Part shown: positions 1 to 64,000 of the stretch, piece by piece
Position numbering within the stretch: position 1 is the first letter of the stretch
Layout: each line of letters starts with the position of its first letter
Source: an uncultured Candidatus Saccharibacteria bacterium
GTDB taxonomy: Bacteria > Patescibacteriota > Minisyncoccia > Phycocordibacterales > UBA9973
DNA: 64,000 nucleotides
Direction of reading: 5' to 3'
NCBI GenBank assembly: GCA_964522195.1
Contig: CAZFSV010000002.1
Span: forward strand, 36,743 to 100,742
The notes under the pieces: model-generated
Told to the model about the DNA's origin: nothing
Database searches by the model: none
Seen by the model: only the letters and a program-made list of their open reading frames with translations
Program-made: the position numbers and the translations under genes

Positions 1-735
1 ATTGGAGTTTCAGAAGGTGAAGAATCTTTTGTAGGACTTTCTGAAGTCGTTGCTTTGGTTCACGCTCTACGTGAACGAGACAATTATCCTATATTTTTAA
101 ATGCGGATCACCATGCGAGTTTTGAGAGAGTAAAGGCTTGTATTGATGCCGGTTTTGATATGGTTATTATTGACGGAGCGCATTTACCTTATGAAGAGAA
201 CGTCGCTTTGACTAAAAAATGTGTAGAATATGCAAATTTAAAAAGTATTGAAACAGGTAAAGAAATTCTCGTAGAAGCAGAGCTCGGCTATATCGGTTCG
301 GGTTCTAATATTAAAGAATCTATCCCCGAAGGTGCAGGGATTTTAACTAGTCCCGAGGAAGCGAAAAGATTCGCGGATGATACTGGTATAGATTTACTCG
401 CTCCGTCTATCGGGTCTGTGCATGGACTAATTAAAAGTGGTAAGCCTCATATCGACGCAGAACGAACAAAAGAAATTAAAGAAATCACGAATTTACCTTT
501 AGTGCTTCACGGAGGTTCAGGTCTTCGCGACGAAGATTTCGTAAATGCTATTAAAGCAGGAGTAAATATCGTGCATATCAATAGCGAGATACGTTTAGGT
601 TGGAAAGAAGCAGTAGAAGAATTCATAAAAAATAATCCAAACGAAATCAATCCGTCAAAAATCCTAGAACCAGCTGTAAAAAAGATAGAAGAAATAGTAG
701 AAGCGAGATTAAAACTTTTTAATATGATTCAATAA
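1..735 (+). CDS. fba: Class II fructose-bisphosphate aldolase, 5'-truncated at window edge
   Basis: Frame is open from base 1. Motif LNADHHASFERVKACIDAGFDMVIIDGAHLPYEENV closely matches the B. subtilis-type FbaA segment [20 protein letters not shown]...IDASHHPFEEN. Confidence 0.85.
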   Translation: MGVSEGEESFVGLSEVVALVHALRERDNYPIFLNADHHASFERVKACIDAGFDMVIIDGAHLPYEENVALTKKCVEYANLKSIETGKEILVEAELGYIGSGSNIKESIPEGAGILTSPEEAKRFADDTGIDLLAPSIGSVHGLIKSGKPHIDAERTKEIKEITNLPLVLHGGSGLRDEDFVNAIKAGVNIVHINSEIRLGWKEAVEEFIKNNPNEINPSKILEPAVKKIEEIVEARLKLFNMIQ

Positions 736-741
736 AAAATT

Positions 742-2538
742 ATGCAAGAAGAAATAAAAAAGTTTTTTAAGGGAGATATTGAAAATAGTGATGAAGTCCT
801 GACTAAATATTCGCACGACTCTTCTGTTTTAGAAGTGCGTCCAGAGTTGGTTCTTTTCCCGAAAGATTCTTTAGATATTAAAAATTTAGTGAAATGGGTG
901 AATGAAAATAAAGATAAATACCCCAAGCTTGCTATAACTCCTCGCTCTGCCGGGACTTGTATGTCAGGAGGTTCTATAGGAGAATCTTTAATTTTAGATT
1001 TTACGCGGTATATGAATAAATTAGTAAAAGAACCTGAGAAGATAAAGAATTTTTCCAATACTGAAAATTCAGCTGATACTTTTTCTGATGTCCTCGGATC
1101 GTCTTCGACTCAACTAGACAATCAAAAAAAGTATGTATCTGAATTTTCAGGTTTAATTACAGTACAGCCTGGGATGTATTATAGAGATTTTGAAAAAATT
1201 ACTTTAGAAAAAGGTATGATATTACCTTGTTTTACTGCTTCTAAAAATTTAAATGCAGTTGGAGGTATGTATGGGAATAATTCAGCCGGAGAGAGAACTT
1301 TATCTTATGGAAAAACAGAAAATTATATTCACCAAGCAAAAGTTATTTTTACTGATGGGAATGAATATATCGTAAAACCTTTATCTAAAAATGAACTTCT
1401 AAATAAAATAGCTCAAAATGACTTCGAAGGGAATATTTATAAAAATGTTTACAATTTGATTTTAGAGAATAAAGAAGAAATCTTAAAAGCAAAACCTAAT
1501 GTAAGTAAAAATTCTGCAGGTTATTATCTTTGGAATGTTGTAGATTTTGATGGTGTTCGTGGTGAAGATAATTACTTTGATTTAAATCGTCTTTTGGTTG
1601 GATCTCAAGGAACTTTAGGAATAACTACTGAAATAACTTTTAAATTAGTTAAAGAAGCAAAATACAGAAAATTATTAGTAATTTTCTTGCGAGATATTTC
1701 TCTTTTACCAAATTTAGTAAATCAAACTCTAAAACATAAACCTGAAACTATAGAGTCTTATGATGATAAAACTTTTTTCTTGGTTTTGAAATATATTTGG
1801 GATTTTATTAAAATGCTTGGCTTTAGGAATTTATTTAAACTTATTTTTTCTTTCGGTCCGGAGACTTTGATGACTTTAAAAAATGGATTACCTAGATTAA
1901 TACTACTTGTAGAATTTGCAGGAGACGATGAAGAAAAAGTAAACGCACAAGCTTTTACAGCTTTAGAAGATTTAAAAAATATTAAGAAAATTGGTATTCA
2001 TTTAACTCGTGATGATTTTGAAGCAAAAAAATATTGGACTATTCGTCACGAAGCTTTTAATCTTATTCGTTATCATTTGAAAAAAGTTAAATCAAAACCT
2101 TTTATTGACGATGTAGTAGTCCGTCCTGAGAAATTACCAGAATTTTTCCCGAGACTTTATAGTATTTTAAATGCTTATAAAAAAGATATGACTTTTGCTA
2201 TTGGGGGACATGCAGGTGATGGTAATTTGCATATTTATACATTACTGAATCCAAAAGATCCAAAAATAAAATTAGTAATAGAAGAAGTTTCAGAAAAAGT
2301 TTATTCTTTAGTAAATGAACTTGGAGGTTCGAATACAGCAGAGCATAATGATGGATTAGTGCGTAGCGCCTTTTTACCTAAAATGTATAATGAGAAAATT
2401 ATTTCTTTGTTTAAAGAAAATAAAGAAATCTTTGATCCAAAGTATTTTTTAAATCCTGGTAAAAAAGTCCCATTAAAAGAAGGTGATTTAGGTAGTAGAA
2501 CTTTCTTAGATAATCACATAAGTATAGACAAAGCCTAA
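742..2538 (+). CDS. FAD-binding oxidase (GlcD/D-lactate dehydrogenase-like) with long C-terminal extension
   Basis: N-terminal FAD-binding PCMH-type region (ITPRSAGTCMSGGSIGESLILDF). 598 aa is longer than typical GlcD. Confidence 0.6.
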   Translation: MQEEIKKFFKGDIENSDEVLTKYSHDSSVLEVRPELVLFPKDSLDIKNLVKWVNENKDKYPKLAITPRSAGTCMSGGSIGESLILDFTRYMNKLVKEPEKIKNFSNTENSADTFSDVLGSSSTQLDNQKKYVSEFSGLITVQPGMYYRDFEKITLEKGMILPCFTASKNLNAVGGMYGNNSAGERTLSYGKTENYIHQAKVIFTDGNEYIVKPLSKNELLNKIAQNDFEGNIYKNVYNLILENKEEILKAKPNVSKNSAGYYLWNVVDFDGVRGEDNYFDLNRLLVGSQGTLGITTEITFKLVKEAKYRKLLVIFLRDISLLPNLVNQTLKHKPETIESYDDKTFFLVLKYIWDFIKMLGFRNLFKLIFSFGPETLMTLKNGLPRLILLVEFAGDDEEKVNAQAFTALEDLKNIKKIGIHLTRDDFEAKKYWTIRHEAFNLIRYHLKKVKSKPFIDDVVVRPEKLPEFFPRLYSILNAYKKDMTFAIGGHAGDGNLHIYTLLNPKDPKIKLVIEEVSEKVYSLVNELGGSNTAEHNDGLVRSAFLPKMYNEKIISLFKENKEIFDPKYFLNPGKKVPLKEGDLGSRTFLDNHISIDKA

Positions 2539-2558
2539 AATTTGCTTTTTTATAAGTT

Positions 2559-3209
2559 TTGTATATAATTAAAGCTATGTTTGAAATAAAAGCCCAAAAA
2601 AGAGAATTAACAGAAAATTTAGATACTTTAAGAAAAGAAGGTTTGATGCCTGCTGTATTTTATGGAGCAGGAGAGTCAAATACTCCTATTTCTGTAAATG
2701 TTAATGAATTTAAAAAAGTCTGGAGAGACGCTGGAGAAAGTACTGCTATTAAAATTTCTTTAGCTGGTAAAACTTTAGATGCCTTGATTCAAGATGTTGG
2801 AGCAAATCCTGTTACAGGAGAGCCAATACATGCTGATTTTCTAATTATTGACGCTAAAAAAGAAGTTACTGTTTCTGTTCCTTTAGAATTTACTGGTGTT
2901 GCGCCAGCTTCAAAAGGTGGAATTGGTGTTTTGGTTAAAGTATTACATGAATTAGAAATTAGCGCATTGCCAAAAGATTTACCTCAAGAAATTACAGTTG
3001 ATTTATCTTCTTTAGTTGATTTAGATAGTGTTATCTTGGTAAAAGATATAAAAACTCCAAATGGTGTTACAATTAACACAAAAATGGAAGAAGTTGTGGC
3101 TTCTATTGCTCCAATGCAAGAAGAAAAAGAAGATACAGGTCCAGTAGACTTATCAAGTATTGAAGTAGAAAAGAAAGGTAAGAAAGAAGAAGAGTCTGTG
3201 GAAAATTAA
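2559..3209 (+). CDS. rplY: 50S ribosomal protein L25 / general stress protein Ctc
   Basis: MFEIKAQKRE...PAVFYG...IHADFL pattern of L25 with Ctc-type acidic C-terminal extension. True start may be the MFEIK Met at 2577. Confidence 0.85.
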   Translation: MYIIKAMFEIKAQKRELTENLDTLRKEGLMPAVFYGAGESNTPISVNVNEFKKVWRDAGESTAIKISLAGKTLDALIQDVGANPVTGEPIHADFLIIDAKKEVTVSVPLEFTGVAPASKGGIGVLVKVLHELEISALPKDLPQEITVDLSSLVDLDSVILVKDIKTPNGVTINTKMEEVVASIAPMQEEKEDTGPVDLSSIEVEKKGKKEEESVEN

Positions 3210-3236
3210 TTCTCTAAATATGATATAATAAGAACT

Positions 3237-4604
3237 ATGATTAGAAAAGTCATAGTTTTTATTTTTATATTTACATTTTTATATAGTTTTAATAGTAATA
3301 CAACTTATGCAATCGATTGTTTAAAAATTAATTCTTCTTCACCTCAATCCGAGAAAGATTTTTGCCGTGGAGAATTAGCTAAAATTGAAGCAGAATTAGC
3401 AGATCTACTTAAACAACAAGAAGCTCAAAAGAAAAATACTGGAACATTAACAGGGGATGTTAAGTATTTAAATAGTCAAATTAATGCTTTAAAAACAAAG
3501 GTAAAAGCTCGTTCTTTAGCTATTGCGCAGCTAAAAGCTTCTATTAATGAAAAAAGTTCAAAAATAGAAGATTTGTCTTCGAAAATTGAAACTCAGCATG
3601 AGTCTTTAGCTCAATTACTTAGAAATACCAATAATTTTGATGATAATAATTTAATTTATTTATTATTATCAAATCAAAATATTTCTGATTTTTATGCTGA
3701 TTTAGAGTCTTATTCTTCAATGAAAGAATCAATTAAGAAAACAGTAGATGAAATTAAGGGTGTTAAAACAGTAGTAGAAGAAGAAAAGAAAACTTTAGAA
3801 GAAAAAAGAGACGCTGAAAATGACGCTAAAGTAGAACTAGAGACTGCTCAAAAGAAGACCGCTGCCGCAGAAGCAGAAAAGAAAAAATTACTTTCTATTT
3901 CTAAACAAAAAGAAAGTGAATATCAAAAATTAGCTGCGGAGAAAAAAGCTCAAGCAGATAAAATTAGATCTGCTTTGTTCTCTCTTGCAGGTACAACACA
4001 AAGAATTGATTTCGGTACAGCTCTGTCTTATGCAAATGAAGCAAAAAGATTATTTAACATAGAACCAGCTTTTCTTTTAGCTATTTTTAGACAAGAAAGT
4101 AATTTAGGATCTAATGTTGGGCAATGTTTTATGACTGATCCTGCGACAGGTAATGGAGTTGGAGCTAATACAGGTGCGGCTCAAATTAGAGTAATGCATC
4201 CTACTCGTGATGTTCCTGTATTTATGAGTTTAACTGAAAGATTAGGTATAGATTCTTCTAAAACTAGAGTTTCTTGTTGGATTAAAGATTATAGAAATGG
4301 AGTACCTTTTGGTTGGGGTGGAGCTATGGGGCCTGCTCAGTTTATACCTTCTACCTGGAAAGGTTTTGAAACAAGACTTAAAAAGCTTTTAGGGTATGAA
4401 GCAAGTCCTTGGGTTGCAAAAGATGCTTTTATGGCTTCAGCTATGTATTTAACTGATTTAGGTGCCGTAGGAGAAAGTGATAGCGCTCAACAAAGAGCTG
4501 CTTGTAAGTATTATGGTAGTGGAGGGTCTAGTTGTGCTTATAGTCGAAGTGTTATGAACTTTAAAAACCAATATCAAAAAGATATTGAGTTGCTTTCTAA
4601 CTAA
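3237..4604 (+). CDS. Secreted coiled-coil protein with C-terminal MltB/SLT_2-like lytic transglycosylase domain
   Basis: Signal peptide and a long heptad-rich Q/K/E region. C-terminus carries LAIFRQESNLG and GAMGPAQFIPSTW motifs typical of the MltB-family (SLT_2) fold. Confidence 0.55.
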   Translation: MIRKVIVFIFIFTFLYSFNSNTTYAIDCLKINSSSPQSEKDFCRGELAKIEAELADLLKQQEAQKKNTGTLTGDVKYLNSQINALKTKVKARSLAIAQLKASINEKSSKIEDLSSKIETQHESLAQLLRNTNNFDDNNLIYLLLSNQNISDFYADLESYSSMKESIKKTVDEIKGVKTVVEEEKKTLEEKRDAENDAKVELETAQKKTAAAEAEKKKLLSISKQKESEYQKLAAEKKAQADKIRSALFSLAGTTQRIDFGTALSYANEAKRLFNIEPAFLLAIFRQESNLGSNVGQCFMTDPATGNGVGANTGAAQIRVMHPTRDVPVFMSLTERLGIDSSKTRVSCWIKDYRNGVPFGWGGAMGPAQFIPSTWKGFETRLKKLLGYEASPWVAKDAFMASAMYLTDLGAVGESDSAQQRAACKYYGSGGSSCAYSRSVMNFKNQYQKDIELLSN

Positions 4605-4627
4605 AAGCGTGCTAATATTAACAAGTT

Positions 4628-4837
4628 ATGAAAAAAAACATACATCCAAAATACAACAAAGAAATAGACGCAAAATGTGCTTGTGGGGTAACTTTCAAGG
4701 TTGGTTCAACAATGAATTCAATTAATAATGAAATTTGTAGTGCTTGTCATCCTTTTTATACAGGTAACGAGAAATTACTTGATACAGCAGGTCGTGTAGA
4801 TAAATTCAACAAACGTCGCGCAGCAGCTAAAAAATAA
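4628..4837 (+). CDS. rpmE: 50S ribosomal protein L31
   Basis: MKKNIHPKY...CACG...[10 protein letters not shown], the type A L31 zinc-ribbon signature. Confidence 0.9.
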
Positions 4838-4888
4838 CGACAAACAGGTTATTCTTTTAAGAAGGATTTTTTGAATATTCAAATTTCC

Positions 4889-4912
4889 TAAATGACTAAG
4901 TCATTTTTTAAA
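4889..4912 (+). terminator. Intrinsic terminator hairpin (aaatgact-aa-agtcattt plus T-run), nested inside a 17-bp outer inverted repeat
   Basis: Stem-loop followed by tttttt, between rpmE and prfA. Confidence 0.5.
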
Positions 4913-4943
4913 AGAATAACCTGTTTTTATTTATATAAATTTT

Positions 4944-5915
4944 ATGGATTATAATTTAGAAGAATTAAAAAAAAATCACAATACTAATTATTTAGCAGAT
5001 GTTTTAGTACGTTTAGAAATTGCAGAAAAAGAAGTTAGAGAAATGCTTGAAAGTGATGATTCTTTACATGAACTAGCTGGAGAAGAGTTAAAAAAAATAC
5101 AAGAAGAAAGAGAATTAATTTTGAAACAAGTGGAAGATATTTTAGCTAAAGAGCTTGAAGAAGATGAATTTCCTAATGAAATAGTTTTAGAAGTTCGGGC
5201 TGGTGCTGGTGGAGACGAAGCAGCTTTGTTTGCTTGGGAGCTTGCTAATGCTTATGAGAAATACGCTGAAATAAAAGGTTGGTCTTGGAAAGTGAATTAT
5301 GAATCTAAAAATGATATTGGAGGATACAAAGAAGCTAGTTTTGAAATCAAAGGGAATGATGTTTATAAATTAATGCGTTATGAAACTGGCGTTCATAGAG
5401 TGCAAAGAGTTCCTGCTACTGAGAAAAATGGACGAGTACATACTTCTACTTGTTCTGTGGCAGTTTTGCCTATCAAAAAGAAAGTTACTTTTGAAATTAA
5501 TCCAGCTGAGTTTGAAATGGAATATTCTCGTTCTGGAGGAAAAGGAGGTCAGAATGTAAACAAAGTTGAAACAGCTGTTAGAATTATTCACATTCCAACA
5601 GGACTTGATGTTCGTTCAACCAATGAACGTTCTCAGGTTGCAAACCGCGAGAAAGCTATGATGATTTTAACTGCTAAATTACAAGCTTTAAAAGAAGAAG
5701 AAGAGGCAAAAAAATACGCAGGAGAGAGAAAGAATCAAATAGGTACAGGGGATAGAAGTGAGAAAATCCGAACTTATAATTTTCCTCAAGACAGAATCAC
5801 AGACCATCGTATTAAAAAAAGTTGGCATAATTTACCTAAGATAATGCTCGGAGAATTAGACCCTATTTTTGAAGCATTATTATCAGGCGAAACGGGTGAC
5901 GAGGACGAAGAATAA
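4944..5915 (+). CDS. prfA: Peptide chain release factor 1
   Basis: GGQ motif (SGGKGGQNVNKVETAVRIIH) and a PAT tripeptide (RF1-type, not the SPF of RF2). Confidence 0.9.
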   Translation: MDYNLEELKKNHNTNYLADVLVRLEIAEKEVREMLESDDSLHELAGEELKKIQEERELILKQVEDILAKELEEDEFPNEIVLEVRAGAGGDEAALFAWELANAYEKYAEIKGWSWKVNYESKNDIGGYKEASFEIKGNDVYKLMRYETGVHRVQRVPATEKNGRVHTSTCSVAVLPIKKKVTFEINPAEFEMEYSRSGGKGGQNVNKVETAVRIIHIPTGLDVRSTNERSQVANREKAMMILTAKLQALKEEEEAKKYAGERKNQIGTGDRSEKIRTYNFPQDRITDHRIKKSWHNLPKIMLGELDPIFEALLSGETGDEDEE

Positions 5916-5967
5916 ATACTTGGCGGTTAGATCGCCAAGTGATAAATTAATCAAAATATTTAACGGG

Positions 5968-7725
5968 ATGAATATAAAAAGAATTTTTTATTATTATTGG
6001 GAATCAGCCAAGCAATATAAATGGCATTTTTTTGCTTTGCTATTTATTTATTCAATAGCAATTATTTCATCCAATGTTATAGGACCTCTAATTTTTAAAG
6101 ATATTATTGATATTATTTCTTTAAATGACCATCTATCTGTAATTAAAGAAGATATTTTTAAATTATTTTTTTTCTTTGTTTTAAATGTTTTAGTTTATAA
6201 TATATTTTATAGAACAGGAGATTTTTTGATTACTCATATTGAAGCTATTGGTATGAGAGATATTGCTAATATGACATTCAAGAAACTTTCTAATCATTCA
6301 TATAATTTTTATACCAATACCTTTGCGGGTTCTTTAGTTGCAAAATCTAGAAGATTCGTATCTTCCTTTGAAGGAATAATCGATCGTATTGCATTGGACT
6401 TCCTTTTTATTTTTATAAAAATTATTAGTATTTTTGTTGTTTTATTTATCCAAATGCCTATTGTGGGTATAGCTTTTTTTGTTTGGCTTGTTGTATATTG
6501 TATTATTTTGTACTTCTTTATAAGAATAAAGATCAGACTTGATATAGTGAATTCAGAAGCTGATTCTAATGTAACTGCGGTTTTAGCAGATACTATAAGT
6601 AATGTTTTAAATATCAAAATTTTTTCTTCTGGTAAAAGAGAAAGAAATTACTTAAAAGAAATTATTCAAAAGCAATATAAAGCTAGAAGTAAAAGTTGGA
6701 ATTTCAGTAATTATCAGCTTTTAATTCAAGGTCTTATGATTGGTTTTTTGCAAGTTATGATTATTTATTTATCAATAAATTTGTGGTTAAAAGGAGAAAT
6801 TACAGCTGGTACAGTAGTATTAGTTCAAACATACACAATTTTACTTTTTGATTCTCTTTGGAATTTAAGTCGTTCGGTTGGTAAATTTATAACAAATCTT
6901 TCTGATGCAAAAGAAATGGTAGATATTTTTGATAAACCGATAGACATCTTAGATCCCGAAAATCCAGAGCAATTGAAAGTGAATTTTGGGGAAATAGAAT
7001 TTAAAAATGTTTACTTTGAGTATGTTGATGATAATGAAGTTTTTAATAATTTAAATTTAAAAATTAAAGCAGGAGAAAAAGTTGGACTTGTTGGTCATTC
7101 TGGTTCAGGTAAATCAACTATTACAAAAATGCTTTTACGTTTTGTGGATATTAAGCAAGGTGAAATATTAATAGATGGGCAAAACATTAAAAATATTACT
7201 CAAGACGATTTGCGTAGTGTTATTTCTTATGTACCTCAAGAACCTATTTTATTTCATAGAAGTATAGCTGAAAATATAGGTTATTCTAAAGAAAATGCGA
7301 CACACGAAGAAATAGTAGAATCCTCAAAGAAAGCTCATGCAGATGAATTTATTTCTAAATTACAAAACGGATATAATACCTTAGTAGGCGAGAGGGGAAT
7401 TAAACTTTCAGGTGGAGAGCGTCAAAGAGTGGCTATTGCTCGTGCTATGCTAAAAAATTCACCTATTTTAGTTTTAGACGAGGCTACTTCAGCCTTAGAT
7501 AGTATTTCTGAGTCTTATATAAAAGAAGCTTTAAATATATTAATGAAAGATAAAACAGCTATAGTCATAGCTCATAGACTTTCTACTATTGCCAAAATGG
7601 ATAGGATCATAGTATTAGATAATGGAATTATTTTGGAAGAGGGAACTCATCTGGAACTTTTAGACAAAGATGGTATGTATACCAAGCTTTGGAATCATCA
7701 AACTGGTTTCTTAAATGAAGAATAA
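5968..7725 (+). CDS. ABC transporter permease/ATPase fusion (MsbA/exporter type)
   Basis: Six TM helices then an NBD with Walker A GHSGSGKST, signature LSGGERQRVAIARA and Walker B ILVLDEATS. The ORF track starts at 5869 and overlaps prfA. The ATG at 5968 (MNIKRIFYYYW) is the more plausible start. Confidence 0.85.
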   Translation: MNIKRIFYYYWESAKQYKWHFFALLFIYSIAIISSNVIGPLIFKDIIDIISLNDHLSVIKEDIFKLFFFFVLNVLVYNIFYRTGDFLITHIEAIGMRDIANMTFKKLSNHSYNFYTNTFAGSLVAKSRRFVSSFEGIIDRIALDFLFIFIKIISIFVVLFIQMPIVGIAFFVWLVVYCIILYFFIRIKIRLDIVNSEADSNVTAVLADTISNVLNIKIFSSGKRERNYLKEIIQKQYKARSKSWNFSNYQLLIQGLMIGFLQVMIIYLSINLWLKGEITAGTVVLVQTYTILLFDSLWNLSRSVGKFITNLSDAKEMVDIFDKPIDILDPENPEQLKVNFGEIEFKNVYFEYVDDNEVFNNLNLKIKAGEKVGLVGHSGSGKSTITKMLLRFVDIKQGEILIDGQNIKNITQDDLRSVISYVPQEPILFHRSIAENIGYSKENATHEEIVESSKKAHADEFISKLQNGYNTLVGERGIKLSGGERQRVAIARAMLKNSPILVLDEATSALDSISESYIKEALNILMKDKTAIVIAHRLSTIAKMDRIIVLDNGIILEEGTHLELLDKDGMYTKLWNHQTGFLNEE

Positions 7726-7757
7726 AGTTTTGCTTAAGTTAGTATTTCGTAAAAATC

Positions 7758-7791
7758 CATAGGAGCAAAAGCTCAAGCTTTTGCTCCTATG
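7758..7791 (+). terminator. Perfect 15-bp stem-loop (cataggagcaaaagc-tcaa-gcttttgctcctatg) downstream of ABC exporter
   Basis: Perfect inverted repeat directly seen. No strong U-tract follows, so it may be an RNA stability or processing hairpin rather than a canonical terminator. Confidence 0.4.
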
Positions 7792-7866
7792 ATTGACTTT
7801 AAAATTTAATTATGTTTAAATAAATACGAAAGTTTATATTATCGTACCTCAAAAAAAAATAAGAAA

Positions 7867-8271
7867 ATGGATAGTAATTTTATTTTTCGTTTTTTGTTTA
7901 TTGTAATATGTTTGGGTTTTATTGGTTATTTTACAAAAAAACAAAATGAAGTAGAAACAATGGAACAGAAGAGTTTTGATTCTGAATTAAGTATGTTGAA
8001 AGATTCAATATATTATTTAAATCAAAAATTAGATGCTTTAAATTTTTCTTGTAAAAAAGATACCATTATAGCTACCCCGAAAGGTGGAAGTCTTTGTGGA
8101 ACTTTTAAGATGGATGAAACAGAAGCTTTAGCTTTTGCTAAAAAATTTAATTACCCGGTTAGATATAATCATTTAGGTAAGCCTAATGTTATTATTCAGG
8201 AAGCAGAAGAATTTTCTGTAGGATTGCAACCAAAAGTTATAAAACATTTAAAACCAAAAAATAAAAAATAA
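7867..8271 (+). CDS. Hypothetical membrane-anchored protein
   Basis: N-terminal TM helix. No recognisable domain. Confidence 0.4.
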   Translation: MDSNFIFRFLFIVICLGFIGYFTKKQNEVETMEQKSFDSELSMLKDSIYYLNQKLDALNFSCKKDTIIATPKGGSLCGTFKMDETEALAFAKKFNYPVRYNHLGKPNVIIQEAEEFSVGLQPKVIKHLKPKNKK

Positions 8272-8386
8272 ATAACATGGAAACAAACTTGGTTAATAAA
8301 GAAAAAATGCTTGATTTCTTAGTAGAAATTATATTTTATACAATATGCTTACTTTCTTTGTTTATATAATTTTATTTTAAGCCCTA

Positions 8387-8430
8387 AAGGACTTGCTTGC
8401 ATAAAGATGCGAACAAGTCCTTTTTATTTG
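8387..8430 (+). terminator. Intrinsic terminator (16-bp imperfect stem, aaag loop, T-rich tail)
   Basis: aaggacttgcttgcat-aaag-atgcgaacaagtcctt followed by tttttatttgctttatttttt. Confidence 0.55.
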
Positions 8431-8601
8431 CTTTATTTTTTAAATATGGCATACTTTAGATAAGTAGTTTATTCATCTGCCTTTTTGTGTGGATTGTGAG
8501 TTAAGGTTTTTTTGCAAAATAAACCAAGTAAGTGTGTTTGAGTTTCTACGAATTATAATTAGTTTTTGCCTAATTTTTTAAAAAAATAGGAGAAAAGTTA
8601 A

Positions 8602-8910
8602 ATGGCTACAAAGCTATATGTAGGGGGACTTCCTTACTCAACAAATGAAGATGCTTTAAAAATGCATTTTTCACAAGCAGGTAACGTATCATCTGCTACT
8701 ATTATTATGGATAAGATGACAGGCCGTTCAAAAGGTTTTGGATTCGTAGAAATGTCAACAGACGAAGAAGCACAAAGTGCTATCTCTATGTTTAATGACA
8801 AAGAGTTTGATGGAAGAAGACTTACAGTAAATGAAGCTCGTCCAATGGAAGCTCGTCCTCCAAGAACTGGTGGTTTCAATAATCGCCAAGGTGGAAGAAG
8901 AGAATACTAA
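8602..8910 (+). CDS. RNA-binding protein with RRM domain (RbpA-like)
   Basis: RNP2 KLYVGGL and RNP1 KGFGFVEM motifs. Gly/Arg-rich tail. Preceded by AGGAGAAAAG RBS. Confidence 0.85.
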   Translation: MATKLYVGGLPYSTNEDALKMHFSQAGNVSSATIIMDKMTGRSKGFGFVEMSTDEEAQSAISMFNDKEFDGRRLTVNEARPMEARPPRTGGFNNRQGGRREY

Positions 8911-8925
8911 TATTCTAAAAATTAA

Positions 8926-8952
8926 AAACCTCAAGTAATTGAGGTTTTTAAT
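8926..8952 (+). terminator. Intrinsic terminator after RRM gene
   Basis: aaacctcaa-gtaa-ttgaggttt followed by T-rich sequence. A second hairpin (acagg-tttta-cctgt plus T-run) lies at about 8988-9016. Confidence 0.55.
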
Positions 8953-9021
8953 TTGCCTAATTTAATTATTTTTGATATATTTTGAAGTACAGGTTTTACC
9001 TGTTTTGTTTTTTTAAAGTTT

Positions 9022-9100
9022 GAGCGTGTAGTTCAGTCCCGCCAGAGGACGGGTAAAGTCCGAAGTCTGTCTGAATCGATCGCTATAAATTTTTTGTTTT
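9022..9100 (+). other. tRNA 5'-fragment duplication: 16 nt identical to the 5' end of the adjacent tRNA-Ile, followed by a GC-rich hairpin
   Basis: gagcgtgtagttcagt at 9022-9037 equals 9101-9116. It is followed by cccgcc-agag-gacggg and cannot fold into a cloverleaf (no matching 3' acceptor strand). Confidence 0.5.
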
Positions 9101-9172
9101 GAGCGTGTAGTTCAGTGGTAGAACGCTGTCCTGATAAGACAGAGGTCGATGGTCCGATTCCATCCACGCTCA
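9101..9172 (+). tRNA. tRNA-Ile (anticodon GAU)
   Basis: Manual fold: acceptor GAGCGTG/CACGCTC, D-arm GTTC/GAAC, anticodon stem CTGTC/GACAG with loop CTGATAA (GAU), T-arm GATGG-TCCGATT-CCATC. No encoded CCA. Confidence 0.8.
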
Positions 9173-9176
9173 CAAT

Positions 9177-9205
9177 TTGCTTTAGTTTTTAAATAGTAGT
9201 ATAAT
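9177..9205 (+). promoter_or_regulatory. Candidate sigma70-type promoter of the ATP synthase operon (TTGCTT-17-TATAAT)
   Basis: Hexamers with 17-nt spacer immediately after the tRNA and upstream of the atpI-like ORF. The AT-rich genome makes chance matches likely. Confidence 0.3.
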
Positions 9206-9249
9206 TGCCAAGGCAAATTTTTAGCCTGTTTTTTTATATAAGAAATAAT

Positions 9250-9555
9250 ATGGAAATAGATAGATTAAAACAAGAAAAAGACAAATACGTAACTAAGATT
9301 TTTTACTTAGGTCTTAAGATTGCTTTAATTTTTGCTATTCCTGCAGTAGGAGGAGTTTTGCTTGGAAAAAGATTGGATATACTTTACGACACAGGCAAAG
9401 CTATAACTTATAGTATGCTTGCTTTTGCTTTTATACTTTCTTGGACTATAACCATAACTATGTATAATAATTTAGCCAAAAAGATAAAAAAAGTAGAAAG
9501 GGAGATTAAGTTAGAAAAAGATAAAATTACTGAAGCAGATAAACAAATTAATTAA
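9250..9555 (+). CDS. AtpI/AtpZ-like small membrane protein preceding F0 genes
   Basis: Two predicted TM helices, first position of the atp operon. The ORF track starts at a TTG (9205); the ATG at 9250 is preferred. Confidence 0.45.
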   Translation: MEIDRLKQEKDKYVTKIFYLGLKIALIFAIPAVGGVLLGKRLDILYDTGKAITYSMLAFAFILSWTITITMYNNLAKKIKKVEREIKLEKDKITEADKQIN

Positions 9556-9566
9556 AATTATAATTT

Positions 9567-10364
9567 ATGAATTTTTTTCAAATTGAAAGAGAAATAAGTG
9601 GAATAAACCCTGATATTGTATTTAAGATTGGAGATTTTCCAATTTCAAATACAACTTTACTTCTTTCTTTTATAGCTTTAGTTTTATTTCTATTTTCATA
9701 TTTTAAAATTAGTAAATTTATTTGGTCTCCTTCAAAAGGTCAGGCTTTAACTGAGATTTTTTATGAAGGTATATATGGTTTAATTTATCAAATTACAAAT
9801 AGTAATAAATTAACAAAACAAATTTTACCTTTGATAGGCGCCCTGATTATTTTTGTTGGCTTATCTAATTTAATTGGGCTTATTGTACCTGGATTAACAA
9901 GTATTACTTATGATGGAATTTCTATTTTTAGAACTCCAACTTCTGATTTTAATACTACCTTCTCTTTAGCTGTTGCTTGTATTTTAATTACTCACGTTGT
10001 TAGTATTAGAGATTGGGGTTTATTGACTCACATAGGTAAATTTCTTCAATTTAAAGAAATTTATTTAGGTTTCAAGAAAAGTTTTGGAGATGGAGCGATG
10101 GCAATTGTCGGTTTTTTGATAGGTGTTTTAGATATTGTTGGAGAATTTGCAAAAATTATCGCTTTGTCTCTGAGATTATTTGGAAATATGTATGCAGGAG
10201 AGGTTTTGATGATGGTTATATTCGGAGGACTTGCATATTTCTTGCCAGCCCTTTGGATGGCTATGAGTTTACTTTCGGCTGTGGTGCAAGCAACTGTATT
10301 TTCTTTGCTTGTGACTGCTTATTATACATTAGCAGTTAAACCAGTCACAGATGATGAAAGTTAA
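9567..10364 (+). CDS. atpB: F0F1 ATP synthase subunit a
   Basis: LSLRLFGNMYAGE motif containing the essential Arg. Multi-TM. Confidence 0.9.
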   Translation: MNFFQIEREISGINPDIVFKIGDFPISNTTLLLSFIALVLFLFSYFKISKFIWSPSKGQALTEIFYEGIYGLIYQITNSNKLTKQILPLIGALIIFVGLSNLIGLIVPGLTSITYDGISIFRTPTSDFNTTFSLAVACILITHVVSIRDWGLLTHIGKFLQFKEIYLGFKKSFGDGAMAIVGFLIGVLDIVGEFAKIIALSLRLFGNMYAGEVLMMVIFGGLAYFLPALWMAMSLLSAVVQATVFSLLVTAYYTLAVKPVTDDES

Positions 10365-10427
10365 TTAAAAGTCGTTTTTATTATTATTTTAATTTTGCTT
10401 GTTTAGTAAAACAAGAGTAAAAATATT

Positions 10428-10646
10428 ATGGAAGTAGAATCAGCACGTTTATTTGCTAAAGCTATCGTTATGACTATAGCTATGGCAGGATCTGCTTTAG
10501 CAGAAGGTTATCTTATTGGTAAGGCTTTAGAAGCTATGGGTCGCAATCCAGAAATGGAAGGTTCAATATTTACAAAAATGATCATCGGAGTTGCGATGGC
10601 TGAATCAACAGCTATCTATGCTTTCGTTGCATTCTTCTTACTTTAA
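10428..10646 (+). CDS. atpE: F0F1 ATP synthase subunit c
   Basis: 72-aa hairpin proteolipid; GRNPE loop and a conserved carboxylate in the second helix (MAEST). Confidence 0.9.
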   Translation: MEVESARLFAKAIVMTIAMAGSALAEGYLIGKALEAMGRNPEMEGSIFTKMIIGVAMAESTAIYAFVAFFLL

Positions 10647-10668
10647 TTATTAATTTAAATTTATTTAT

Positions 10669-11169
10669 ATGGAAAATTTACTAAATATATTAGGAAAAGT
10701 TGGTTTTGATTGGCAAGTAGCACTAGCTAATTTGTTTAATTTCTTAATTATATTTTTTATTTTAAAAAAGTTTGCTTTTGGTCCTATAGGTAAATTAATT
10801 AAAGAAAGACAAGACGCAATCACAAAAGGTCTTAATGATGCAGAAAAAAATAAAAAACTTTTAGATAATACTGAAAAAGAGTATGAAAAAGTTCTTTTAA
10901 GTGCTCGTAATGAAGCAAATCAAATCATTGTAGAAGCTAAAAATGATGCACAAGCTAAAAAAGACAAATTGATGGAAGATGCTAAAAAAGAAGTAGCTCT
11001 TATTTTAGAGAATGGAAAAAAGACTTTAGAAATTGAAAAAGTTAAAATGTTATCTGAAGCTCGCAAGGAAATTGTAGATTTAGTAATGCAAGTTTCAGAA
11101 AAAGTTTTAAATGAAAAAGTAGATTCTAATTATTCAAATAAAGTTATTAAAGAATTAAATAATTTATAA
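10669..11169 (+). CDS. atpF: F0F1 ATP synthase subunit b
   Basis: Single N-terminal TM followed by a long charged helix. Operon position. Confidence 0.8.
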   Translation: MENLLNILGKVGFDWQVALANLFNFLIIFFILKKFAFGPIGKLIKERQDAITKGLNDAEKNKKLLDNTEKEYEKVLLSARNEANQIIVEAKNDAQAKKDKLMEDAKKEVALILENGKKTLEIEKVKMLSEARKEIVDLVMQVSEKVLNEKVDSNYSNKVIKELNNL

Positions 11170-11170
11170 T

Positions 11171-11575
11171 ATGGCAAAGTTTTCGAACAATGAAATAGCC
11201 AATGCAATTTACAAAGGCGCAAAAGGTAAAGAAGGCGAAAATCTTTCTTTGTTTATGCAAAATGTTATAAAATTTTTAGTTCAAAAGAAACTTCTTTTTA
11301 AGTCAGAGCATATAATATCAGAACTTGAAAAAGTTCACGATAAAGAAAGTGGTATTTTGAAGGTTAATTTGTTTACTAAAAATAAAATAGATGAATCTTT
11401 TAAAAATGAATTAATCAATATTTTATCTAAAAAATACAAAGTAGAGAAAATTATTTTAAGAGAAAATATAGATCCAAAAATAGTAGACGGTTTCAGGTTA
11501 GAGATAGGAGATGAAATATTAGACACAAGCATAAAAAATAAATTACAAAAATTACAAGCATATTTAACAAGATAA
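11171..11575 (+). CDS. atpH: F0F1 ATP synthase subunit delta (short form)
   Basis: Operon position between b and alpha. C-terminal [13 protein letters not shown] matches the OSCP/delta C-terminal pattern. Confidence 0.7.
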
Positions 11576-11579
11576 TATT

Positions 11580-13088
11580 ATGAACAACAACACAATAGTA
11601 GAAAATTTAAAAAAAGAAATAGAAAATTTTTCTTTAAAAATTAAAGGAGAAAAAGTTGGTCGCGTGATAGAAGTATTTGATGGTATTGTAAAAGCTACGG
11701 GACTTTCAGATGTAAAATCAAGTGAAATGGTTTCTTTTCCTCGTGGTGAAGTTGGTGTTGTTTTAAATCTTGAAGATGATAGTGCCGGTATTATTGTGCT
11801 TGGTGATTTTTCTCAAATTAAAGAAAATGATATTGTAACTCCTACAGGGAAAATCTTGGAAGTTCCTGTAAGTGATACTCAAATTGGACGTGTTTTAAAT
11901 GCTTTAGGAAATCCAATTGACGGAAAAGGTGAAATTAAAACTGAAAAAACTTATGCAGTGGAACGCGTGGCTCCTGGAGTTGTAACTCGTCAATCAGTAG
12001 ACCAACCTCTCCAAACAGGTATTAAAGCTATTGATGCTTTGATTCCAGTTGGCCGTGGTCAAAGAGAGCTTATTATTGGAGATAGACAAACAGGTAAAAC
12101 AGCTATTGCCATAGACACAATTTTAAACCAAAAAGATCAAAACATAATTTGTATTTATGTTTCTATTGCTCAAAAAGATTCTAAGTTGCGTAAAATAGTA
12201 ACTAGACTCGAAGAAGGAGGAGCTATGGATTATACTATTATTGTTTCAGCTGGAGTATCTGAATCTGCTTCTTTGTCATATATTGCTCCTTATACTGGAG
12301 TTGCTATTGCAGAATATTTTATGGATCAAGGTAAAGATGTTTTGATTGTTTATGACGATTTATCAAAACATGCAGTAGCTTATCGTGAAATTTCTCTTCT
12401 TCTTCGTCGTCCACCAGGTCGTGAAGCTTATCCTGGAGATGTTTTCTATTTGCACTCAAGATTGCTTGAAAGAGCTTGTAGAAGAAACAAAGAATATGGA
12501 GGTGGAAGTATCACAGCATTACCTATAATTGAAACTCAAGCAGGGGACTTGTCTGCGTACATTCCTACAAATGTTATCTCTATTACCGACGGTCAAATAT
12601 TCCTAGAAACGGATTTATTCTATAAAGGAGTTCGCCCTGCGGTGAATGTAGGATTCTCTGTTTCTCGTGTAGGAGGAAACGCTCAAATTAAAGCAATGAA
12701 AAAAGTTGCAGGAACTTTGAAACTTGATCTTGCTCAATTTCGTGAACTTGAAGCTTTTGCTCAATTCGGTTCTGATTTAGATGATGCTACAAAAAGACAA
12801 TTAGAAAGAGGAAAGAGGGCAGTTGAATTATTAAAACAAGCTCAATATTCACCTGTTTTAACAGAAAATCAAATAATAGCTTTATATGCTTTAGTAAAAG
12901 GGTATATGGATGAAATTCCTCTTGCTAGTATTCATACATTTGAAGCTGGGCTTGTTGAGTACGTAGAAAATAATGCAAAGAATTTCTTGAAAGAAGTTCG
13001 TGAAAAGAAAATGTGGGAAGAAAAAGGAGAATTAGAATTAAAGAAAGCAATTGAAGATTATAAAACAACTTTTTTAGCTAATAATTAA
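11580..13088 (+). CDS. atpA: F0F1 ATP synthase subunit alpha
   Basis: Walker A GDRQTGKT; high similarity pattern to alpha subunits. Confidence 0.95.
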
Positions 13089-13111
13089 AACCTAAAATAT
13101 AATTTAATTTT

Positions 13112-14029
13112 ATGGCAGGAACAAAAGAAATTAAAAGAAGAATAAAGAGTGTTAAGAACACAAAGAAGATCACCAAAGCTATGGAACTTGTAGCTGCTTC
13201 TAAGATGAAAAAAGCAGTTGTGAAAACTTTAGCTTCTCGTTTGTATGCAAATTATTCCTGGGATTTACTTGCTTCTGTTTCAGAGTCAATTAAAGATTTA
13301 AAAAATATTTTCTTTACTGAAAATAAAAAAGCAGAAAAGACTTTATATATTTTATTTACTTCAAATAGAGGACTTTGTGGAGGATATAATACTCAAGTTT
13401 TTAAAAGAGCTTTTGCGGCTTTCAAAAAAATAGACAATAAAGAAAATCTTGATATTTTAGTTGTTGGTAAAAAAGGAGATGCTATGCTCCGTAGAGCAAA
13501 ATTAAATGTAGTAGCATCTTTCTTAGAATTACCTGATGTTATAGAACTTCGAGACATTGCACCAGTTTCAGAATTAATTTTATCTGAATATAAAAAAGGT
13601 ATTTATAAAGATGTCTATATTATTTATACAGATTATATTTCTGCTTTATCTCAAAAACCAAAAAGAAAAATGATTTTACCTGTATCTCGTTATGAATTAA
13701 AAGAATCAATAGAGTCTATTGGTGATTTAAAATCAAAAGAAGAATTAGCTAAATTCAAAAACAAAAACAACACACAATATATTTTTGAAGGTAATATGGA
13801 AAGTTTAGTTGAAAGTTTGTCTGAGAAATTAATTAGAATGCAGATTTATCAAACTTTGTTAGAATCTAATACTTCAGAACAGTCATCTCGTATGATAGCC
13901 ATGAAGAATGCAGGAGATGCCGCTTCTGAAATGATAGATGATTTAACTTTAGTTTTTAACAAAGCAAGACAAGCAAATATTACAAAAGAAATTAGTGAAA
14001 TTAGTGCTGGTATGGCCTCAGTAAATTAA
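13112..14029 (+). CDS. atpG: F0F1 ATP synthase subunit gamma
   Basis: N-terminal MAGTKEIKRRIKSVKNTKKITKAMELVAASKM and C-terminal ITKEISEI motifs of gamma. Confidence 0.9.
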   Translation: MAGTKEIKRRIKSVKNTKKITKAMELVAASKMKKAVVKTLASRLYANYSWDLLASVSESIKDLKNIFFTENKKAEKTLYILFTSNRGLCGGYNTQVFKRAFAAFKKIDNKENLDILVVGKKGDAMLRRAKLNVVASFLELPDVIELRDIAPVSELILSEYKKGIYKDVYIIYTDYISALSQKPKRKMILPVSRYELKESIESIGDLKSKEELAKFKNKNNTQYIFEGNMESLVESLSEKLIRMQIYQTLLESNTSEQSSRMIAMKNAGDAASEMIDDLTLVFNKARQANITKEISEISAGMASVN

Positions 14030-14056
14030 AGATTATAAAAAATAAATTATTATTAA

Positions 14057-15445
<1,389 letters not shown>

Positions 15446-15453
15446 AAAATAAA

Positions 15454-15900
15454 ATGTCAAAAAAAATAAATTTAAAAATCATAACTCCTGAAAAATTAAT
15501 TCTAGAAGAAATTGTGGATGAAGTTTTAATTCCTACTTCAGAAGGAGAAATAGGAATATTACCTAATCACATTCCTTTAATAGCTCGTTTGTCTTCAGGG
15601 GATGTTGTTGGAATGTTAGGGGATGAAAATTTACCTGTGGCTGTGGTCGGAGGTTTTGCTGAAATTAAAAAAGATGAAACCGGAACTACTAATGTTATTA
15701 TCTTGGCTGATTTTGCAGAAAATGTAGCAAACTTAACTGATGAAGTTATTGCTCGCGCAAAAGCTCGTGCTGAAGAATTAAAACTTGAAATGGAAAAGAA
15801 AGACAATGTTGACTTCGAACACTTTGCAACAGAACTTGAAAGATCAATCACTCAAATCAAAATTGCTGATAAGTGGCGCACTCGTAAATATAGAAAATAA
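15454..15900 (+). CDS. atpC: F0F1 ATP synthase subunit epsilon
   Basis: Operon position. Beta-sandwich N-term plus helical C-term typical of epsilon. Confidence 0.8.
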   Translation: MSKKINLKIITPEKLILEEIVDEVLIPTSEGEIGILPNHIPLIARLSSGDVVGMLGDENLPVAVVGGFAEIKKDETGTTNVIILADFAENVANLTDEVIARAKARAEELKLEMEKKDNVDFEHFATELERSITQIKIADKWRTRKYRK

Positions 15901-15901
15901 A

Positions 15902-16579
15902 ATGGGTAAATTTTACATTGTTGCAACTCCAATAGGAAATCTAAGTGATATTACTCTTAGGGCTTTAGAAGTTTTAAAAAGTGTAGATTTAATTCTTTGT
16001 GAAGATACTCGGGTTACTAAAAAGCTTTTAGATAAATATGAAATTAAAAATCAGACTATGAGTTATCACGCTCAGAGTAAGATTTCCAAATTAGATAAAA
16101 TTTTAGAATTACTCAAAGAAGGTAAGAACATCGCCTTGGTATCTGATGCGGGTACACCAGCTATTTCAGACCCTGGAATTATGCTTATAAAAGCTATTAA
16201 AGAGAGATTTCCAAGCGAAATAGTAATTATACCGATTCCAGGTCCTACAGCTCTAATAACAGCTTTAATCGCTTCAGGACTTGATACTAATGAATTTACT
16301 TTCTTAGGATTTTTGCCTCATAAAAAGGGTAGAGAGACCTTATTTAAAGAGATGAGTGAATCTAAAAGAACCATGATTTTTTATGAATCTCCACATAGAA
16401 TAATGAAGACCTTAGAAGCTTTAGTAAAATTCTGTCCAGATAAAAAAGTTTGTGTAGCGAGAGAGTTAACTAAAATCTACGAACAATTTGTCACTAATAC
16501 TCCTGAAAAAGTTTTGAAATATTTTGAAGAAAACCCTGATAAAGTTAGAGGCGAATTTGTAGTCTTGGTGGGGAAATAA
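15902..16579 (+). CDS. rsmI: 16S rRNA (cytidine1402-2'-O)-methyltransferase
   Basis: MGKFYIVATPIGNLSDITLRALEVL...LILCEDTR tetrapyrrole-methylase fold signature. The ATG at 15902 abuts the atpC stop. Confidence 0.85.
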   Translation: MGKFYIVATPIGNLSDITLRALEVLKSVDLILCEDTRVTKKLLDKYEIKNQTMSYHAQSKISKLDKILELLKEGKNIALVSDAGTPAISDPGIMLIKAIKERFPSEIVIIPIPGPTALITALIASGLDTNEFTFLGFLPHKKGRETLFKEMSESKRTMIFYESPHRIMKTLEALVKFCPDKKVCVARELTKIYEQFVTNTPEKVLKYFEENPDKVRGEFVVLVGK

Positions 16580-16580
16580 A

Positions 16581-18539
16581 TTACAACAAATTTTCAGGGT
16601 CTATTTGAATATCAAAGTTTTTTTCTAAATAATTTAATTTTTTATACAATTCTTCGTCTATGTGACTATTTGAAATTAAGTTCGGTGTGGACCAATTTTC
16701 CCTATTTAATTTAATTAAAATATTTACAGTTGTTTTATTCTTTGTTTGTCCATTTGAACTTTTAAAAATTATTGGATTATATTCATTAAAATTCTCTTCA
16801 ATAAATTTTTTGACTTTTAAATTTTCTTCACTGTTTCCAAAATAAGTAAGTTTAATAAATCTTACATAAGGTGGATATTTTAAAATTTTCCTATCTTGCA
16901 ACTCCTCGTTAATATAATTTAATAAATTTTTATTTTTAATACTTAAAATCGCTTCATTTTCAGGATTTCTTGTTTCTATAATTAAATTTTCACGAGTTAT
17001 ATCTATTGTGTTAAATAAAATATTAATCACTTTTTCATTAATTTTGAAATTTGGAATCGTGAATAAAGAATCAAAAGAAGCGATCATAGATAAATCAACT
17101 TTTTCTCTTAGATAAAAGAAAGCCATTTCGGTCCCAAGTAATATAGAATTTTCTGTTTTATAAAATTCATTTATGACTTTTATAGCTTCTTTGTTGTTTT
17201 TAATATTAGTTTTATCTAGTTGGAATATTTTTACGTTTTTTATATTTTTTTCTAATTCCTCCTTGATTTTATCTATACCAATACCTAAAGGTACTAAATT
17301 CCAACCATCACAATGAATACATTTATTCATTGTATTTTCTTCTTTTTTACATTTATTACACAAAAAAATTCTTTGTTCTTTACTTTTAGTTTGATATAAA
17401 ACAAGAGGAGATTTGCAATCTTTGCATAAAACTTCATTTTGACAATCTTTACAGACTGTAAAAGTTGCAAGTCCTTTACGCAAAGCAAATACAAAAATTT
17501 TACCTTTATTTGTAAGGGTTTTTTTAATTTCTAAAATACTTTTTTCGTCTAAAATTTCAAATTTTTTTTCTTCTCGATCTGTATTTTTAATAATTTTATT
17601 TTTATCTAAAATAGTAATTTCTCCAAAATAAGGTAAACGATAAGACATTTTTTCTAATTCGTTTAAATTATCTATTTTTATTCTTTCTATTGTTTCAAAA
17701 CGAAGCAATTTATCAGCTAAAATTAATTTTGCGTTGATTTTTGAAGCAAAAATTTCAATAAATATCCTTAAATCAAAAAATGGTTTTTGAAAAGTTTTGT
17801 AACTATTACTATTTTCTTCTTCTATGATAATAGTTTTTAAATTTAAAATAGGTATTGATAAAAATTGTGGGGTACCTATGATTACCACAGGGTGGGGGTT
17901 TTGAAGAATTTCTTTGATTTTTTCTAAGAGTTTATTTTTGTTTAAATTATTTGATAAGGTATAAACAAATTTTTCTATTCCTTTGTTTAAATTCTCTTCA
18001 AATTCACTCAAAGAGTGATCTGTGGGTAATACAATAAAAATTGATTCTTTGTTAGCAAAAGCACCTCTAATATATCTTTTGTAATAATCTATTCTTTCTT
18101 CTTTAGAATTTTGAAATAATAATTTTTCTGATTTTATTTCAGAATTTCTTACTGTATTTCTTGAAATATCATAATCTTTAGCTAATAAATCATAATTTTC
18201 TTTAATTATGCTTGGAATCAAAAAAGACAACATATAGTTCTTGTTTACAATAAAATATTTACTAGTTAAAAAAACAGCTTCTAAAAATTCTTTTCTAAAA
18301 ATAGAAATTTCTTTCTTTTCAGCTATTTTTTTGATATTGAAATTCATATTTTTAATTTTAGATTTTAAGTCTAGTAAATTTTCTATACTAACAACTAAAC
18401 CTAAACTTTTTTTAGTTTTGATAGTTATGCTTACAATATCACCAACTTCAATATTTTCCTTAGTAAAATAAGTTAGTTCTTCGGCAAAAGCTTGCTTTTT
18501 TAAAGGTAATATTTGTAATACTTTCATTCCTGAATTCAT
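16581..18539 (-). CDS. priA: Primosomal protein N' (PriA) with degenerate helicase motifs
   Basis: N-terminal 3'-DNA-binding domain and two CxxC...CxxC zinc fingers are retained. Aligns collinearly with E. coli PriA, but Walker A is NSKEER (18081-18110) instead of GSGKTE, and Walker B is EEEN (17811-17822) instead of DEEH. Confidence 0.75.
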   Translation of the reverse strand: MNSGMKVLQILPLKKQAFAEELTYFTKENIEVGDIVSITIKTKKSLGLVVSIENLLDLKSKIKNMNFNIKKIAEKKEISIFRKEFLEAVFLTSKYFIVNKNYMLSFLIPSIIKENYDLLAKDYDISRNTVRNSEIKSEKLLFQNSKEERIDYYKRYIRGAFANKESIFIVLPTDHSLSEFEENLNKGIEKFVYTLSNNLNKNKLLEKIKEILQNPHPVVIIGTPQFLSIPILNLKTIIIEEENSNSYKTFQKPFFDLRIFIEIFASKINAKLILADKLLRFETIERIKIDNLNELEKMSYRLPYFGEITILDKNKIIKNTDREEKKFEILDEKSILEIKKTLTNKGKIFVFALRKGLATFTVCKDCQNEVLCKDCKSPLVLYQTKSKEQRIFLCNKCKKEENTMNKCIHCDGWNLVPLGIGIDKIKEELEKNIKNVKIFQLDKTNIKNNKEAIKVINEFYKTENSILLGTEMAFFYLREKVDLSMIASFDSLFTIPNFKINEKVINILFNTIDITRENLIIETRNPENEAILSIKNKNLLNYINEELQDRKILKYPPYVRFIKLTYFGNSEENLKVKKFIEENFNEYNPIIFKSSNGQTKNKTTVNILIKLNRENWSTPNLISNSHIDEELYKKLNYLEKNFDIQIDPENLL

Positions 18540-18576
18540 ATTTTTTATTCTACCATATATATGATATATTAGGTTT

Positions 18577-19590
18577 ATGAGTTTATTTTCGAAAAAATTA
18601 GGTATAGATTTAGGTACTGCAAATACTCTTGTTTTTGTGCCTGGAAAAGGGATAGTTTTAAATGAACCTTCTGTCGTATCTGTGTCTTTAGAAGATAATA
18701 AAATTTTAGCTATTGGTAAAGAAGCTAAAGAAATGATAGGTAAAACCCCTGAAGCTATTATTACTTATTGTCCAATGAAAGATGGGGTTATTGCTGATTA
18801 TCGTATTACTGAAGCTATGCTTAGATATTTTATAAATAAAGCAATGGGTAAATTTAATTTATGGAAACCTGATGTTATGGTTTCTGTTCCGGCTGGAGTA
18901 ACTTCAACAGAACGTCGTGCTGTAGTAGAGGCAACACTCAAAGCTGGGGCTCGCAATGCTTATGTTGTTAAAGAACCAATCTTAGCTGCTATAGGTGCAG
19001 GTATTCCTATTTATGAATCTCGGGGTCATATGGTTGTTGATATTGGAGGAGGAACTACTGATGTGGCTGTTATTTCTTTAGGTGGAATTGTAGCTTGTAC
19101 TTCTGTTAAATGTGCTGGCAATAAAATTGATCTTGCTATAGCAGATTATATTAAGAAAACTTTTAATTTAGCTATTGGAGATAAAACTGCTGAAGAAGTA
19201 AAAATAAAAATAGGTGGAGCGATTTCACTTGAAGAAGAATTAAAAGTCACCATAAAAGGACGTGATTATATTCAAGGACTTCCAAGGAGCGCTCAAGTTG
19301 GAACTAATGAAATAGTTAAAGCTATTGATAATGAACTTAAACAAATTGTAAAAGCTATCAAAGACGTTCTGCAAGAAATTCCCCCAGAACTCGCTTCTGA
19401 TATTATTGATAATGGAATTATTATGACTGGTGGAACTTCACTTTTACGCAATTTGTCTGATTTGATTTATAGAAAAACTGGAGTTAAAGCAACGGTGGCT
19501 GAGGATGCCTTGTATTGCGTAGTTAAAGGTACGGGTATTGCGCTTGAGCATTTAGATGTTTATAAAAAAGCTATTTTAAGTAAAAGATAA
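18577..19590 (+). CDS. mreB: Rod shape-determining protein MreB
   Basis: Actin-fold motifs GIDLGTANT and DIGGGTTD. Confidence 0.95.
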   Translation: MSLFSKKLGIDLGTANTLVFVPGKGIVLNEPSVVSVSLEDNKILAIGKEAKEMIGKTPEAIITYCPMKDGVIADYRITEAMLRYFINKAMGKFNLWKPDVMVSVPAGVTSTERRAVVEATLKAGARNAYVVKEPILAAIGAGIPIYESRGHMVVDIGGGTTDVAVISLGGIVACTSVKCAGNKIDLAIADYIKKTFNLAIGDKTAEEVKIKIGGAISLEEELKVTIKGRDYIQGLPRSAQVGTNEIVKAIDNELKQIVKAIKDVLQEIPPELASDIIDNGIIMTGGTSLLRNLSDLIYRKTGVKATVAEDALYCVVKGTGIALEHLDVYKKAILSKR

Positions 19591-19591
19591 A

Positions 19592-20266
19592 ATGTTAAAT
19601 CATATTAATAAAACTAATTTACACCACGCGTATCTAATAGAAGGTGGAGAAGATATTTTAAATTCTCTTTTGGGTTTTATCAAAAAAGAACTTGATATAG
19701 AAACTGTATCGAATCCAGATTTTTATTTTAAAAAATATGATACTTTTAAAATTGACGATGCTAGGTTTTTAATTAGTATTAAAGATGAAAAATCTATAAA
19801 AGGAGATAAGAAAATTGTTATAATACAAACTAATTCTGTTTTAAGAGAAGCTCAAAATGCTATGCTTAAAATGTTTGAAGAACCTATTTTAGACACTATC
19901 TTTTTTTTAATAGTAAAAGACAAAAATATTTTACTGCCTACATTTTTCTCTCGTTTTTATTTTGTTTCAAATGCAGATAAAAACATTTCTTTTGAAAAAG
20001 AAGCAAATGATTTTATAAAAATGAATTTAAAAGACAGATTAGAATTTATTAAAATTTTAACAGTTAAAGTAGATGAAGATGAAGAAGGTTTTGAGGCTCC
20101 TCGCCATAAAGCTTTAGAATTTTTAAATGCTTTAGAGTTTATTTTATCTCAAAAAGAAAATCAAGATAAAGAAATTTTCAATAAAATCTTTGAAATCAGA
20201 AGTTTCTTACGAGATCCTTCAAGTCAAGCAAAAATGCTACTTGAAGCAATAGCTATAAGTTTATAG
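19592..20266 (+). CDS. holB: DNA polymerase III delta'-like clamp-loader subunit (no P-loop)
   Basis: HAYLIEG, AQNAMLKMFEEP and FFSRFYFV resemble delta' box motifs. No GxxGxGK is present. Confidence 0.5.
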   Translation: MLNHINKTNLHHAYLIEGGEDILNSLLGFIKKELDIETVSNPDFYFKKYDTFKIDDARFLISIKDEKSIKGDKKIVIIQTNSVLREAQNAMLKMFEEPILDTIFFLIVKDKNILLPTFFSRFYFVSNADKNISFEKEANDFIKMNLKDRLEFIKILTVKVDEDEEGFEAPRHKALEFLNALEFILSQKENQDKEIFNKIFEIRSFLRDPSSQAKMLLEAIAISL

Positions 20267-20267
20267 A

Positions 20268-20786
20268 TTAATTTCCAAAATTTTCAAAAATTGATTTTTG
20301 AGTTTCAAGGTCTATTTTGTTTGTAGTTAGGATTATCATCTCTGTGGTTAATCCTAAATCTTTTTTAATATTTTCAAATAAATATTCGTATGGTAGGGGA
20401 GAAATCCAGACGGAATTCTTAAGACATACAAATCCTGCTTTTTTTAATAAATAGCGTAATGATTCACGTTCGTTTTTTCTGGTTTCAGGAAGATCGAGAA
20501 TTATCATTCTCCAATATCCATCCCAAGTTGTATTAACTAGAGTATTTTCATTATCTAATTTAAGACTATAAAGTTTCTTTTTTCCTTCTTTAGTAAGGCT
20601 TATGTAGTCTTGATTACCTGAGTCGTGAATTCGAGCAAAACCACTGTTTACGAGGTTTTTGAGGCTTCTGGAGAGGGCATATTTCTCTTTCTTGTCTTCT
20701 TTGTCTTTCAAAGACTTTATAGAGGTAGCCCTTTTTTCAGCTAATTTTTTAAGGATTTTTTTGGAAATATCTTGATTGCTTGACAT
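20268..20786 (-). CDS. PaaX-family winged-helix transcriptional regulator
   Basis: C-terminal WDGYWRMIILDLPETR...LRYLLKKAGFVCLKNSVWISP fits the PaaX_C pattern (WDG.W....LPE..R..LR..L...GFG.L..GVW..P). N-terminal wHTH. Confidence 0.55.
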   Translation of the reverse strand: MSSNQDISKKILKKLAEKRATSIKSLKDKEDKKEKYALSRSLKNLVNSGFARIHDSGNQDYISLTKEGKKKLYSLKLDNENTLVNTTWDGYWRMIILDLPETRKNERESLRYLLKKAGFVCLKNSVWISPLPYEYLFENIKKDLGLTTEMIILTTNKIDLETQKSIFENFGN

Positions 20787-20823
20787 AGATATATCATATC
20801 ATATATACTAGATTATACAAGTA

Positions 20824-20839
20824 TTTCGCGGTCGCGAAA
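20824..20839. promoter_or_regulatory. GC-rich inverted repeat TTTCGCG-GT-CGCGAAA in the divergent PaaX-like/dnaK intergenic region
   Basis: Perfect 7-2-7 palindrome standing out against AT-rich flanks. Does not match CIRCE or HAIR consensus. Confidence 0.45.
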
Positions 20840-20897
20840 AACAAGTAAAATTATATAAATTTATTAAAAATATTATAAATTAACAAAGTAAAACAAT

Positions 20898-22775
20898 ATG
20901 TCAAAAATAATAGGTATAGATTTAGGTACAACAAATAGTGCAGTCGCTATAATCGAAGGAGGAAATCCAAAGATTGTAGAAAATATTGAAGGAGCTCGAA
21001 CTACTCCATCTATAGTTTCTATTGCAAAAAATGGAGATAGACTAGTAGGACTTTTAGCAAAACGCCAAGCCGTAACAAATCCAGAAAATACAATTTATGG
21101 TATTAAAAGATTTATGGGCCACAATTTTGAAGATCCAGAAGTTCAAAAAGATTTAAAAAATTCTTCTTTTAAAATTCAAAAAGGAACTGATGGTGGAGTA
21201 GAAGTTATGATTGGAGATAAATGGATGCGTCCTGAAGAAGTTTCTGCAATGATTTTAGCTAAAATAAAAGCAGATGTTGAAGCAAAAACAGGAGAGAAAA
21301 TAACTGAAGCCGTGATAACAGTCCCTGCTTATTTTAACGATGCTCAAAGAAAAGCTACAAAAGACGCTGGAGTTATTGCAGGGCTTGATGTAAAAAGAAT
21401 TATCAATGAACCGACAGCCGCAGCTCTTGCTTATGGATTTAATAAAAAGAAAAATGAAAAAATTGTAGTATATGATTTTGGAGGAGGAACTTTCGATGTG
21501 TCAGTTTTGGAAATTGGAGATGATGTTATCGAAGTAAAGTCTACTGATGGAGATTCTCATTTAGGAGGACGTGATATCGATCACAAGATTATTGCTTGGA
21601 TTGCAGAAGAATTTAAAAAGACTTCTGGTGTTGATGTTCGTAATGATAAATTAGCACTACAAAGATTAGATGAAGCTTCTGAAAAAGCAAAAATAGAACT
21701 TTCAACAGCAGTAGAAACAGAAATAAATATTCCTTTTATAACTTCAACAGCTGAAGGCCCTCAACACTTATTACTTAAAATGACTCGCGCTCAATTAGAA
21801 TCTATTGCTGACGAATATATAACTCGTTCTATAGAAATCACTAAAAAGGCTTTAGCTGCTTCAGGATTTTCTATGAATGATATTCACGAAATCATAATGG
21901 TTGGAGGTCAAACTCGTATGCCAAAGATAGTAGAAGAAGTGAAGAAAGTTTTCGGCAAAACTCCAAATTTATCTATTAATCCAGATGAAGTTGTGGCTCT
22001 TGGTGCTGCAGTTCAAGCTGGGGTATTAGCAGGAGATGTGCGTGATGTGTTATTGCTTGATGTTATACCACTTTCTTTAGGAATAGAAACTTTAGGTGGA
22101 GTGGCTACAAAATTAGTAGAGAGAAATACAACAATTCCGGCCTCCAAATCTCAAATTTTCTCAACAGCAGCAGACAATCAAACTTCAGTAGAAATTCATA
22201 TAGTGCAAGGTGAACGACCTATGGCAAGCGACAATAAATCCCTAGGACGATTTATTTTAGATGGAGTTCCACCTGCACCTCGTGGTATTCCTCAAGTTGA
22301 AGTTACTTTTGATGTTGATGCTAATGGAATTCTAAATGTAAAAGCTATGGAAAAAGCTTCAGGTAAAACTCAATCTATTCGTATTGAGGCAAGTTCAGGA
22401 CTTAAAGATGAAGATATTAAGAAAATGCAAGCTGATGCAGAACTTAACGCTGAAGAAGATAAAAAGAAGAAAGAATTAGTTGATGTGAAAAATACCGCAG
22501 AAATGACTATGTACACAGCTGAAAAATCTTTAAAAGAGAATGAAGCGAAATTAGACGAAGCTTTGAAAACAGAATTAAATACAAAAATTACAAATTTGAA
22601 AAATGTAAAAGATGGTTCTGATATGGAAGCTATTAAAAAATCAACTGAAGAATTATCAAATGAAATGTCTAAAATAGGAGAAGCTTTAGCGAAAGCAGGA
22701 GAGACTCCAAATACTGAAACTAAAACTGCTGAAGAGCAACCTGTAGAAGTAGAAAACGAAGAGAAAAAAGAATAA
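20898..22775 (+). CDS. dnaK: Molecular chaperone DnaK (Hsp70)
   Basis: [18 protein letters not shown] and the full Hsp70 architecture with acidic C-terminus. Confidence 0.97.
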
Positions 22776-22793
22776 TTTGTAAAATTTTATAAA

Positions 22794-22830
22794 AGCCCGA
22801 TTTTTGAAAAAAATCGGGCTTTTAGTTTTT
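22794..22830 (+). terminator. Intrinsic terminator after dnaK
   Basis: 12-bp stem agcccgattttt/aaaaatcgggct followed by a T-run. Confidence 0.65.
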
Positions 22831-22854
22831 CTTTTCTATTGCTATAATTAAATT

Positions 22855-25110
22855 ATGCAAATACCTGGATTACCAGAAAATAGAGATTTAACATATATCG
22901 GTTATACAACTTACCGAGGTCAAAACCAACTTTTTGGTATTAAAAGAAAAGACCGAAGGCAACATATGTATATTTTAGGAAAATCTGGAACAGGTAAGTC
23001 TGTGCTTATGTCTAATATGATGATGCAAAATATCATCAATGGTGAAGGAGTTTGTGTTGTGGATCCTCACGGAGAATTAGTCGAAGGAGTACTTCAATCT
23101 ATTCCCCCTCATCGAATGAAAGATGTAGTTTATTTTAATCCAGCTGATACTGATTATCATATTGGTTTTAATGTTTTAGAATTAGTTGATTCAAAATACA
23201 AGCATCTAGTTGCTTCTGGTCTTATGGGAATTTTTACTAAAATTTGGGCCAATGCTTGGTCTGCCCGAATGGAATATATTTTAAATAATACTATTTTAGC
23301 CCTGCTTGATACTCCAGGCACGACTCTACTAGGTATTCAAAGAATGCTTGTCGATAAAGATTATCGTCAGAAGATTATTTCAAATTTAAAAGATCCTGTG
23401 ATTAAGGCTTTTTGGATTCACGAATATGAATCTTGGCAAGATAAATTTAGAAATGAAGCCATAGCACCTATTCAAAACAAAGTAGGTCAATTCCTTTCTA
23501 CTTCAGTTATTCGTAATATTGTAGGTCAATCAAAAAGTACAATAAATATTTTTGATTTAATGAATGAAGGTAAGATTTTCTTGGTTAATGTATCTAAAGG
23601 TAGAATAGGTGAAGACAACTCTAAATTACTCGGAGGTATGATAATTACTAAAATTCAACTTGCTGCTATGGAGCGTGTGCGTATTCCCGAAGAAGAGCGT
23701 AAAGACTTTTATTTATATGTGGACGAATTTCAAAATTTCGTAACAGATTCCTTTGCTTCAATTTTATCTGAAGCTCGTAAATACAGACTTTCTTTAACCG
23801 TGGCTCATCAATATACTGCTCAACTAGTAACAAAAGAGTCTTCTGCTATGCGAGATTCTATTTTTGGTAACGTTGGAACTATGATCGTTTTTCGAGTTGG
23901 TGCTGATGATGCTGATTTCTTAGAGAAAGAATTTGCTCCTGAATTTACTCCTGAAGATATTGTGAATTTGCCTAACTATAAAATTTATTTGAAATTAATG
24001 ATAGACGGTATTACTTCTCGTCCTTTTTCTTCAAAAACAATTCCACCCTTAGTTAAAGGTGGAGATAAAAGCATAGAAGAAGAAGTTATTAAATCTTCTC
24101 GAGAACTTTATTGTCGAACAAAAGAAGACGTCGAAGATGAAATCAATAAATGGAGTGGTATGACACTTGGAGATGATAATTCTAAAGATGGAAATAATAA
24201 AAATAATAATTTTACTGGTGAAAAATTCGAAACAGTTTGCTCTAATTGTGGTAATTTAACTTCTGTACCTTTCAAACCTGAACCTGGTCGGGCTGTTTAT
24301 TGCAAAGATTGTATTATTAAAATTAAAGCAGGAGAAATAAAACCTATTAAAGTTTCTCCTGACCAATTAAAAAAAGACGAAGCTAGATTTTTTAAACCTT
24401 TAGCTGATTTGGGTATAGAATTTGTTTCTACTGAAAATAATATTAAAACTAAAGACACAGAAAGAAAGACAGAAAATAAATCAAATATTGTAGAAAAAAA
24501 AGATTTTTTTAGAAATAAAAAAGATTTTATTTCTAAACCAAAAATTAATAATAATTTTCGAGAAAAACCTAGTGCTTTTACTAAAATAGGTTTAGGTTTA
24601 AAGGAATTACTAGATAAAGCTTTGCATAATGAAACTGATGAAACTGTATCTTTAGAAGAAGTTAAAACCAATAATTTGATTGTACCAAAAGATGAGAAGA
24701 ATATTTCTTTAGAAGATTTAAAATCTAAAAATAATCTAGAAAAAAATAACAACAAAGATAAATCTGCGAATGAAAAAACAATGAGTAGTTTTAAAAGTTT
24801 AATTTTAGAAAAAGAAAAAGAAATAGTAAAAGAAGAAGTCAAAATTTCAACACCAGAAATTAAAATAGAAGAATTTAATAAAGAAGAAAAAGAGGAAGTT
24901 GTTTTAGAGAATAAATCAGAAATAAAAGAACCTATCCACAATACTCCACAGAGCGATGTAGGCGAGGAAAGTCATTTTGATAAATATTATAAAGCTGATT
25001 TTGAGAATTCTAAAAAAGAAAATAAATCTGGTACAGAGCCAAATTTTTCAAAAGAAAATATTCCCGAAGTTCCCGAAGAAGTCCTTAAAAAAATTTTAGA
25101 TCAAAAATAA
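22855..25110 (+). CDS. TraD/VirD4/HerA-FtsK-superfamily P-loop ATPase (type IV coupling protein-like) with C-terminal zinc ribbon and K/E-rich disordered tail
   Basis: RQHMYILGKSGTGKSVLMSN...VCVVDPHGEL (Walker A plus HGE) and FYLYVDEFQNF (Walker B). CSNCGNLTSVPFKPEPGRAVYCKDC zinc ribbon at about 24238-24315. About 260 aa low-complexity K/E/N tail. No TM helices. Confidence 0.55.
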   Translation: MQIPGLPENRDLTYIGYTTYRGQNQLFGIKRKDRRQHMYILGKSGTGKSVLMSNMMMQNIINGEGVCVVDPHGELVEGVLQSIPPHRMKDVVYFNPADTDYHIGFNVLELVDSKYKHLVASGLMGIFTKIWANAWSARMEYILNNTILALLDTPGTTLLGIQRMLVDKDYRQKIISNLKDPVIKAFWIHEYESWQDKFRNEAIAPIQNKVGQFLSTSVIRNIVGQSKSTINIFDLMNEGKIFLVNVSKGRIGEDNSKLLGGMIITKIQLAAMERVRIPEEERKDFYLYVDEFQNFVTDSFASILSEARKYRLSLTVAHQYTAQLVTKESSAMRDSIFGNVGTMIVFRVGADDADFLEKEFAPEFTPEDIVNLPNYKIYLKLMIDGITSRPFSSKTIPPLVKGGDKSIEEEVIKSSRELYCRTKEDVEDEINKWSGMTLGDDNSKDGNNKNNNFTGEKFETVCSNCGNLTSVPFKPEPGRAVYCKDCIIKIKAGEIKPIKVSPDQLKKDEARFFKPLADLGIEFVSTENNIKTKDTERKTENKSNIVEKKDFFRNKKDFISKPKINNNFREKPSAFTKIGLGLKELLDKALHNETDETVSLEEVKTNNLIVPKDEKNISLEDLKSKNNLEKNNNKDKSANEKTMSSFKSLILEKEKEIVKEEVKISTPEIKIEEFNKEEKEEVVLENKSEIKEPIHNTPQSDVGEESHFDKYYKADFENSKKENKSGTEPNFSKENIPEVPEEVLKKILDQK

Positions 25111-25188
25111 AAAGAGGATCATATGATAATTTTTTTGTTTTGTCAAAGTATTTAAATATCTTGTTTTTTGTGTTAAAATATAAAATAT

Positions 25189-25728
25189 ATGTCATACAAT
25201 TTTTCAAATTTTAAATTAGAAGTTAAGAAAGCAGAGGATTTTTTAAGTAAGGTTTATCGTGAACTTAACATCGGACGGGCTTCTCCTATGGTACTAGATA
25301 GTATTTCTATTGAAGCTTATGGAGATTATCAACCTTTAAAGAATGTCGCTTCTGTTAATGTGGAAGACCCAAAAACTCTGCGTATCGCACCTTGGGACAA
25401 AACTCATATTAAAGCCATAGAAAAGGCTATTATGACTGCTGATTTAGGACTTTCAACAGCAGTAGATGATTCTGGAATGCGGGTTATTTTTCCTCAATTA
25501 ACTACAGAAAATAGACAAAAGTTGGTAAAAGTTTTGAAAGAAAAATTAGAAGACGCTCGTATTACCGTAAGACAAGTTCGCCAAGATGCTATGGATGATA
25601 TAACAGGAAGTGAAATGACTGAGGACGAAATAAAAAGAGCAAAAGATGAATTGCAAAAAATTGTAGATGAAGTAAATGCTAATCTAGAGAAAATCTTTAA
25701 AAATAAAGAAAATGAAGTAATGAATTAA
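25189..25728 (+). CDS. frr: Ribosome recycling factor
   Basis: Characteristic RRF length and motifs (LNIGRASP...IRIAPWD...ENRQKLVK). Confidence 0.9.
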   Translation: MSYNFSNFKLEVKKAEDFLSKVYRELNIGRASPMVLDSISIEAYGDYQPLKNVASVNVEDPKTLRIAPWDKTHIKAIEKAIMTADLGLSTAVDDSGMRVIFPQLTTENRQKLVKVLKEKLEDARITVRQVRQDAMDDITGSEMTEDEIKRAKDELQKIVDEVNANLEKIFKNKENEVMN

Positions 25729-25731
25729 TTT

Positions 25732-26847
25732 ATGTCTATATTAATATTTTTTATAATTCTTTTTGTAGTTGTTTTAGTTCACGAAGCCGGACACTTTTTT
25801 GTAGCTAAATTTTTTAAAATTCGTGTAGATGAATTTGGAGTAGGTTTTCCTCCAAAAGCTATGACACTTTTTAAAAAAGATGAGACTGAATATACTTTAA
25901 ATTGGTTACCTATTGGAGGATTTGTTAAAATTTTTGGAGAGAATCCTGATGACGAAAGTGTGAATGGTCCTGACAAAGAAAGAAGTTTCGTGAATAAACC
26001 TCGGTGGCAACAAGCCTTAGTTTTATTTGCTGGAGTCTTTATGAATTTTATTTTAGCTTGGGTTTTGTTTTCTGTTGGATTTGCATCTGGTCTTCCGACT
26101 TCTGTAGGGAGTGAACCTTCTGGTTATACTTTAGAAAATACCAACTTAGTAATAGTAGGAACACTACCTAATTCTCCAGCAGAATTATCTGGTATTAAAA
26201 CAGGGGATAAAATAATCGGAGTAAATACTATTGATGATAAAAAAAATACTCTAATTTTAGAAAATATTAATCCAGAATCTTTTAGAGATTTTATTGGGGA
26301 ATCAAAAAATAAAGAAATAGTTTTAAATTACACCAGAGGTTTAGATAAAACTATTTATGAAGCTCGTATGGAGCCTAATATAAATGAAGAAGGTAGAGCT
26401 GTTATTGGGGTAGCTATGGACCAAATTGGAACTTTAAAATTACCTATTCACTTAGCTCTAGTGGAAGGTTTTAGTATGACTGTATATCAAACAAAGACTA
26501 CCGCAGTAGGATTATTTACTTTAATCAAAAATGCAGTAATAGGGCAAGGGGATTTGTCTAGTGTGTCAGGACCAGTTGGTTTAACTAAAATAGTAGGCGA
26601 AGCTTCAAAATTTGGTTTCATTTATTTGCTTTCTTTGACTGCTTTGATATCTGTGAATTTAGCTATTATAAATTTAGTACCTTTTCCGGCTCTCGATGGA
26701 GGAAGATTACTTTTCTTATTAATAGAAAAAATAAAAGGTTCTCGCCTGAATCAGAACTTCGCAAATACGGCTAATATGGTAGGATTCTTTTTATTAATAT
26801 TATTTATGCTAATTGTGACTTATAACGATATAGTAAAATTATTCTAA
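25732..26847 (+). CDS. rseP: RIP zinc metalloprotease RseP (site-2 protease)
   Basis: HEAGHF HExxH, PDZ domain, LDGG motif (NLVPFPALDGGRLLF). Confidence 0.9.
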   Translation: MSILIFFIILFVVVLVHEAGHFFVAKFFKIRVDEFGVGFPPKAMTLFKKDETEYTLNWLPIGGFVKIFGENPDDESVNGPDKERSFVNKPRWQQALVLFAGVFMNFILAWVLFSVGFASGLPTSVGSEPSGYTLENTNLVIVGTLPNSPAELSGIKTGDKIIGVNTIDDKKNTLILENINPESFRDFIGESKNKEIVLNYTRGLDKTIYEARMEPNINEEGRAVIGVAMDQIGTLKLPIHLALVEGFSMTVYQTKTTAVGLFTLIKNAVIGQGDLSSVSGPVGLTKIVGEASKFGFIYLLSLTALISVNLAIINLVPFPALDGGRLLFLLIEKIKGSRLNQNFANTANMVGFFLLILFMLIVTYNDIVKLF

Positions 26848-26851
26848 ATTT

Positions 26852-26875
26852 AAAAACCACCATATGGTGGTTTTT
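26852..26875. terminator. Bidirectional terminator (palindrome aaaaaccaccatatggtggttttt) between rseP and cysS
   Basis: Perfect palindrome flanked by A and T runs, serving convergent genes. Confidence 0.65.
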
Positions 26876-28232
26876 AAATTTTATTTATTTTATACCCTTC
26901 TTCATTATCTTTGATTTCGTAGCCTAGAGAATTTATTTTCTCTCTAAGTTCGTCTGATTTAGTGTAGTCTTTGTTTTCTTTAGCTTTTTTTCTTTCTTCT
27001 GCGAGTTTTTTTATTTCTTCAGGAATTTCTTCGTGTTCTATTTTTAAATTTTCAAAATCTAATCCTAAAACTTTATCAAAATCTAAAATTGTGGCTTTCT
27101 TGTCTTTGTTAGAAATATTTGAATCTTTCACTAAATCCCAAAGTAGGGAAAGAGCCCGAGGAGTATCTAAGTCGTCACTAATCCTTTCTTTGAATTTATT
27201 TTGATAATTTTTATTTATTTCTCCAAGTTCTTCTCCGAGACTCAAATAAAGGTTATAAAGTCTATTTAAGGCTATTTCTGAGGCTTCTAGAGCTTCAAAA
27301 GTAAAGTTTACTCTAGTATGATAGCTTGCCATAAGTAACCAAAAACGGTAAATCATAGGGTCAATATTTCTTTCTATTAAATCTCTTAAAGTATAAAAAT
27401 TATTTTCACTTTTTGACATTTTTTTATGATCAACTAAAACCCACTCATTATGCAAAAAGAAATTTGAAAATTTTTTACCTGTATAGCATTCTGATTGAGC
27501 AATCTCGTTTTCATGGTGAGGAAAAATATTATCAACTCCTCCTGTATGAATATCGATACTTTCTCCTAAGTTTGCAATTGCCATAGCCGAGCATTCTATG
27601 TGCCAACCAGGCCGCCCTTTTCCTAAACTTGTTTCCCAAAAAACTTCACCATCATTTTCATCATAGGCTTTCCAAAGAGCAAAGTCCTGAGCGTTTTCTT
27701 TATCGTATTCATCAGTTTTAATTCTTCCGCTAGCATTTTCTTTTTGATTGTTTAAATCAAGATTAGATAATTTGCCATAATCAGAGAATTTTTTAATATC
27801 AAAATAAATAGAGCCGTCATTGCTTTGATAAGCAAAACTTTTTTTAATTAAATCTTCTGTGATTTCTATCATCTTGTCTATATAATTTGTAGCTTTGGTG
27901 AATGTAGTAGGTGGAAGTATATTTAATTTTGTTAGATCTTTTATAAATTCTAAAGTATAGAATTCAGTAAATTCTTTTAGGCTTTTACCTGATTTTTGAG
28001 AATCTCGAATGGTTTTATCGTCTATGTCAGTGATATTCATGATGTGTTTAACTTCATATCCTAGATATCCTAGAGTTCTTTTTAAAATATCAGCAAAAAT
28101 ATAAGAGCGATAATTTCCAATATGAGGATAATTATAAACAGTTGGACCACAAGAATAAAAACGCACTTTATTTGGTTCTATGCTTTGGAATACTTCTTTT
28201 TGTTTTGTTAGAGTATTGTAAAACTTAATCAT
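26874..28232 (-). CDS. cysS: Cysteinyl-tRNA synthetase
   Basis: HIGN (HIGH-type), KMSKS, and Cys-binding motifs of class I CysRS. Confidence 0.95.
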   Translation of the reverse strand: MIKFYNTLTKQKEVFQSIEPNKVRFYSCGPTVYNYPHIGNYRSYIFADILKRTLGYLGYEVKHIMNITDIDDKTIRDSQKSGKSLKEFTEFYTLEFIKDLTKLNILPPTTFTKATNYIDKMIEITEDLIKKSFAYQSNDGSIYFDIKKFSDYGKLSNLDLNNQKENASGRIKTDEYDKENAQDFALWKAYDENDGEVFWETSLGKGRPGWHIECSAMAIANLGESIDIHTGGVDNIFPHHENEIAQSECYTGKKFSNFFLHNEWVLVDHKKMSKSENNFYTLRDLIERNIDPMIYRFWLLMASYHTRVNFTFEALEASEIALNRLYNLYLSLGEELGEINKNYQNKFKERISDDLDTPRALSLLWDLVKDSNISNKDKKATILDFDKVLGLDFENLKIEHEEIPEEIKKLAEERKKAKENKDYTKSDELREKINSLGYEIKDNEEGYKINKI

Positions 28233-29255
28233 TTAATTATCTTCTTTTGGTCTGAATTCTTCGTTATAAATTGATATTAAAGCATAAAGTAGGCTTACTG
28301 CTAAAGGACCTATTAAAAATCCAATTGGACCCATCAAAACTAAACCTCCTAAAATAGAGAATAATACTAATATTTGAGGAATTTGAATTTTTGAAGAAAT
28401 TACTATTGGATTTAACAAATTATCAACCCATCCTACAATCATAAAAGCCCAAATAGACATACCTATGCCTCCAAAAGTATTACCAGTTGCAAACAAAAAT
28501 ATAACAGCTGGTAAAGAAACTAAAGCCGTACCTAAAGTAGGTATAAGAGAACCTATGCCAGCAATAACACCCCAAAGAGCAGAGTTAGGGACCCCAAAGA
28601 AATGAAGACCGAACCCCATAAGTATTCCTTGAATAATAGCTATTAATAAATATCCTTTAATGATTCCGTTGATAGACATAGATAATTTATCTATGATTTT
28701 ATTATCGTCTTCATCACGAAGTGGACTTAAGGAAATTAAAGCTTGCCTCCATCCTTTTCCATCTTTTAAGAAAAAGAATAAAGAAACTGTAATTAAGAAA
28801 AATGAGAATAAAGTAGTAATAGTTGACGTAAAAATACCTGCTATGTTTGAAGAGGTAAAAGATATAAGTTCACCTAATCTGTCTTCTATGTTTATGTCAA
28901 TTTCATTTGGAAAATATCTCTGAATTGTATTTTCTATGTTGTAAAAATAAGAACCAATACCTCCATTTTGATTTATAGATTGATAAACATCTTGGCTTTG
29001 ATTAAATACTAAAATTCCTATACCAAATAAAGGCCCACAAATTATTAAAATAAAAAATAAAACTGTAAGTAGAGACGAACTCCAGTTTGCAAATTTTTTC
29101 TTCAATAAAAAATTGTAAATAGGATATAAGACTACAGCAAAAGAGGCACTAATAACAATAAGAGGTAAAAACGGTTTAAAAATTAAAAAAGTAAAAATAA
29201 AGGTTGCTAATAATAAACCAAAGAAAAAGTTTCTTTCTATAATTTTTGTTTGCAT
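28233..29255 (-). CDS. AI-2E family transporter (PerM/UPF0118 permease)
   Basis: 8-TM topology and family-typical segments. Directly upstream of cysS on the same strand. Confidence 0.7.
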   Translation of the reverse strand: MQTKIIERNFFFGLLLATFIFTFLIFKPFLPLIVISASFAVVLYPIYNFLLKKKFANWSSSLLTVLFFILIICGPLFGIGILVFNQSQDVYQSINQNGGIGSYFYNIENTIQRYFPNEIDINIEDRLGELISFTSSNIAGIFTSTITTLFSFFLITVSLFFFLKDGKGWRQALISLSPLRDEDDNKIIDKLSMSINGIIKGYLLIAIIQGILMGFGLHFFGVPNSALWGVIAGIGSLIPTLGTALVSLPAVIFLFATGNTFGGIGMSIWAFMIVGWVDNLLNPIVISSKIQIPQILVLFSILGGLVLMGPIGFLIGPLAVSLLYALISIYNEEFRPKEDN

Positions 29256-29307
29256 AATATAGATTATATCATTTATTTGTTAGTTTTTGCAAAAAAAGTC
29301 AATATAG

Positions 29308-29336
29308 TTGCATTTTTTAATAATATAGTGTAATAT
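29308..29336 (+). promoter_or_regulatory. Candidate promoter TTGCAT-17-TAATAT upstream of rplU
   Basis: Hexamers with 17-nt spacing, 9 nt before the rplU ATG. Confidence 0.3.
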
Positions 29337-29344
29337 AGACTGAT

Positions 29345-29662
29345 ATGGAATTTGCAGTAATAAAAACAGGTGGAAAACAATACAAGGTTGCAAAAGACCA
29401 AGTTGTTTCTATTGAAAAAATTAAAGGAGAATTAAAAAAGGGGGATAAAGTATCTTTTGATAAAGTACTTTTAGTTGATGATGGTAAAAATACCACTATC
29501 GGAACTCCTTATATTACTGGAGCTACTGTTGAAGGAGAAATAACTATGGTAGGTAGAGCTCGTAAGGTTTTAGTTGTAAAATACAAGCAAAAATCAAGAT
29601 ACTTGAAAAGAAACGGCCACAGACAACCATTCTTTAAAGTAAAAATTACATCTATTAAATAA
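29345..29662 (+). CDS. rplU: 50S ribosomal protein L21
   Basis: MEFAVIKTGGKQYKV signature. Confidence 0.95.
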   Translation: MEFAVIKTGGKQYKVAKDQVVSIEKIKGELKKGDKVSFDKVLLVDDGKNTTIGTPYITGATVEGEITMVGRARKVLVVKYKQKSRYLKRNGHRQPFFKVKITSIK

Positions 29663-29673
29663 AATAAATAAAA

Positions 29674-29700
29674 AATAACCTTGTAAGAGGTTATTTTTAT
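29674..29700 (+). terminator. Intrinsic terminator after rplU
   Basis: ataacct-tgtaag-aggttat plus T-run. Confidence 0.6.
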
Positions 29701-29731
29701 TTTGACATTTATTTTAAATAATATATTCTAA

Positions 29732-30232
29732 TTGAGAATACAAATTTTTGAACTTTTAAAATTATATGTAATGAGAAAATTAAATAAATTATTTCCTAGT
29801 GCTTTATTTAAAAATTTAGAACGTAAATATTTTTATTTCATATTTATATTTTGCGTTGTTTATTTTATCCTATTGTGTTTGCTAAAGAAAAATGATCTTT
29901 CTTTAGGAATTACTATACTTTGGTTTTTATTTTTTGTTTTTACTTTTTACTTAGGACTATTTTTAGGTAAAAAAAGTTTAGAAAAGAGTGAAATGTTAAA
30001 AGAAATAAATAAACAAAAAACTATAATTCAAGAAAAATTATACATTTTAAAAAATCAATCATTGAGTCAAAAAGAAAGAGAAGAAGCTTTTTGGTTTATT
30101 GTTGAAAATGAATATGTAGATAAAAAATCTTTATATCTTATTTTAGAAAATTTAGAAGGTCTAAGATTAGAATTAAAAGATGAAGTTTTAAACGTTTTAT
30201 TTAAACTAAAAGAAAAAGCCCGAGACACATAG
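29732..30232 (+). CDS. Hypothetical membrane protein (2 TM plus coiled C-terminus)
   Basis: Hydrophobic helices. No recognisable domain. Start may be the MRKLNKLF Met at 29771. Confidence 0.35.
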   Translation: MRIQIFELLKLYVMRKLNKLFPSALFKNLERKYFYFIFIFCVVYFILLCLLKKNDLSLGITILWFLFFVFTFYLGLFLGKKSLEKSEMLKEINKQKTIIQEKLYILKNQSLSQKEREEAFWFIVENEYVDKKSLYLILENLEGLRLELKDEVLNVLFKLKEKARDT

Positions 30233-30246
30233 TGTTAAGGGTTTTT

Positions 30247-30864
30247 TTATTTCCTATTTTTTAATGCATTTTTTAGGGTTTCGTTGTCTGAGTATTCTAG
30301 CTCGGTGCCTGTGGAGAGTCCACGACCTAAAGATGAGATAATTATATTTTTCTTTTCACAAATTTCTTTTATCTCATTTCTTAAATAAAAATCAGTATGA
30401 TCTCCAGCAGGGGATATTGAAAAAGCTAAAATTATTTCTTTTAAATTATTTTCTTTATTTATTTTTTCTTTTAATTCTTTGATTCTGACAAAGTTTAAAG
30501 TTTTAGTATCTGCAATAGGTATAAGTCCTCCTAAAACAAAATATTTTCCATTATAAGTTCTACTTTTTAGAATACTTTCTAAATCAGAATCTTTTTCTAC
30601 TATCACAAGCAAAGTATTATCAATATTTAAATTAGAACAAATATTACATAAATTATTTTTTATATTAGAATCTGTTTTTAAAAAAAATCTAAAGCAATCG
30701 TTACATTTAGTAATATCTTTTTTTAATTCTAAAATTGTTTTAGCCAAATTTTCACTATATGCTCCGTTGCGAGCCATAAGAAAATATACAAAACGCCGAG
30801 CTTGTCTTTCTCCAATGCCAGGGAATTCTTTGAATATTTCAGTTAATTTTTCTATATTATCCAT
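30247..30864 (-). CDS. recR: Recombination protein RecR
   Basis: HhH N-term (FPGIGERQARR), C4 zinc finger (CNDC...CNIC), Toprim domain. Confidence 0.9.
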   Translation of the reverse strand: MDNIEKLTEIFKEFPGIGERQARRFVYFLMARNGAYSENLAKTILELKKDITKCNDCFRFFLKTDSNIKNNLCNICSNLNIDNTLLVIVEKDSDLESILKSRTYNGKYFVLGGLIPIADTKTLNFVRIKELKEKINKENNLKEIILAFSISPAGDHTDFYLRNEIKEICEKKNIIISSLGRGLSTGTELEYSDNETLKNALKNRK

Positions 30865-30937
30865 TTACTCTGAACTTATTATACAATAATGATTTGAAAA
30901 TCTACTACAGGATCCATCCGGTTAAATATTTTTAATT

Positions 30938-32341
30938 TTAAAAATCGTCTAAGCCGCCCTCAACTTTAGCTGGAGCAAAGTCAGAAAGATTGCTTTTTTC
31001 TAAGTTTAGGAAGCTGGTAGTTTTACCGTCAAAGTAAAGTTCAACTTTACCAGTCGGACCATTTCTATGTTTTTCTATTAAAATTTCAGCGATATTATTT
31101 CTCTCAGATTCATCTTTACCTTTATCTTCACGGTGGATAAACATAACAACATCGGCGTCTTGCTCTATGGATCCTGAATCACGCAGATCTGACAAGCGTG
31201 GTTTACCTCCACGTGCTTCAACAGCACGAGAAAGTTGAGAAAGTGCTAATACAGGCACGTCAAGTTCTTTAGCCAAGCTTTTTAAGGATCGTGAAATTTC
31301 TGTCACTTGATTAACCATAGAATCGTGATTTTTACTTGTAGTCATAAGTTGCAAGTAATCTACTACTATAAAATCAAGACCTTTTTCAGCTTTTATTCTA
31401 CGAGAAGTTGCCTTCATACGAGCAATAGAGTTTCCAGGTTGATCGTCTATGAAAATTTTTGCTTTAGATAATTTATCTAAAGAATCACGCAGTCGAGAGA
31501 AATCATTGTCTCCGTTTATTCTACCTGTACGCAAATTCCAAGCATTAACTTTAGATTCTGCTGATAGCATTCTGTCTACTAATTGCTGAGAGGACATTTC
31601 AAGAGAGAAAATTAAAACAGATTTATCATAATTTGTAGCACTCATACGAGCCATGTCTAAGGCTAGAGTAGTTTTACCAACGGAAGGACGGGCAGCTAAA
31701 ATAATTAAATCAGAAGGTTGAAGTCCAGATAGCATTTCATCCAAATCACGAATTCCTGTAGGTACTCCGCGAAGCATGCCTTTATTTTCGTGTAATTTTT
31801 CAAGTCTTTCATAAGCTTCAGGTAAAGCATCTTTCATGCTTACATATTTTTGATTTTTAGGTTGAGAAATAACTGAGAAAATTTTCTTTTCAGCTAAATC
31901 TAAAATATCATCCATATGGTTTTCTCCATCTTGCATAGCGATCTCAGAAACGAAATCCGCAGCTTCTATTAAAGCTCGCAAAATATATTTTTTTTGAACT
32001 ATTTGTGCGTAATGCTTTACATTAGTTGAAGCAGGAACAGAATTTACTAATTCGGTTAAATATTGATTTCCTCCGATAGAATCTAAAATTCCTCTTTCAT
32101 TTAATTTTGTAGATAAAGATAAAATATCAATAGGTTCGTGTTTGCTGTTAAGTTCAAGCATCGCGTCAAAAATCTTTTTATGTTTTTCTGCATAAAACGA
32201 ATCAGGGATTATAAGATCTTCAATTTCACTTAAACTATCCTTGCGAAGCAGTATAGAACCTAAAACAGCTTTTTCTCCGTCCAAATGTTGAGGAGGAATT
32301 CTAACACTATTCCAATTTCTATTTTGTTTCTCTTTAGACAT
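30938..32341 (-). CDS. dnaB: Replicative DNA helicase DnaB
   Basis: Walker A GKTTLALDMA, RecA-like C-domain, N-terminal DnaB domain. Confidence 0.95.
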   Translation of the reverse strand: MSKEKQNRNWNSVRIPPQHLDGEKAVLGSILLRKDSLSEIEDLIIPDSFYAEKHKKIFDAMLELNSKHEPIDILSLSTKLNERGILDSIGGNQYLTELVNSVPASTNVKHYAQIVQKKYILRALIEAADFVSEIAMQDGENHMDDILDLAEKKIFSVISQPKNQKYVSMKDALPEAYERLEKLHENKGMLRGVPTGIRDLDEMLSGLQPSDLIILAARPSVGKTTLALDMARMSATNYDKSVLIFSLEMSSQQLVDRMLSAESKVNAWNLRTGRINGDNDFSRLRDSLDKLSKAKIFIDDQPGNSIARMKATSRRIKAEKGLDFIVVDYLQLMTTSKNHDSMVNQVTEISRSLKSLAKELDVPVLALSQLSRAVEARGGKPRLSDLRDSGSIEQDADVVMFIHREDKGKDESERNNIAEILIEKHRNGPTGKVELYFDGKTTSFLNLEKSNLSDFAPAKVEGGLDDF

Positions 32342-32393
32342 AGATATATTTTAACAAGTATAAAAAAGAAATAAACTAGTAAATTCTTGATTT

Positions 32394-32425
32394 TGTGGTT
32401 AAGTTTGTGATTAACTTGTGGATTG
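32394..32425 (+). promoter_or_regulatory. Three DnaA-box-like 9-mers (TGTGGTTAA, TGTGATTAA, TGTGGATTG) at about 11-12 bp phasing between divergent dnaB and trpS
   Basis: Compared with TGTGGATAA (reverse complement of TTATCCACA) they carry 1, 2 and 2 mismatches. All share one orientation. Confidence 0.3.
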
Positions 32426-32458
32426 TTTAAAAACCTTTAAATATGGTATTATTTAGCT

Positions 32459-33409
32459 ATGTCAAAAAAGATATTATTGTCTGGAATACAACCTTCAGGC
32501 CTCCCTCATATTGGGAATTACTTTGGAGCCATGAAGCAATTTGTAGACCTTCAAGACGAATATGAAAGTTATATTTTTATAGCGGATTATCATGCATTAC
32601 ATACTTTACGTGACCCAAAAATAATGAGTGAAAATATTAAAAATGTTTTGCTTGATTATTTAGCTATTGGGCTTGATCCAAAAAAAGTCACTATTTATAA
32701 GCAATCCGATATTTCAGAGCACACTGAGTTAGCTTGGATTTTTGATACTTTGGTTACCATGCCTTATCTTATGAGAGCGCATGCTTTCAAGGATGCAGAA
32801 GCGAAGAATAAAGAAATTTCAGTAGGAACTTTTAATTACCCAGTATTACAATCTGCTGATATTTTGCTCTATGATGCAGATGTTGTTCCTGTGGGTCAAG
32901 ATCAAAAGCAACACATAGAAATTGCTCGTGATATAGCACTTAAATTTAACAATCAATATGGAGAGACTTTTAAATTACCGGAATCTTTAATATTAGAAAA
33001 TGTTTCTATCGTGCCTGGGACTGATGGTCAAAAGATGAGTAAGAGTTATGGAAATATAATTCCTTTATTCGGAACAACAGAAGAAATTAAAAAAGCTGTT
33101 ATGGGTATTGTGACTGATTCAGGAGAAGGAATTCCAGAAAATGTTTATAATATTCATAAATTGTTAAGAAATGAAGAAGAATTAAAAGTTCTTTATGAAG
33201 AAAAAAAAGGTAAGTATAAAGATTTAAAAGAAGAATTGCTCGAAGATATTGAAAAACTTTTAGAACCTATGCGAGAGAGAAGAAAATACTGGGAAGAGCA
33301 TATGGACGAAGCACTAGAAATTCTAAAATCTGGAGGAGAAAAAATGAAAGCAAAAGCAAATAAAAAAATGCAAGAAGTACGAGAAAAATTAGGAGTTAAT
33401 GTTTATTAA
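32459..33409 (+). CDS. trpS: Tryptophanyl-tRNA synthetase
   Basis: HIGN, KMSKS, and the TrpRS-specific GIQPSG N-terminus. Confidence 0.95.
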
Positions 33410-33414
33410 ATATT

Positions 33415-34803
33415 ATGCAAAACAGAACATATATAAAAGATTTAAATACAAAAATAGGGGAAGAAGTTATTATTGCTGGATGGGTTAATATCCGCCGAGA
33501 TCAAGGAAAAATGATTTTTATGGATTTTCGAGATATGACAGGCCTTGTTCAAGGAGTTATTTTGCCTGGAAGTTTAGCTATGGAAATAGGTAAACAAGTT
33601 CGTCCAGAATGGGTGGTAAAAGTTTCTGGAAAAGTAAATGAAAGACCAGAGAGAAATAAAAAAGCTGGAGTTTTAAACGGAGAGCTAGAACTTGAGGTTT
33701 TGAATATTGAAGTTTTAAATGAGTCTAAAACAACTCCTTTTTTGGTAGATGAAGATACGATAGCTGTGAACGAAGAAGTCCGTATGAAATATAGGTATTT
33801 AGATTTACGCACAACAAGAATGCAAAACAATTTACGTATGCGAGACAAAATAATTTCTTTCTTTAGAGATCATATGCATCAAAATGGATTTTTGGATATT
33901 GAAACTCCGATAATGACAAAAGGTACCCCAGAAGGTTCGAGAGAGTATCTAGTGCCTTCTCGCCTAGAACCAGGTAAATTTTATGTATTACCTCAATCTC
34001 CACAACAATTCAAGCAACTTGCTATGGTGGCAGGCTTTGAAAAATATTTCCAAATTGCAAAATGTATGCGTGATGAAGATACTCGCGGAGATAGACAGCC
34101 TGAATTTACTCAACTTGATTATGAATTATCTTTCACTAATCAAGAAGAAATAATTTCTTATACTGAAGATATGTTTATTAAAATGGTAAAAACTTTGTAT
34201 CCAAATAAAAAGATTCAACAAATTCCTTTTCCTAGAATAACATATAAAGAATCTATGGAAAAATACGGTAATGATAAACCAGATTTAAGAGAAGACAAGA
34301 ATGATCCTGATTTGCTTGCTTTTTGTTGGGTTGTTGATTTTCCTATGTTTGAGAAAAATTCGGAAGGTCAAATCGGAGCAGTGCACCATCCTTTTACTCG
34401 ACCTTTGGATGAAGACTTGCATTTACTTGATTCTGATCCATTAAAAGCTCGTGCTAATGCTTATGATATTGTGCTTAATGGTTATGAATTAGGAGGAGGT
34501 TCTATTCGTATCCATGAGAGAGATTTACAAAATAAAATTTTTGAGATTTTAGGATTATCAAAAGAATTAATCGAAGCTCGTTTTGGTCATATGCTTGAGG
34601 CTTTTGAATACGGAGCTCCTCCTCATGGGGGTTGCGCTCAAGGTGTAGATCGTATTGTTATGCTGCTTCAAAATGAGCCAAATATTCGTGAAGTTATAGC
34701 TTTCCCTAAAACAGGAGAAGGTAGGGATCTAATGATGGGCGCTCCTAGTGAAGCAGGAGATAATCAACTTAATGAATTAGGTATAAATCTAAAAAAGAAC
34801 TAA
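33415..34803 (+). CDS. aspS: Aspartyl-tRNA synthetase, compact form lacking GAD insertion
   Basis: QSPQQFKQL...[24 protein letters not shown] matches the bacterial AspRS class II core. 462 aa versus about 590 for canonical bacterial AspRS. Confidence 0.9.
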
Positions 34804-35156
34804 TGGAACTTTCTAAAAGAAAATGCATACCTTGCGAAGATAAAAACTTAAAGCCTTTTGATCTCGAACGAGCAGAAGAATATATGGTTGATGTCAAAGG
34901 TTGGGAACTTTTAAAAACTGCGAATGTCGGACATTCGCAAGTTTTCAAAATCTCTAGGGAATTTCAATTTAAAGATTTTGTAGAAGCTTTAGAATTTGTA
35001 AACAGAGTAGGAGATTTGGCAGAAACTGAAGGTCATCACCCGGATATACTAATGCATTCTTGGAATAGAGTTTTAATAACTCTCTATACACATTCAATAG
35101 GTGGACTATCTGAGAATGACTACATCCTTGCCGCTAAAATAAATCAAGTAGCATAA
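34803..35156 (+). CDS. Pterin-4a-carbinolamine dehydratase (PCD/DCoH)
   Basis: EGHHPDI motif and about 110-aa size. Overlaps the aspS stop by 1 nt. Confidence 0.8.
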   Translation: MELSKRKCIPCEDKNLKPFDLERAEEYMVDVKGWELLKTANVGHSQVFKISREFQFKDFVEALEFVNRVGDLAETEGHHPDILMHSWNRVLITLYTHSIGGLSENDYILAAKINQVA

Positions 35157-35158
35157 AC

Positions 35159-35196
35159 AAAACCCATAGGAATTTCCTATGGGTTTTGTTTTATTT
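35159..35196. terminator. Bidirectional terminator (aacccatagg-aattt-cctatgggtt)
   Basis: 10-bp stem with T-rich sequences on both sides, between convergent genes. Confidence 0.65.
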
Positions 35197-35649
35197 TGAA
35201 TCCAGTTCTAGATTTATGTTCTTATAAAGACTATCTTGATAATCTTCAAGTTCATACCATTTACCCTCATACGCTAGTTTTGCTTGCATAGGCCAGTTTT
35301 TAGGGTTTGCCATATTGAAACTATTTCCAGCTTGATCTAGTATCATTTGTAGGTCAGCTATATAAGTATAAGCTAAAGTCTCATAGGTTTTGATACCTTT
35401 GTTGTATAAAAGTTCTTGAATTTTAGGACCAATGCCTTCTATTTTGGTTAAATCATCATATCTATCATTTTTATTTAAAACCATTTTTTGACTCAATTCT
35501 TCTATTTCAGAATTTAAATGTTCTAAATCTTCTTGCTTTTTCTTAGTTAAATTTATATCAATATATTCAAAATAAGAATATTTATTTATGAAATATAATG
35601 ATATAGCACAAAACATAGTTATTAATATGATGGTTAAATCTCCGTTCAT
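35191..35649 (-). CDS. Membrane-anchored helix-hairpin-helix domain protein (DUF4332-like)
   Basis: N-terminal TM. LTKIEGIGPKIQELLYNKGIKTYETLA HhH motif. Confidence 0.4.
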   Translation of the reverse strand: MNGDLTIILITMFCAISLYFINKYSYFEYIDINLTKKKQEDLEHLNSEIEELSQKMVLNKNDRYDDLTKIEGIGPKIQELLYNKGIKTYETLAYTYIADLQMILDQAGNSFNMANPKNWPMQAKLAYEGKWYELEDYQDSLYKNINLELDSK

Positions 35650-35656
35650 ATTATTA

Positions 35657-38203
35657 TTATATATACTTTTTTAGAAATTTATCAAGTTTTTTAGAATCTC
35701 TTTTTAAAAGCAAATTATTTATTTCCATTCTTTCTAAAACTTGTTCTAGGGATCTTTTTGCTGTTTTTGGATCTTTATCTTTGAATAAATTTTTAAGAAT
35801 TTTAATATGTTTTTCTTCAGCAGTTGGGCTTATGCCTTTAATTAGTCTTCCTAAAGTATACCCTCCGTCACCATATCTATTTAAAATAGTTTGCCAATTT
35901 ATTTTTAAAGATTTAAACCAAATATCTCGACCAATAGGATTTTGCGCTAAACTTGTTAACATACCAACAGTATCTTGAGAACGTACATGTTCTGAAAAAG
36001 CAAAATTTACTACTTCGCAAAGTATTTTATTATTTTTAAATTCTGCTAAAGCATACCCAATACGATTTTTCTCTTCATGCATATTTTCATTTTTATAGTT
36101 TTTAATTAGCTCTTTGTATTCTTTTTCTCCACCATTTATAGCTATTGTATTATAAATAAAACCTTTAATATCAGTATTTATTTTTTCTTTATTTTTAATT
36201 TTTTTATATTCTTGTTTTGCAAAATTTATAACTTTTTTATCTCCTAAAGATGCTAATTTGTTTAAAATAAGGGGACGAAGTAGAGAAGTAAAATGATCCT
36301 CTTTTTCTAATTTTTCAAAAGAAATTTTATTCTTTATTTTACTTAATAAATTTATTTGATAAATTTCTAATTTCTTTTCGTGTTTAGTTTTTGCAAAGAT
36401 TTGAGAAACTCTATTAAGTCCTGAAATTATTTCAAGCCAAACAATATAATTATCTTCGTCTTTATAATTCTCCAAAAACTCCAATACTTCTACTATGCTT
36501 GTAGTTCCGTTTTCAGCTAAAGCGAATAAATCTCTAACAATTCCTAATCTATCAATGGGAGAGAATTCTTGATTTTGGATTTTATCTTTTAATAAATTAA
36601 GTAAATTAAAATCATAAGAAGTTCTATAAAAACCACTTTCATTTATATTTAATTTCAATATTTCATTATTATTGTAAGGAATAAAGTCAGTTTTTTTAGT
36701 CAATAAAATTTGATCTATATTTTCTCCAATTTGGAAATTGATAGGAACTTGCCATAAAGTGTTTGTATTATGTTTTGGGTGAGCAAAAAATCTCTTTTGA
36801 CTAATTTGAATTTTATTTTTTTGTAATTTTAGACTAATTTGAGGGTAGCCAGATTTTTGGGTCCAGTTTTTCATAATATTAGCAACAGGAATTTTACTTA
36901 CTTTTAGAAAAGCATGCCACAAATCTTCTGTTTCAGTATTTTTATAACTATGTTTTTTTAAATAATATCTTAATCCATCGCGAAATTTTTCTTCTCCCAA
37001 ATAATCCGCCAGCATACGAATAACTGAAGCTCCTTTTGAATAAGAAACTTCATCAAAAATTTCTCCTATTTCGTCTGGATGATGAACTTCGATTTCAATC
37101 GGATGAGTATTGTATAAAGAGTCTAATTTTAAAGCTACACCTAAATCATGGTTTGCAAATTGATTCCAAATATTCCATTCTGGGAAAATTTTATCAACAG
37201 CTAAATATTCAATATAAGAAGCAAAACCTTCATTCAGCCATAAATGCGTCCACCAGCGCATAGTAACTAAATTTCCAAACCATTGATGAGCTATTTCGTG
37301 GGCTATAACGAGCGCTACCCATTGTTTGTTGGTAACAGAAGAATTTTCTTCATCTACAAGCAAAGCACTTTCTCGATAAGTAATAGCTCCCCAGTTTTCC
37401 ATAGCTCCACTTGAAAAATCAGGTATTGCTATCATATCTAGTGTAGGCAAAGGATATTTGATATCAAAATATTCTTCAAAAAAATCTAAAGTTTTAATTG
37501 CTACTTCTAAAGCAAATTTACTTTGATTAATTTTACCTTTGGTTGCATAAACTTTTATGCTGACATTATTTTTACTTTTTCCTTCTATAAAATCAAAATC
37601 TCCAACAATAAAAGCTAGGAGATAAGTCGACATAATGGGAGTCGGAGAGAAAGATATTACTTGATATCCTGGATCGTGTTCTTTGATTGATATAGGTAAT
37701 GTATTTGATATAGCTGTATGTTCTTTGCGGATTACTAAAGACACATTAAAAACAGCTTTTTGTTCTGGTTCATCAAAACAAGGGAAAGCACGTCTTGCAT
37801 CAGTTGCTTCAAATTGAGTAGTAGCGAGATATTTCTTCTCTCCATTATATTGATAGCTACTTTTATAAAAACCACGCATTTTGTCATTTAATATTCCAGC
37901 AAAACTTAGATTTAATTTATACTTACCTTTAGGAATTTTATTTTTAAAAGTAAAATTTACAGTTTCATTTTTTATGTTGTAATCTATTTTGTTTGCAAAA
38001 ATTTTGTTCTTATTTATTTCAATAGAAGCTGTTTCTATATCAATATCTTTACTATGTAAAGTTATATTTTTAGTTTCTTTTAAAATATTTAAATAAATTA
38101 TCTCAAAACCAGAAAAAACAAAATTCTCTAAATCAGGTTTTAAGTTTATGTCATATTTTATAGGTATAATATCTCTTGAGAGTTTAATTTTATTTTTCTG
38201 CAT
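35657..38203 (-). CDS. pepN: Aminopeptidase N (M1 family zinc metallopeptidase)
   Basis: GAMEN and HEIAHQWFGNLVT...WLNEGFA (HExxH-18-E) motifs. ATG at 38203 (MQKNKIK) preferred over the TTG at 38335 in the ORF track. Confidence 0.9.
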   Translation of the reverse strand: MQKNKIKLSRDIIPIKYDINLKPDLENFVFSGFEIIYLNILKETKNITLHSKDIDIETASIEINKNKIFANKIDYNIKNETVNFTFKNKIPKGKYKLNLSFAGILNDKMRGFYKSSYQYNGEKKYLATTQFEATDARRAFPCFDEPEQKAVFNVSLVIRKEHTAISNTLPISIKEHDPGYQVISFSPTPIMSTYLLAFIVGDFDFIEGKSKNNVSIKVYATKGKINQSKFALEVAIKTLDFFEEYFDIKYPLPTLDMIAIPDFSSGAMENWGAITYRESALLVDEENSSVTNKQWVALVIAHEIAHQWFGNLVTMRWWTHLWLNEGFASYIEYLAVDKIFPEWNIWNQFANHDLGVALKLDSLYNTHPIEIEVHHPDEIGEIFDEVSYSKGASVIRMLADYLGEEKFRDGLRYYLKKHSYKNTETEDLWHAFLKVSKIPVANIMKNWTQKSGYPQISLKLQKNKIQISQKRFFAHPKHNTNTLWQVPINFQIGENIDQILLTKKTDFIPYNNNEILKLNINESGFYRTSYDFNLLNLLKDKIQNQEFSPIDRLGIVRDLFALAENGTTSIVEVLEFLENYKDEDNYIVWLEIISGLNRVSQIFAKTKHEKKLEIYQINLLSKIKNKISFEKLEKEDHFTSLLRPLILNKLASLGDKKVINFAKQEYKKIKNKEKINTDIKGFIYNTIAINGGEKEYKELIKNYKNENMHEEKNRIGYALAEFKNNKILCEVVNFAFSEHVRSQDTVGMLTSLAQNPIGRDIWFKSLKINWQTILNRYGDGGYTLGRLIKGISPTAEEKHIKILKNLFKDKDPKTAKRSLEQVLERMEINNLLLKRDSKKLDKFLKKYI

Positions 38204-38290
38204 TTTCTTATAAATTTTAAGGATAATTTTTATATTATAACACAAGTAGGTTTTAATGCTTTTAAGGTAAAAAAATGTTAAAATAGCTAT

Positions 38291-39019
38291 ATGGAAAACT
38301 ATCATACAGAGGATTTTTTTATTAAAACAGACCAATTCAGTGGCCCTTATTCTGTATTACTGTCTATGATAGAAGATCGTAAGCTTTTTATAAATGATAT
38401 ATCTCTTTCTTTAATAACAGAAGATTATTTAAAATATGTTAATTCTAATAACATCCATCCTTCCTTAATTTCAAATTTTGTATTAGTTGCTTCAACATTA
38501 ATTTTAATCAAATCAAAATCTTTATTACCAAGCCTTGATCTTACAGAAGAAGAACAGACTGATATTAAAAATCTGCAAGATAGATTAAAATTATATGAAT
38601 ATTACTCAAATCTATCTATTAACATAAAAGAAAAATTTGGTAAAAGAATTCTTTTTTTTCCGGAAGAAAGAAAAAATTATGATGTTATATTTTTACCTGA
38701 TAATGAAATAACTCAAGAGAAAATGATGTTTTTAGTTAGTGAATTATTAAATAAAATACCTAAAAAAAGTATAAATCCTGAAGTTTCAGTTAAAAAAGTT
38801 ATTTCTTTAGAAGAAATGATAGATAAATTGAAAGTTAGAATACAGAATAGTCTTAAATTGTCTTTTAAGGATTTTGCTGGACAAGGAGCTTCTAAGGAAG
38901 AAAGAGTTTATGCAATTGTAGGATTTTTAGCTATACTAGAATTAGCAAGAGAAGGTATTCTAAGTGTCGTGCAAAACAATCATTTCGAAGATATTTTAAT
39001 AGAAAAAAATAATTTATAA
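38291..39019 (+). CDS. scpA: Segregation and condensation protein A (kleisin)
   Basis: N-terminal FxGPLDLLL-like segment (FSGPYSVLLSMIEDRKL). Size. Adjacent scpB. Confidence 0.75.
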   Translation: MENYHTEDFFIKTDQFSGPYSVLLSMIEDRKLFINDISLSLITEDYLKYVNSNNIHPSLISNFVLVASTLILIKSKSLLPSLDLTEEEQTDIKNLQDRLKLYEYYSNLSINIKEKFGKRILFFPEERKNYDVIFLPDNEITQEKMMFLVSELLNKIPKKSINPEVSVKKVISLEEMIDKLKVRIQNSLKLSFKDFAGQGASKEERVYAIVGFLAILELAREGILSVVQNNHFEDILIEKNNL

Positions 39020-39027
39020 AATAAAAA

Positions 39028-39576
39028 ATGAATAATTTAGAACAAAAAATTGAAAGCGTTTTATTTTTCAAAGGAGAGCCAATAAAAATTAAAAAATTAG
39101 CTCAAATTTTAGAGGAAAAAGAAGAAGTAATAATAGAATCTTTAAAGAAATTAAAATCCTCACTGGAAAACAGAGGTATTAGTTTAATGGAAAAAGAAGA
39201 TGAAGTATTTTTAGTTGTATCTCTTGAAACTTCTTCTTTAATAGAAAAGATTCAAAAAGAAGAATTAAATAGAGATTTATCTAAAGCAAGTCTTGAAACT
39301 TTATCTATTATTTTATATAAAAATGGAGCAACTAGAAGCGAAATAGACTATATTCGTGGTGTAAATTCAAATTTTACTTTAAGAATATTATCAATTAGAG
39401 GATTGATAGAGAAAATAGCTGATAAAAATGATTCTAGGCGTTTTATATATAAACCTACTTTTGATTTATTGTCATTTTTAGGTATTACAACCGTAGAAGA
39501 AATGCCAGGTTTTAATAATCTAAAAGAAGGTTTAGAAAAATTAGAAGAAGATATAAACGAAATAGAGAATTCATAA
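39028..39576 (+). CDS. scpB: Segregation and condensation protein B
   Basis: Tandem winged-helix ScpB pattern (IESVLFFKGEPIKIKKLAQIL...). Confidence 0.8.
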   Translation: MNNLEQKIESVLFFKGEPIKIKKLAQILEEKEEVIIESLKKLKSSLENRGISLMEKEDEVFLVVSLETSSLIEKIQKEELNRDLSKASLETLSIILYKNGATRSEIDYIRGVNSNFTLRILSIRGLIEKIADKNDSRRFIYKPTFDLLSFLGITTVEEMPGFNNLKEGLEKLEEDINEIENS

Positions 39577-39577
39577 A

Positions 39578-40006
39578 ATGAAGAAAAAAATTTTAATAAT
39601 TTTATTTTTAATATCTTTATCATCACCTTTTTACTCTTTGGCAGAAGAAAACAATAAAAACACCAACAATATCAAAATAATCACAAACGAATTTTTAAAT
39701 AAAATACCATTTAAAGGTAAATTAGATAACTACTTTTTGCAATCTGAAGTTTTTAGAAAAAATCAATTATTTTCTTTTTTGATTCAAAAAGATAAAGCTC
39801 AAAATCAAATTTTTGTTTTTGAAGAAAGAATAAATAATCAAACCTTAGAAGAAAATAAAAAAGAAGTTAAAAATGTTTTAATTTATTTAAAATACTATTA
39901 TTTTGGATTGTTAGCTTTTATTTTTAATAATATTTTTATATATTATATATTAATATTAATTATTTTGTTTTATATAATTTATAAAATTTGGAATAAATTT
40001 AAATAA
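39578..40006 (+). CDS. Hypothetical exported protein with C-terminal TM
   Basis: Signal peptide and C-terminal hydrophobic anchor. Sits where mreC/mreD-like genes often sit, upstream of PBP2. Confidence 0.35.
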   Translation: MKKKILIILFLISLSSPFYSLAEENNKNTNNIKIITNEFLNKIPFKGKLDNYFLQSEVFRKNQLFSFLIQKDKAQNQIFVFEERINNQTLEENKKEVKNVLIYLKYYYFGLLAFIFNNIFIYYILILIILFYIIYKIWNKFK

Positions 40007-41730
40007 TGATTATTAGAATTTTTAAAAAAAATAAAATTAAATTAAGAAATTCTGTGGACCCAGATGAAATCTTTTTAGATTCTACAAACTTAAACAATTT
40101 TGATACTCAGCAATTTGAAGGTAGACTAGAACAACCTATCTCAAAAAGAACTATTTATTTTATAGCTACTTTTTTTGTGAGTATTGTTTTCATTTTTACT
40201 TTCCAATTATTTAATTTACAAATAAAAAAAGGGGAAGCTTTTTTAGAGAGAAGTGAAAATAATAAATTAAATAAAGATATTATTTTTGCAGACAGAGGAA
40301 TTATTTATGACCGTAGAGGAGTAGAGCTTGCTTGGAACAAAAAAAATGATAATTTAATATCTGATTTTGATTTAAGTAAAAGCGAAGATTCTCTTTCTTT
40401 CAGAGAATATTTAAACCCAGGATTTTCTCATTTAGTTGGATATGTTACTTCGCCTACAAAAGACAAGAGTGGTAAGTTTTGGCAAACAGATTTTATAGGT
40501 AAAGAAGGATTAGAAAAACAATATTCAGATAGATTAAAAGGAGAAAACGGCTCAAGGCTCGTAGAAGTAGATGCAAGGGGTAATCTGCATTCTTTTAATG
40601 TTATAAATCCTCCTAAAAGAGGGCCTGACTTAGTGACAACCATCGATGCTAAATTACAACAAGCAGTTTACGGTGCTATGCAAAAACTAGCAGATAATCA
40701 TAATTTTACTGGTGGAGCAGGGGTTATTTTAGATGTTAATAATGGAGAAATTTTAACAGCAGTAAGTTTTCCGGAATATAATTCTCAAATATTATCTGAA
40801 GGTAAAGATGGGCAATCAATCAATGGTTATTTAAATGATAAAAGAAAATTATTTTTAAATAGATTTGCAAATGGACTTTATACTCCTGGATCCATAGTAA
40901 AACCTTTCTTTGCTTTAGGTGCTTTGATGGAAAATATTATTTCTCCTAATAAAGAAATTTTTTCTGCAGGTTCTATTTCTATTCCAAATCCTTATGATCC
41001 TAGCAAACCTACTATATTTAAAGACTGGAAAGCGCATGGTTGGACTGATATGAGAGAAGCTATCGCTGTATCCTCTGATGTTTATTTTTATAGCATTGGT
41101 GGAGGTTTTGGAGATCAAAAAGGTATGGGTATTTTAAATTTAGAAAAATATGCTCGTATGTTTAAAATTGGTGAAAAAACAGGTATAGATTTACCTCAAG
41201 AAAAAGAAGGCGTTATTCCAAATCCAGACTGGAAAAGTAAAAATTTCAAAGGAGAAGCTTGGCGTATAGGTAATACTTTTCATACTTCTATCGGACAATA
41301 TGGCTTCCAAGTAACTCCACTTGAGATGGCTAGAGCTACAGCAGCTTTAGCTAATGGAGGAACTTTTGTTACACCGCATTTAATATTAAATGATGAATCA
41401 ATGAATACTCAAAAAAGTAAAATAGATTTAAATCAAGAACATTTAAAAATTATACACGAAGGTATGAGAGAAACAGTAACTTATGGTACAGCGTCAGGAC
41501 TTAATTTTCCTTTTGTAGAAGTTGCAGCAAAAACAGGTACAGCTCAATTAGGTATTTCTAAAACTAGAGTTAATTCTTGGATTATAGGATTTTTCCCTTA
41601 TGAAAATCCAAAATATGCTTTTGCTTTGATGATGGAGTCAGGACCTTCTAATGCTGGAGTAGGAGCTTCGTCTGCTATGCGAGAAATTCTAGAATGGATG
41701 AATCAAAATACTCCAGAATATTTTGAATAA
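40006..41730 (+). CDS. mrdA: Penicillin-binding protein 2 (class B transpeptidase)
   Basis: N-terminal TM, dimerisation domain, SIVKP (SxxK), SSD and KTGTA motifs. Confidence 0.9.
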   Translation: MIIRIFKKNKIKLRNSVDPDEIFLDSTNLNNFDTQQFEGRLEQPISKRTIYFIATFFVSIVFIFTFQLFNLQIKKGEAFLERSENNKLNKDIIFADRGIIYDRRGVELAWNKKNDNLISDFDLSKSEDSLSFREYLNPGFSHLVGYVTSPTKDKSGKFWQTDFIGKEGLEKQYSDRLKGENGSRLVEVDARGNLHSFNVINPPKRGPDLVTTIDAKLQQAVYGAMQKLADNHNFTGGAGVILDVNNGEILTAVSFPEYNSQILSEGKDGQSINGYLNDKRKLFLNRFANGLYTPGSIVKPFFALGALMENIISPNKEIFSAGSISIPNPYDPSKPTIFKDWKAHGWTDMREAIAVSSDVYFYSIGGGFGDQKGMGILNLEKYARMFKIGEKTGIDLPQEKEGVIPNPDWKSKNFKGEAWRIGNTFHTSIGQYGFQVTPLEMARATAALANGGTFVTPHLILNDESMNTQKSKIDLNQEHLKIIHEGMRETVTYGTASGLNFPFVEVAAKTGTAQLGISKTRVNSWIIGFFPYENPKYAFALMMESGPSNAGVGASSAMREILEWMNQNTPEYFE

Positions 41731-41768
41731 AACTTAATTTTTTACAAAAAATATACAAAAACATATTT

Positions 41769-41797
41769 TTGACATTTTTAATAAAAAGTTATATATT
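41769..41797 (+). promoter_or_regulatory. Candidate promoter TTGACA-17-TATATT upstream of the large surface protein gene
   Basis: Consensus -35 with 17-nt spacer. Confidence 0.3.
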
Positions 41798-41879
41798 AAT
41801 AAGGTAAATAGTCTTTTAATTTCGATAAAAGGTCCTTTATTAACATTAATCAGTTTTTATTAAATTAATTAAAAATTAT

Positions 41880-44800
41880 ATGAAAAAATATTTATCAGGT
41901 TTTCTTGTTTTTAGTTTAGTTTTCGGAGCTCTAATTTTACCAATCAACCAAACAAATGCTGCTCCAGTAACAATTTTCTCAGAGAGTTTTGGTGATAATA
42001 ACTTAGGTAATGATATGGACCCAATATCATGGAATAGTTGGTCCGATGGAGGAAACAGTGGCGATGATGCAGAAATAAGAGTTGGTTCAAATGGTAATAA
42101 CAATGATTCTGTAAGTCCTAATGGTGGTAGATTTGCTATGGCATTAGGCCAAGATGGTTATTTTTGTAAAACTATAGATACTACAGGATATAATAATGTA
42201 AATCTTTCTTATTATTGGAGAGGTGATAGTAATGCGAATAATAATGATTTTGGATTAGTTCAAATTAAAGAAGCTGGTAATGGAATCTTTTGTAGTGATA
42301 ATTCAGGATGGACTACTTTAAAAAGTCATGCATTAGATATTGATAATAATTGGTCTACTCAATCTGCATTTACAGATAACATATTAAACAATAAAAATTT
42401 ATTACTTCGTTTTAAGGTTGATGCAAATCAAAATACTGAAGATTTTCGTGTTGATGGTATTTTGATAAGTGGAGATTTAATACCTGTTGCTCCAACTACA
42501 GCTAAAGTTACTATTGTAAAATACATCAATGGAGTACCAGCTACACCAGAAAATACTAATAATGCTTCTTTCCCTATGACTGCAACATGGAATGCTACTA
42601 ATATAGGTTCTGGCACAGGTAACTATAATCTAAGTTCTACTGGTTTCAATAACCCAAATCCATATCAAGCTACTACTGCAGATATGACTACAGGAGCTGA
42701 TTATAGTACTTATGAAAATACTGGAACTGCATGTGTCTCACCAATGATGTATGCTCTAACAGGCTATACAACAGGAGATACTTTAAATGATGCTACTTTG
42801 GCTGTTCCATCCCTAACCACTCCAAGTTTTACAAATCTACAAACTGATAAATTCGTAATCGTTTGGAATAAGACTTGTGTTGATTTACCTACTCACTTAA
42901 CTCCAGCTGACAATTCTGTTCGAACTACAGCTGAGCAAACTCTGATAGATTGGTCTGATGTTGTAAGTTGGGCAAGTCCTGTAACTTATATGTATCAATC
43001 AGCTCTTTCAATGGCTACAAATATGGATGGATCATTTACAAGTCCTGCATACACTTCAGGAGCTTTAACTAGTTCAGAAATACCAACTCCAGGTACTCCA
43101 GAAGGTATTTACTACTGGCATGTCAAAGCTACTGATTCTGCAAACAACACAAGTGGATGGACTATTCCTTGGAAAATAACTATCAATAATACAGGAAGTC
43201 TAACTGTAAATAAAAATGTTCTAAAACCAGACGGTGTTACCGAAGTATCAGATAATCAATCTTTCTCTGTAATGCTAAACGGTGGAAATACTCAAAACGT
43301 AAGTGAAAATATTTCATATACTTATACAAATTTAACTCCAGGAACTTACACAGTTACAGAAGGAGTAAATGGTAATTATGAATTTGTTTCTTTCTCTAAT
43401 GACTCTGACTCTGAAACAGCAGGCGCTCAAGTAGAAGTAGTTGCAAATCAAAATACAGTTGTAACAATAACTAACAAACAAAAAAAAGGAACTCTTACAA
43501 TAAATAAAATCGTTACAAATCCTAACGATGGAGAAGCTATCGCTACAGATTTCTCTTTCCAAGTTAACGGAGGCGAAGCTATTGCTTTTACAGATAGTGA
43601 TGACGAAAATAATTTAACAGGTCAAAATATTATTTCTGTAGATCCTGGAACTTATACAATTACAGAAGTTATCCCAGAAGGAGCTTATGCTATATCATAT
43701 AGTGCTAACTGTACTAATGCAGTATTAACAAGCAACAGTAACATAGTTTGTACAATCACAAATAGTGATATTCCTGCAGGTAAAGGTGCTATAACTGTAG
43801 TTAAAAATTTACCTAATGATAACGGAGGAGATTTCGTATTAAGTGATTTTCCTCTTAATGTATCAGGTACAACAACAGAAGAAACACCTATGTCTGTAAG
43901 TGAATCAGTAGCTAGTGGTATTTCTGAATTTTTTACACCAGGAACTTATGTTGTTTCCGAAGATAATCCTAATGAATTAAGTGGTTATACAACAACTATC
44001 AGTTGTACAGATGGAGAAAATACACTAACAAATGGTAATATTACAGTTTCAGATCAACAAGCTTGGGTTTGTACTATTACTAATGATGACGAACCTGCAA
44101 AATTAACTATAATAAAAAAAGTGGTTAATAATGCTTGGATGGGTACTTTAGAAGAAACTTTCAATTTTAACTTAATAGGAGAAGACACTGAAGAAGAGAT
44201 TGCAATCACAACAGAAGCTCCTGAAATGATGGAAGAAGAATCAAAAATCTACGAACAAGATTATCAAGCTATGGGTGAATCAGAAGTTATTACTTTGAAT
44301 TCCGGAAGTTATACTTTAACTGAAGATTTATTACCTGAATGGAATTTAACAGATATTTCTTGTTCTGTTAAAACAGAAGAAACAGAAAATGGTGTATATC
44401 TTTCATTGCAAAATGGTGAAGATGTTACTTGTACTTTTGTAAATACTCGTAAAACAGGAACTTTGGTAATAGAAAAAATTGTAGTAAATGATGACGGTAA
44501 AGAACTTACTGTTTCTGATTTCGCAGGATTTACTATAAACAATAGTGAACCAATTCCTTTTGAATCAGATGAAGACGAAATGTCAGGAGGTAAGACTGTT
44601 ATTTTAGAATTAGGTACTTATCAAATTTCTGAACCAGTAACAGAAGGATATTACAAAGTAACTGAAAATTGTGAAGCTGTAAACATAACAGAAGGTACAA
44701 TAAAAACTTGTAAATTTAGAAATGATGATGTTGGATTCTTTGTTCACTCAGGTGGATCTGGATCTAGTGGTGGTCAAGTTTTAGGAGCTTCTACAGAAAC

Positions 44801-45176
44801 ACCAGCCCCATCACCAACAACTCCTACAGAAACTCCAAAAGGTGAGGTTTTAGGAGCAACTTCATGTAGTACAATTTACTTAAACGACTTCCTGTACTTT
44901 GGAAAGAAAAATAATCCTGAACAAGTTAAGTTGTTACAAACTTTCTTGAATGAAGAATTAGGATTAAAATTAGTAGTGGATGGAAAATTTGGTAGAACTA
45001 CAAGAAATGCAGTTATAGCTTTCCAAGAAAAATACGGAACTGATGTCTTAACTCCTTGGGCTCCGTTTGGACTAAAGAGTGGAAAGGGAACAGGTAACGT
45101 TTACAAGACTACAAAATGGAAAATCAACATGATTAAATGTGCTGATTTGAAATTAGAAGTTCCTCAACTTCCATAA
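41880..45176 (+). CDS. Large secreted surface protein: N-terminal lectin/galactose-binding-like domain, five prealbumin-fold (SpaA/Cna-B-like) repeats, C-terminal peptidoglycan-binding (PG_binding_1) domain
   Basis: Signal peptide. Repeats carry the ...GTYT(V/I)TE... pattern about every 110-120 aa. C-terminal LLQTFLNEELGLKLVVDGKFGRTTRNAVIAFQEKYG is PG_binding_1-like. Confidence 0.65.
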   Translation: MKKYLSGFLVFSLVFGALILPINQTNAAPVTIFSESFGDNNLGNDMDPISWNSWSDGGNSGDDAEIRVGSNGNNNDSVSPNGGRFAMALGQDGYFCKTIDTTGYNNVNLSYYWRGDSNANNNDFGLVQIKEAGNGIFCSDNSGWTTLKSHALDIDNNWSTQSAFTDNILNNKNLLLRFKVDANQNTEDFRVDGILISGDLIPVAPTTAKVTIVKYINGVPATPENTNNASFPMTATWNATNIGSGTGNYNLSSTGFNNPNPYQATTADMTTGADYSTYENTGTACVSPMMYALTGYTTGDTLNDATLAVPSLTTPSFTNLQTDKFVIVWNKTCVDLPTHLTPADNSVRTTAEQTLIDWSDVVSWASPVTYMYQSALSMATNMDGSFTSPAYTSGALTSSEIPTPGTPEGIYYWHVKATDSANNTSGWTIPWKITINNTGSLTVNKNVLKPDGVTEVSDNQSFSVMLNGGNTQNVSENISYTYTNLTPGTYTVTEGVNGNYEFVSFSNDSDSETAGAQVEVVANQNTVVTITNKQKKGTLTINKIVTNPNDGEAIATDFSFQVNGGEAIAFTDSDDENNLTGQNIISVDPGTYTITEVIPEGAYAISYSANCTNAVLTSNSNIVCTITNSDIPAGKGAITVVKNLPNDNGGDFVLSDFPLNVSGTTTEETPMSVSESVASGISEFFTPGTYVVSEDNPNELSGYTTTISCTDGENTLTNGNITVSDQQAWVCTITNDDEPAKLTIIKKVVNNAWMGTLEETFNFNLIGEDTEEEIAITTEAPEMMEEESKIYEQDYQAMGESEVITLNSGSYTLTEDLLPEWNLTDISCSVKTEETENGVYLSLQNGEDVTCTFVNTRKTGTLVIEKIVVNDDGKELTVSDFAGFTINNSEPIPFESDEDEMSGGKTVILELGTYQISEPVTEGYYKVTENCEAVNITEGTIKTCKFRNDDVGFFVHSGGSGSSGGQVLGASTETPAPSPTTPTETPKGEVLGATSCSTIYLNDFLYFGKKNNPEQVKLLQTFLNEELGLKLVVDGKFGRTTRNAVIAFQEKYGTDVLTPWAPFGLKSGKGTGNVYKTTKWKINMIKCADLKLEVPQLP

Positions 45177-45202
45177 TAACTTTATAAAATAAAGCTAAAT
45201 TT

Positions 45203-45232
45203 AAAAACACGGCCTCTTGACCGTGTTTTTAA
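45203..45232 (+). terminator. Intrinsic terminator (aaacacgg-cctcttga-ccgtgttt plus T-run)
   Basis: GC stem followed by ttttaaatt. Confidence 0.6.
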
Positions 45233-45233
45233 A

Positions 45234-46385
45234 TTGTTATATAATGCTACTGTGAAGAAATTTTTAAATAATTTAAAAAATCATTTTGTGCCCCATGAAG
45301 GCAACAATCATCATCCTCACTTTTTTAAAGAGAAATCTATTCTTTCTTTATTGTCTCTAGTTATAGCAATTGAAATTTTATTTTTATTTCAAACTTTATT
45401 TATTTTAAATAGAACCAATTTCTTATCTGCCGTTTTACCTGGTGTTTTAACTTCTTTAACAAACGAACAAAGATTGCAAAATAATGCTCCAATTTTAACA
45501 GAGAACCAGCTTTTAGTTAATGCCGCTCAACTTAAAGCCAACGATATGGCAAGTCGTGGATATTTTTCTCATAATACTCCAGATGGTAAAACCCCATGGT
45601 ATTTTTTGGAACAAGCTGGTTATAAATACTCACAGGCTGGTGAGAATTTAGCTGTTAATTTTTTTGAATCTATCGATGTAGCAAACGCTTGGATGGCTTC
45701 ACCAACCCATAGAGCCAATATTGTTAAAAAGGAATACACTGAAATAGGCATTGCTGTCGCTTCAGGTGTCTACGAAGGTCGTAGTGCTGTTTTTGTGGTT
45801 CAATTTTTTGGTAAACCTCAAACTGTAGCAATAAATACAAATTCAAATCAAATTAACACTAATAAGAATATAGAAAATATTCAAACCCCTACAAATGTTT
45901 TAGGAGAAGATGTTTTGGTTAAAACAGAACCAATTAAAAAAACTACCCCGAAAACTGTAGTTAAAAAAGAAGAAACTAAAGAAGTCTTAAAAGTTCTGAA
46001 AGAAAATTCTCCTGTTGTTATTAATACAAGTGAAAATAAAGATATACAAAGAGCAATTGAATCAGAGCCAGTTTTGGCTGTTTTTAAAGATTTAAATAAA
46101 TTGCAAGATAATCAATTAATAACAAAGATAAAAAACAAATTAAATTTAGTATTAACTTCTCCTAATAAATTTACAAATAATATGTTTCTAATCATACTTT
46201 CTTTTATAAGCTTTGTTTTTATTATTTATTTAATAAAATCTCAAATCTCACATTCTTTTATTTTAACTAGAACTTTTGGTGTCTTAACAGTAGTATTTAT
46301 GTTAATGTTTTTAAATCTTACATTCTTTTATAAAGATACAAAAATATTAGAAACAGCAAGCTCTTTTACGTCAATTGCCTTATAA
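45234..46385 (+). CDS. CAP/SCP/PR-1 domain protein (YkwD-like) with N- and C-terminal TM anchors
   Basis: GENLA...W..SPTHRANIVKKEYTEIGIA CAP signature. Start codon is non-ATG (TTG/GTG) and uncertain. Confidence 0.65.
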   Translation: MLYNATVKKFLNNLKNHFVPHEGNNHHPHFFKEKSILSLLSLVIAIEILFLFQTLFILNRTNFLSAVLPGVLTSLTNEQRLQNNAPILTENQLLVNAAQLKANDMASRGYFSHNTPDGKTPWYFLEQAGYKYSQAGENLAVNFFESIDVANAWMASPTHRANIVKKEYTEIGIAVASGVYEGRSAVFVVQFFGKPQTVAINTNSNQINTNKNIENIQTPTNVLGEDVLVKTEPIKKTTPKTVVKKEETKEVLKVLKENSPVVINTSENKDIQRAIESEPVLAVFKDLNKLQDNQLITKIKNKLNLVLTSPNKFTNNMFLIILSFISFVFIIYLIKSQISHSFILTRTFGVLTVVFMLMFLNLTFFYKDTKILETASSFTSIAL

Positions 46386-46409
46386 TTTTTTCTTTTATAT
46401 AATTAGATA

Positions 46410-46625
46410 ATGCAAATATCAAAATTACTTTTATACACGGGAATTTGGACAATGATCTTGCCTTATTTAGGTATCCCTTCTTTTATTAAAAATATTTTAT
46501 TCGTTATTACTGGTTTTGTTTTAATCTATTTAAGTATCTTGCTTAGAAATATGAAGAAAAATGATAGCTTCAAAAAAGCTTTTGAAAATTTCTCAGAAAA
46601 TTTACATCTAATAAATAAAAGTTAA
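46410..46625 (+). CDS. Small two-TM membrane protein, hypothetical
   Basis: Hydrophobic 71-aa ORF immediately upstream of ctpA. Confidence 0.3.
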   Translation: MQISKLLLYTGIWTMILPYLGIPSFIKNILFVITGFVLIYLSILLRNMKKNDSFKKAFENFSENLHLINKS

Positions 46626-46626
46626 T

Positions 46627-47814
46627 ATGTTTAATTTTTTTCAATCTAAAGAAAATAGGAATTATATTTTAGTAGGTTTTTTAATATTTGCTATTGGGTT
46701 TTATGTTGGAGGATTAAAAAAAGAAAAAACTCCTGTTGTTTATACAGGTCAAGCTGATTTAACAGATTTTTGGCATGCTTGGAATATTATTGACGAGAAA
46801 TATCCAAATGCTAGCGAGACAGATAATCAAGAAAGGCTTTATGGTGCGATAAAAGGATTAGTAGGTTCTTTAAATGATCCATACAGTACTTTTTTTACCC
46901 CAGAAGAAACAAAAAGCTTTGAAGAAGATATTTCCGGTAATTTTAGTGGGGTTGGTATGGAAGTTGGCATGAAAGAAGGTGTTTTGACTGTAATTGCTCC
47001 TTTAAAAAATACTCCTGCTTATAAAGCTGGTATTAAATCTGGAGATAAGGTATTAAAAATTGACGAAACTTTAACCAATGATTTGTCTATAGAAGAAGCT
47101 ATCAAATTAATAAGAGGAGAGAAGGGAACTAATGTAAAACTTTCTATATACAGAGAAGGAGAAAATAAACCGAGAGAAATAACAATAACTAGAGATATTA
47201 TAAATGTACCTTCTTTAGAAACAGAACTTAGAAAAGATGGAATTTTTGTAGTCAGACTTTATAGTTTTGATGCAAATGCTACAAAGCTTTTCAGAAATGC
47301 AATGCGCGAATTTTCTAAAGCAAATTCAGATAAATTATTGTTAGACCTTAGAGGTAATCCAGGTGGATACTTAGAATCTGCTGTTGATATAGCTTCTTGG
47401 TTCTTACCTTCCGGAGAAATAGTATTAATAGAAGATTACGGTGGCAAAAAAGAGCAAGAAAAATTTGATAGTTATGGTTATGACATTTTCAATGAAAACT
47501 TAAAATTTGTTATTTTGATTGATGAAGGTTCAGCTTCAGCTTCAGAAATTCTAGCAGGATCTATGCAAGATTATAAAAAAGCTAAAATTATAGGCAAGCA
47601 AAGTTACGGCAAGGGATCAGTTCAAGAAGTTGTTGATATCACAAAAGACACTCGCTTAAAAATAACTGTAGCTAATTGGTTAACACCTAAAGGAAGTTCT
47701 ATTACAAATAAGGGAGTCACCCCTGATATCGTAGTAGACAGAGGAGAAGATGAAAATGATTTACAATTAGAGAAAGCAGTTTCAGAATTACTTAATTGGA
47801 ATAAAGATAATTAA
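46627..47814 (+). CDS. ctpA: Carboxyl-terminal processing protease (S41, PDZ-containing)
   Basis: LLLDLRGNPGGYL and catalytic Ser/Lys region, PDZ domain, N-terminal TM. Confidence 0.85.
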   Translation: MFNFFQSKENRNYILVGFLIFAIGFYVGGLKKEKTPVVYTGQADLTDFWHAWNIIDEKYPNASETDNQERLYGAIKGLVGSLNDPYSTFFTPEETKSFEEDISGNFSGVGMEVGMKEGVLTVIAPLKNTPAYKAGIKSGDKVLKIDETLTNDLSIEEAIKLIRGEKGTNVKLSIYREGENKPREITITRDIINVPSLETELRKDGIFVVRLYSFDANATKLFRNAMREFSKANSDKLLLDLRGNPGGYLESAVDIASWFLPSGEIVLIEDYGGKKEQEKFDSYGYDIFNENLKFVILIDEGSASASEILAGSMQDYKKAKIIGKQSYGKGSVQEVVDITKDTRLKITVANWLTPKGSSITNKGVTPDIVVDRGEDENDLQLEKAVSELLNWNKDN

Positions 47815-47845
47815 GTCGGTATTATAAATTTAATTTATTATTGAT

Positions 47846-48289
47846 ATGAAAGTTATATTCTTAAAAGATGTCCCTAGGGTTGGTAGAAAAAATGAAGTGA
47901 AAGAAGTAAATGACGGTTATGCTTTAAATTTTTTATTGCCTAATAAATTAGCTATAAAAGGTAGCCCTAAAGCTATTAAGCAACTAGAATTAAAACAAAA
48001 AGGTATTATAGTAGAAAAACAAGTTCAAAAAGATTTGCTTATTAAAAACCTTAAAGAATTAGAAGGTAAGATTATAATCTTTAAAGAAAAAGCAAACGAA
48101 AAAGGTCATCTATTTAAGTCAATTCATTCTAAAGAAATTGTTTCTGAATTAAAAAAACAACATCATATAGACATAGATGAATCTATAATTAAATTAGATA
48201 AACCAATTAAAGAAACAGGTAAAGTAGAAGTCCCAATAGAAATAAATGAAATCAAATCCTTCTTGTCTCTAGAAATACAAAATAACTAA
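47846..48289 (+). CDS. rplI: 50S ribosomal protein L9
   Basis: MKVIFLKDVPRVGRKNEVKEVNDGYALNFLLPNKLA signature. Confidence 0.9.
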   Translation: MKVIFLKDVPRVGRKNEVKEVNDGYALNFLLPNKLAIKGSPKAIKQLELKQKGIIVEKQVQKDLLIKNLKELEGKIIIFKEKANEKGHLFKSIHSKEIVSELKKQHHIDIDESIIKLDKPIKETGKVEVPIEINEIKSFLSLEIQNN

Positions 48290-48294
48290 CATAT

Positions 48295-48326
48295 AAAAAA
48301 CCTCCTTTTTACGGGAGGTTTTTTAT
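48295..48326. terminator. Bidirectional terminator between rplI and rpmA
   Basis: aaaaaacctcc-loop-ggaggtttttt with A and T tracts on both sides. Confidence 0.65.
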
Positions 48327-48331
48327 ATTAT

Positions 48332-48604
48332 TTAATTTACGTTTACAACTTTTTTAACAACAGTTTTGTTATTAAATGAAGTTTTTCTTTTTGATCCGAA
48401 TTTAACAACTCCTTCTTTTAAAGCAAATAATGTATGGTCTTTGCCTATACCTACGTTATTTCCAGCTAAGATTACAGTTCCTCTTTGGCGAACAATAATG
48501 TCTCCAGATTTTGCTCTTTGACCATCAGCAAGTTTAGTACCTAGGTACTTTGGATTCGAATCTCTTAAGTTTTTGGCGGTTCCGCCGGCTTTCCTATGTG
48601 CCAT
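48332..48604 (-). CDS. rpmA: 50S ribosomal protein L27
   Basis: [23 protein letters not shown]-terminal signature. Confidence 0.95.
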
Positions 48605-48660
48605 ATTATTTTTTTAAATTTAATGTTAAAATTAATGTATAAATAACTATAAACCATTTT

Positions 48661-49041
48661 ATGGAAAAAATCAAGTATTTTTTAGAAAGTGAAAAAGGTA
48701 AAAATATATTAATAATTTTAGTTATTATTTTAGTTGGTTTAGGGTCTTTTGAGCTAGGTAGAATGTCCGTAAAAGAGGTTAAAAATGACTCAAATATAGG
48801 GTTTTCAAGTCAAGAAGCTAATGTTATTAAATCAACTCAAAACGAGCTTTTAGAGCAAAAATACGAGTTTAAAGGGGTAGATTTGAATGGTAAAGAGTAT
48901 TTTGCTTCAAAAAGAGGAAGTAAGTACTATCCATTTGGTTGTTCTGCTGGAAAAAGTATAAAAGAAGAAAATAGAATATATTTCTCTAATGAAGAAGAAG
49001 CAATAAAAGCCGGCTATTCTAAATCATCTTCTTGTAATTAA
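48661..49041 (+). CDS. Membrane-anchored protein with degenerate Ada-type zinc-binding-like C-terminal domain
   Basis: C-terminus YYPFGCSAGKSIKEENRIYFSNEEEAIKAGYSKSSSC follows the Ada_Zn_binding pattern (C...EN.v.F.s.eeA..aGyrpC) but retains only 2 of 4 Cys ligands. Confidence 0.35.
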   Translation: MEKIKYFLESEKGKNILIILVIILVGLGSFELGRMSVKEVKNDSNIGFSSQEANVIKSTQNELLEQKYEFKGVDLNGKEYFASKRGSKYYPFGCSAGKSIKEENRIYFSNEEEAIKAGYSKSSSCN

Positions 49042-49049
49042 TTAAACAA

Positions 49050-49084
49050 AAAACTACAAAGGGTTACCCTTTGTAGTTTTTTTA
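49050..49084. terminator. Bidirectional terminator (ctacaaagggt-t-accctttgtag)
   Basis: 11-bp stem flanked by aaaa and tttt, between convergent genes. Confidence 0.6.
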
Positions 49085-49094
49085 TAAAATAGAT

Positions 49095-50288
49095 TTAATG
49101 ACTGTGCTTATGATGTTTTAAATTTTCTTCTTCTTTTTTGAGGATTTCTTCGTTCACTTCTCGCTCATCTTTTTTCATTAAAAGTAGGGTAGCGATATAA
49201 GTAGTTATAGGTACTGCAAGGATCAAACTAATACTACCAACTAAAATACGAACTATTTCTGTGGCAAAAATTTCACGATTTAAAATTAATTCTATGTTTG
49301 TGGAATTTGAAAAAAGAAGCAAGAGTGGGAGAGAAGCACCAGCATAAGCAATAGCTAAAGTATCAACTAAAGCTCCTATATGTTCCCGACCCATACGCAT
49401 TGCCCTTTTAAAAATTTTCTTTCTTTTTATGTGTGGAGCTATATGATGCAACTCTTCAACAAAGATAGCTTGATTAATAGCTATATCATAAAGCACTCCT
49501 AAAAGACCTATCATAATTCCACCTATCAATATTCCAACTAAATCAATTTCTCCTGCAAAATTTCTATTCAAGAAGACAGCTTCTTCGTTATCGTAACCAG
49601 TAAATTTTCCATATTCAACCGAAAAATAAGCAAGTGTTCCAGTAAAAATAATAGTTGTAATCATTCCTAAAACTGCTGAAGTTGTAGTTTTGTTTACGCC
49701 ATGAGTAATATATGATCCAGCAATAATTATAAAAGAAGATACAATAATACTAATCAAAACAGGGGAATAGCCAGCTAAAATTCCAGGAAGGAGCGCATAT
49801 AAAATTAATATAAAACTTAGAGCAAGACTTATAAGTCCTCGCAAGCCTTGAACTCCACCTATTAGAACAGTCAACACTATGAAAATAAAAAGTAAAATAT
49901 AAATTATATTTAATCTGTACGGCTCCATCATCGCAAAAAATTCTTCTCCTTCGCGAGTTGTATGATTGAGGTAAAAAATATCTCCAACTTGAAGGGGAGT
50001 GAAATCATTGTTAAAGGTTACTACCCTGTCTTTATTATTTCCCTCTAGGATTATTGCTCTGATTTCTTGATTTTTATTTTCTATATTAAAAACTGGAATT
50101 ATATCTGATTCTTTAAAGTTCATATCTAGGACTTTTGCTTTTACAATTTCTTGAGTCTCCTCTATTGGGGTAGGTGAATCCTCTCTCTCATTTATTTGAG
50201 CGACAACCTTATTATTAGAAATAAAAAAAATACTTATTAAAAGTAGGGAAAGAGTAATTATATTTAATTTGTTTTTAAATTTAAACAT
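49095..50288 (-). CDS. YibE/F-family integral membrane protein
   Basis: N-terminal signal plus extracytoplasmic domain, followed by about 8 TM helices in a YibE/F-like arrangement. Confidence 0.45.
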   Translation of the reverse strand: MFKFKNKLNIITLSLLLISIFFISNNKVVAQINEREDSPTPIEETQEIVKAKVLDMNFKESDIIPVFNIENKNQEIRAIILEGNNKDRVVTFNNDFTPLQVGDIFYLNHTTREGEEFFAMMEPYRLNIIYILLFIFIVLTVLIGGVQGLRGLISLALSFILILYALLPGILAGYSPVLISIIVSSFIIIAGSYITHGVNKTTTSAVLGMITTIIFTGTLAYFSVEYGKFTGYDNEEAVFLNRNFAGEIDLVGILIGGIMIGLLGVLYDIAINQAIFVEELHHIAPHIKRKKIFKRAMRMGREHIGALVDTLAIAYAGASLPLLLLFSNSTNIELILNREIFATEIVRILVGSISLILAVPITTYIATLLLMKKDEREVNEEILKKEEENLKHHKHSH

Positions 50289-50573
50289 TATTTGAGTTTG
50301 TTATTTTTAAAGGTGATTTTATATTAACTATGTCGCACAATATATCTTTTGGTGAGATGGCTTATATTTATATATAATAAATAAAGCTTTAATAAACACT
50401 TATTAATAAATCTCTAAACCAATTATATACTCCTGTAAAAGTTACGCCCATATATCTCATTAATAATAATGCGCCAATAATTACAATTATTACGTAAACT
50501 AATCCTCCTTGTTTATTTTTAAAATTTCTCATTTTTCCAAATTTTTGATTATTTCTAATAAAATTATTATAAC

Positions 50574-51884
50574 TTAATTTTTATATTTTGGTAAATAATA
50601 CATCGGGTCCAAGTATGCATTCACTGGAGCAAATGGCTGAGTTAAAGTTTTACCTGCACATGCCCTACTTGGCTTAGTTTCAACTTTCGCAGCCTGACTA
50701 GCATAAATTGTTAGGTGCAAATGTGGACCTGTGGTATGTCCGGTATTACCACTATAAGCAATCAAATCTCCACGAGAAACTTTTTGACCTGGAGTAGCTT
50801 TAATCAAAGACAGATGACCATAAGTACTTGCAAGTCCATTGTTATGTTCGATAAAAACCCATTTTCCAAAAGATGCACCTCTGCAAGTCTCATCAGTATC
50901 TCCAACAGCCTTAACAACTCCTTCAGCTACAGAAAAAACTGGTGTTCCTACCGAAGCTCTAAAATCGACTCCAGAATGACTTCCCGAGGCATAAAGTCTC
51001 TTGGATGCACTGGTAACACCGAATAATTGAGTTATATAAACATTCTCAAGCGGCCAAGCTAAAACATTTGCTCCGGGTAAAGAATTTGGATCCAAGATAT
51101 ATTTCAGCTGAGACTCATACTCACGAAGTTCTTTCTCTAAAGCAATTTTTAAATTTTGCTTTTCTTTGAGAAGTTTTTGATAGTTAGATTCATTATTTTT
51201 AGTATCTTTTAATAATTTTTCCGTATCTTTTTTATTTTGTTCGATTAATTTTTTTTCATCAGCTAAATCTCTTTTTAACTTCTCTAAATTTTCTTTAACT
51301 TTAACTGTAGTATTTTGAGTATCTTCTAAATCTCCTTTTATCGTTTTCAAATTACCGACTTCTTCACGGATATTTTCACGAATTGTAATAATATTGTCTA
51401 AATCATTCCAAACTTCAGTTAAGCCATTTTTATTTAAAAGCAAAACAAAAAAATCAGTATTATCTAATTCATTCATAGATCTAAAACTTTTCTTTAAAGC
51501 GCTTGTATTAAGATCTATTTCTTGGTTTTTAACTCCAATCTCAGAAGATAATTCCTCTATTTTAGATTCAGCATTTTGTATTTGTTTTTGAGTTAAATTA
51601 ATATTTAAAGCTAGTTTTTTGCTGCTTAATTCAAGTTCTTTTATAGCTTTACTTAGAGAATTCTTTTGTTTACCTAAATTATTTATTTCAGATTGAAAAC
51701 TTTTAATTTGAGTTTCTATATTTGCAATGTCTAAATTCCTAGAATTTATTTCCGATTCTAAGCTTTCTTTGGTTTTAGTTTGAGCGGAAATATATGAAGT
51801 ATATAAAAAACTAAAGAACAATATAAATACAAGTAAGGCTAAACTAATCTTGTATTGCTTTTTGTAATCTAAAAATTGTCTCAT
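50574..51884 (-). CDS. Coiled-coil M23 family peptidase (EnvC/murein-hydrolase-like)
   Basis: Signal/TM, long coiled coil, C-terminal GSHSGVDF...GHLS...GNTGHTTGPHLH M23 motifs. Overlaps the gltX stop by about 40 nt. Confidence 0.8.
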   Translation of the reverse strand: MRQFLDYKKQYKISLALLVFILFFSFLYTSYISAQTKTKESLESEINSRNLDIANIETQIKSFQSEINNLGKQKNSLSKAIKELELSSKKLALNINLTQKQIQNAESKIEELSSEIGVKNQEIDLNTSALKKSFRSMNELDNTDFFVLLLNKNGLTEVWNDLDNIITIRENIREEVGNLKTIKGDLEDTQNTTVKVKENLEKLKRDLADEKKLIEQNKKDTEKLLKDTKNNESNYQKLLKEKQNLKIALEKELREYESQLKYILDPNSLPGANVLAWPLENVYITQLFGVTSASKRLYASGSHSGVDFRASVGTPVFSVAEGVVKAVGDTDETCRGASFGKWVFIEHNNGLASTYGHLSLIKATPGQKVSRGDLIAYSGNTGHTTGPHLHLTIYASQAAKVETKPSRACAGKTLTQPFAPVNAYLDPMYYLPKYKN

Positions 51885-53271
51885 TTTTTCCTAAAATTGC
51901 TGCTATCGTAAAAGGATCTGGTGACTTAGCAAGTCCGGATAATGCATATCTAATTGGATGAAGAATTTCTCCCCTGTTTTCAAATTTATCAGCTATTGAC
52001 ATAATTCCATTTTTAATGTATTCCAAATCAAAATCTTCTTCTTTGATATTAGAAAAAGCATCAAGTGCTAATTTTAAATTTTCTATTGTTTTTTCTTTTG
52101 TGGAATTTTTGTAAATTAAATTTTCTTTTTGATATTCTGATAGTTTTATAAAAAAGTCTAACTCCCCCTCTCCTACCATTTTAGAAATATCGCTCCACTT
52201 AGAAATACGATCAAAAATAAGAGGAACTAGTTTTTTGTTTTTTAAATTTTCTGGTAGTAAATCTAAAATATTTTTTTCTATTTCTTCTTGAGGGAGCTTT
52301 TTCATATGTTCCCTATTAATCCAATCTAATTTTTCATCATTCCACCTAGCTCCACCTTTTTGAATTTTTGTAATATCAAAAACTTCTATTAATTCTTCTA
52401 TTGTATAAATTTCTTTTTCTCCGCCTGGATTCCATCCTAAAAATGACAAAAAGTTAAACATAGCTTCTGGTAAATATCCTTCTTCACGATATTCTAAAAT
52501 ATCTTTGGCTCCATCCCTTTTACTTAATTTTTTAGTTCCGAGATCACTTAGTATCGGAGGTAAGGTTACGAACACAGGAGGCTTTAAATCTAAAGCTTCG
52601 TATAAAGAAAGAAATTTTGGAGTAGAAGGAATGAATTCTTGACCACGCATAACATGAGTAACTTTCATCTCAATATCATCCACAATATGAGCGAAATTAT
52701 AAGTTGGATAACCATCACTTTTAATTAAAATAAAATCATCCAAAGCTTCTTCTCCAGCAGATAATTTATCAAAAACTACATCTTGCCACTCGTATCTTTT
52801 AATTTCAGGAACTTTAAAACGAAGAGGTTTTGTTCCGTCCCAAGTTTCAAAATTCTCTGGTCTATGTTCGCGATACAGGAAAGGTTTTTTATTTTCTTCA
52901 GCTTCTTTCCGCCAAATTTTAACTTCTTCTTCAGTATAAGGATCCGGATAAGCATAACCTTTTTCTATTAGAATATTTGCATATTTTTTATATATTTCTA
53001 ATCTCTCTGATTGAATATAAGGTGCATAAGGGCCTCCTTTATCTGGACCTTCATCATAAGAAACCTTAAACCAATTTAAAGACTCTACAATATGTTTTAT
53101 TGAACCAGAAACTTCACGCTCTTTGTCTGTATCTTCTATTCTTAGGATAAATGTTCCATTGTTTTTTTTAGCCCACAAATAAGCAAAAATAGCGGTTCTA
53201 ACACCGCCTACATGCATAAACCCAGTAGGACTTGGGGCAAATCTTGTAACAACTTTATCATTTTCTCTCAT
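51844..53271 (-). CDS. gltX: Glutamyl-tRNA synthetase
   Basis: PSPTGFMHVGG (HIGH-type), KLSKRD (KMSKS). Confidence 0.95.
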   Translation of the reverse strand: MRENDKVVTRFAPSPTGFMHVGGVRTAIFAYLWAKKNNGTFILRIEDTDKEREVSGSIKHIVESLNWFKVSYDEGPDKGGPYAPYIQSERLEIYKKYANILIEKGYAYPDPYTEEEVKIWRKEAEENKKPFLYREHRPENFETWDGTKPLRFKVPEIKRYEWQDVVFDKLSAGEEALDDFILIKSDGYPTYNFAHIVDDIEMKVTHVMRGQEFIPSTPKFLSLYEALDLKPPVFVTLPPILSDLGTKKLSKRDGAKDILEYREEGYLPEAMFNFLSFLGWNPGGEKEIYTIEELIEVFDITKIQKGGARWNDEKLDWINREHMKKLPQEEIEKNILDLLPENLKNKKLVPLIFDRISKWSDISKMVGEGELDFFIKLSEYQKENLIYKNSTKEKTIENLKLALDAFSNIKEEDFDLEYIKNGIMSIADKFENRGEILHPIRYALSGLAKSPDPFTIAAILGKNETIFRLQKAIQD

Positions 53272-53289
53272 AAGAACATTTTAACATAA

Positions 53290-53317
53290 AAATCCCTAAA
53301 ATTTAAATTTTAGGGAT
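53290..53317 (-). terminator. Terminator hairpin (14-bp perfect palindrome aatccctaaaattt/aaattttagggatt) downstream of DoxX
   Basis: On the minus strand it is followed by tttatgtt. Confidence 0.5.
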
Positions 53318-53339
53318 TAATTAAAATTTTTTATTAAGT

Positions 53340-53723
53340 TTACAAAATACTATTTATTGCAATTACTATTACAGCAAGTAGAAACATAGAAATTGCTGGC
53401 AAAGATTTCATAAAATTATCACGAACTTTAATATGCATCAAAATAGCTCCTCCCATAAGCATGACAAGAATATATGCGAAAGGAACTAAAACAATAGGAT
53501 AAACGAAACCAACTAGCATCATTAAAGCAATTATAATTTTTAAACCTCCAACAATATAAACCATAAATTTAGGTAAGCCATAAACCTTAAATTCTTCAAA
53601 CATATTTTTAGCATTACCTCCACGATATTCTGTAGATTTTTTGAAACGCAAAAGCCAAACATTAATCAAACCAAAAGCAATAATTAATTGCGCTAAATAA
53701 GAGATCACTAAATTTGTTTCCAT
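53340..53723 (-). CDS. DoxX-family membrane protein
   Basis: Four TM helices with DoxX-like spacing (LLRF...YGLP...GGLKIIIALMMLVG...). Confidence 0.55.
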   Translation of the reverse strand: METNLVISYLAQLIIAFGLINVWLLRFKKSTEYRGGNAKNMFEEFKVYGLPKFMVYIVGGLKIIIALMMLVGFVYPIVLVPFAYILVMLMGGAILMHIKVRDNFMKSLPAISMFLLAVIVIAINSIL

Positions 53724-53797
53724 ATTATTATTATTTTAAATTAATTTTTTAATACTTAAATTATAACACAATCAATTTAAATCTTAATTTATTTAAC

Positions 53798-53826
53798 TTG
53801 ACTTTTATATATAAATATGATATAAT
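53798..53826 (+). promoter_or_regulatory. Near-consensus promoter TTGACT-17-TATAAT upstream of lipoprotein gene
   Basis: Both hexamers and spacing directly seen, about 40 nt upstream of the ATG at 53866. Confidence 0.45.
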
Positions 53827-53865
53827 ATACAAAGATTTCTTCACACATTAAAAAAAATTCATTAC

Positions 53866-54093
53866 ATGAAAAAGTATTTGTTCTTTATATTCGTTGGTTT
53901 TTTTATTTCTTTAACTAGTTGTGGTATTCTTAAAAATCCAGAAAAAGGGAGTTACGAATGGAGCAAGAAATATTCCGGGTCAAGTATGGCCCGTAACCGT
54001 AGCGCAAGTTGCGGAATCAAAAAAACCAAAACTCCATCGTGGGCCAAGGTGAAGTACACTAGTCCAAAAAAAAGTAATAAGAAGAAGAAATAA
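53866..54093 (+). CDS. Small predicted lipoprotein with Lys-rich tail
   Basis: Lipobox L-T-S-C after a hydrophobic signal. K-rich C-terminus. Confidence 0.4.
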   Translation: MKKYLFFIFVGFFISLTSCGILKNPEKGSYEWSKKYSGSSMARNRSASCGIKKTKTPSWAKVKYTSPKKSNKKKK

Positions 54094-54114
54094 AGAACAT
54101 TCTTCTTAAATCCA

Positions 54115-54146
54115 AAAAGCGTTCCAAGTGAACGCTTTTTTTATTT
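54115..54146. terminator. Bidirectional terminator (aaaagcgttc-caagt-gaacgctttt)
   Basis: 10-bp stem with T-run, between lipoprotein (+) and ogt (-). Confidence 0.65.
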
Positions 54147-54440
54147 TATAGCGCCTTCTTTTTTAAGTAATTTGATTTTGTTTTCTCTACCTCTGTTGTA
54201 TTCCCCTGTTTGCCCATCGCTTCTGATCACTCTATGACAAGGTATATTTTTATCATAATTCATTTTCAGTACTGATCCCACAGCCCGAGAAGCTCCTTCG
54301 CTCCCCGCCTTCAAAGCGACTTCTTTATAAGTCATAACTTTCCCGCGAGGGATATTTTTCACAATATCTAAAACTTTTTCTTTAAAGGTTTGCATTTTAA
54401 TTAATTCTAATTTTAATCTTATATTCAGTTTTAATTTCAT
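54141..54440 (-). CDS. ogt: Minimal O6-alkylguanine-DNA alkyltransferase (C-terminal catalytic domain only)
   Basis: Active-site IPCHRVI (PCHR) motif plus a helix-turn-helix DNA-binding region. 99 aa, no N-terminal domain. Confidence 0.8.
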   Translation of the reverse strand: MKLKLNIRLKLELIKMQTFKEKVLDIVKNIPRGKVMTYKEVALKAGSEGASRAVGSVLKMNYDKNIPCHRVIRSDGQTGEYNRGRENKIKLLKKEGAIK

Positions 54441-54481
54441 GTTTGCTTATCGCAGTTTTATACTTATCTAAAATTATCCTT

Positions 54482-55072
54482 CTACGTGTTATTTTTATAA
54501 TATTTATTTTTAAATTTATCAAATAAATTTGTTAAATCATTTTCAATTTCAATTTTGCAAACAAAACAATCTTTTAACTTGGGTGTAATACCTTTTTTAA
54601 GAACACTTAGCGAAAGATCAAATTTATATTCACTTGTATGAACTCCATTTACTATTCTTTTAGTTAATTTTTCCCAATTTATATCTTGTTTTCTTGCAAT
54701 AAGGACATATAAATCATTTGGCGTAAAATCAAGAAAAATAAAAGCATCGTAATTTCTATTTTTAAAAAATTTTTCATGCTGAAATGTATCAGCCGACGCA
54801 CCTATTGTGGCTGTTTTAACTTCAATCTTTATGTCATCTACAACAATATCCCAATATTTATCATTATTAGTTATTGCTTTTTCATATTCAACTTTATATC
54901 TTCTTTTTGTAAAAATTTCATTTAAAAGCAACTCTCCCACTTCCCCAGTGTCATCATTATTTAATTTTTTTATATTCTCATATTTACCACCTTTTGCCCA
55001 ATTATTTTTCTTTTGTTTTCTATTTTCAGGAAGTGATATTAATATATTTTTTATAATTTCTTCTATTTTCAT
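54482..55072 (-). CDS. Putative type II restriction endonuclease (PD-(D/E)xK fold)
   Basis: WDIVVDDIKIEVKTA gives a D...(D/E)xK catalytic pattern. Immediately downstream of, and co-oriented with, a DNA MTase (4-nt gap). Confidence 0.5.
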   Translation of the reverse strand: MKIEEIIKNILISLPENRKQKKNNWAKGGKYENIKKLNNDDTGEVGELLLNEIFTKRRYKVEYEKAITNNDKYWDIVVDDIKIEVKTATIGASADTFQHEKFFKNRNYDAFIFLDFTPNDLYVLIARKQDINWEKLTKRIVNGVHTSEYKFDLSLSVLKKGITPKLKDCFVCKIEIENDLTNLFDKFKNKYYKNNT

Positions 55073-55075
55073 ATT

Positions 55076-56161
55076 TTAAAATAATTTATGATTAAAATCA
55101 TAGTAACCATTTTTAATTAAAACATCTTCAATTAAACTTGTACGTAAGTTTATTGCAGAGTTACTTGAATAAAAAGCTGTTTTTTCCCAATCATGATTTA
55201 ATAATAAATTCTTAATTTTTTCTTTATCTTTTAATATTACAATTCCATATCCTCTACGTTGAGGTAATTCTTCAAAAGAAAGGTATGGTTTTATGTCTTT
55301 ATAGGTTGTAGATGGCAAATAAATATCACATTTATAAAGCATATTTTTATTTCTTGTATTAGAAGGCAATCCTCCATCTGATAAAGAATAAATTTTTATA
55401 TACTGTAAACATGTTTTTCTTTCAGGGATCTTAATATTTTCTGTTTTTATTTTGGTCCACACTTGAAATATAGTATGAATTTTAATTTCCTCACCACTTG
55501 GATATATAAAAGAATTAGGAGGAATAATTTCTGAATATGCTAACTTGTAACCAAAAACTCTTTTTTTAGGAGATCCTTTACCGTCACTATTAAATAGTTG
55601 TGGCAATATAAAAGCAACAACATCAGCAAATTTGTAAGAATGATTAATGAATTGTAAAGCTAAATGACCTCTTAAGCCAAATGGAGGATTTCCCACAACA
55701 AAATATTTAAGATTTTTAGATGGAATCCATTTTAAATAATCATCTTTAATAATAGTTTTTGCTTTTGGGTCTATGTCTATGCCTATAGAGTTTTCTGGTA
55801 AAAATTTCAAAAAACTACCATTTCCAGCTGAAGGTTCAATATAAACATAATCTTTATCATCTATACCTAAATCAGTAATAATTTTTTTAAATTTTTTAAT
55901 ACAACCTAATGCAATATTTTCTTTAGTATAATATTGATCTTTTTCTTTTATAGAAAAATTATCTTCATATTTTACATTTAATAATCTTAAAAAATCTAAT
56001 TGATAATTTTTAGGTACTTTGTTTTGTTGGACCCATCTTTTTACAGTTCCTTTATGTATGCCAAAATGATTTGCTAATCTATCAAGAGTAAAAACATTTA
56101 AAGATTGCTCAAATAGCTGATTAATTTCAAAATTATTTATATTTGTGTTTGTATTTTTCAT
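55076..56161 (-). CDS. N6-adenine DNA methyltransferase, gamma class (M.TaqI-like), with N-terminal HTH extension
   Basis: Motif X DQYYT, motif I EPSAGNGSF, IGIDIDP, motif IV NPPF in M.TaqI order. N-terminal FTLDRLANHFGIHKGTVKRWV HTH. C-terminal target-recognition region. Confidence 0.75.
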   Translation of the reverse strand: MKNTNTNINNFEINQLFEQSLNVFTLDRLANHFGIHKGTVKRWVQQNKVPKNYQLDFLRLLNVKYEDNFSIKEKDQYYTKENIALGCIKKFKKIITDLGIDDKDYVYIEPSAGNGSFLKFLPENSIGIDIDPKAKTIIKDDYLKWIPSKNLKYFVVGNPPFGLRGHLALQFINHSYKFADVVAFILPQLFNSDGKGSPKKRVFGYKLAYSEIIPPNSFIYPSGEEIKIHTIFQVWTKIKTENIKIPERKTCLQYIKIYSLSDGGLPSNTRNKNMLYKCDIYLPSTTYKDIKPYLSFEELPQRRGYGIVILKDKEKIKNLLLNHDWEKTAFYSSNSAINLRTSLIEDVLIKNGYYDFNHKLF

Positions 56162-56329
56162 TTATTTTTTATAAATAAGTAATTAAATTGTCTCATACTT
56201 TTAAGTTTTTTACAATTAAGATTTTAATTAATTATTTATTATATGCAATATATGCTATAAAATCCTATTCCACAGGACAGGTAGTTTTCCCTATTGCGGC
56301 GTAGAAGCCACACCATGAGAATAATGCTA

Positions 56330-56344
56330 CACCCCCACACCAAA
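56330..56344. repeat. Left 15-bp inverted repeat ACCCCCACACCAAAT flanking GIY-YIG ORF (coordinates +/-2)
   Basis: Perfect reverse-complement match to 56605-56619. Confidence 0.7.
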
Positions 56345-56599
56345 TTATTGTACACTATTTTCAATCCTTTTTCTTAATTGCGTAAAAGCTCGACTTCTTA
56401 ACTTTAAATTTGATTCTCTATGTCTTGCATCTTTCTCTGCTTTGTATGCTTCGTAATATACTAACTCAAGAGGTCGTCGAGCTTTTGTGGAAATAACTTT
56501 ACCATCGTTATGTTCTTTAAAACGTTTCCTTAGATCATTTGTTGACCCAGTATAAAATTGATTATCTTTTTTACTTTTTAGAATATAAATGTAAAACAT
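56345..56599 (-). CDS. GIY-YIG nuclease family protein (UPF0213-like, 84 aa)
   Basis: FYIYIL...YTGSTNDLRKRFKEH...E GIY-YIG core. The ORF sits exactly between two 15-bp perfect inverted repeats. Confidence 0.8.
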   Translation of the reverse strand: MFYIYILKSKKDNQFYTGSTNDLRKRFKEHNDGKVISTKARRPLELVYYEAYKAEKDARHRESNLKLRSRAFTQLRKRIENSVQ

Positions 56600-56894
56600 A
56601 ACTTATTTGGTGTGGGGGTAAAAATATTGCGAATCCGGAGAAGAATAAGAGTATTGGGCTCCAGGTTGTGGTTATTGCCCAGACTAATAACCCTACTCCT
56701 ATCAAGAGTCTCAATAGGCGGTCGCCTTTACCTATATTTTTACTACCGCGTCCTTCTTTTCCGACTATTGCATTCTTTGCTAATTTTTTTAGAATTGCTC
56801 GATATAAGAGTCCAAAAATCCCCGCAAGGAGATACATGGCGACGACGAGTCCCCAACCTGTTGTAAAAGTATTTATCATACTTGTATTATACAC
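56571..56894 (-). CDS. Small membrane protein, DUF2892/YgaP-like N-terminal motif
   Basis: NIGKGDRLLRLLIGVGLL resembles the DUF2892 start. Two or three TM helices. GC-enriched DNA leaves both strands open (spurious plus-strand ORFs). The 3' end overlaps the GIY-YIG start and runs through the inverted repeat. Confidence 0.4.
   Translation of the reverse strand: MYNTSMINTFTTGWGLVVAMYLLAGIFGLLYRAILKKLAKNAIVGKEGRGSKNIGKGDRLLRLLIGVGLLVWAITTTWSPILLFFSGFAIFLPPHQISYVLHLYSKK
56605..56619. repeat. Right 15-bp inverted repeat (reverse complement of ACCCCCACACCAAAT)
   Basis: 5 nt upstream of the GIY-YIG ATG on the minus strand. Confidence 0.7.
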
Positions 56895-56914
56895 TGAATC
56901 AAAGTATTAATCTT

Positions 56915-56941
56915 CTTGCGTTAGGTCTTGCCTAACGCAAG
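56915..56941. repeat. Palindromic 27-nt hairpin element copy 1 (cttgcgttagg-tcttg-cctaacgcaag)
   Basis: 11-bp perfect stem. Identical second copy at 57453-57479. Confidence 0.7.
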
Positions 56942-56955
56942 GGTTTAAATAATGT

Positions 56956-56984
56956 TTGACAAATTTAACTTAATATGATATGAT
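56956..56984 (+). promoter_or_regulatory. Candidate promoter TTGACA-17-TATGAT
   Basis: Perfect -35 consensus, 17-nt spacer. Lies just inside hairpin copy 1 and upstream of the small ORF. Confidence 0.4.
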
Positions 56985-57024
56985 ACTGATTGAGGATAAT
57001 GTTGTTCTCAAAAAATTTTATATT

Positions 57025-57264
57025 ATGCCAGCAGAATTATCAGCAGCAAGGGCGAATGAAATCGCCATGATTGTCTTACAAGACAAACTTGAAAATGATG
57101 GTGAATTATCTAGAGTAGTTCCCTCTGAAATCAAGAGACAGGTTCATAATGCGTCAAAAAAAATGGGCATTCCCCCAAAAGAGATTGCCGAATTCATGAA
57201 GCTAATGCTTCAAAAGATGCATACAAAAAACATTGCGGAGCTCGATAAGATAATTGGCTCCTAA
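57025..57264 (+). CDS. Small helical hypothetical protein (79 aa) in GC-enriched cassette
   Basis: ORF with its own promoter and terminator. About 40% GC versus about 29% background. No recognised domain. The ORF track's upstream Met (56980) would overlap the -10 box. Confidence 0.35.
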   Translation: MPAELSAARANEIAMIVLQDKLENDGELSRVVPSEIKRQVHNASKKMGIPPKEIAEFMKLMLQKMHTKNIAELDKIIGS

Positions 57265-57400
57265 ATCAATTCTTTCAGTCAAGGTTGAAGAGTATTCTTC
57301 ACTAAAGGGATAATTCCGATTTGTTATTAGTCGATCTGCTTTGCTGATCTATGCAAGATAAATCTAAGAGAATAAGAACCTAACCTCACTGAAAAAATTT

Positions 57401-57436
57401 GCCCCGTCGCCTAAAAACGACGGGGCTTTTTATTTT
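57401..57436 (+). terminator. Intrinsic terminator (gccccgtcg-cctaaaaa-cgacggggc plus T-run)
   Basis: 9-bp GC-rich stem followed by tttttattttt. Confidence 0.65.
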
Positions 57437-57452
57437 TCCTGTTACGTTAAAT

Positions 57453-57479
57453 CTTGCGTTAGGTCTTGCCTAACGCAAG
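57453..57479. repeat. Palindromic 27-nt hairpin element copy 2
   Basis: Identical to 56915-56941. Sits 3 nt downstream of the stop of minus-strand gene 57483-57911. Confidence 0.7.
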
Positions 57480-57482
57480 ACT

Positions 57483-57911
57483 TTATCTAAAACTACAAGT
57501 TAGTACACATTGCAACGTGCAGATTTGTGCGTCTTTGTCGTGTCTACATGCGGAGGCGCATCCATTCCATTCTCCACCTTTCGCTATACATTGATTTTCA
57601 CTAAAAGAATTAATCTCGCAGACTTTACTCTCTTCATACCAAGTACCTTTTTGAGACTCACAAGATAATTTTTTGTTATCTGGAGCTAGGGTGATTTTAT
57701 CGTTCTCTTTTTGTGGAGGAATATTTTCTGGTTTTATAATTTCTGGAGTTTGAATCTGATTATTATTTTCAGGAATTAAAATATTACTATCTAGTTCATT
57801 TGCTGAATAATCTTGTAATTTAGAATCAGAATTCTTAGCTACATTCAAAGCATAATATCCTCCTCCGACAAATATAATTCCTACCAAAACCCATATTGCT
57901 ATTTTTGACAT
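57483..57911 (-). CDS. Secreted/anchored cysteine-rich protein (10 Cys in C-terminal 60 aa)
   Basis: N-terminal signal-anchor, Pro/Asn/Glu-rich linker, Cys-rich C-terminal module. Confidence 0.45.
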   Translation of the reverse strand: MSKIAIWVLVGIIFVGGGYYALNVAKNSDSKLQDYSANELDSNILIPENNNQIQTPEIIKPENIPPQKENDKITLAPDNKKLSCESQKGTWYEESKVCEINSFSENQCIAKGGEWNGCASACRHDKDAQICTLQCVLTCSFR

Positions 57912-57942
57912 ATATTTTAATTTAATTAATTAATTTTTTAAT

Positions 57943-57963
57943 AATTTAGATTTATCAAAATAT
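57943..57963 (-). promoter_or_regulatory. Shared 21-nt upstream motif AATTTAGATTTATCAAAATAT, copy 1
   Basis: Identical 21-mer at 59840-59860, also upstream of a minus-strand gene. Confidence 0.35.
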
Positions 57964-58059
57964 TTTTCATAATTATTTTTTAAGATACTTAAATTATACC
58001 ATTCTATATTTGATTAATACAGCCGTACAAATACTTGAGTTTTTGTTATAATAAAAATT

Positions 58060-58974
58060 ATGATAAATGCATTTATGGTTTTGCTTCCAGTATTCGGTAT
58101 CATAGCTTTCGGCTATCTTCTGCATAGATATGATATTGTCAAAATAAAATTAGTTCATATATTAAACCTTTTTATCTATTATGTTTCATTACCAGCTCTG
58201 ATTATTAGTTTATTTTGGAATATAGAATTCACTAAGAGCACTCTCGGATTCTTCGGCTTTCATGCAGGACTCATAATTGTACTGAGTTTGATACTAATGC
58301 TAACACTCTCAATATTTAAAATAAATAGTAAAAACAAAATCGCTATAATGCTCGGGGTCATGGTCGGAAATACTGTGTATATGGGCTACCCAATACTAGG
58401 TGCTACTTACCCTGATTTCCCTATTGAAGTCGGTATTGGTGCGGGAGCTATACAACTAATCACTGGTTTGCTAATGGCAGTGTTATTCGTAGAATATATG
58501 ATACTGCGAACAAAGAAACTATCTACATACATACTAGACTTGGCTCGGAATCCGCTCGTTATCGCTTGTATATTGGGTGTGATACTAAGTTTGATACCAC
58601 ACAGTGAAGCTATGAATGCCGGATTTAAAGTTGTATCAGCCTTAGGACAAACAGCAAGTCCACTCGCTTTACTGACACTTGGATTCTTTATGAATAGACA
58701 TATCTCAAAAAAGAGTATCATGCTGGGAAGTATAGCAGTGATGGCGAAGCTCGTAATATTACCTATGGCGGTGTTCATTATATCTATACTGCTCGGTTAT
58801 AGCCGAGAGTTTATACAAGTATCAGTACTGATATCAGCAATGCCTACAGCGGTTACGAGTTTTATTCTCGCAGAGAAATATAACCTAGACGAAAATCTAT
58901 CCGCAGACATAATACTCGCAAGTACCATCTTCTCAATAATAAGCATACCTATTGTGGTGTGGTTGCTCGGATAA
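58060..58974 (+). CDS. AEC-family (auxin efflux carrier / malate permease-like) transporter
   Basis: 10-TM two-repeat topology. N-terminal LLPVFGIIAFGYLL typical of Mem_trans family. Confidence 0.65.
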   Translation: MINAFMVLLPVFGIIAFGYLLHRYDIVKIKLVHILNLFIYYVSLPALIISLFWNIEFTKSTLGFFGFHAGLIIVLSLILMLTLSIFKINSKNKIAIMLGVMVGNTVYMGYPILGATYPDFPIEVGIGAGAIQLITGLLMAVLFVEYMILRTKKLSTYILDLARNPLVIACILGVILSLIPHSEAMNAGFKVVSALGQTASPLALLTLGFFMNRHISKKSIMLGSIAVMAKLVILPMAVFIISILLGYSREFIQVSVLISAMPTAVTSFILAEKYNLDENLSADIILASTIFSIISIPIVVWLLG

Positions 58975-59004
58975 ATACTATTAGTCGTGAATGATATATA
59001 AAAA

Positions 59005-59030
59005 TAAAAAAGCCCCTACTTTTAGGGGCC
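59005..59030 (-). terminator. Terminator for minus-strand gene 59074-59754 (gcccct-loop-aggggc with T-run on minus strand)
   Basis: U-tract present only on the minus strand. Confidence 0.5.
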
Positions 59031-59073
59031 TTGCCTTACGGCAACTAAATGAAAAGTCAATAAAATAATTGGT

Positions 59074-59754
59074 CTAATTTTTTAAGTTTTCAGGTCTTCC
59101 AACCTTGCGAACTTTTCTTGTTTTTGCTTTTGGAATAGGAATTGGTTTACCAGATTCTTCAAAAGCCTTTTGATTTTTCTTTTTATAAGAAACTGTATTT
59201 TTTCTCCTTATTCCTAGAAATTTTTTATCTTCTTCAGATAAGCCATAATCCCAAGAAAGAAAAGTTGGTTTTGAATGCTTTTCAGAATTTATACAAATCC
59301 AGAAATATTGACGAGTTCCTTTTTTACGGTGAATTTCCATTTCGCGTTCACATTTTTTACAAGGACAAAGCGGAGTGTTGTCAATTTTTTGTTTTGTGAT
59401 GCGAGCATATTCTTTCATGTCTACAAAAAAATTTTTGTTTTTTCTTGTGAAATATTGAGTACAATAAATCAAAATATCTCCTTTTGTTAAAATAACCCAT
59501 CCAGCATCAGTCCCTTTATCTCGGAGCTTGTTTTCTTTTTCAAGAAAAGTAGACCAAATTTTCTCAGTATAGGTTCCATTAGAATATTGAAAACCTGTTT
59601 CGTATCCTTGGATTCTTCGAATTCTTTTTTCAAGATCAAGTCTTGTAAAATCTTTATGAATTTGTTTTGATCCAATTTTATGAAAACCCAAAGCTTTCAT
59701 TTCAAGAGCAAACCACTCAAACCCTTCAGGGGTAGGAGTACCATTAACTTCCAT
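59074..59754 (-). CDS. Hypothetical nuclease-like protein with topoisomerase-type zinc ribbon and basic tail
   Basis: CPCKKC...FWIC...EKH four-Cys ribbon similar to zf-C4_Topoisom. Upstream DAGWVILTKGDILIYCTQY segment is reminiscent of NERD/Mrr-type cores. K/R-rich C-terminus. Confidence 0.3.
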   Translation of the reverse strand: MEVNGTPTPEGFEWFALEMKALGFHKIGSKQIHKDFTRLDLEKRIRRIQGYETGFQYSNGTYTEKIWSTFLEKENKLRDKGTDAGWVILTKGDILIYCTQYFTRKNKNFFVDMKEYARITKQKIDNTPLCPCKKCEREMEIHRKKGTRQYFWICINSEKHSKPTFLSWDYGLSEEDKKFLGIRRKNTVSYKKKNQKAFEESGKPIPIPKAKTRKVRKVGRPENLKN

Positions 59755-59839
59755 GATTATTGATTTTTAATGTGAGGAACTATTTTTTTATATCAAAAAT
59801 AATCCTACAATAAAAATAGAATTTTAGCAATATTTTATG

Positions 59840-59860
59840 AATTTAGATTTATCAAAATAT
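59840..59860 (-). promoter_or_regulatory. Shared 21-nt upstream motif, copy 2
   Basis: Identical to 57943-57963. About 85-105 nt upstream of start 59754. Confidence 0.35.
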
Positions 59861-59870
59861 GTTAATAATT

Positions 59871-60725
59871 CTAATAAAACTCTCTCCTGATTTCTTTAGA
59901 ATAATTCGGGACGTCGCCTATTTCTTCTGAAATATCATTCACATAATATTTAAGTCTTGCTTCTTCTATCGATAAATCTGTATCAAGTAAACCTTTCTCT
60001 AGTGCCAACTCATCCGCTGAAGCTGTGAGCCAGAGTTCCCAAGAGAACGGCGAAATACGGTTGGGACTGAGATTATTCACATGCTTGGCAATCATAGAAG
60101 TACAGTTAGAGAAAAAAGTATTATACCATTCAGGCTCCACTATTAATTTATTCATCTTGTTTAACATGTCGACGAGGAGCAGTCGTCCGTTCTCGGGTTT
60201 CTCAAGCTTTATAGGATAGACATAAACTTTATCTTTACGAACGTTAGCACGGAGGAGTATCGTATCTCTCTCGTCCGCGGCGACGTAGATGAGCGGATAA
60301 GTCCGGAGCATACCTTCCCAAATACTATATACTTGATCCTTGGTTTTCAAAGCTTCAATACTAATAGACAAGAAATCTCCATTTTCAAATTCAAAAGATA
60401 CAAAAGTATGCGCCGCTAAATCATTTTCATTAAAAGGTTCAGATATAAACCAAACTTTTTTCACTCCGTTTAGATCATAAGTCTTGTCATAATAGCCCGG
60501 TATCATATCTTTCTCTGTTGGGACATATCTAAAATTACGTACATTCTTCACCGTGACTGAGCCCCCATCTTCCGAGAATTCTGCAGTCGAAGGTATAGCA
60601 AGTTGAGTCTGCCAATCTCCTTCTGTTAGTGGACGCACCGTCATATAATAAATCACATATCCAATAATAAAAATCAATAATAAAAGTCCTAATTTTTTGA
60701 AAAAATTCTTATTTAAAAATTTCAT
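59871..60725 (-). CDS. DUF4105-like (Lnb N-terminal domain-like) membrane-anchored protein
   Basis: N-terminal TM. HTFVSFEF and FFSNCTSM motifs are reminiscent of DUF4105. Assignment from memory of family signatures. Confidence 0.35.
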   Translation of the reverse strand: MKFLNKNFFKKLGLLLLIFIIGYVIYYMTVRPLTEGDWQTQLAIPSTAEFSEDGGSVTVKNVRNFRYVPTEKDMIPGYYDKTYDLNGVKKVWFISEPFNENDLAAHTFVSFEFENGDFLSISIEALKTKDQVYSIWEGMLRTYPLIYVAADERDTILLRANVRKDKVYVYPIKLEKPENGRLLLVDMLNKMNKLIVEPEWYNTFFSNCTSMIAKHVNNLSPNRISPFSWELWLTASADELALEKGLLDTDLSIEEARLKYYVNDISEEIGDVPNYSKEIRREFY

Positions 60726-60786
60726 ATATTTATTGTATCAACATTCTCTTTAATAACAAATTCTAATTTATGATATAATTTTTAAT

Positions 60787-61371
60787 ATGAAAATATTATA
60801 TAGCATAATGATTTTGGTTTTTTTATTTAGTACTAATATAGCTTCAGCAGATTCAATTAACTTGCCCTGTGTTTCATCGCCAGGAGTTGAGTGCCCTCCT
60901 AGTAATGGTAATAGAATAAATCCAAGATGGGATAATCAAACTTTAACATTCACCGAACAATTACAAGACCCGGTAAAATTTTTATTTTTTGTAATTCCAA
61001 TAGCCCTAATAATCATCATTTCTTTTTTAATTTATTTTAAAAATAAAAAAGAAAAAACTCTCAACATTGAAAGAATTAAATTAAGTATCTGGAATCAATT
61101 ATTTTTTCTAATCATAGCTTTAATCGGCTATGCAATTTCTGTTATTTTTAGCACTCTCATTTTTGATAATAATGGTTATTATAATTATTATGATAGATAT
61201 AACAATTACCAAATAATTAAATTAATATCTGTATTTACTTATCCGGTGGCTTCTATTTTAATAGCTCATTACATAACTCTATTTTTAAGACAAAAGGTTC
61301 ATTATATTATTACAACCATCATTTTAATAATTATTGCAGTAATTGGATATTTTACCTTGACTGGTTTTTAA
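60787..61371 (+). CDS. Hypothetical membrane protein (signal peptide plus 4 TM)
   Basis: Hydrophobicity pattern only. Extended -10 (TGATATAAT) about 10 nt upstream. Confidence 0.35.
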   Translation: MKILYSIMILVFLFSTNIASADSINLPCVSSPGVECPPSNGNRINPRWDNQTLTFTEQLQDPVKFLFFVIPIALIIIISFLIYFKNKKEKTLNIERIKLSIWNQLFFLIIALIGYAISVIFSTLIFDNNGYYNYYDRYNNYQIIKLISVFTYPVASILIAHYITLFLRQKVHYIITTIILIIIAVIGYFTLTGF

Positions 61372-61922
61372 TAAAGTCTTATATCCTTCATGCGTCTTTT
61401 ATAGTCTGGAATTTGCAGACTTACTAAATTCCAGAATCGAGATGAATGATTCATCTCTTTTAAATGAGCTAATTCGTGCACTATGATATAGTCTCGTAAA
61501 TCCGGAGGTAAGAAAAATATTTTATAATTAAAAGACAGCTCGCCGGAGCTCGAACAACTCCCCCATCTAGTTTTCTGATTCCGGATCTTGATACTTTTAA
61601 TTTTAAAATTATAGAATTGATTGAAATAGAGGCATCTTTCGAGAGCTATGTCAGAGGCATCTTGCTTGTAAAGTTTATAATCCTTCACACTAAAGTGCGA
61701 CAAGATCTTCTTTGGTCTTTTTTTTAAATTCTCTATCTGCTCCAATATCCAATCCTTTTTCGTCTCTACAACACGCTCAATATACAAGTCTGAAATATTC
61801 CTAGGCTTGGTAACGACTACAGATAAATCCGGCAAGATGCTAATGCGAATACCTCTTATACCTTTGCGGATTTTTATCGTATAAGTAATAACTATCTTAT
61901 CTTTTATAATTTTTTGATTCAT
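61368..61922 (-). CDS. DUF45/YgjP-family metal-dependent hydrolase (M48/WLM-like)
   Basis: RWGSCSSSGELSFN...YIIVHELAHLKEMNHSSRFW matches the DUF45 HExxH core. Confidence 0.75.
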   Translation of the reverse strand: MNQKIIKDKIVITYTIKIRKGIRGIRISILPDLSVVVTKPRNISDLYIERVVETKKDWILEQIENLKKRPKKILSHFSVKDYKLYKQDASDIALERCLYFNQFYNFKIKSIKIRNQKTRWGSCSSSGELSFNYKIFFLPPDLRDYIIVHELAHLKEMNHSSRFWNLVSLQIPDYKRRMKDIRLY

Positions 61923-62034
61923 ATATAAAACTTAATCTTTAAAGTATAATATACATACTAAATATTGACAAAGCTCACTAAATATATTATCTTAAACAAG
62001 AAAATTCTTTCAATAACCTTAAAAAAAATAAAAA

Positions 62035-62391
62035 ATGGTTTTAAAAATGGATGAATATAAGATTAAATTATTAAATCTTAATTTAATATTAATAAACCAT
62101 GAGCCAGATAGTCCAATATATAAATTAAGTTTGTATATTATAGATTATTTACATGAAAAACATGATCCTCTAGGTTTTCTAGAAGCTGTTTGTGAAAGTC
62201 TCGAAGATTTATATTTAGGAGAAAATAAATTTACTGGAGAAAAAGTCGTTAATCATTTAACTGGTTTTCATGAAAGTTTTTATCAAAAACTTTTAAAAGA
62301 AGAAATTCCCGAGATAGTAACTACAATTTTCCCAGAAAATTTTTCTGAAGAAATTAAAAATCAAATTAAAAAAATTTTTAATGAAAAGTAA
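62035..62391 (+). CDS. Hypothetical acidic cytoplasmic protein
   Basis: ORF only. No motif recognised. Confidence 0.3.
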   Translation: MVLKMDEYKIKLLNLNLILINHEPDSPIYKLSLYIIDYLHEKHDPLGFLEAVCESLEDLYLGENKFTGEKVVNHLTGFHESFYQKLLKEEIPEIVTTIFPENFSEEIKNQIKKIFNEK

Positions 62392-62395
62392 AACA

Positions 62396-62426
62396 AAAAT
62401 TAGTCATAAAAATGACTAATTTTTTA
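62396..62426. terminator. Bidirectional terminator (ttagtcat-aaaa-atgactaa)
   Basis: 8-bp stem flanked by A and T runs, between convergent 62035 ORF and murG. Confidence 0.55.
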
Positions 62427-63557
62427 TTTCTCGTGAGAGAGAGCTATCTTGACTATTTCTTCAGCTATCAAAGTTGCACCATTTGGTTTATAAAATCTTT
62501 TTGCGTGAAGAGACATATTGTTATAAACTTCTTTGTTTTCCGTAATTCTTTCTACTTCAGAAAAAATGATATTTGCTTTCAAATTCATTTCTTCTATAAC
62601 TACACAAGCTCCCGCCCGAGCATAAGCAAAAGCATTTTTCTTAGAATGATCAGCATTTGAGTTTGTAAAAGGTATAAGTATAGAAGGAATACCCCAAGAA
62701 GCAATTTCAAAAATAGTAGAACCAGCTCGAGAAATAATAATATCGCTAGCTCCTGCTGCCATTTTAAGCTCAAGTGAATTTAAATAAGCTTTTGGGTTAT
62801 AACGAGCTTTGTTTATATTATTATCTAAAACAACCTCAGATCTTTCTTTTGTGTTTTTAAAATTTTTAACTCCTGTTTGATGAATAATTTGATATTTTTC
62901 TACAAGCAAAGGTAAAGCGTCGACTATGACTTGATTAATTAATTCAGCTCCTTGAGATCCTCCTAATATTAACAAAACAGGTAAGTTAGATTCTAATTTC
63001 CAAAAATTTAATCCAACAGCTTTATCTTCTTTTTGTTCTATTTCTTTGCGAATGGGTTGACCGGTATAAATTAAATTTTTTGCTTTAGGAAAAAAATTTG
63101 CTGATTCTTTGTAAGATAAAGCAGTCATTTGGGAAAATTTGGAAGAAAAAACATTAACTCTACCTGGAGCAAAATCAGATTCATGGATAATTAAAGGGAT
63201 TCTTAATATACGAGCTGCAACAACAATAGGAAAAGAAGCATATCCACCTTTACTAAAAATAACATCAGGATAAATTGAAAATATTTTTATTATAGCTCGT
63301 AAAATAGCAAAAAAAGTTGTAATAATATCAAAAAAATTTTGAATAGAAAAATAAGTTCTGAGTTTACCTGTTGTTATTTTATGAAATTCTAAATTATTTT
63401 CAAAAAGAATTTGTTTATCATAAGGATCAGTAGAAATATAATATAACCTAACTCCAACTGTTTTTTCCCTAGCTAAAATTTGATTAACTTTTTCTGCTAC
63501 AGCTATTAAGGGATAAAAATGTCCTCCTGTTCCACCACCCGTAAAAACTATTTTCAT
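62424..63557 (-). CDS. murG: UDP-GlcNAc:undecaprenyl-PP-MurNAc-pentapeptide GlcNAc transferase
   Basis: N-terminal GGGTGGHFYP (G-loop) and GT28 C-terminal domain. Confidence 0.9.
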   Translation of the reverse strand: MKIVFTGGGTGGHFYPLIAVAEKVNQILAREKTVGVRLYYISTDPYDKQILFENNLEFHKITTGKLRTYFSIQNFFDIITTFFAILRAIIKIFSIYPDVIFSKGGYASFPIVVAARILRIPLIIHESDFAPGRVNVFSSKFSQMTALSYKESANFFPKAKNLIYTGQPIRKEIEQKEDKAVGLNFWKLESNLPVLLILGGSQGAELINQVIVDALPLLVEKYQIIHQTGVKNFKNTKERSEVVLDNNINKARYNPKAYLNSLELKMAAGASDIIISRAGSTIFEIASWGIPSILIPFTNSNADHSKKNAFAYARAGACVVIEEMNLKANIIFSEVERITENKEVYNNMSLHAKRFYKPNGATLIAEEIVKIALSHEK

Positions 63558-63560
63558 ATA

Positions 63561-64000
63561 TTAAGCTCTATGTTTTGAAATTTGTAAAATTAAACCAATT
63601 GCGACCAAATAAATCATCAACGAAGTCCCTCCATGACTCATAAAAACCAAAGGAACTCCAGTCAAAGGGAAAACTCCTATCACAGAAGCAATATGCAGAA
63701 ATGACTGTGATATCATAAGTATAACAATTCCTGAGACCAAAAGTCTACCGAAATGATCTCGGGCATTACTAGCAATAGTAAAACCCCTTAAAGCCCAAAT
63801 CATATAAAGAAAAATTATAATAGTTCCACCTACAAAACCGAATTCTTCTCCTAAAACAGCAAAAATTGAGTCTCCTTGAGGTTCTGGTAAATAAGTAAAC
63901 TTCTGAATACTTTGACCATACCCTCTTCCTAAAATTCCACCTGAACCGATAGCTATTAGGGATTGCTGAATTTGATAAGAAGAACCTTGGGCGTCATTAT
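63561..64000 (-). CDS. ftsW: FtsW/RodA (SEDS) family protein, 3' portion; gene continues beyond window end
   Basis: C-terminal PLTGVPLVFMSHGGTS SEDS motif. Reading frame stays open to base 64000 (ILGRGYGQSIQKFTYLPEP...). Confidence 0.8.
   Translation of the reverse strand, partial: NDAQGSSYQIQQSLIAIGSGGILGRGYGQSIQKFTYLPEPQGDSIFAVLGEEFGFVGGTIIIFLYMIWALRGFTIASNARDHFGRLLVSGIVILMISQSFLHIASVIGVFPLTGVPLVFMSHGGTSLMIYLVAIGLILQISKHRA

Follow-up and report, generated by a model that had tools for sequence, protein, structure and literature searches.

The window, by which is meant the whole 64 kb stretch of DNA analysed, carries on the minus strand at 56345..56599 an intact ORF for an 84 aa single-domain GIY-YIG nuclease (Pfam GIY-YIG, PF01541), enclosed by a perfect 15-bp inverted repeat. 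As the original prediction stated, the arms are exact reverse complements of each other; ACCCCCACACCAAAT is read at 56331-56345 on the plus strand and its reverse complement at 56605-56619, and perfect pairing cannot be extended beyond 15 bp. On the gene strand (minus), the upstream arm (ACCCCCACACCAAAT, 56605..56619) ends 5 nt before the ATG at 56597-56599, and the stop codon at 56345-56347 shares its last base with the first base of the downstream arm (ATTTGGTGTGGGGGT, 56331..56345), bearing out the tight fit between ORF and repeat. By the limits seen family-wide, the element core extends from a C-run to a G-run (CCCCC…GGGGG) over 287 bp (56332..56618). It is flanked on the gene strand by TTTA on the 5' side (56619..56622, minus) and TGTA on the 3' side (56328..56331, minus), giving the order TTTA-CCCCCACACCAAAT-loop-ATTTGGTGTGGGGG-TGTA; these flanks occupy the position of a 4-bp target-site duplication in other family members, here as an imperfect copy, and empty sites have a single TGAA at the same point.

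The 15-bp arm has just two matches in the 64 kb, even when 2 mismatches are permitted, and none of 100 shuffles contained two matches. No further GIY-YIG genes, copies of the arm or core, or solo hairpins are found elsewhere in the window. When the unit is folded as single-stranded DNA, MFE and centroid structures alike contain the 15-bp stem at its ends (z = -3.1). An internal inverted repeat with an 11 bp core, AAAAGCTCGAC / GTCGAGCTTTT, also lies within the ORF (56374..56496) and is kept, with compensatory changes, in the closest relatives only. The unit has no ORF besides the GIY-YIG gene, and only 34 nt are non-coding; neither a promoter nor a Shine-Dalgarno sequence of its own is present in the unit, which leaves no room for its own promoter and must be read from host transcription. 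Scanning the locus for tRNAs and Rfam families returned no RNA gene and no intron; a weak match to rliI (E=0.44) was taken as chance. The GC enrichment claimed for this DNA proved modest and belongs to the host gene (0.41-0.43), the unit itself being at ~0.29-0.34 compared to 0.298 for the window.

The 84 aa protein matches PF01541 with E=2.8e-17 over profile positions 1-74 of 78, placing it in the GIY-YIG superfamily, and retains all the residues that are invariant in its family (Y3, Y5, Y16, G18, R26, H30, N31 and E62). Comparison of the ORF with a 94%-identical relative gives a dN/dS of ~0.12. The closest solved structure as judged by sequence is the UPF0213 protein BH0048 (PDB 1zg2), which is matched at E=2e-10 by the window protein versus E=4e-4 by the Ssn profile. 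Kinship to the Ssn nucleases is nonetheless evident, as the family aligns with verified Ssn at an hhalign probability of 98.7% (E=3e-16, 40% identity over 70 columns) and scores 42 bits in hmmsearch; on these profile comparisons the family is probably a sister of Ssn (SsnA, cd10448 GIY-YIG_unchar_3). Ssn enzymes bind hairpins of single-stranded DNA, termed NTS, and cleave immediately 5' of the hairpin; the family is characterised by site-specific cleavage of ssDNA and leaves dsDNA and RNA uncut (Chenal et al. 2025, Nat Commun 16:2388, PMC11893778). The same study described Ssn genes lying between NTS hairpins in inverted orientation, and remarked on the IS-like layout, with mobility of NTS-ssnA-NTS hypothesised only and not demonstrated (PMC11893778). 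The original prediction that a GIY-YIG gene delimited by inverted repeats matches no described element class thus needs qualifying: the arrangement itself has been described for Ssn, while mobility was not shown there and the present unit belongs to another protein clade with another repeat. The published SRM pattern HGTCWYN(0-2)YYVSBRHN(0-5)WNVSBRGN(0-2)RNCYNB has 0 matches in the window; it did match the positive control, the Ssn locus L097, in which an NTS and its reverse complement bracket ssnA.

The unit is an insertion that splits a YgaP-like/DUF2892 membrane-protein gene. The 5' part of this gene (MINTF…SGFAIF, 56623..56879, minus strand) now continues into the element, where it ends at 56571; as had been predicted, the resulting membrane-protein ORF (56571..56894, minus) spans the right arm. 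The missing C-terminus lies beyond the other arm at 56265..56330 on the minus strand (VALFSWCGFYAAIGKTTCPVE, then the stop) and shares its frame with the 5' part, which upholds the suggestion of a miniature mobile unit in the 3' part of the gene. When the two halves are rejoined, they cover positions 3-65 of 66 of PF11127 with E=6e-12, whereas the truncated ORF covers only 3-41. Uninterrupted orthologues (P0121, 93% aa identity; P0122, 83%) are each exactly 107 aa long. BLAST breakpoints at 56622 and 56331 of the window are contiguous in three empty sites (L095, L096 and L221), where the gene reads …GCAATATTTGAAGCATTATTC…, so empty sites, which the original prediction had proposed to look for, do exist and their breaks fall exactly at the arm boundaries. 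Relative to these sites the window has gained 291 nt, equal to the core plus 4. The window and L096 loci are syntenic, since murG is upstream in both.

Compared to the intact orthologue in L095, the 3' gene fragment carries 5 synonymous codon changes and a single amino acid change, E to V, at the junction; judged by this small divergence, the insertion looks recent. The window copy has no clean duplication, its flanks being TTTA and TGTA compared to TGAA in the empty sites. A target-site duplication holds for the family, where it is 4 bp, and only imperfectly for this copy. Another unit (L011) occupies the same insertion site, and the host gene there has also lost its 5' part. Several exact junction models were tried (a simple 4-bp duplication, an IS608-like asymmetric target, exchange of cohesive ends), but no model accounts for the three full-length filled/empty pairs together unless one substitution is assumed. 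A frameshifted YgaP-like allele (P0147) was considered as an excision footprint; its 1-nt deletion lies 7 nt from the site and TGAA is intact, so that it is not a clear footprint.

The same repeat/ORF/repeat unit is present at many unrelated loci, both genic and intergenic, as the original prediction had proposed to look for. Among 78 distinct homologous loci drawn from 80 genomes, mostly Patescibacteria, 59 have a repeat bracketing the ORF (score at least 10, same core) with the termini CCCCCACAC…GTGTGGGGG, and all ORF-less forms share these termini. Species-representative genomes yield 510 matches across several phyla; going by the names on the homologues, its members belong mainly to uncultured, Patescibacteria-like bacteria. 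An apparent multi-copy element represented by P0031 on 25 contigs was set aside, as all are one locus in different samples. In some relatives the repeat overlaps the ATG itself. Fourteen stem positions are paired in ~100% of 37 units, and the inner arm positions covary through double-sided Watson-Crick changes (CG to GC, UA or AU), with the G-U type in only 1 of 518 stem cells; the covariation score of 0.351 compares to 0.139 for shuffles and was reached by 0 of 500. Presence/absence polymorphism at orthologous sites is seen for the window, for two further full-unit pairs (L021/L023 vs L080, and L016/L019/L020 vs L001), where the net gain is again the core plus 4 nt, and for three ORF-less hairpins. 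No relatives were found in viral contigs (IMG/VR). Where such arms enclose larger segments, these carry ordinary genes or a restriction-modification module, the latter flanked by two hairpins in L192, and no rival transposase was seen within these segments or next to the units.

Derivatives that share the termini but lack the ORF are abundant, as 24-62-bp hairpins and ~100-140-bp MITE-like forms; they are found near GIY genes and in at least 120 metagenome stretches. Of 122 ORF-less hairpins, 52 (43%) sit between exact 4-nt direct repeats, compared to 7.0 expected (maximum 17 in 5000 shuffles), and the duplicated target follows the pattern YNNR. The three clean hairpin filled/empty pairs (L178, L214 and L217) show TAAA or TTTA duplicated. 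An exact 4-nt repeat is present in only ~10 of 48 full-length units; as this is fewer than among hairpins, the full-length units may move or be exchanged differently, e.g. by recombination or homing. A GIY gene lies within the fetched stretch in only 7 of 120 hairpin loci. Twelve of 16 hairpin copies spanned by an ORF add a multiple of 3, and some copies lie in frame within long ORFs and would be translated. At one locus (L090), a rare arm variant, CCCGCACACTT, occurs both in the resident unit and in an ORF-less copy close by. Such sharing of arm variants between units and ORF-less copies at the same locus has a nominal p of 0.009, which is confounded by nested pairs sharing an arm, and only L090 is convincing.

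We consider the unit to be, with reasonable likelihood, a miniature and probably autonomous member of a palindrome-bounded mobile element family, apparently a large family in uncultured bacteria that is yet to be described. The element would be a DNA hairpin, its stem made of a conserved outer part (CCCCCACAC/GTGTGGGGG) and a variable complementary inner part, and its loop of one 84 aa GIY-YIG gene whose start and stop codons abut the arms; this unit landed in the YgaP-like gene, in the same orientation, and destroyed it. By analogy with Ssn, we infer that the element's own nuclease, as opposed to another enzyme, does the cutting and mobilising, and that it would recognise the stem formed by the arms in single-stranded DNA or an extruded cruciform. 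It would cut each strand a fixed few nucleotides outside the stem, and would cleave YNNR targets with a 4-nt stagger. GIY-YIG enzymes hydrolyse DNA without covalent intermediates, thus joining would fall to host factors; host repair and ligation would finish the move, leaving the 4-bp duplication. Internal deletion would give rise to the ORF-less hairpins and MITE-like forms, which would be moved in trans. Weighing against this reading are the imperfect flanks of the window copy, the scarcity of exact 4-nt repeats among full-length units, the single copy and missing solo hairpins in the 64 kb, the few hairpin loci with a GIY gene in the fetched stretch, and the missing promoter and Shine-Dalgarno sequence.

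A different division of labour, in which the hairpins are MITE-like and moved by an enzyme encoded elsewhere (a HUH/RAYT-like or DDE transposase), is rather unlikely but deserves some weight. The GIY-YIG gene would then be cargo, or a domesticated Ssn-like factor for ssDNA restriction or regulation that binds the repeats. Consistent with this, the Ssn/NTS system of Neisseria is read as a host function modulating transformation and not as a transposase (PMC11893778), hairpins far outnumber GIY genes, the pair around the restriction-modification module in L192 recalls the NTS repeats around genes, and clean duplications are rarer in full-length units than in hairpins. However, no transposase was seen beside the units or in the larger arm-bounded segments, the arm-to-arm fit of the ORF recurs at the 59 loci in very different genomes, the empty sites miss the whole unit, arms plus ORF, and the L090 variant ties a resident unit to a nearby ORF-less copy. 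Improbable in turn is that the gene is a free-standing homing endonuclease gene, its product cutting the intact YgaP-like allele and recombinational repair then copying the unit into it, the repeats being incidental. The window and L011 do share an insertion site in two lineages, with host-gene flanks that diverge more than the element (dS 0.60 vs 0.20, Fisher p=0.016; nucleotide identity 77-85% vs 95%), and both the lack of a clean duplication at the window site and the change of the adjacent codon from GAA to GTA fit co-conversion. Against homing, the family occupies many unrelated positions, genic as well as intergenic, its arms are conserved and covary, relatives were not found in viral contigs, and ORF-less copies transpose with 4-bp duplications, which is not a product of homing. 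It may still serve as a secondary route of spread between alleles.

Action at the RNA level was also envisaged, with the arms as a 15-bp mRNA panhandle regulating or stabilising the GIY-YIG transcript, or with the unit excised from the host mRNA like an intron, which would leave the membrane protein still expressed. In the transcript the arms would pair beside the start codon, and even contain the ATG in some relatives, and the net insert of 291 nt is a multiple of 3. We regard this as very improbable, since the stems vary essentially without G-U pairs and the same arms bound ORF-less elements with target-site duplications, and on these grounds the panhandle is not supported. As for a group I or II intron or an intein, Rfam gave no match at the gathering or E-value threshold, to an intron or any other RNA family, the ORF frame differs from that of the host, and the host frame reaches a stop codon 17 codons inside the element; at L011 the host gene additionally lacks its 5' part.

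Returning to the mobile element reading, its furthest form can be offered only tentatively, as somewhat less than an even prospect. A ~290 bp hairpin, with a loop-encoded 84 aa hydrolytic GIY-YIG nuclease as its only 'transposase', recognising its own stem in single-stranded or cruciform form, making 4-nt staggered cuts at YNNR and seeding translatable hairpin MITEs, might represent the smallest class of autonomous prokaryotic transposon seen so far, and the Ssn/NTS systems of Neisseria, Wolbachia and others might be its domesticated descendants. To our knowledge, no prokaryotic insertion-sequence family uses a GIY-YIG nuclease, and the literature searches turned up no described GIY-YIG transposon and no arm sequence, only the Ssn paper. 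Where that paper could only remark on IS likeness, the present locus and its relatives supply evidence on mobility for a probable sister family of Ssn: empty sites, 4-bp target duplications, non-autonomous derivatives and recent insertions differing between related genomes. Whether Ssn-type hairpin nucleases act as mobile-element enzymes, and how hairpin repeat families originate, can now be tested directly. Genes in the reduced genomes of uncultured bacteria can also be disrupted by this family, or acquire in-frame peptide insertions from it, and the very compact pairing of nuclease and recognition hairpin, with many natural specificity variants, is a candidate for ssDNA tools.

In comparing the unit to known systems, the catalytic domain is common to GIY-YIG homing endonucleases (I-TevI, T4 Seg proteins) and UPF0213 proteins, the latter having no known repeats. 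A selfish-gene lifestyle is plausible for the homing enzymes and the present family alike; however, the protein here lacks a DNA-binding extension and any intron or phage association, and has terminal repeats and duplications. REP/RAYT systems (REPtrons) and IS200/IS605 elements likewise place a small nuclease gene between inverted short palindromic repeats that are also dispersed without the gene, DNA hairpins being the presumed substrate. They differ in using a HUH/Y1 transposase in place of a hydrolytic GIY-YIG nuclease, in having the gene between two hairpins and not inside one, and in leaving no target duplication, where the present family leaves 4 bp. Bacterial MITEs such as Correia/NEMIS of Neisseria and the Rickettsia palindromic elements resemble the ORF-less forms in their short inverted repeats, small target duplications and insertion into or beside genes, some in frame as with the hairpin copies here. 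MITEs of the Correia/NEMIS type have no coding capacity and presumed or unknown transposases of other types, whereas here a ~290 bp coding version exists.

With Ssn the family has in common a small single-domain GIY-YIG protein, a gene between a repeat and its reverse complement, many ORF-less copies of that repeat, and repeats that combine a conserved outer portion with a paired stem. The protein is shorter, at 84 aa compared to ~94-95, and has no counterpart of the Ssn C-terminal segment KKWxRxWKIxLIExxNPxWxDLY (~25 residues); its repeat is of the CCCCCACAC type, outside the SRM pattern. Each Ssn flank is a complete hairpin, whereas here each flank is one half of a single CCCCCACACC-type palindrome with the gene in its loop, and it is for the present family that insertion polymorphism and 4-bp duplications are seen.

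The arm 15-mer ACCCCCACACCAAAT occupies positions 56331-56345 of the window and its exact reverse complement positions 56605-56619; no further match exists in the 64-kb window with up to 2 mismatches allowed, and two matches occurred in 0 of 100 dinucleotide-preserving shuffles. The 10-nt core CCCCCACACC, with 1 mismatch allowed, is found nowhere in the window outside the two arms. Between them lies an 84-aa GIY-YIG ORF on the minus strand (56345..56599; Pfam GIY-YIG, E=2.8e-17), with its ATG 5 nt from one arm and one base of its stop codon common with the other, an arrangement which agrees in every particular with the original prediction. The GC enrichment also claimed there exists as a slight rise, but is mostly a property of the adjoining host gene. 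When the unit is folded as single-stranded DNA, the 15-bp terminal stem is present in both the MFE and centroid folds (z = -3.1). The ORF is intact and under purifying selection (dN/dS ~0.12); no promoter or Shine-Dalgarno sequence belonging to the window copy was found, and the element is oriented the same way as the host gene; expression presumably occurs via read-through. The ORF also contains an 11-bp perfect inverted repeat (56374-56394 / 56476-56496; AAAAGCTCGAC / GTCGAGCTTTT), which is preserved by double compensatory substitutions in its nearest relatives (11/11 pairs in locus L016 and 10/11 in L020) and is missing in more distant ones (mean 4.7/11).

The host gene split by the element encodes a YgaP-like/DUF2892 membrane protein. 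Its 5' part, the "upstream membrane protein" of the original prediction (56571..56894, minus strand), matches positions 3-41 of the 66 in PF11127 (YgaP-like_TM / DUF2892), and its 3' end lies just past the other arm (56265-56330, minus strand), where VALFSWCGFYAAIGKTTCPVE* is read in the same frame; once joined, the two parts match PF11127 along its full length (positions 3-65 of 66, E=6e-12). Searching with the joined protein returned the intact orthologues P0121 (93% identity) and P0122 (83%), both of the predicted length of 107 aa, along with P0126, the window's own truncated product. The empty-site DNA of the orthologues reads …GGATTCGCAATATTT GAA GC(C/A) TTATTC… (…SGFAIFEALFSW…), and the filled site in the window reads …GCAATATT-TTTA-[CCCCC…287 bp…GGGGG]-TGTA-GCATTATTC, a net gain of 291 nt. 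BLAST of intact loci against the window stops at 56622 and picks up at 56331, points that are contiguous in the comparison loci L095, L096 and L221; L096 and the window locus are orthologous, as murG is upstream of the YgaP-like gene in both. Insertion into the 3' part of the membrane-protein gene, one of two readings offered originally, is thereby upheld by the missing end beyond the other arm, the joined domain match and the uninterrupted relatives. The insertion looks recent, as the 3' fragment departs from the intact L095 orthologue by five synonymous codon changes and a sole amino-acid change, E to V at the junction. A second lineage, L011, carries the same insertion with a GIY protein 94% identical; its host gene additionally lacks the 5' third, so no rescue of the host gene takes place there.

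Immediately downstream of the split gene, very AT-rich DNA (54482-56161, minus strand; GC 0.15-0.29) encodes two proteins, one of 361 aa with a VVGNPPFG methyltransferase-type motif and one of 196 aa. The matching position holds Eco57I-family and Tsp45I-family genes in L011 and a type III methylase in L221, so restriction-modification modules may preferentially accumulate at this site; in L096 the YgaP-like gene is followed by a different 439-aa gene without a Pfam match on record. As murG and the YgaP-like gene are adjacent in L096 and have ~5.5 kb of genes between them in the window (56900-62420), this region has undergone rearrangement or expansion. The YgaP-like gene is separated from a divergent 94-aa gene at 56980 by a short spacer, which contains a perfect hairpin at 56915-56941 (11-bp stem, 5-nt loop; CTTGCGTTAGG…CCTAACGCAAG). 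The YgaP-like allele P0147 (L221, about 850-860), found on 23 contigs, has lost 1 nt at a position 7 nt upstream of the element insertion point, which shifts its frame (GC-ATTCTTGAAG vs GCAATATTTGAAG); this is not obviously an excision footprint, although the proximity is curious.

The window protein has >700 close relatives (73-94% identical), almost all of them exactly 84 aa long, and scanning a single genome for each species yielded 510 encoding loci. The names given to homologues point to Patescibacteria for the window as well. Eighty of these were fetched, mostly from Patescibacteria but also from MAGs labelled Elusimicrobia, Saganbacteria, Omnitrophota, Cloacimonadota and Planctomycetes, and 78 distinct loci were among the homologues compared. 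The window holds no second copy, and the repeat/ORF/repeat unit recurs elsewhere: an ORF-bracketing repeat (score >=10) with the core CCCCACAC…GTGTGGGG is present in 59 of the 78, the upstream arm terminating 0-20 nt before the ATG and the stop codon usually falling within or against the downstream arm. The sites are unrelated to one another; for example, the unit is downstream of a serine hydrolase in L001, inside another conserved gene in L021/L023, and within a CCCCGGGG hairpin loop in L016/L019/L020. This hairpin belongs to a conserved, non-coding-looking sequence of ~200 nt (L001 1781-2001 and the flanks of L016, L019 and L020; 72-95% identity by segment) on contigs whose labels include Sungiibacteriota and Saccharibacteria, three of which carry the GIY unit in the loop. 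L023 has two GIY-YIG genes in tandem; the second (1864-2190) is larger, ~45% identical to the first, and has a variant arm, TTTTACCCCCGCACC, in front of it.

Covariation of the arms was analyzed in 37 full-length units anchored at the C-run. Fourteen stem positions are paired in essentially every unit; seven of these vary, always on both sides (e.g. CG to GC, UA or AU; AU to UA or CG), and G-U type pairs fill 1 of 518 cells. The covariation score of 0.351 compares with 0.139 in shuffles (0/500 reached it) and <=0.097 in slid registers. Strictly Watson-Crick changes, free of wobble pairs, indicate a constraint at the DNA level rather than an RNA helix: either the arms pair in single-stranded DNA, or one protein reads both ends.

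The family termini also occur without the ORF. The fetched GIY loci contain hairpins of 26-62 bp (e.g. L017, L019, L026, L028, L045, L090) and MITE-like forms of ~100-140 bp (L020, L040, L046, L072, L084, L062), with two homologous copies inverted relative to each other in L062; the pattern CCCCCACACC-N(0-30)-GGTGTGGGGG is found in at least 120 metagenome stretches. Short copies lie inside open frames of >=500 nt in 16 of 98 cases (e.g. L183 8125-8153, L208 3759-3787, L155 774-805), 12 of the 16 adding a multiple of 3 nt, with predicted peptides of the form …PHT(K/S)x(n)GVGV…; these copies resemble the in-frame Rickettsia palindromic elements. In L192 (10496-12857), a restriction-modification module (N6_N4 methylase and MutH/Sau3AI-like nuclease) has a complete short CCCCCACACC-family hairpin on each side, reminiscent of Neisseria NTS repeats around genes.

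An exact 4-base direct repeat lies outside the C-run and G-run in 52 of 122 hairpins, against 7.0 expected (maximum 17 in 5000 shuffles), and follows the pattern YNNR (TAAA, TTTA, TTGA, TCAA, TATA, TGAA, CAAG, CTTG, CGAG). Three clean filled/empty pairs prove these repeats to be target duplications: L178 3814-3842 (TAAA|core|TAAA) has a single TAAA in L019 and L214, L214 3775-3803 (TAAA duplicated) is empty in L178, and L217 248-276 (TTTA duplicated) is empty in L154 (CTTA). L178 and L214 are related contigs, each with an insertion missing from the other, indicating recent activity. In full-length units exact repeats are rarer (~10/48). The two further filled/empty pairs for such units, L021/L023 vs L080 and L016/19/20 vs L001, resemble the window site in having gained core + 4 nt. 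Target-site duplication is thus established for the hairpins but imperfect in the window copy, flanked by TTTA and TGTA vs TGAA in empty sites; no single junction model accommodates all three full-length pairs without an assumed substitution, and recombination or homing between alleles may blur these flanks. In a mixed set of full-length units and ORF-less copies of the same loci (n=78), 24 have an exact repeat vs 5.1 expected, and the outer two flank positions agree in 58 and 63, the inner two in 37 and 45. Between the two flanks, 4-mer positions 1 and 4 complement each other (T…A or C…G), and the central two are unconstrained.

An mRNA panhandle, the other reading offered originally, or an intron is disfavoured by the lack of G-U pairs in the arms, the existence of ORF-less copies, the lack of an Rfam match and a stop in the host frame. 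A homing endonuclease is another rival, as the element has diverged less between the window and L011 than its host-gene flanks (dS 0.20 vs 0.60, Fisher p=0.016; nucleotide identity 95% vs 77-85%), which suggests that the unit reached or was exchanged at this site after the hosts split. However, the many unrelated sites and the duplications show transposition to be the main mode of the family. Another enzyme may instead move the hairpins, with the GIY-YIG gene being cargo or a domesticated factor like Neisseria Ssn, but no transposase was found in larger arm-bounded segments and empty sites lack the whole unit.

The window unit inserts, its termini are conserved, and the short forms of the family make 4-bp YNNR duplications. 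By Ssn precedent, transposition could proceed by the nuclease recognizing the stem formed by the arms in single-stranded or cruciform DNA, cutting a few nucleotides outside it on each strand and cutting targets with a 4-nt stagger, after which the junctions would be filled in and closed by host enzymes. The flanking bases agree with this scheme, as symmetric staggered cuts would yield complementary positions 1 and 4 and leave the central two unconstrained.

No paper was found on a GIY-YIG-encoding, repeat-bounded transposable element in bacteria; the original statement that no such class is described holds to that extent, but the Ssn/NTS system is similar and its likeness to insertion sequences has been remarked upon (PMC11893778). 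There is a considerable chance, somewhat below even, that the window family forms a new class of transposon in which a GIY-YIG nuclease acts as the "transposase". Ssn proteins (cd10448) are single-domain GIY-YIG enzymes of ~94 aa that bind single-stranded DNA at a hairpin repeat (NTS/SRM) and cleave immediately on its 5' side; this repeat is on both sides of the ssn gene and exists in hundreds of copies, and NTS-ssnA-NTS was described as insertion-sequence-like, with domestication suggested and mobility not demonstrated (Chenal et al. 2025, PMC11893778).

The Ssn comparison set was retrieved with a consensus sequence, then verified via a Planktothrix member, which matches the published SRM pattern and has GTCATTCCCGCGAAGGCGGGAATCC 13 nt before the ATG and its reverse complement 12 nt after the stop. 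Profile comparison aligned the window family with Ssn at 98.7% probability (E=3e-16, 40% identity, 70 columns), the window family being shorter and ending ahead of the conserved Ssn C-terminal segment. The PDB contains no Ssn structure; for the window family, the closest relative with a solved structure is UPF0213 BH0048 (E=2e-10). In layout the two families are alike, each with a tiny GIY-YIG nuclease gene that its own hairpin flanks; however, the defining SRM repeat is missing from the window family, with no match in the 64-kb window, and where each Ssn flank is a whole hairpin, each flank here is half of one hairpin with the gene in its loop. Ssn/NTS is the nearest known system; its protein clade, repeat and anatomy are not those of the window family, and the greatest difference is in the evidence for movement.

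Follow-up and report, generated by a model that had tools for sequence, protein, structure and literature searches.

The locus and its bracketed module

The window is the whole stretch of DNA that was analysed, 64,000 nucleotides in length. Between its positions 56571 and 57911, two copies of a short palindromic hairpin enclose a small gene with its own promoter and terminator, and the genes on either side run in the opposite direction. The features, in order along the window, are the following.

56571 to 56879, minus strand: left neighbour, gene for a YgaP-like small membrane protein
56914 to 56941, no strand assigned: hairpin copy 1, REP-like, T+CTTGCGTTAGG-TCTTG-CCTAACGCAAG
56956 to 56984, plus strand: sigma-70-type promoter, TTGACA-17-TGaTATGAT
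56990 to 57011, plus strand: hairpin of the 5'-UTR, TTGAGGATAATGTTGTTCTCAA
57026 to 57264, plus strand: 79-aa gene, coding for a small three-helix protein from a conserved family without a name
57273 to 57400, plus strand: conserved non-coding element, a structured 3' UTR or a separate sRNA
57401 to 57436, no strand assigned: bidirectional intrinsic terminator, GCCCCGTCG...CGACGGGGC followed by a T-run
57452 to 57479, no strand assigned: hairpin copy 2, REP-like, sharing 28 identical nt and the loop orientation with copy 1
57483 to 57911, minus strand: right neighbour, gene for a Cys-rich protein of 142 aa with a membrane anchor at its N-terminus; its 3' UTR would contain hairpin 2

The exact 27-mer CTTGCGTTAGGTCTTGCCTAACGCAAG was found at 56915-56941 and at 57453-57479, as the sequence-only reading had reported when it described two identical 27-nt hairpins with an 11-bp stem. 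There was no third match in the 64-kb window with three mismatches allowed, and none in 100 shuffles. The identity between the copies covers 28 nt, i.e., the 27-mer plus one base on its 5' side, and the copies stand in direct orientation, 538 bp apart. Folded as single-stranded DNA, the hairpin has a perfect stem of 11-12 bp and a 5-nt loop, with an energy of -12.5 to -13 kcal/mol (z of about -7.7). A duplication longer than 28 nt was considered and rejected: the 3' flanks are similar at 7 of 11 positions, which is explicable by AT-richness and the weak T/A preference of the hairpin family. The idea of a DNA-uptake sequence was also rejected, as single hairpin arms are not over-represented in the window.

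Both copies occupy narrow intergenic spaces. Copy 1 is placed between the start of the minus-strand YgaP-like gene, whose start codon is 36 nt from the hairpin, and the -35 box of the plus-strand promoter. Copy 2 lies 16 nt past the T-run of the terminator; on its other side, the convergent 142-aa gene has its stop codon at a distance of 3 nt. Around the bracketed module, free space is limited to a left gap between the start codon (56879) and the -35 box (56956) and a right gap between the end of the T-run (57436) and the stop codon (57483); each hairpin takes up most of its gap. A relative of about 93% identity, L129, has hairpin 2 in the corresponding position, altered by one substitution; its contig begins within that hairpin.

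The near-consensus promoter, the 79-aa ORF and the strong terminator previously proposed between the copies were all located, and both neighbouring genes are indeed on the minus strand, opposite to the module. The promoter matches 11 of 12 consensus positions, carries a TG-extended -10 element and outranks every other site in the 6 kb scanned. It is followed by the 5'-UTR hairpin, whose counterpart in another genome (locus L136) reads TTAAGAATAATTTTGTTCTTAA, the paired changes keeping the stem. Gene callers start the ORF at the ATG at 56980 (94 aa), while homologues begin at the position of the ATG at 57026. The ORF is followed by about 135 nt of non-coding DNA and then by the terminator, whose stem (57401-57426) has 9-11 bp, 8 of them G-C pairs, and reads as a terminator on both strands.

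The predicted structure of the 79-aa protein consists of three helices (pLDDT 89.9). A word-indexed search returned only the protein itself, whereas an exhaustive HMMER search found 48 representative clusters of homologues; this excludes an orphan or spurious ORF, and the gene is therefore real. The protein has no match in Pfam or NCBIfam, no significant match in the PDB and no significant match to a DNA-binding fold. It also matches no toxin or defence family, which leaves the toxin-like or anti-defence function once suggested for it without a counterpart in these searches.

The non-coding element downstream of the gene folds stably (z of -4.4), and 5 of its 19 predicted pairs show a compensatory change. 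Two single-stranded blocks, UAAAGGGRUAAUUCYG and AAGAGAAYAAGAACC, are invariant. Its core (57300-57400) matches the covariance model R1, which in about 0.87 Mb of CPR DNA finds the element only beside these small ORFs. No Rfam family matched the element at the gathering threshold or with E relaxed to 10, and the RNA motif has no match in IMG/VR. A long-range pairing of the 5' UTR with the 3' RNA was rejected, since the changes in L136 are not compensated.

The ORF has a GC content of 39.3% against 29.8% for the window, close to the figures of the sequence-only reading; the foreign composition deduced from them does not hold. The YgaP-like neighbour (38.5%) and a transporter gene (37%) are equally GC-rich, so composition does not mark the segment as foreign, and the 36.4% of the bracketed segment as first delimited is reached by 7.4% of stretches of the same size.

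The module was found without hairpins in L132, L135, L136-138 and L140-142, and its gene neighbourhood differs between genomes. The 3' element also follows the homologues in L135, L139, L140, L141 and L142. In the alignment of the window with L136-138, identity amounts to 88% over the 69 nt of the promoter and the start of the 5'-UTR (window 56946-57014), to 68% of nucleotides and 58% of amino acids in the ORF, and to 95% over the 164 nt downstream (57273-57436, including the terminator); the non-coding parts of the module are thus better conserved than the ORF. The block of homology between the window and L136 spans 56946-57436 and ends 5 nt inward of hairpin 1 and 16 nt inward of hairpin 2. 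None of the approximately 145 other hairpin copies among the matches listed adjoins the module. Since its homologues occur without hairpins, the module is independent of them: it is a self-contained, conserved gene for a small protein and a structured RNA, and its conservation does not depend on the hairpins. With an unremarkable GC content, hairpin-free relatives and hairpins that elsewhere stand beside other sequences, the segment does not look like the inserted foreign cassette that had been proposed.

A hairpin family and its transposase in CPR/Patescibacteria

The exact 27-mer is present, once or more, in six other CPR genomes, labelled as Nomurabacteria (two), Paceibacterota, Minisyncoccia, Saccharibacteria and 'Patescibacteria group'. 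A scan with the core TGCGTTAGG-N5-CCTAACGCA, in which 18 nt were specified and the 5-nt loop was left free, found it in at least 120 metagenome contigs; in the viral contigs of IMG/VR there were zero matches to the core. As both the core and the RNA motif are missing there, a phage origin was rejected. The matches listed comprise 145 copies in 126 loci. Among these, the loop is TCTTG/CAAGA in 111 copies and CCTTG/CAAGG in a further 21, in a search that left it free. That an unpaired loop is conserved to this degree suggests that the sequence itself is recognised, and not the stem-loop shape alone. In the 121 distinct copies, weak conservation extends one or two base pairs beyond the core and no further; they share no flanking motif, no conserved GTAG/GTGG guide 5' of the hairpin foot and no T-run after the hairpin. 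The hairpins, too, match no Rfam family at the gathering threshold, nor with E relaxed to 10.

Most copies are extragenic, and only 20-23 of the 145 among the matches listed (about 15%) lie within long ORFs, where they are in frame. The density is low, about one copy per 30-50 kb; the window has two copies in 64 kb. Apart from one REPIN-like doublet of 41 nt in L084, the copies are mostly singlets. The 35 hairpin loci with a length of 9 kb or more (together 419 kb) contain nine extra copies, each of which adjoins a transposase gene. The outer bases usually differ between the copies of one genome (L003, L109). The hairpins of the window are thus members of a dispersed REP-like palindrome family that is widespread in CPR/Patescibacteria. 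Of the origins that the sequence-only reading had offered for them, REP-like elements is the one that agrees with this, the more so as related genomes carry the palindrome in physical linkage with a Y1 (RAYT-like) transposase. That reading had also named what would speak against its cassette, namely a dispersed motif untied to inserted genes and a bracketed segment conserved in relatives, and this is largely what was found.

About 30 of the 126 loci among the matches listed encode a 219-aa HUH/Y1 transposase directly beside the hairpin. These proteins are mostly 65-86% identical, with a range of 65-87% across CPR labels. With the Pfam model Y1_Tnp (cut-off 23), the 219-aa protein reaches 39.6 bits; its sole match in NCBIfam is REP_Tyr_transpos, at 41.3 bits and under the equivalog cut-off of 80. 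The HUH motif (H83-F84-H85) and the Y-x3-N residues (Y143 and N147) are invariant in the 17 aligned transposases. An asparagine four residues after the catalytic tyrosine (N119) is also the state of E. coli TnpA-REP (PMC6006769). Among proteins of solved structure, a sequence search gave only an insignificant match to ISDra2. More than 7,700 clusters of the transposase protein at 90% identity are attributed to Patescibacteria, and the sources name them 'transposase' or, once, 'REP element-mobilizing transposase RayT'.

The transposase unit usually has one hairpin on each side, the two being inverted (loops TCTTG and CAAGA) and 699 bp apart, as in L003, L010, L011, L040, L051, L080, L092, L109, L124 and others. 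Its order is constant: the TCTTG-loop hairpin, about 8 nt, a promoter-like box TTTGnTATTATATT, the gene and the CAAGA-loop hairpin, whose arm is formed by the last codons and the stop of the transposase (TTG CGT TAG). In L003, the two copies around the 219-aa ORF are followed by a third copy 766 bp further. Sequences outside the hairpins of the unit are unrelated between loci. A repeat that flanks a Y1 transposase gene is the arrangement by which REP/RAYT systems are defined (PMC3337134, PMC6006769). Within the 64-kb window, tblastn and a profile search in six frames found no transposase gene or remnant. From the arrangement in related loci, the hairpin is probably the cognate DNA of this RAYT-like HUH/Y1 transposase, which would catalyse its movement.

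The copies inside genes give a view of how the hairpin spreads. Their hosts, called from recognisable motifs, include LeuRS, the NAD-dependent DNA ligase LigA, TruB, ArgRS and RsmI. All 20 intragenic copies examined are in the same frame and the same orientation and read C-V-R-Q-D-L-T-Q; the other open orientation was never seen among them. The RsmI orthologue of the window (15902-16531) shares 66% identity with the L055 protein and is without exactly the CVRQDLT segment, which identifies the intragenic copies as insertions. In the TruB genes of L052 and L103, a degenerate 'ARQDL' remnant stands next to an intact copy, suggesting that one site was struck repeatedly.

The orientation of the hairpin is biased with respect to transcription. 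The strand with the CAAGA loop is the sense strand of the locally dominant genes for 34 intergenic copies versus 13 (p = 0.003) and for 20 intragenic copies versus 0, and both window copies agree with the majority. Y1 transposases of the IS200/IS605 type act on the lagging-strand template (PMC6006769), and a strand bias is what such a mechanism predicts. The family bias also explains why the two window copies are direct and not inverted repeats.

Regulatory and terminator functions of the hairpins were considered as well. Twin operators for a dimeric regulator, possibly the 79-aa protein itself, which would co-regulate the locus, might be expected to have the perfect dyad symmetry of the hairpin and a position in a divergent promoter region such as that of copy 1. 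However, the loci of the 79-aa homologues are without hairpins, the hairpin occurs in unrelated contexts, coding sequence included, and the protein lacks a significant DNA-binding fold match, which makes operators very improbable.

Another reading is that the hairpins are retained mainly for a host function, as a terminator or insulator or as a stabiliser of RNA 3' ends that shields the small gene from convergent or read-through transcription. Copy 2 follows a stop codon by 3 nt and passes a simple, lenient terminator scan, which copy 1 does not pass. In a crude ORF-based count, which considered open frames of 100 codons or more, 50 of 114 extragenic copies lie no more than 30 nt from a stop. 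Moreover, REPs have been co-opted in this way in other bacteria (PMC3337134). Against such a function, copy 1 is located upstream of both divergent promoters, so that it is probably not transcribed; a T-run is not conserved across the family; and a strong canonical bidirectional terminator already stands 26 nt away. Termination would also leave the conservation of the loop and the linkage to the transposase unexplained. We therefore regard a host function as quite improbable as the reason for the pair. Copy 2 is probably part of the 3' UTR of the mRNA of the 142-aa gene, where its stem-loop could slow 3' decay, and a role as terminator or insulator may accrue to it as a secondary effect.

Origin of the hairpin pair

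The two hairpins of the window are probably copies of a REP-like element in the two intergenic gaps around a resident gene, and not the boundaries of an imported cassette. By analogy with IS200/IS605 elements and E. coli TnpA-REP, the transposase would act at replication forks, where it would recognise the hairpin folded in single-stranded DNA, nick it and rejoin the ends. New copies would land in a strand-specific manner and survive mainly where they are harmless, and two of them would have settled in the only two free gaps around the module; this order of events at the window locus is one that we infer. Copies filling the gaps around a resident module would thereby bracket it. Elsewhere in the family, single genes are tightly bracketed by two hairpins in L003, L031, L049, L092 and L109, with unrelated cargo and mostly inverted copies, which fits copies settling in successive intergenic gaps.

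Some properties of the pair count against its origin from REP-like copies. A transposase-less pair 538 bp apart is unusual in the 419 kb of hairpin loci. The 28-nt identity includes outer bases that normally differ within one genome, and it hints at one event instead of two old independent insertions. Only 5 and 16 nt separate the hairpins from the ends of the conserved module. Furthermore, a guide tetranucleotide and a species-specific sequence are missing, the copies are mostly singlets and not REPIN doublets, the 64-kb window shows no transposase gene or remnant, and the transposase of the related loci stays under the RAYT equivalog cut-off of NCBIfam.

The first three of these properties suit a REP-bounded mobile cassette, in which the 538-bp unit (the module and one hairpin) moved as a whole. 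It might have arrived as a circle that recombined at a pre-existing chromosomal hairpin in Campbell fashion, leaving two identical direct copies; alternatively, the unit might be a non-autonomous IS200/IS605-like element of the 'PATE' type, with the hairpins as its left and right ends, mobilised in trans by the RAYT-like transposase. In either case, the direct orientation of two copies identical over 28 nt, their position just outside the conserved module and the absence of any other transposase-less pair in the 419 kb would be accounted for. Removal of the 538 bp leaves a tidy 66-nt intergenic region with one hairpin, the module is found in different neighbourhoods in different genomes, and the mosaic of a promoter and 3' RNA with 88-95% identity to L136 and an ORF with 68% could mean recent exchange.

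However, no other copy of the module has adjacent hairpins, and about 145 other hairpins among the matches listed include none beside the module. Neither an empty site nor an excision product was found: the relatives at 81% and 63% identity are non-syntenic here, and look-ups of the exact proteins led to the same population, so that no empty or hairpin-less site at this locus was recovered. The 538-bp unit with its ends was found in this one genome and context only. The direct orientation is already expected from the strand bias of the family, and the unrelated cargo and mostly inverted copies of the bracketed genes elsewhere fit the filling of gaps. Movement of the unit as a cassette is thus considered unlikely, though an identical pair without a transposase remains unusual. 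Rather unlikely, too, is the wider proposition that REP hairpins of CPR capture and move genes, with the 538-bp unit as a RAYT-mobilisable or REP-recombined mini-cassette and, as its cargo, a small protein that evolves fast between a promoter and an RNA end of high conservation. If it were true, gene-moving hairpins would represent a new, integrase-free shuffling of single genes in ultra-small bacteria.

Comparison with known systems

Palindromes at the boundaries of a small gene recall integron cassettes. An attC site is an imperfect palindrome of 57-141 bp with R''/L''-L'/R' boxes and extrahelical bases, its cassette is promoterless, and intI/attI are nearby. The hairpin of the window has none of these attC features, so the attC-like boundaries once proposed find no support: it is a perfect palindrome of 27 nt, without extrahelical bases or R/L box asymmetry, the bracketed gene has its own promoter, and no integrase was found among the 8 neighbouring ORFs scanned. 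In many other genomes the hairpin is single, intragenic or flanking a Y1 transposase gene. For sites of integron attC type, or of other tyrosine or serine recombinases, delimiting a gene cassette, there speak the bracketing of the segment by palindromes and a neighbouring 226-aa ORF with a sub-threshold match to Zn_ribbon_recom (E = 0.0027), but this ORF is also present in the relative L129, and such sites are hardly credible here.

Palindromic elements of Rickettsia, a bacterium with a reduced genome, are about 100-150 bp long, and their in-frame insertions are tolerated in essential protein genes; no transposase is known for them. The in-frame CPR hairpins in LeuRS, LigA, TruB, ArgRS and RsmI are a parallel. 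In contrast, the CPR hairpin has only 23-29 nt, always reads CVRQDLTQ and has a cognate Y1 transposase.

IS200/IS605 elements and the transposase-less PATEs share with the CPR system a transposase of Y1 type, subterminal hairpins recognised on one strand and strand-biased insertion (PMC6006769). The two hairpins of the window, in the same orientation, bound the segment like left and right ends. Unlike such elements, however, the window unit contains neither tnpA nor tnpB, its ends are identical perfect palindromes instead of distinct left and right ends, and it is nowhere else seen as a repeated element.

As far as we know, CPR/Patescibacteria, with their tiny streamlined genomes, are not noted for selfish repeats, and the literature searches gave nothing relevant that ties REP/RAYT elements or this hairpin sequence to them. 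Here, a hairpin is conserved to the base across lineages, tied to a very abundant Y1 transposase family and inserted strand-specifically. It offers a natural marker of single-strand transposition and of replication direction in uncultured bacteria; it may also cause breaks in assemblies and 'insertions' wrongly annotated in proteins, and together with the transposase it makes a protein-DNA pair that is amenable to biochemistry. With the bracketed module come a small-protein family absent from Pfam and a structured RNA absent from Rfam.

The closest relatives are the REP/REPIN elements with their RAYTs, such as the E. coli REP/BIME 'REPtron' and the REPINs of Pseudomonas. In both, a short, dispersed hairpin palindrome is mostly extragenic, and an HUH/Y1 transposase with Y-x3-N is encoded by a gene flanked on both sides by the repeat, usually inverted (PMC3337134, PMC6006769); further CPR copies likewise cluster around the transposase gene. 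REPs carry a guide tetranucleotide, GTAG/GTGG, 5' of the hairpin foot (PMC6006769), whereas the CPR palindrome is perfect and without this guide. The CPR copies also differ in being mostly singlets at low density and in having the same 23-nt core and loop common to many CPR lineages, where REPs are species-specific and their RAYTs vertically inherited, and about 15% of the CPR copies lie in frame within genes. At 219 aa, the CPR transposase exceeds the RAYTs in length, its C-terminal extension terminates within the repeat, and its score remains below the NCBIfam cut-off for RAYTs; the transposase-flanking arrangement, absent within the 64-kb window, is present in related loci. Overall, the hairpin and its transposase in CPR are probably a variant of the known REP/RAYT kind, and the pair is likely to work as a REP does with its RAYT.

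Hairpin copies inside essential genes and at the transposase

The REP-like hairpin also occurs in frame within essential genes, namely those for LeuRS, TruB, LigA, ArgRS and RsmI. The following are among the intragenic copies found in hairpin-bearing metagenome and CPR loci:

L004:4365, intragenic hairpin copy
L005:6114, intragenic hairpin copy
L021:8985, intragenic hairpin copy
L050:6042, intragenic hairpin copy
L055:4582, intragenic hairpin copy
L122:9517, intragenic hairpin copy

Among the matches listed, every intragenic copy is read as CVRQDLTQ, and the second open orientation of the hairpin was found in none of them. Comparison with hairpin-bearing RsmI showed that the orthologue encoded in the window (15902-16531) is missing exactly the CVRQDLT segment. 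Judged from this sequence comparison, the in-gene copies are true insertions, because the window orthologue is without precisely that stretch.

At the RAYT-like transposase, the open reading frame ends in ...EWL(N/T/S)LR-stop in all transposase loci (alignment A1; for example L003:4082-4100), whereby the arm of the downstream hairpin provides the last codons, TTG CGT TAG. The transposase gene and the repeat therefore overlap physically. In one locus, L034, the transposase gene is present as two halves (3132-3569 and 5098-5316), broken at residue 73/74. The halves are encoded on different strands with 1.5 kb between them, and each is still adjoined by its own hairpin; this arrangement is apparently the outcome of an inversion that broke within the gene.

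Conservation of the small-ORF module and its RNA elements

Conservation of the module bracketed by the two hairpins is mosaic. When the window (56946-57436) was compared with the homologous locus L136 (30-518), the promoter and the 3' RNA/terminator part were near-identical, while the coding middle had an amino-acid identity of only 58%. This pattern, as read from the alignment, suggests that either the small protein is evolving fast or the ends have been recombined. The features 3' of the small ORF and their matching stretches are as follows:

57273-57436, structured conserved non-coding element
57285-57314, TTGAAG-18-GATAAT, near the start of that element
L136:356-518, L135:250-352, L140:3256-3357 and L141:776-878, stretches matching the element

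Between the window and L136, the 3' element is 95% identical in comparison with only 68% for the small ORF, and 5 of its 19 predicted pairs carry compensatory changes. No Rfam family matched it. Two readings fit the element, a 3' UTR and an independent sRNA; the TTGAAG-18-GATAAT sequence could be the element's own promoter. A different 5' leader (...TATAAT...GTTGATGAAATNTNAGTAATCAACCGG-hairpin...) is conserved among the more distant small-ORF homologues (L139:640-740, L140:2900-3000 and L141:413-513). Its stem changes preserve pairing, and it is a possible cis-regulatory RNA.

Genes on either side of the small ORF

The genes considered here are located in the window as follows:

54482-56161 (-), low-GC (24%) gene pair for 361-aa and 196-aa proteins
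56345-56599 (-), gene for a stand-alone 84-aa GIY-YIG nuclease-domain protein
57483-58060, locus of the 142-aa gene

The 361-aa protein carries an HTH at its N-terminus as well as VVGNPPFG, a motif characteristic of N6-adenine methyltransferases; no family was matched by its 196-aa partner. The two may form a restriction-modification pair within a variable region. The GIY-YIG gene shares the last 29 nt of the YgaP-like gene, and the relative L130 has a similar small GIY-YIG gene within its variable region.

To the right, a 93% relative (L129:1-1825) carries a 261-aa form of the 142-aa gene, whereby about 490 bp correspond to about 130 bp of the window, and an additional 253-aa gene ahead of the transporter. 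Moreover, two contigs from the window's own population end at this locus. It is therefore a hotspot of variation between strains.

Degenerate and doubled hairpins

Partial degenerate copies adjoin intact hairpins in some loci: as 'ARQDL' remnants within TruB (L052:176 and L103:928), and as tandem CCTAACGCAA arm repeats 3' of the transposase (L071, L077 and L087). Such neighbors suggest that existing copies are sites of recurrent insertion or of slippage. Among the hairpin loci listed, the sole REPIN-like doublet is located at a contig edge (L084:135-198), its two hairpins being in inverted orientation with a start-to-start distance of 41 nt.
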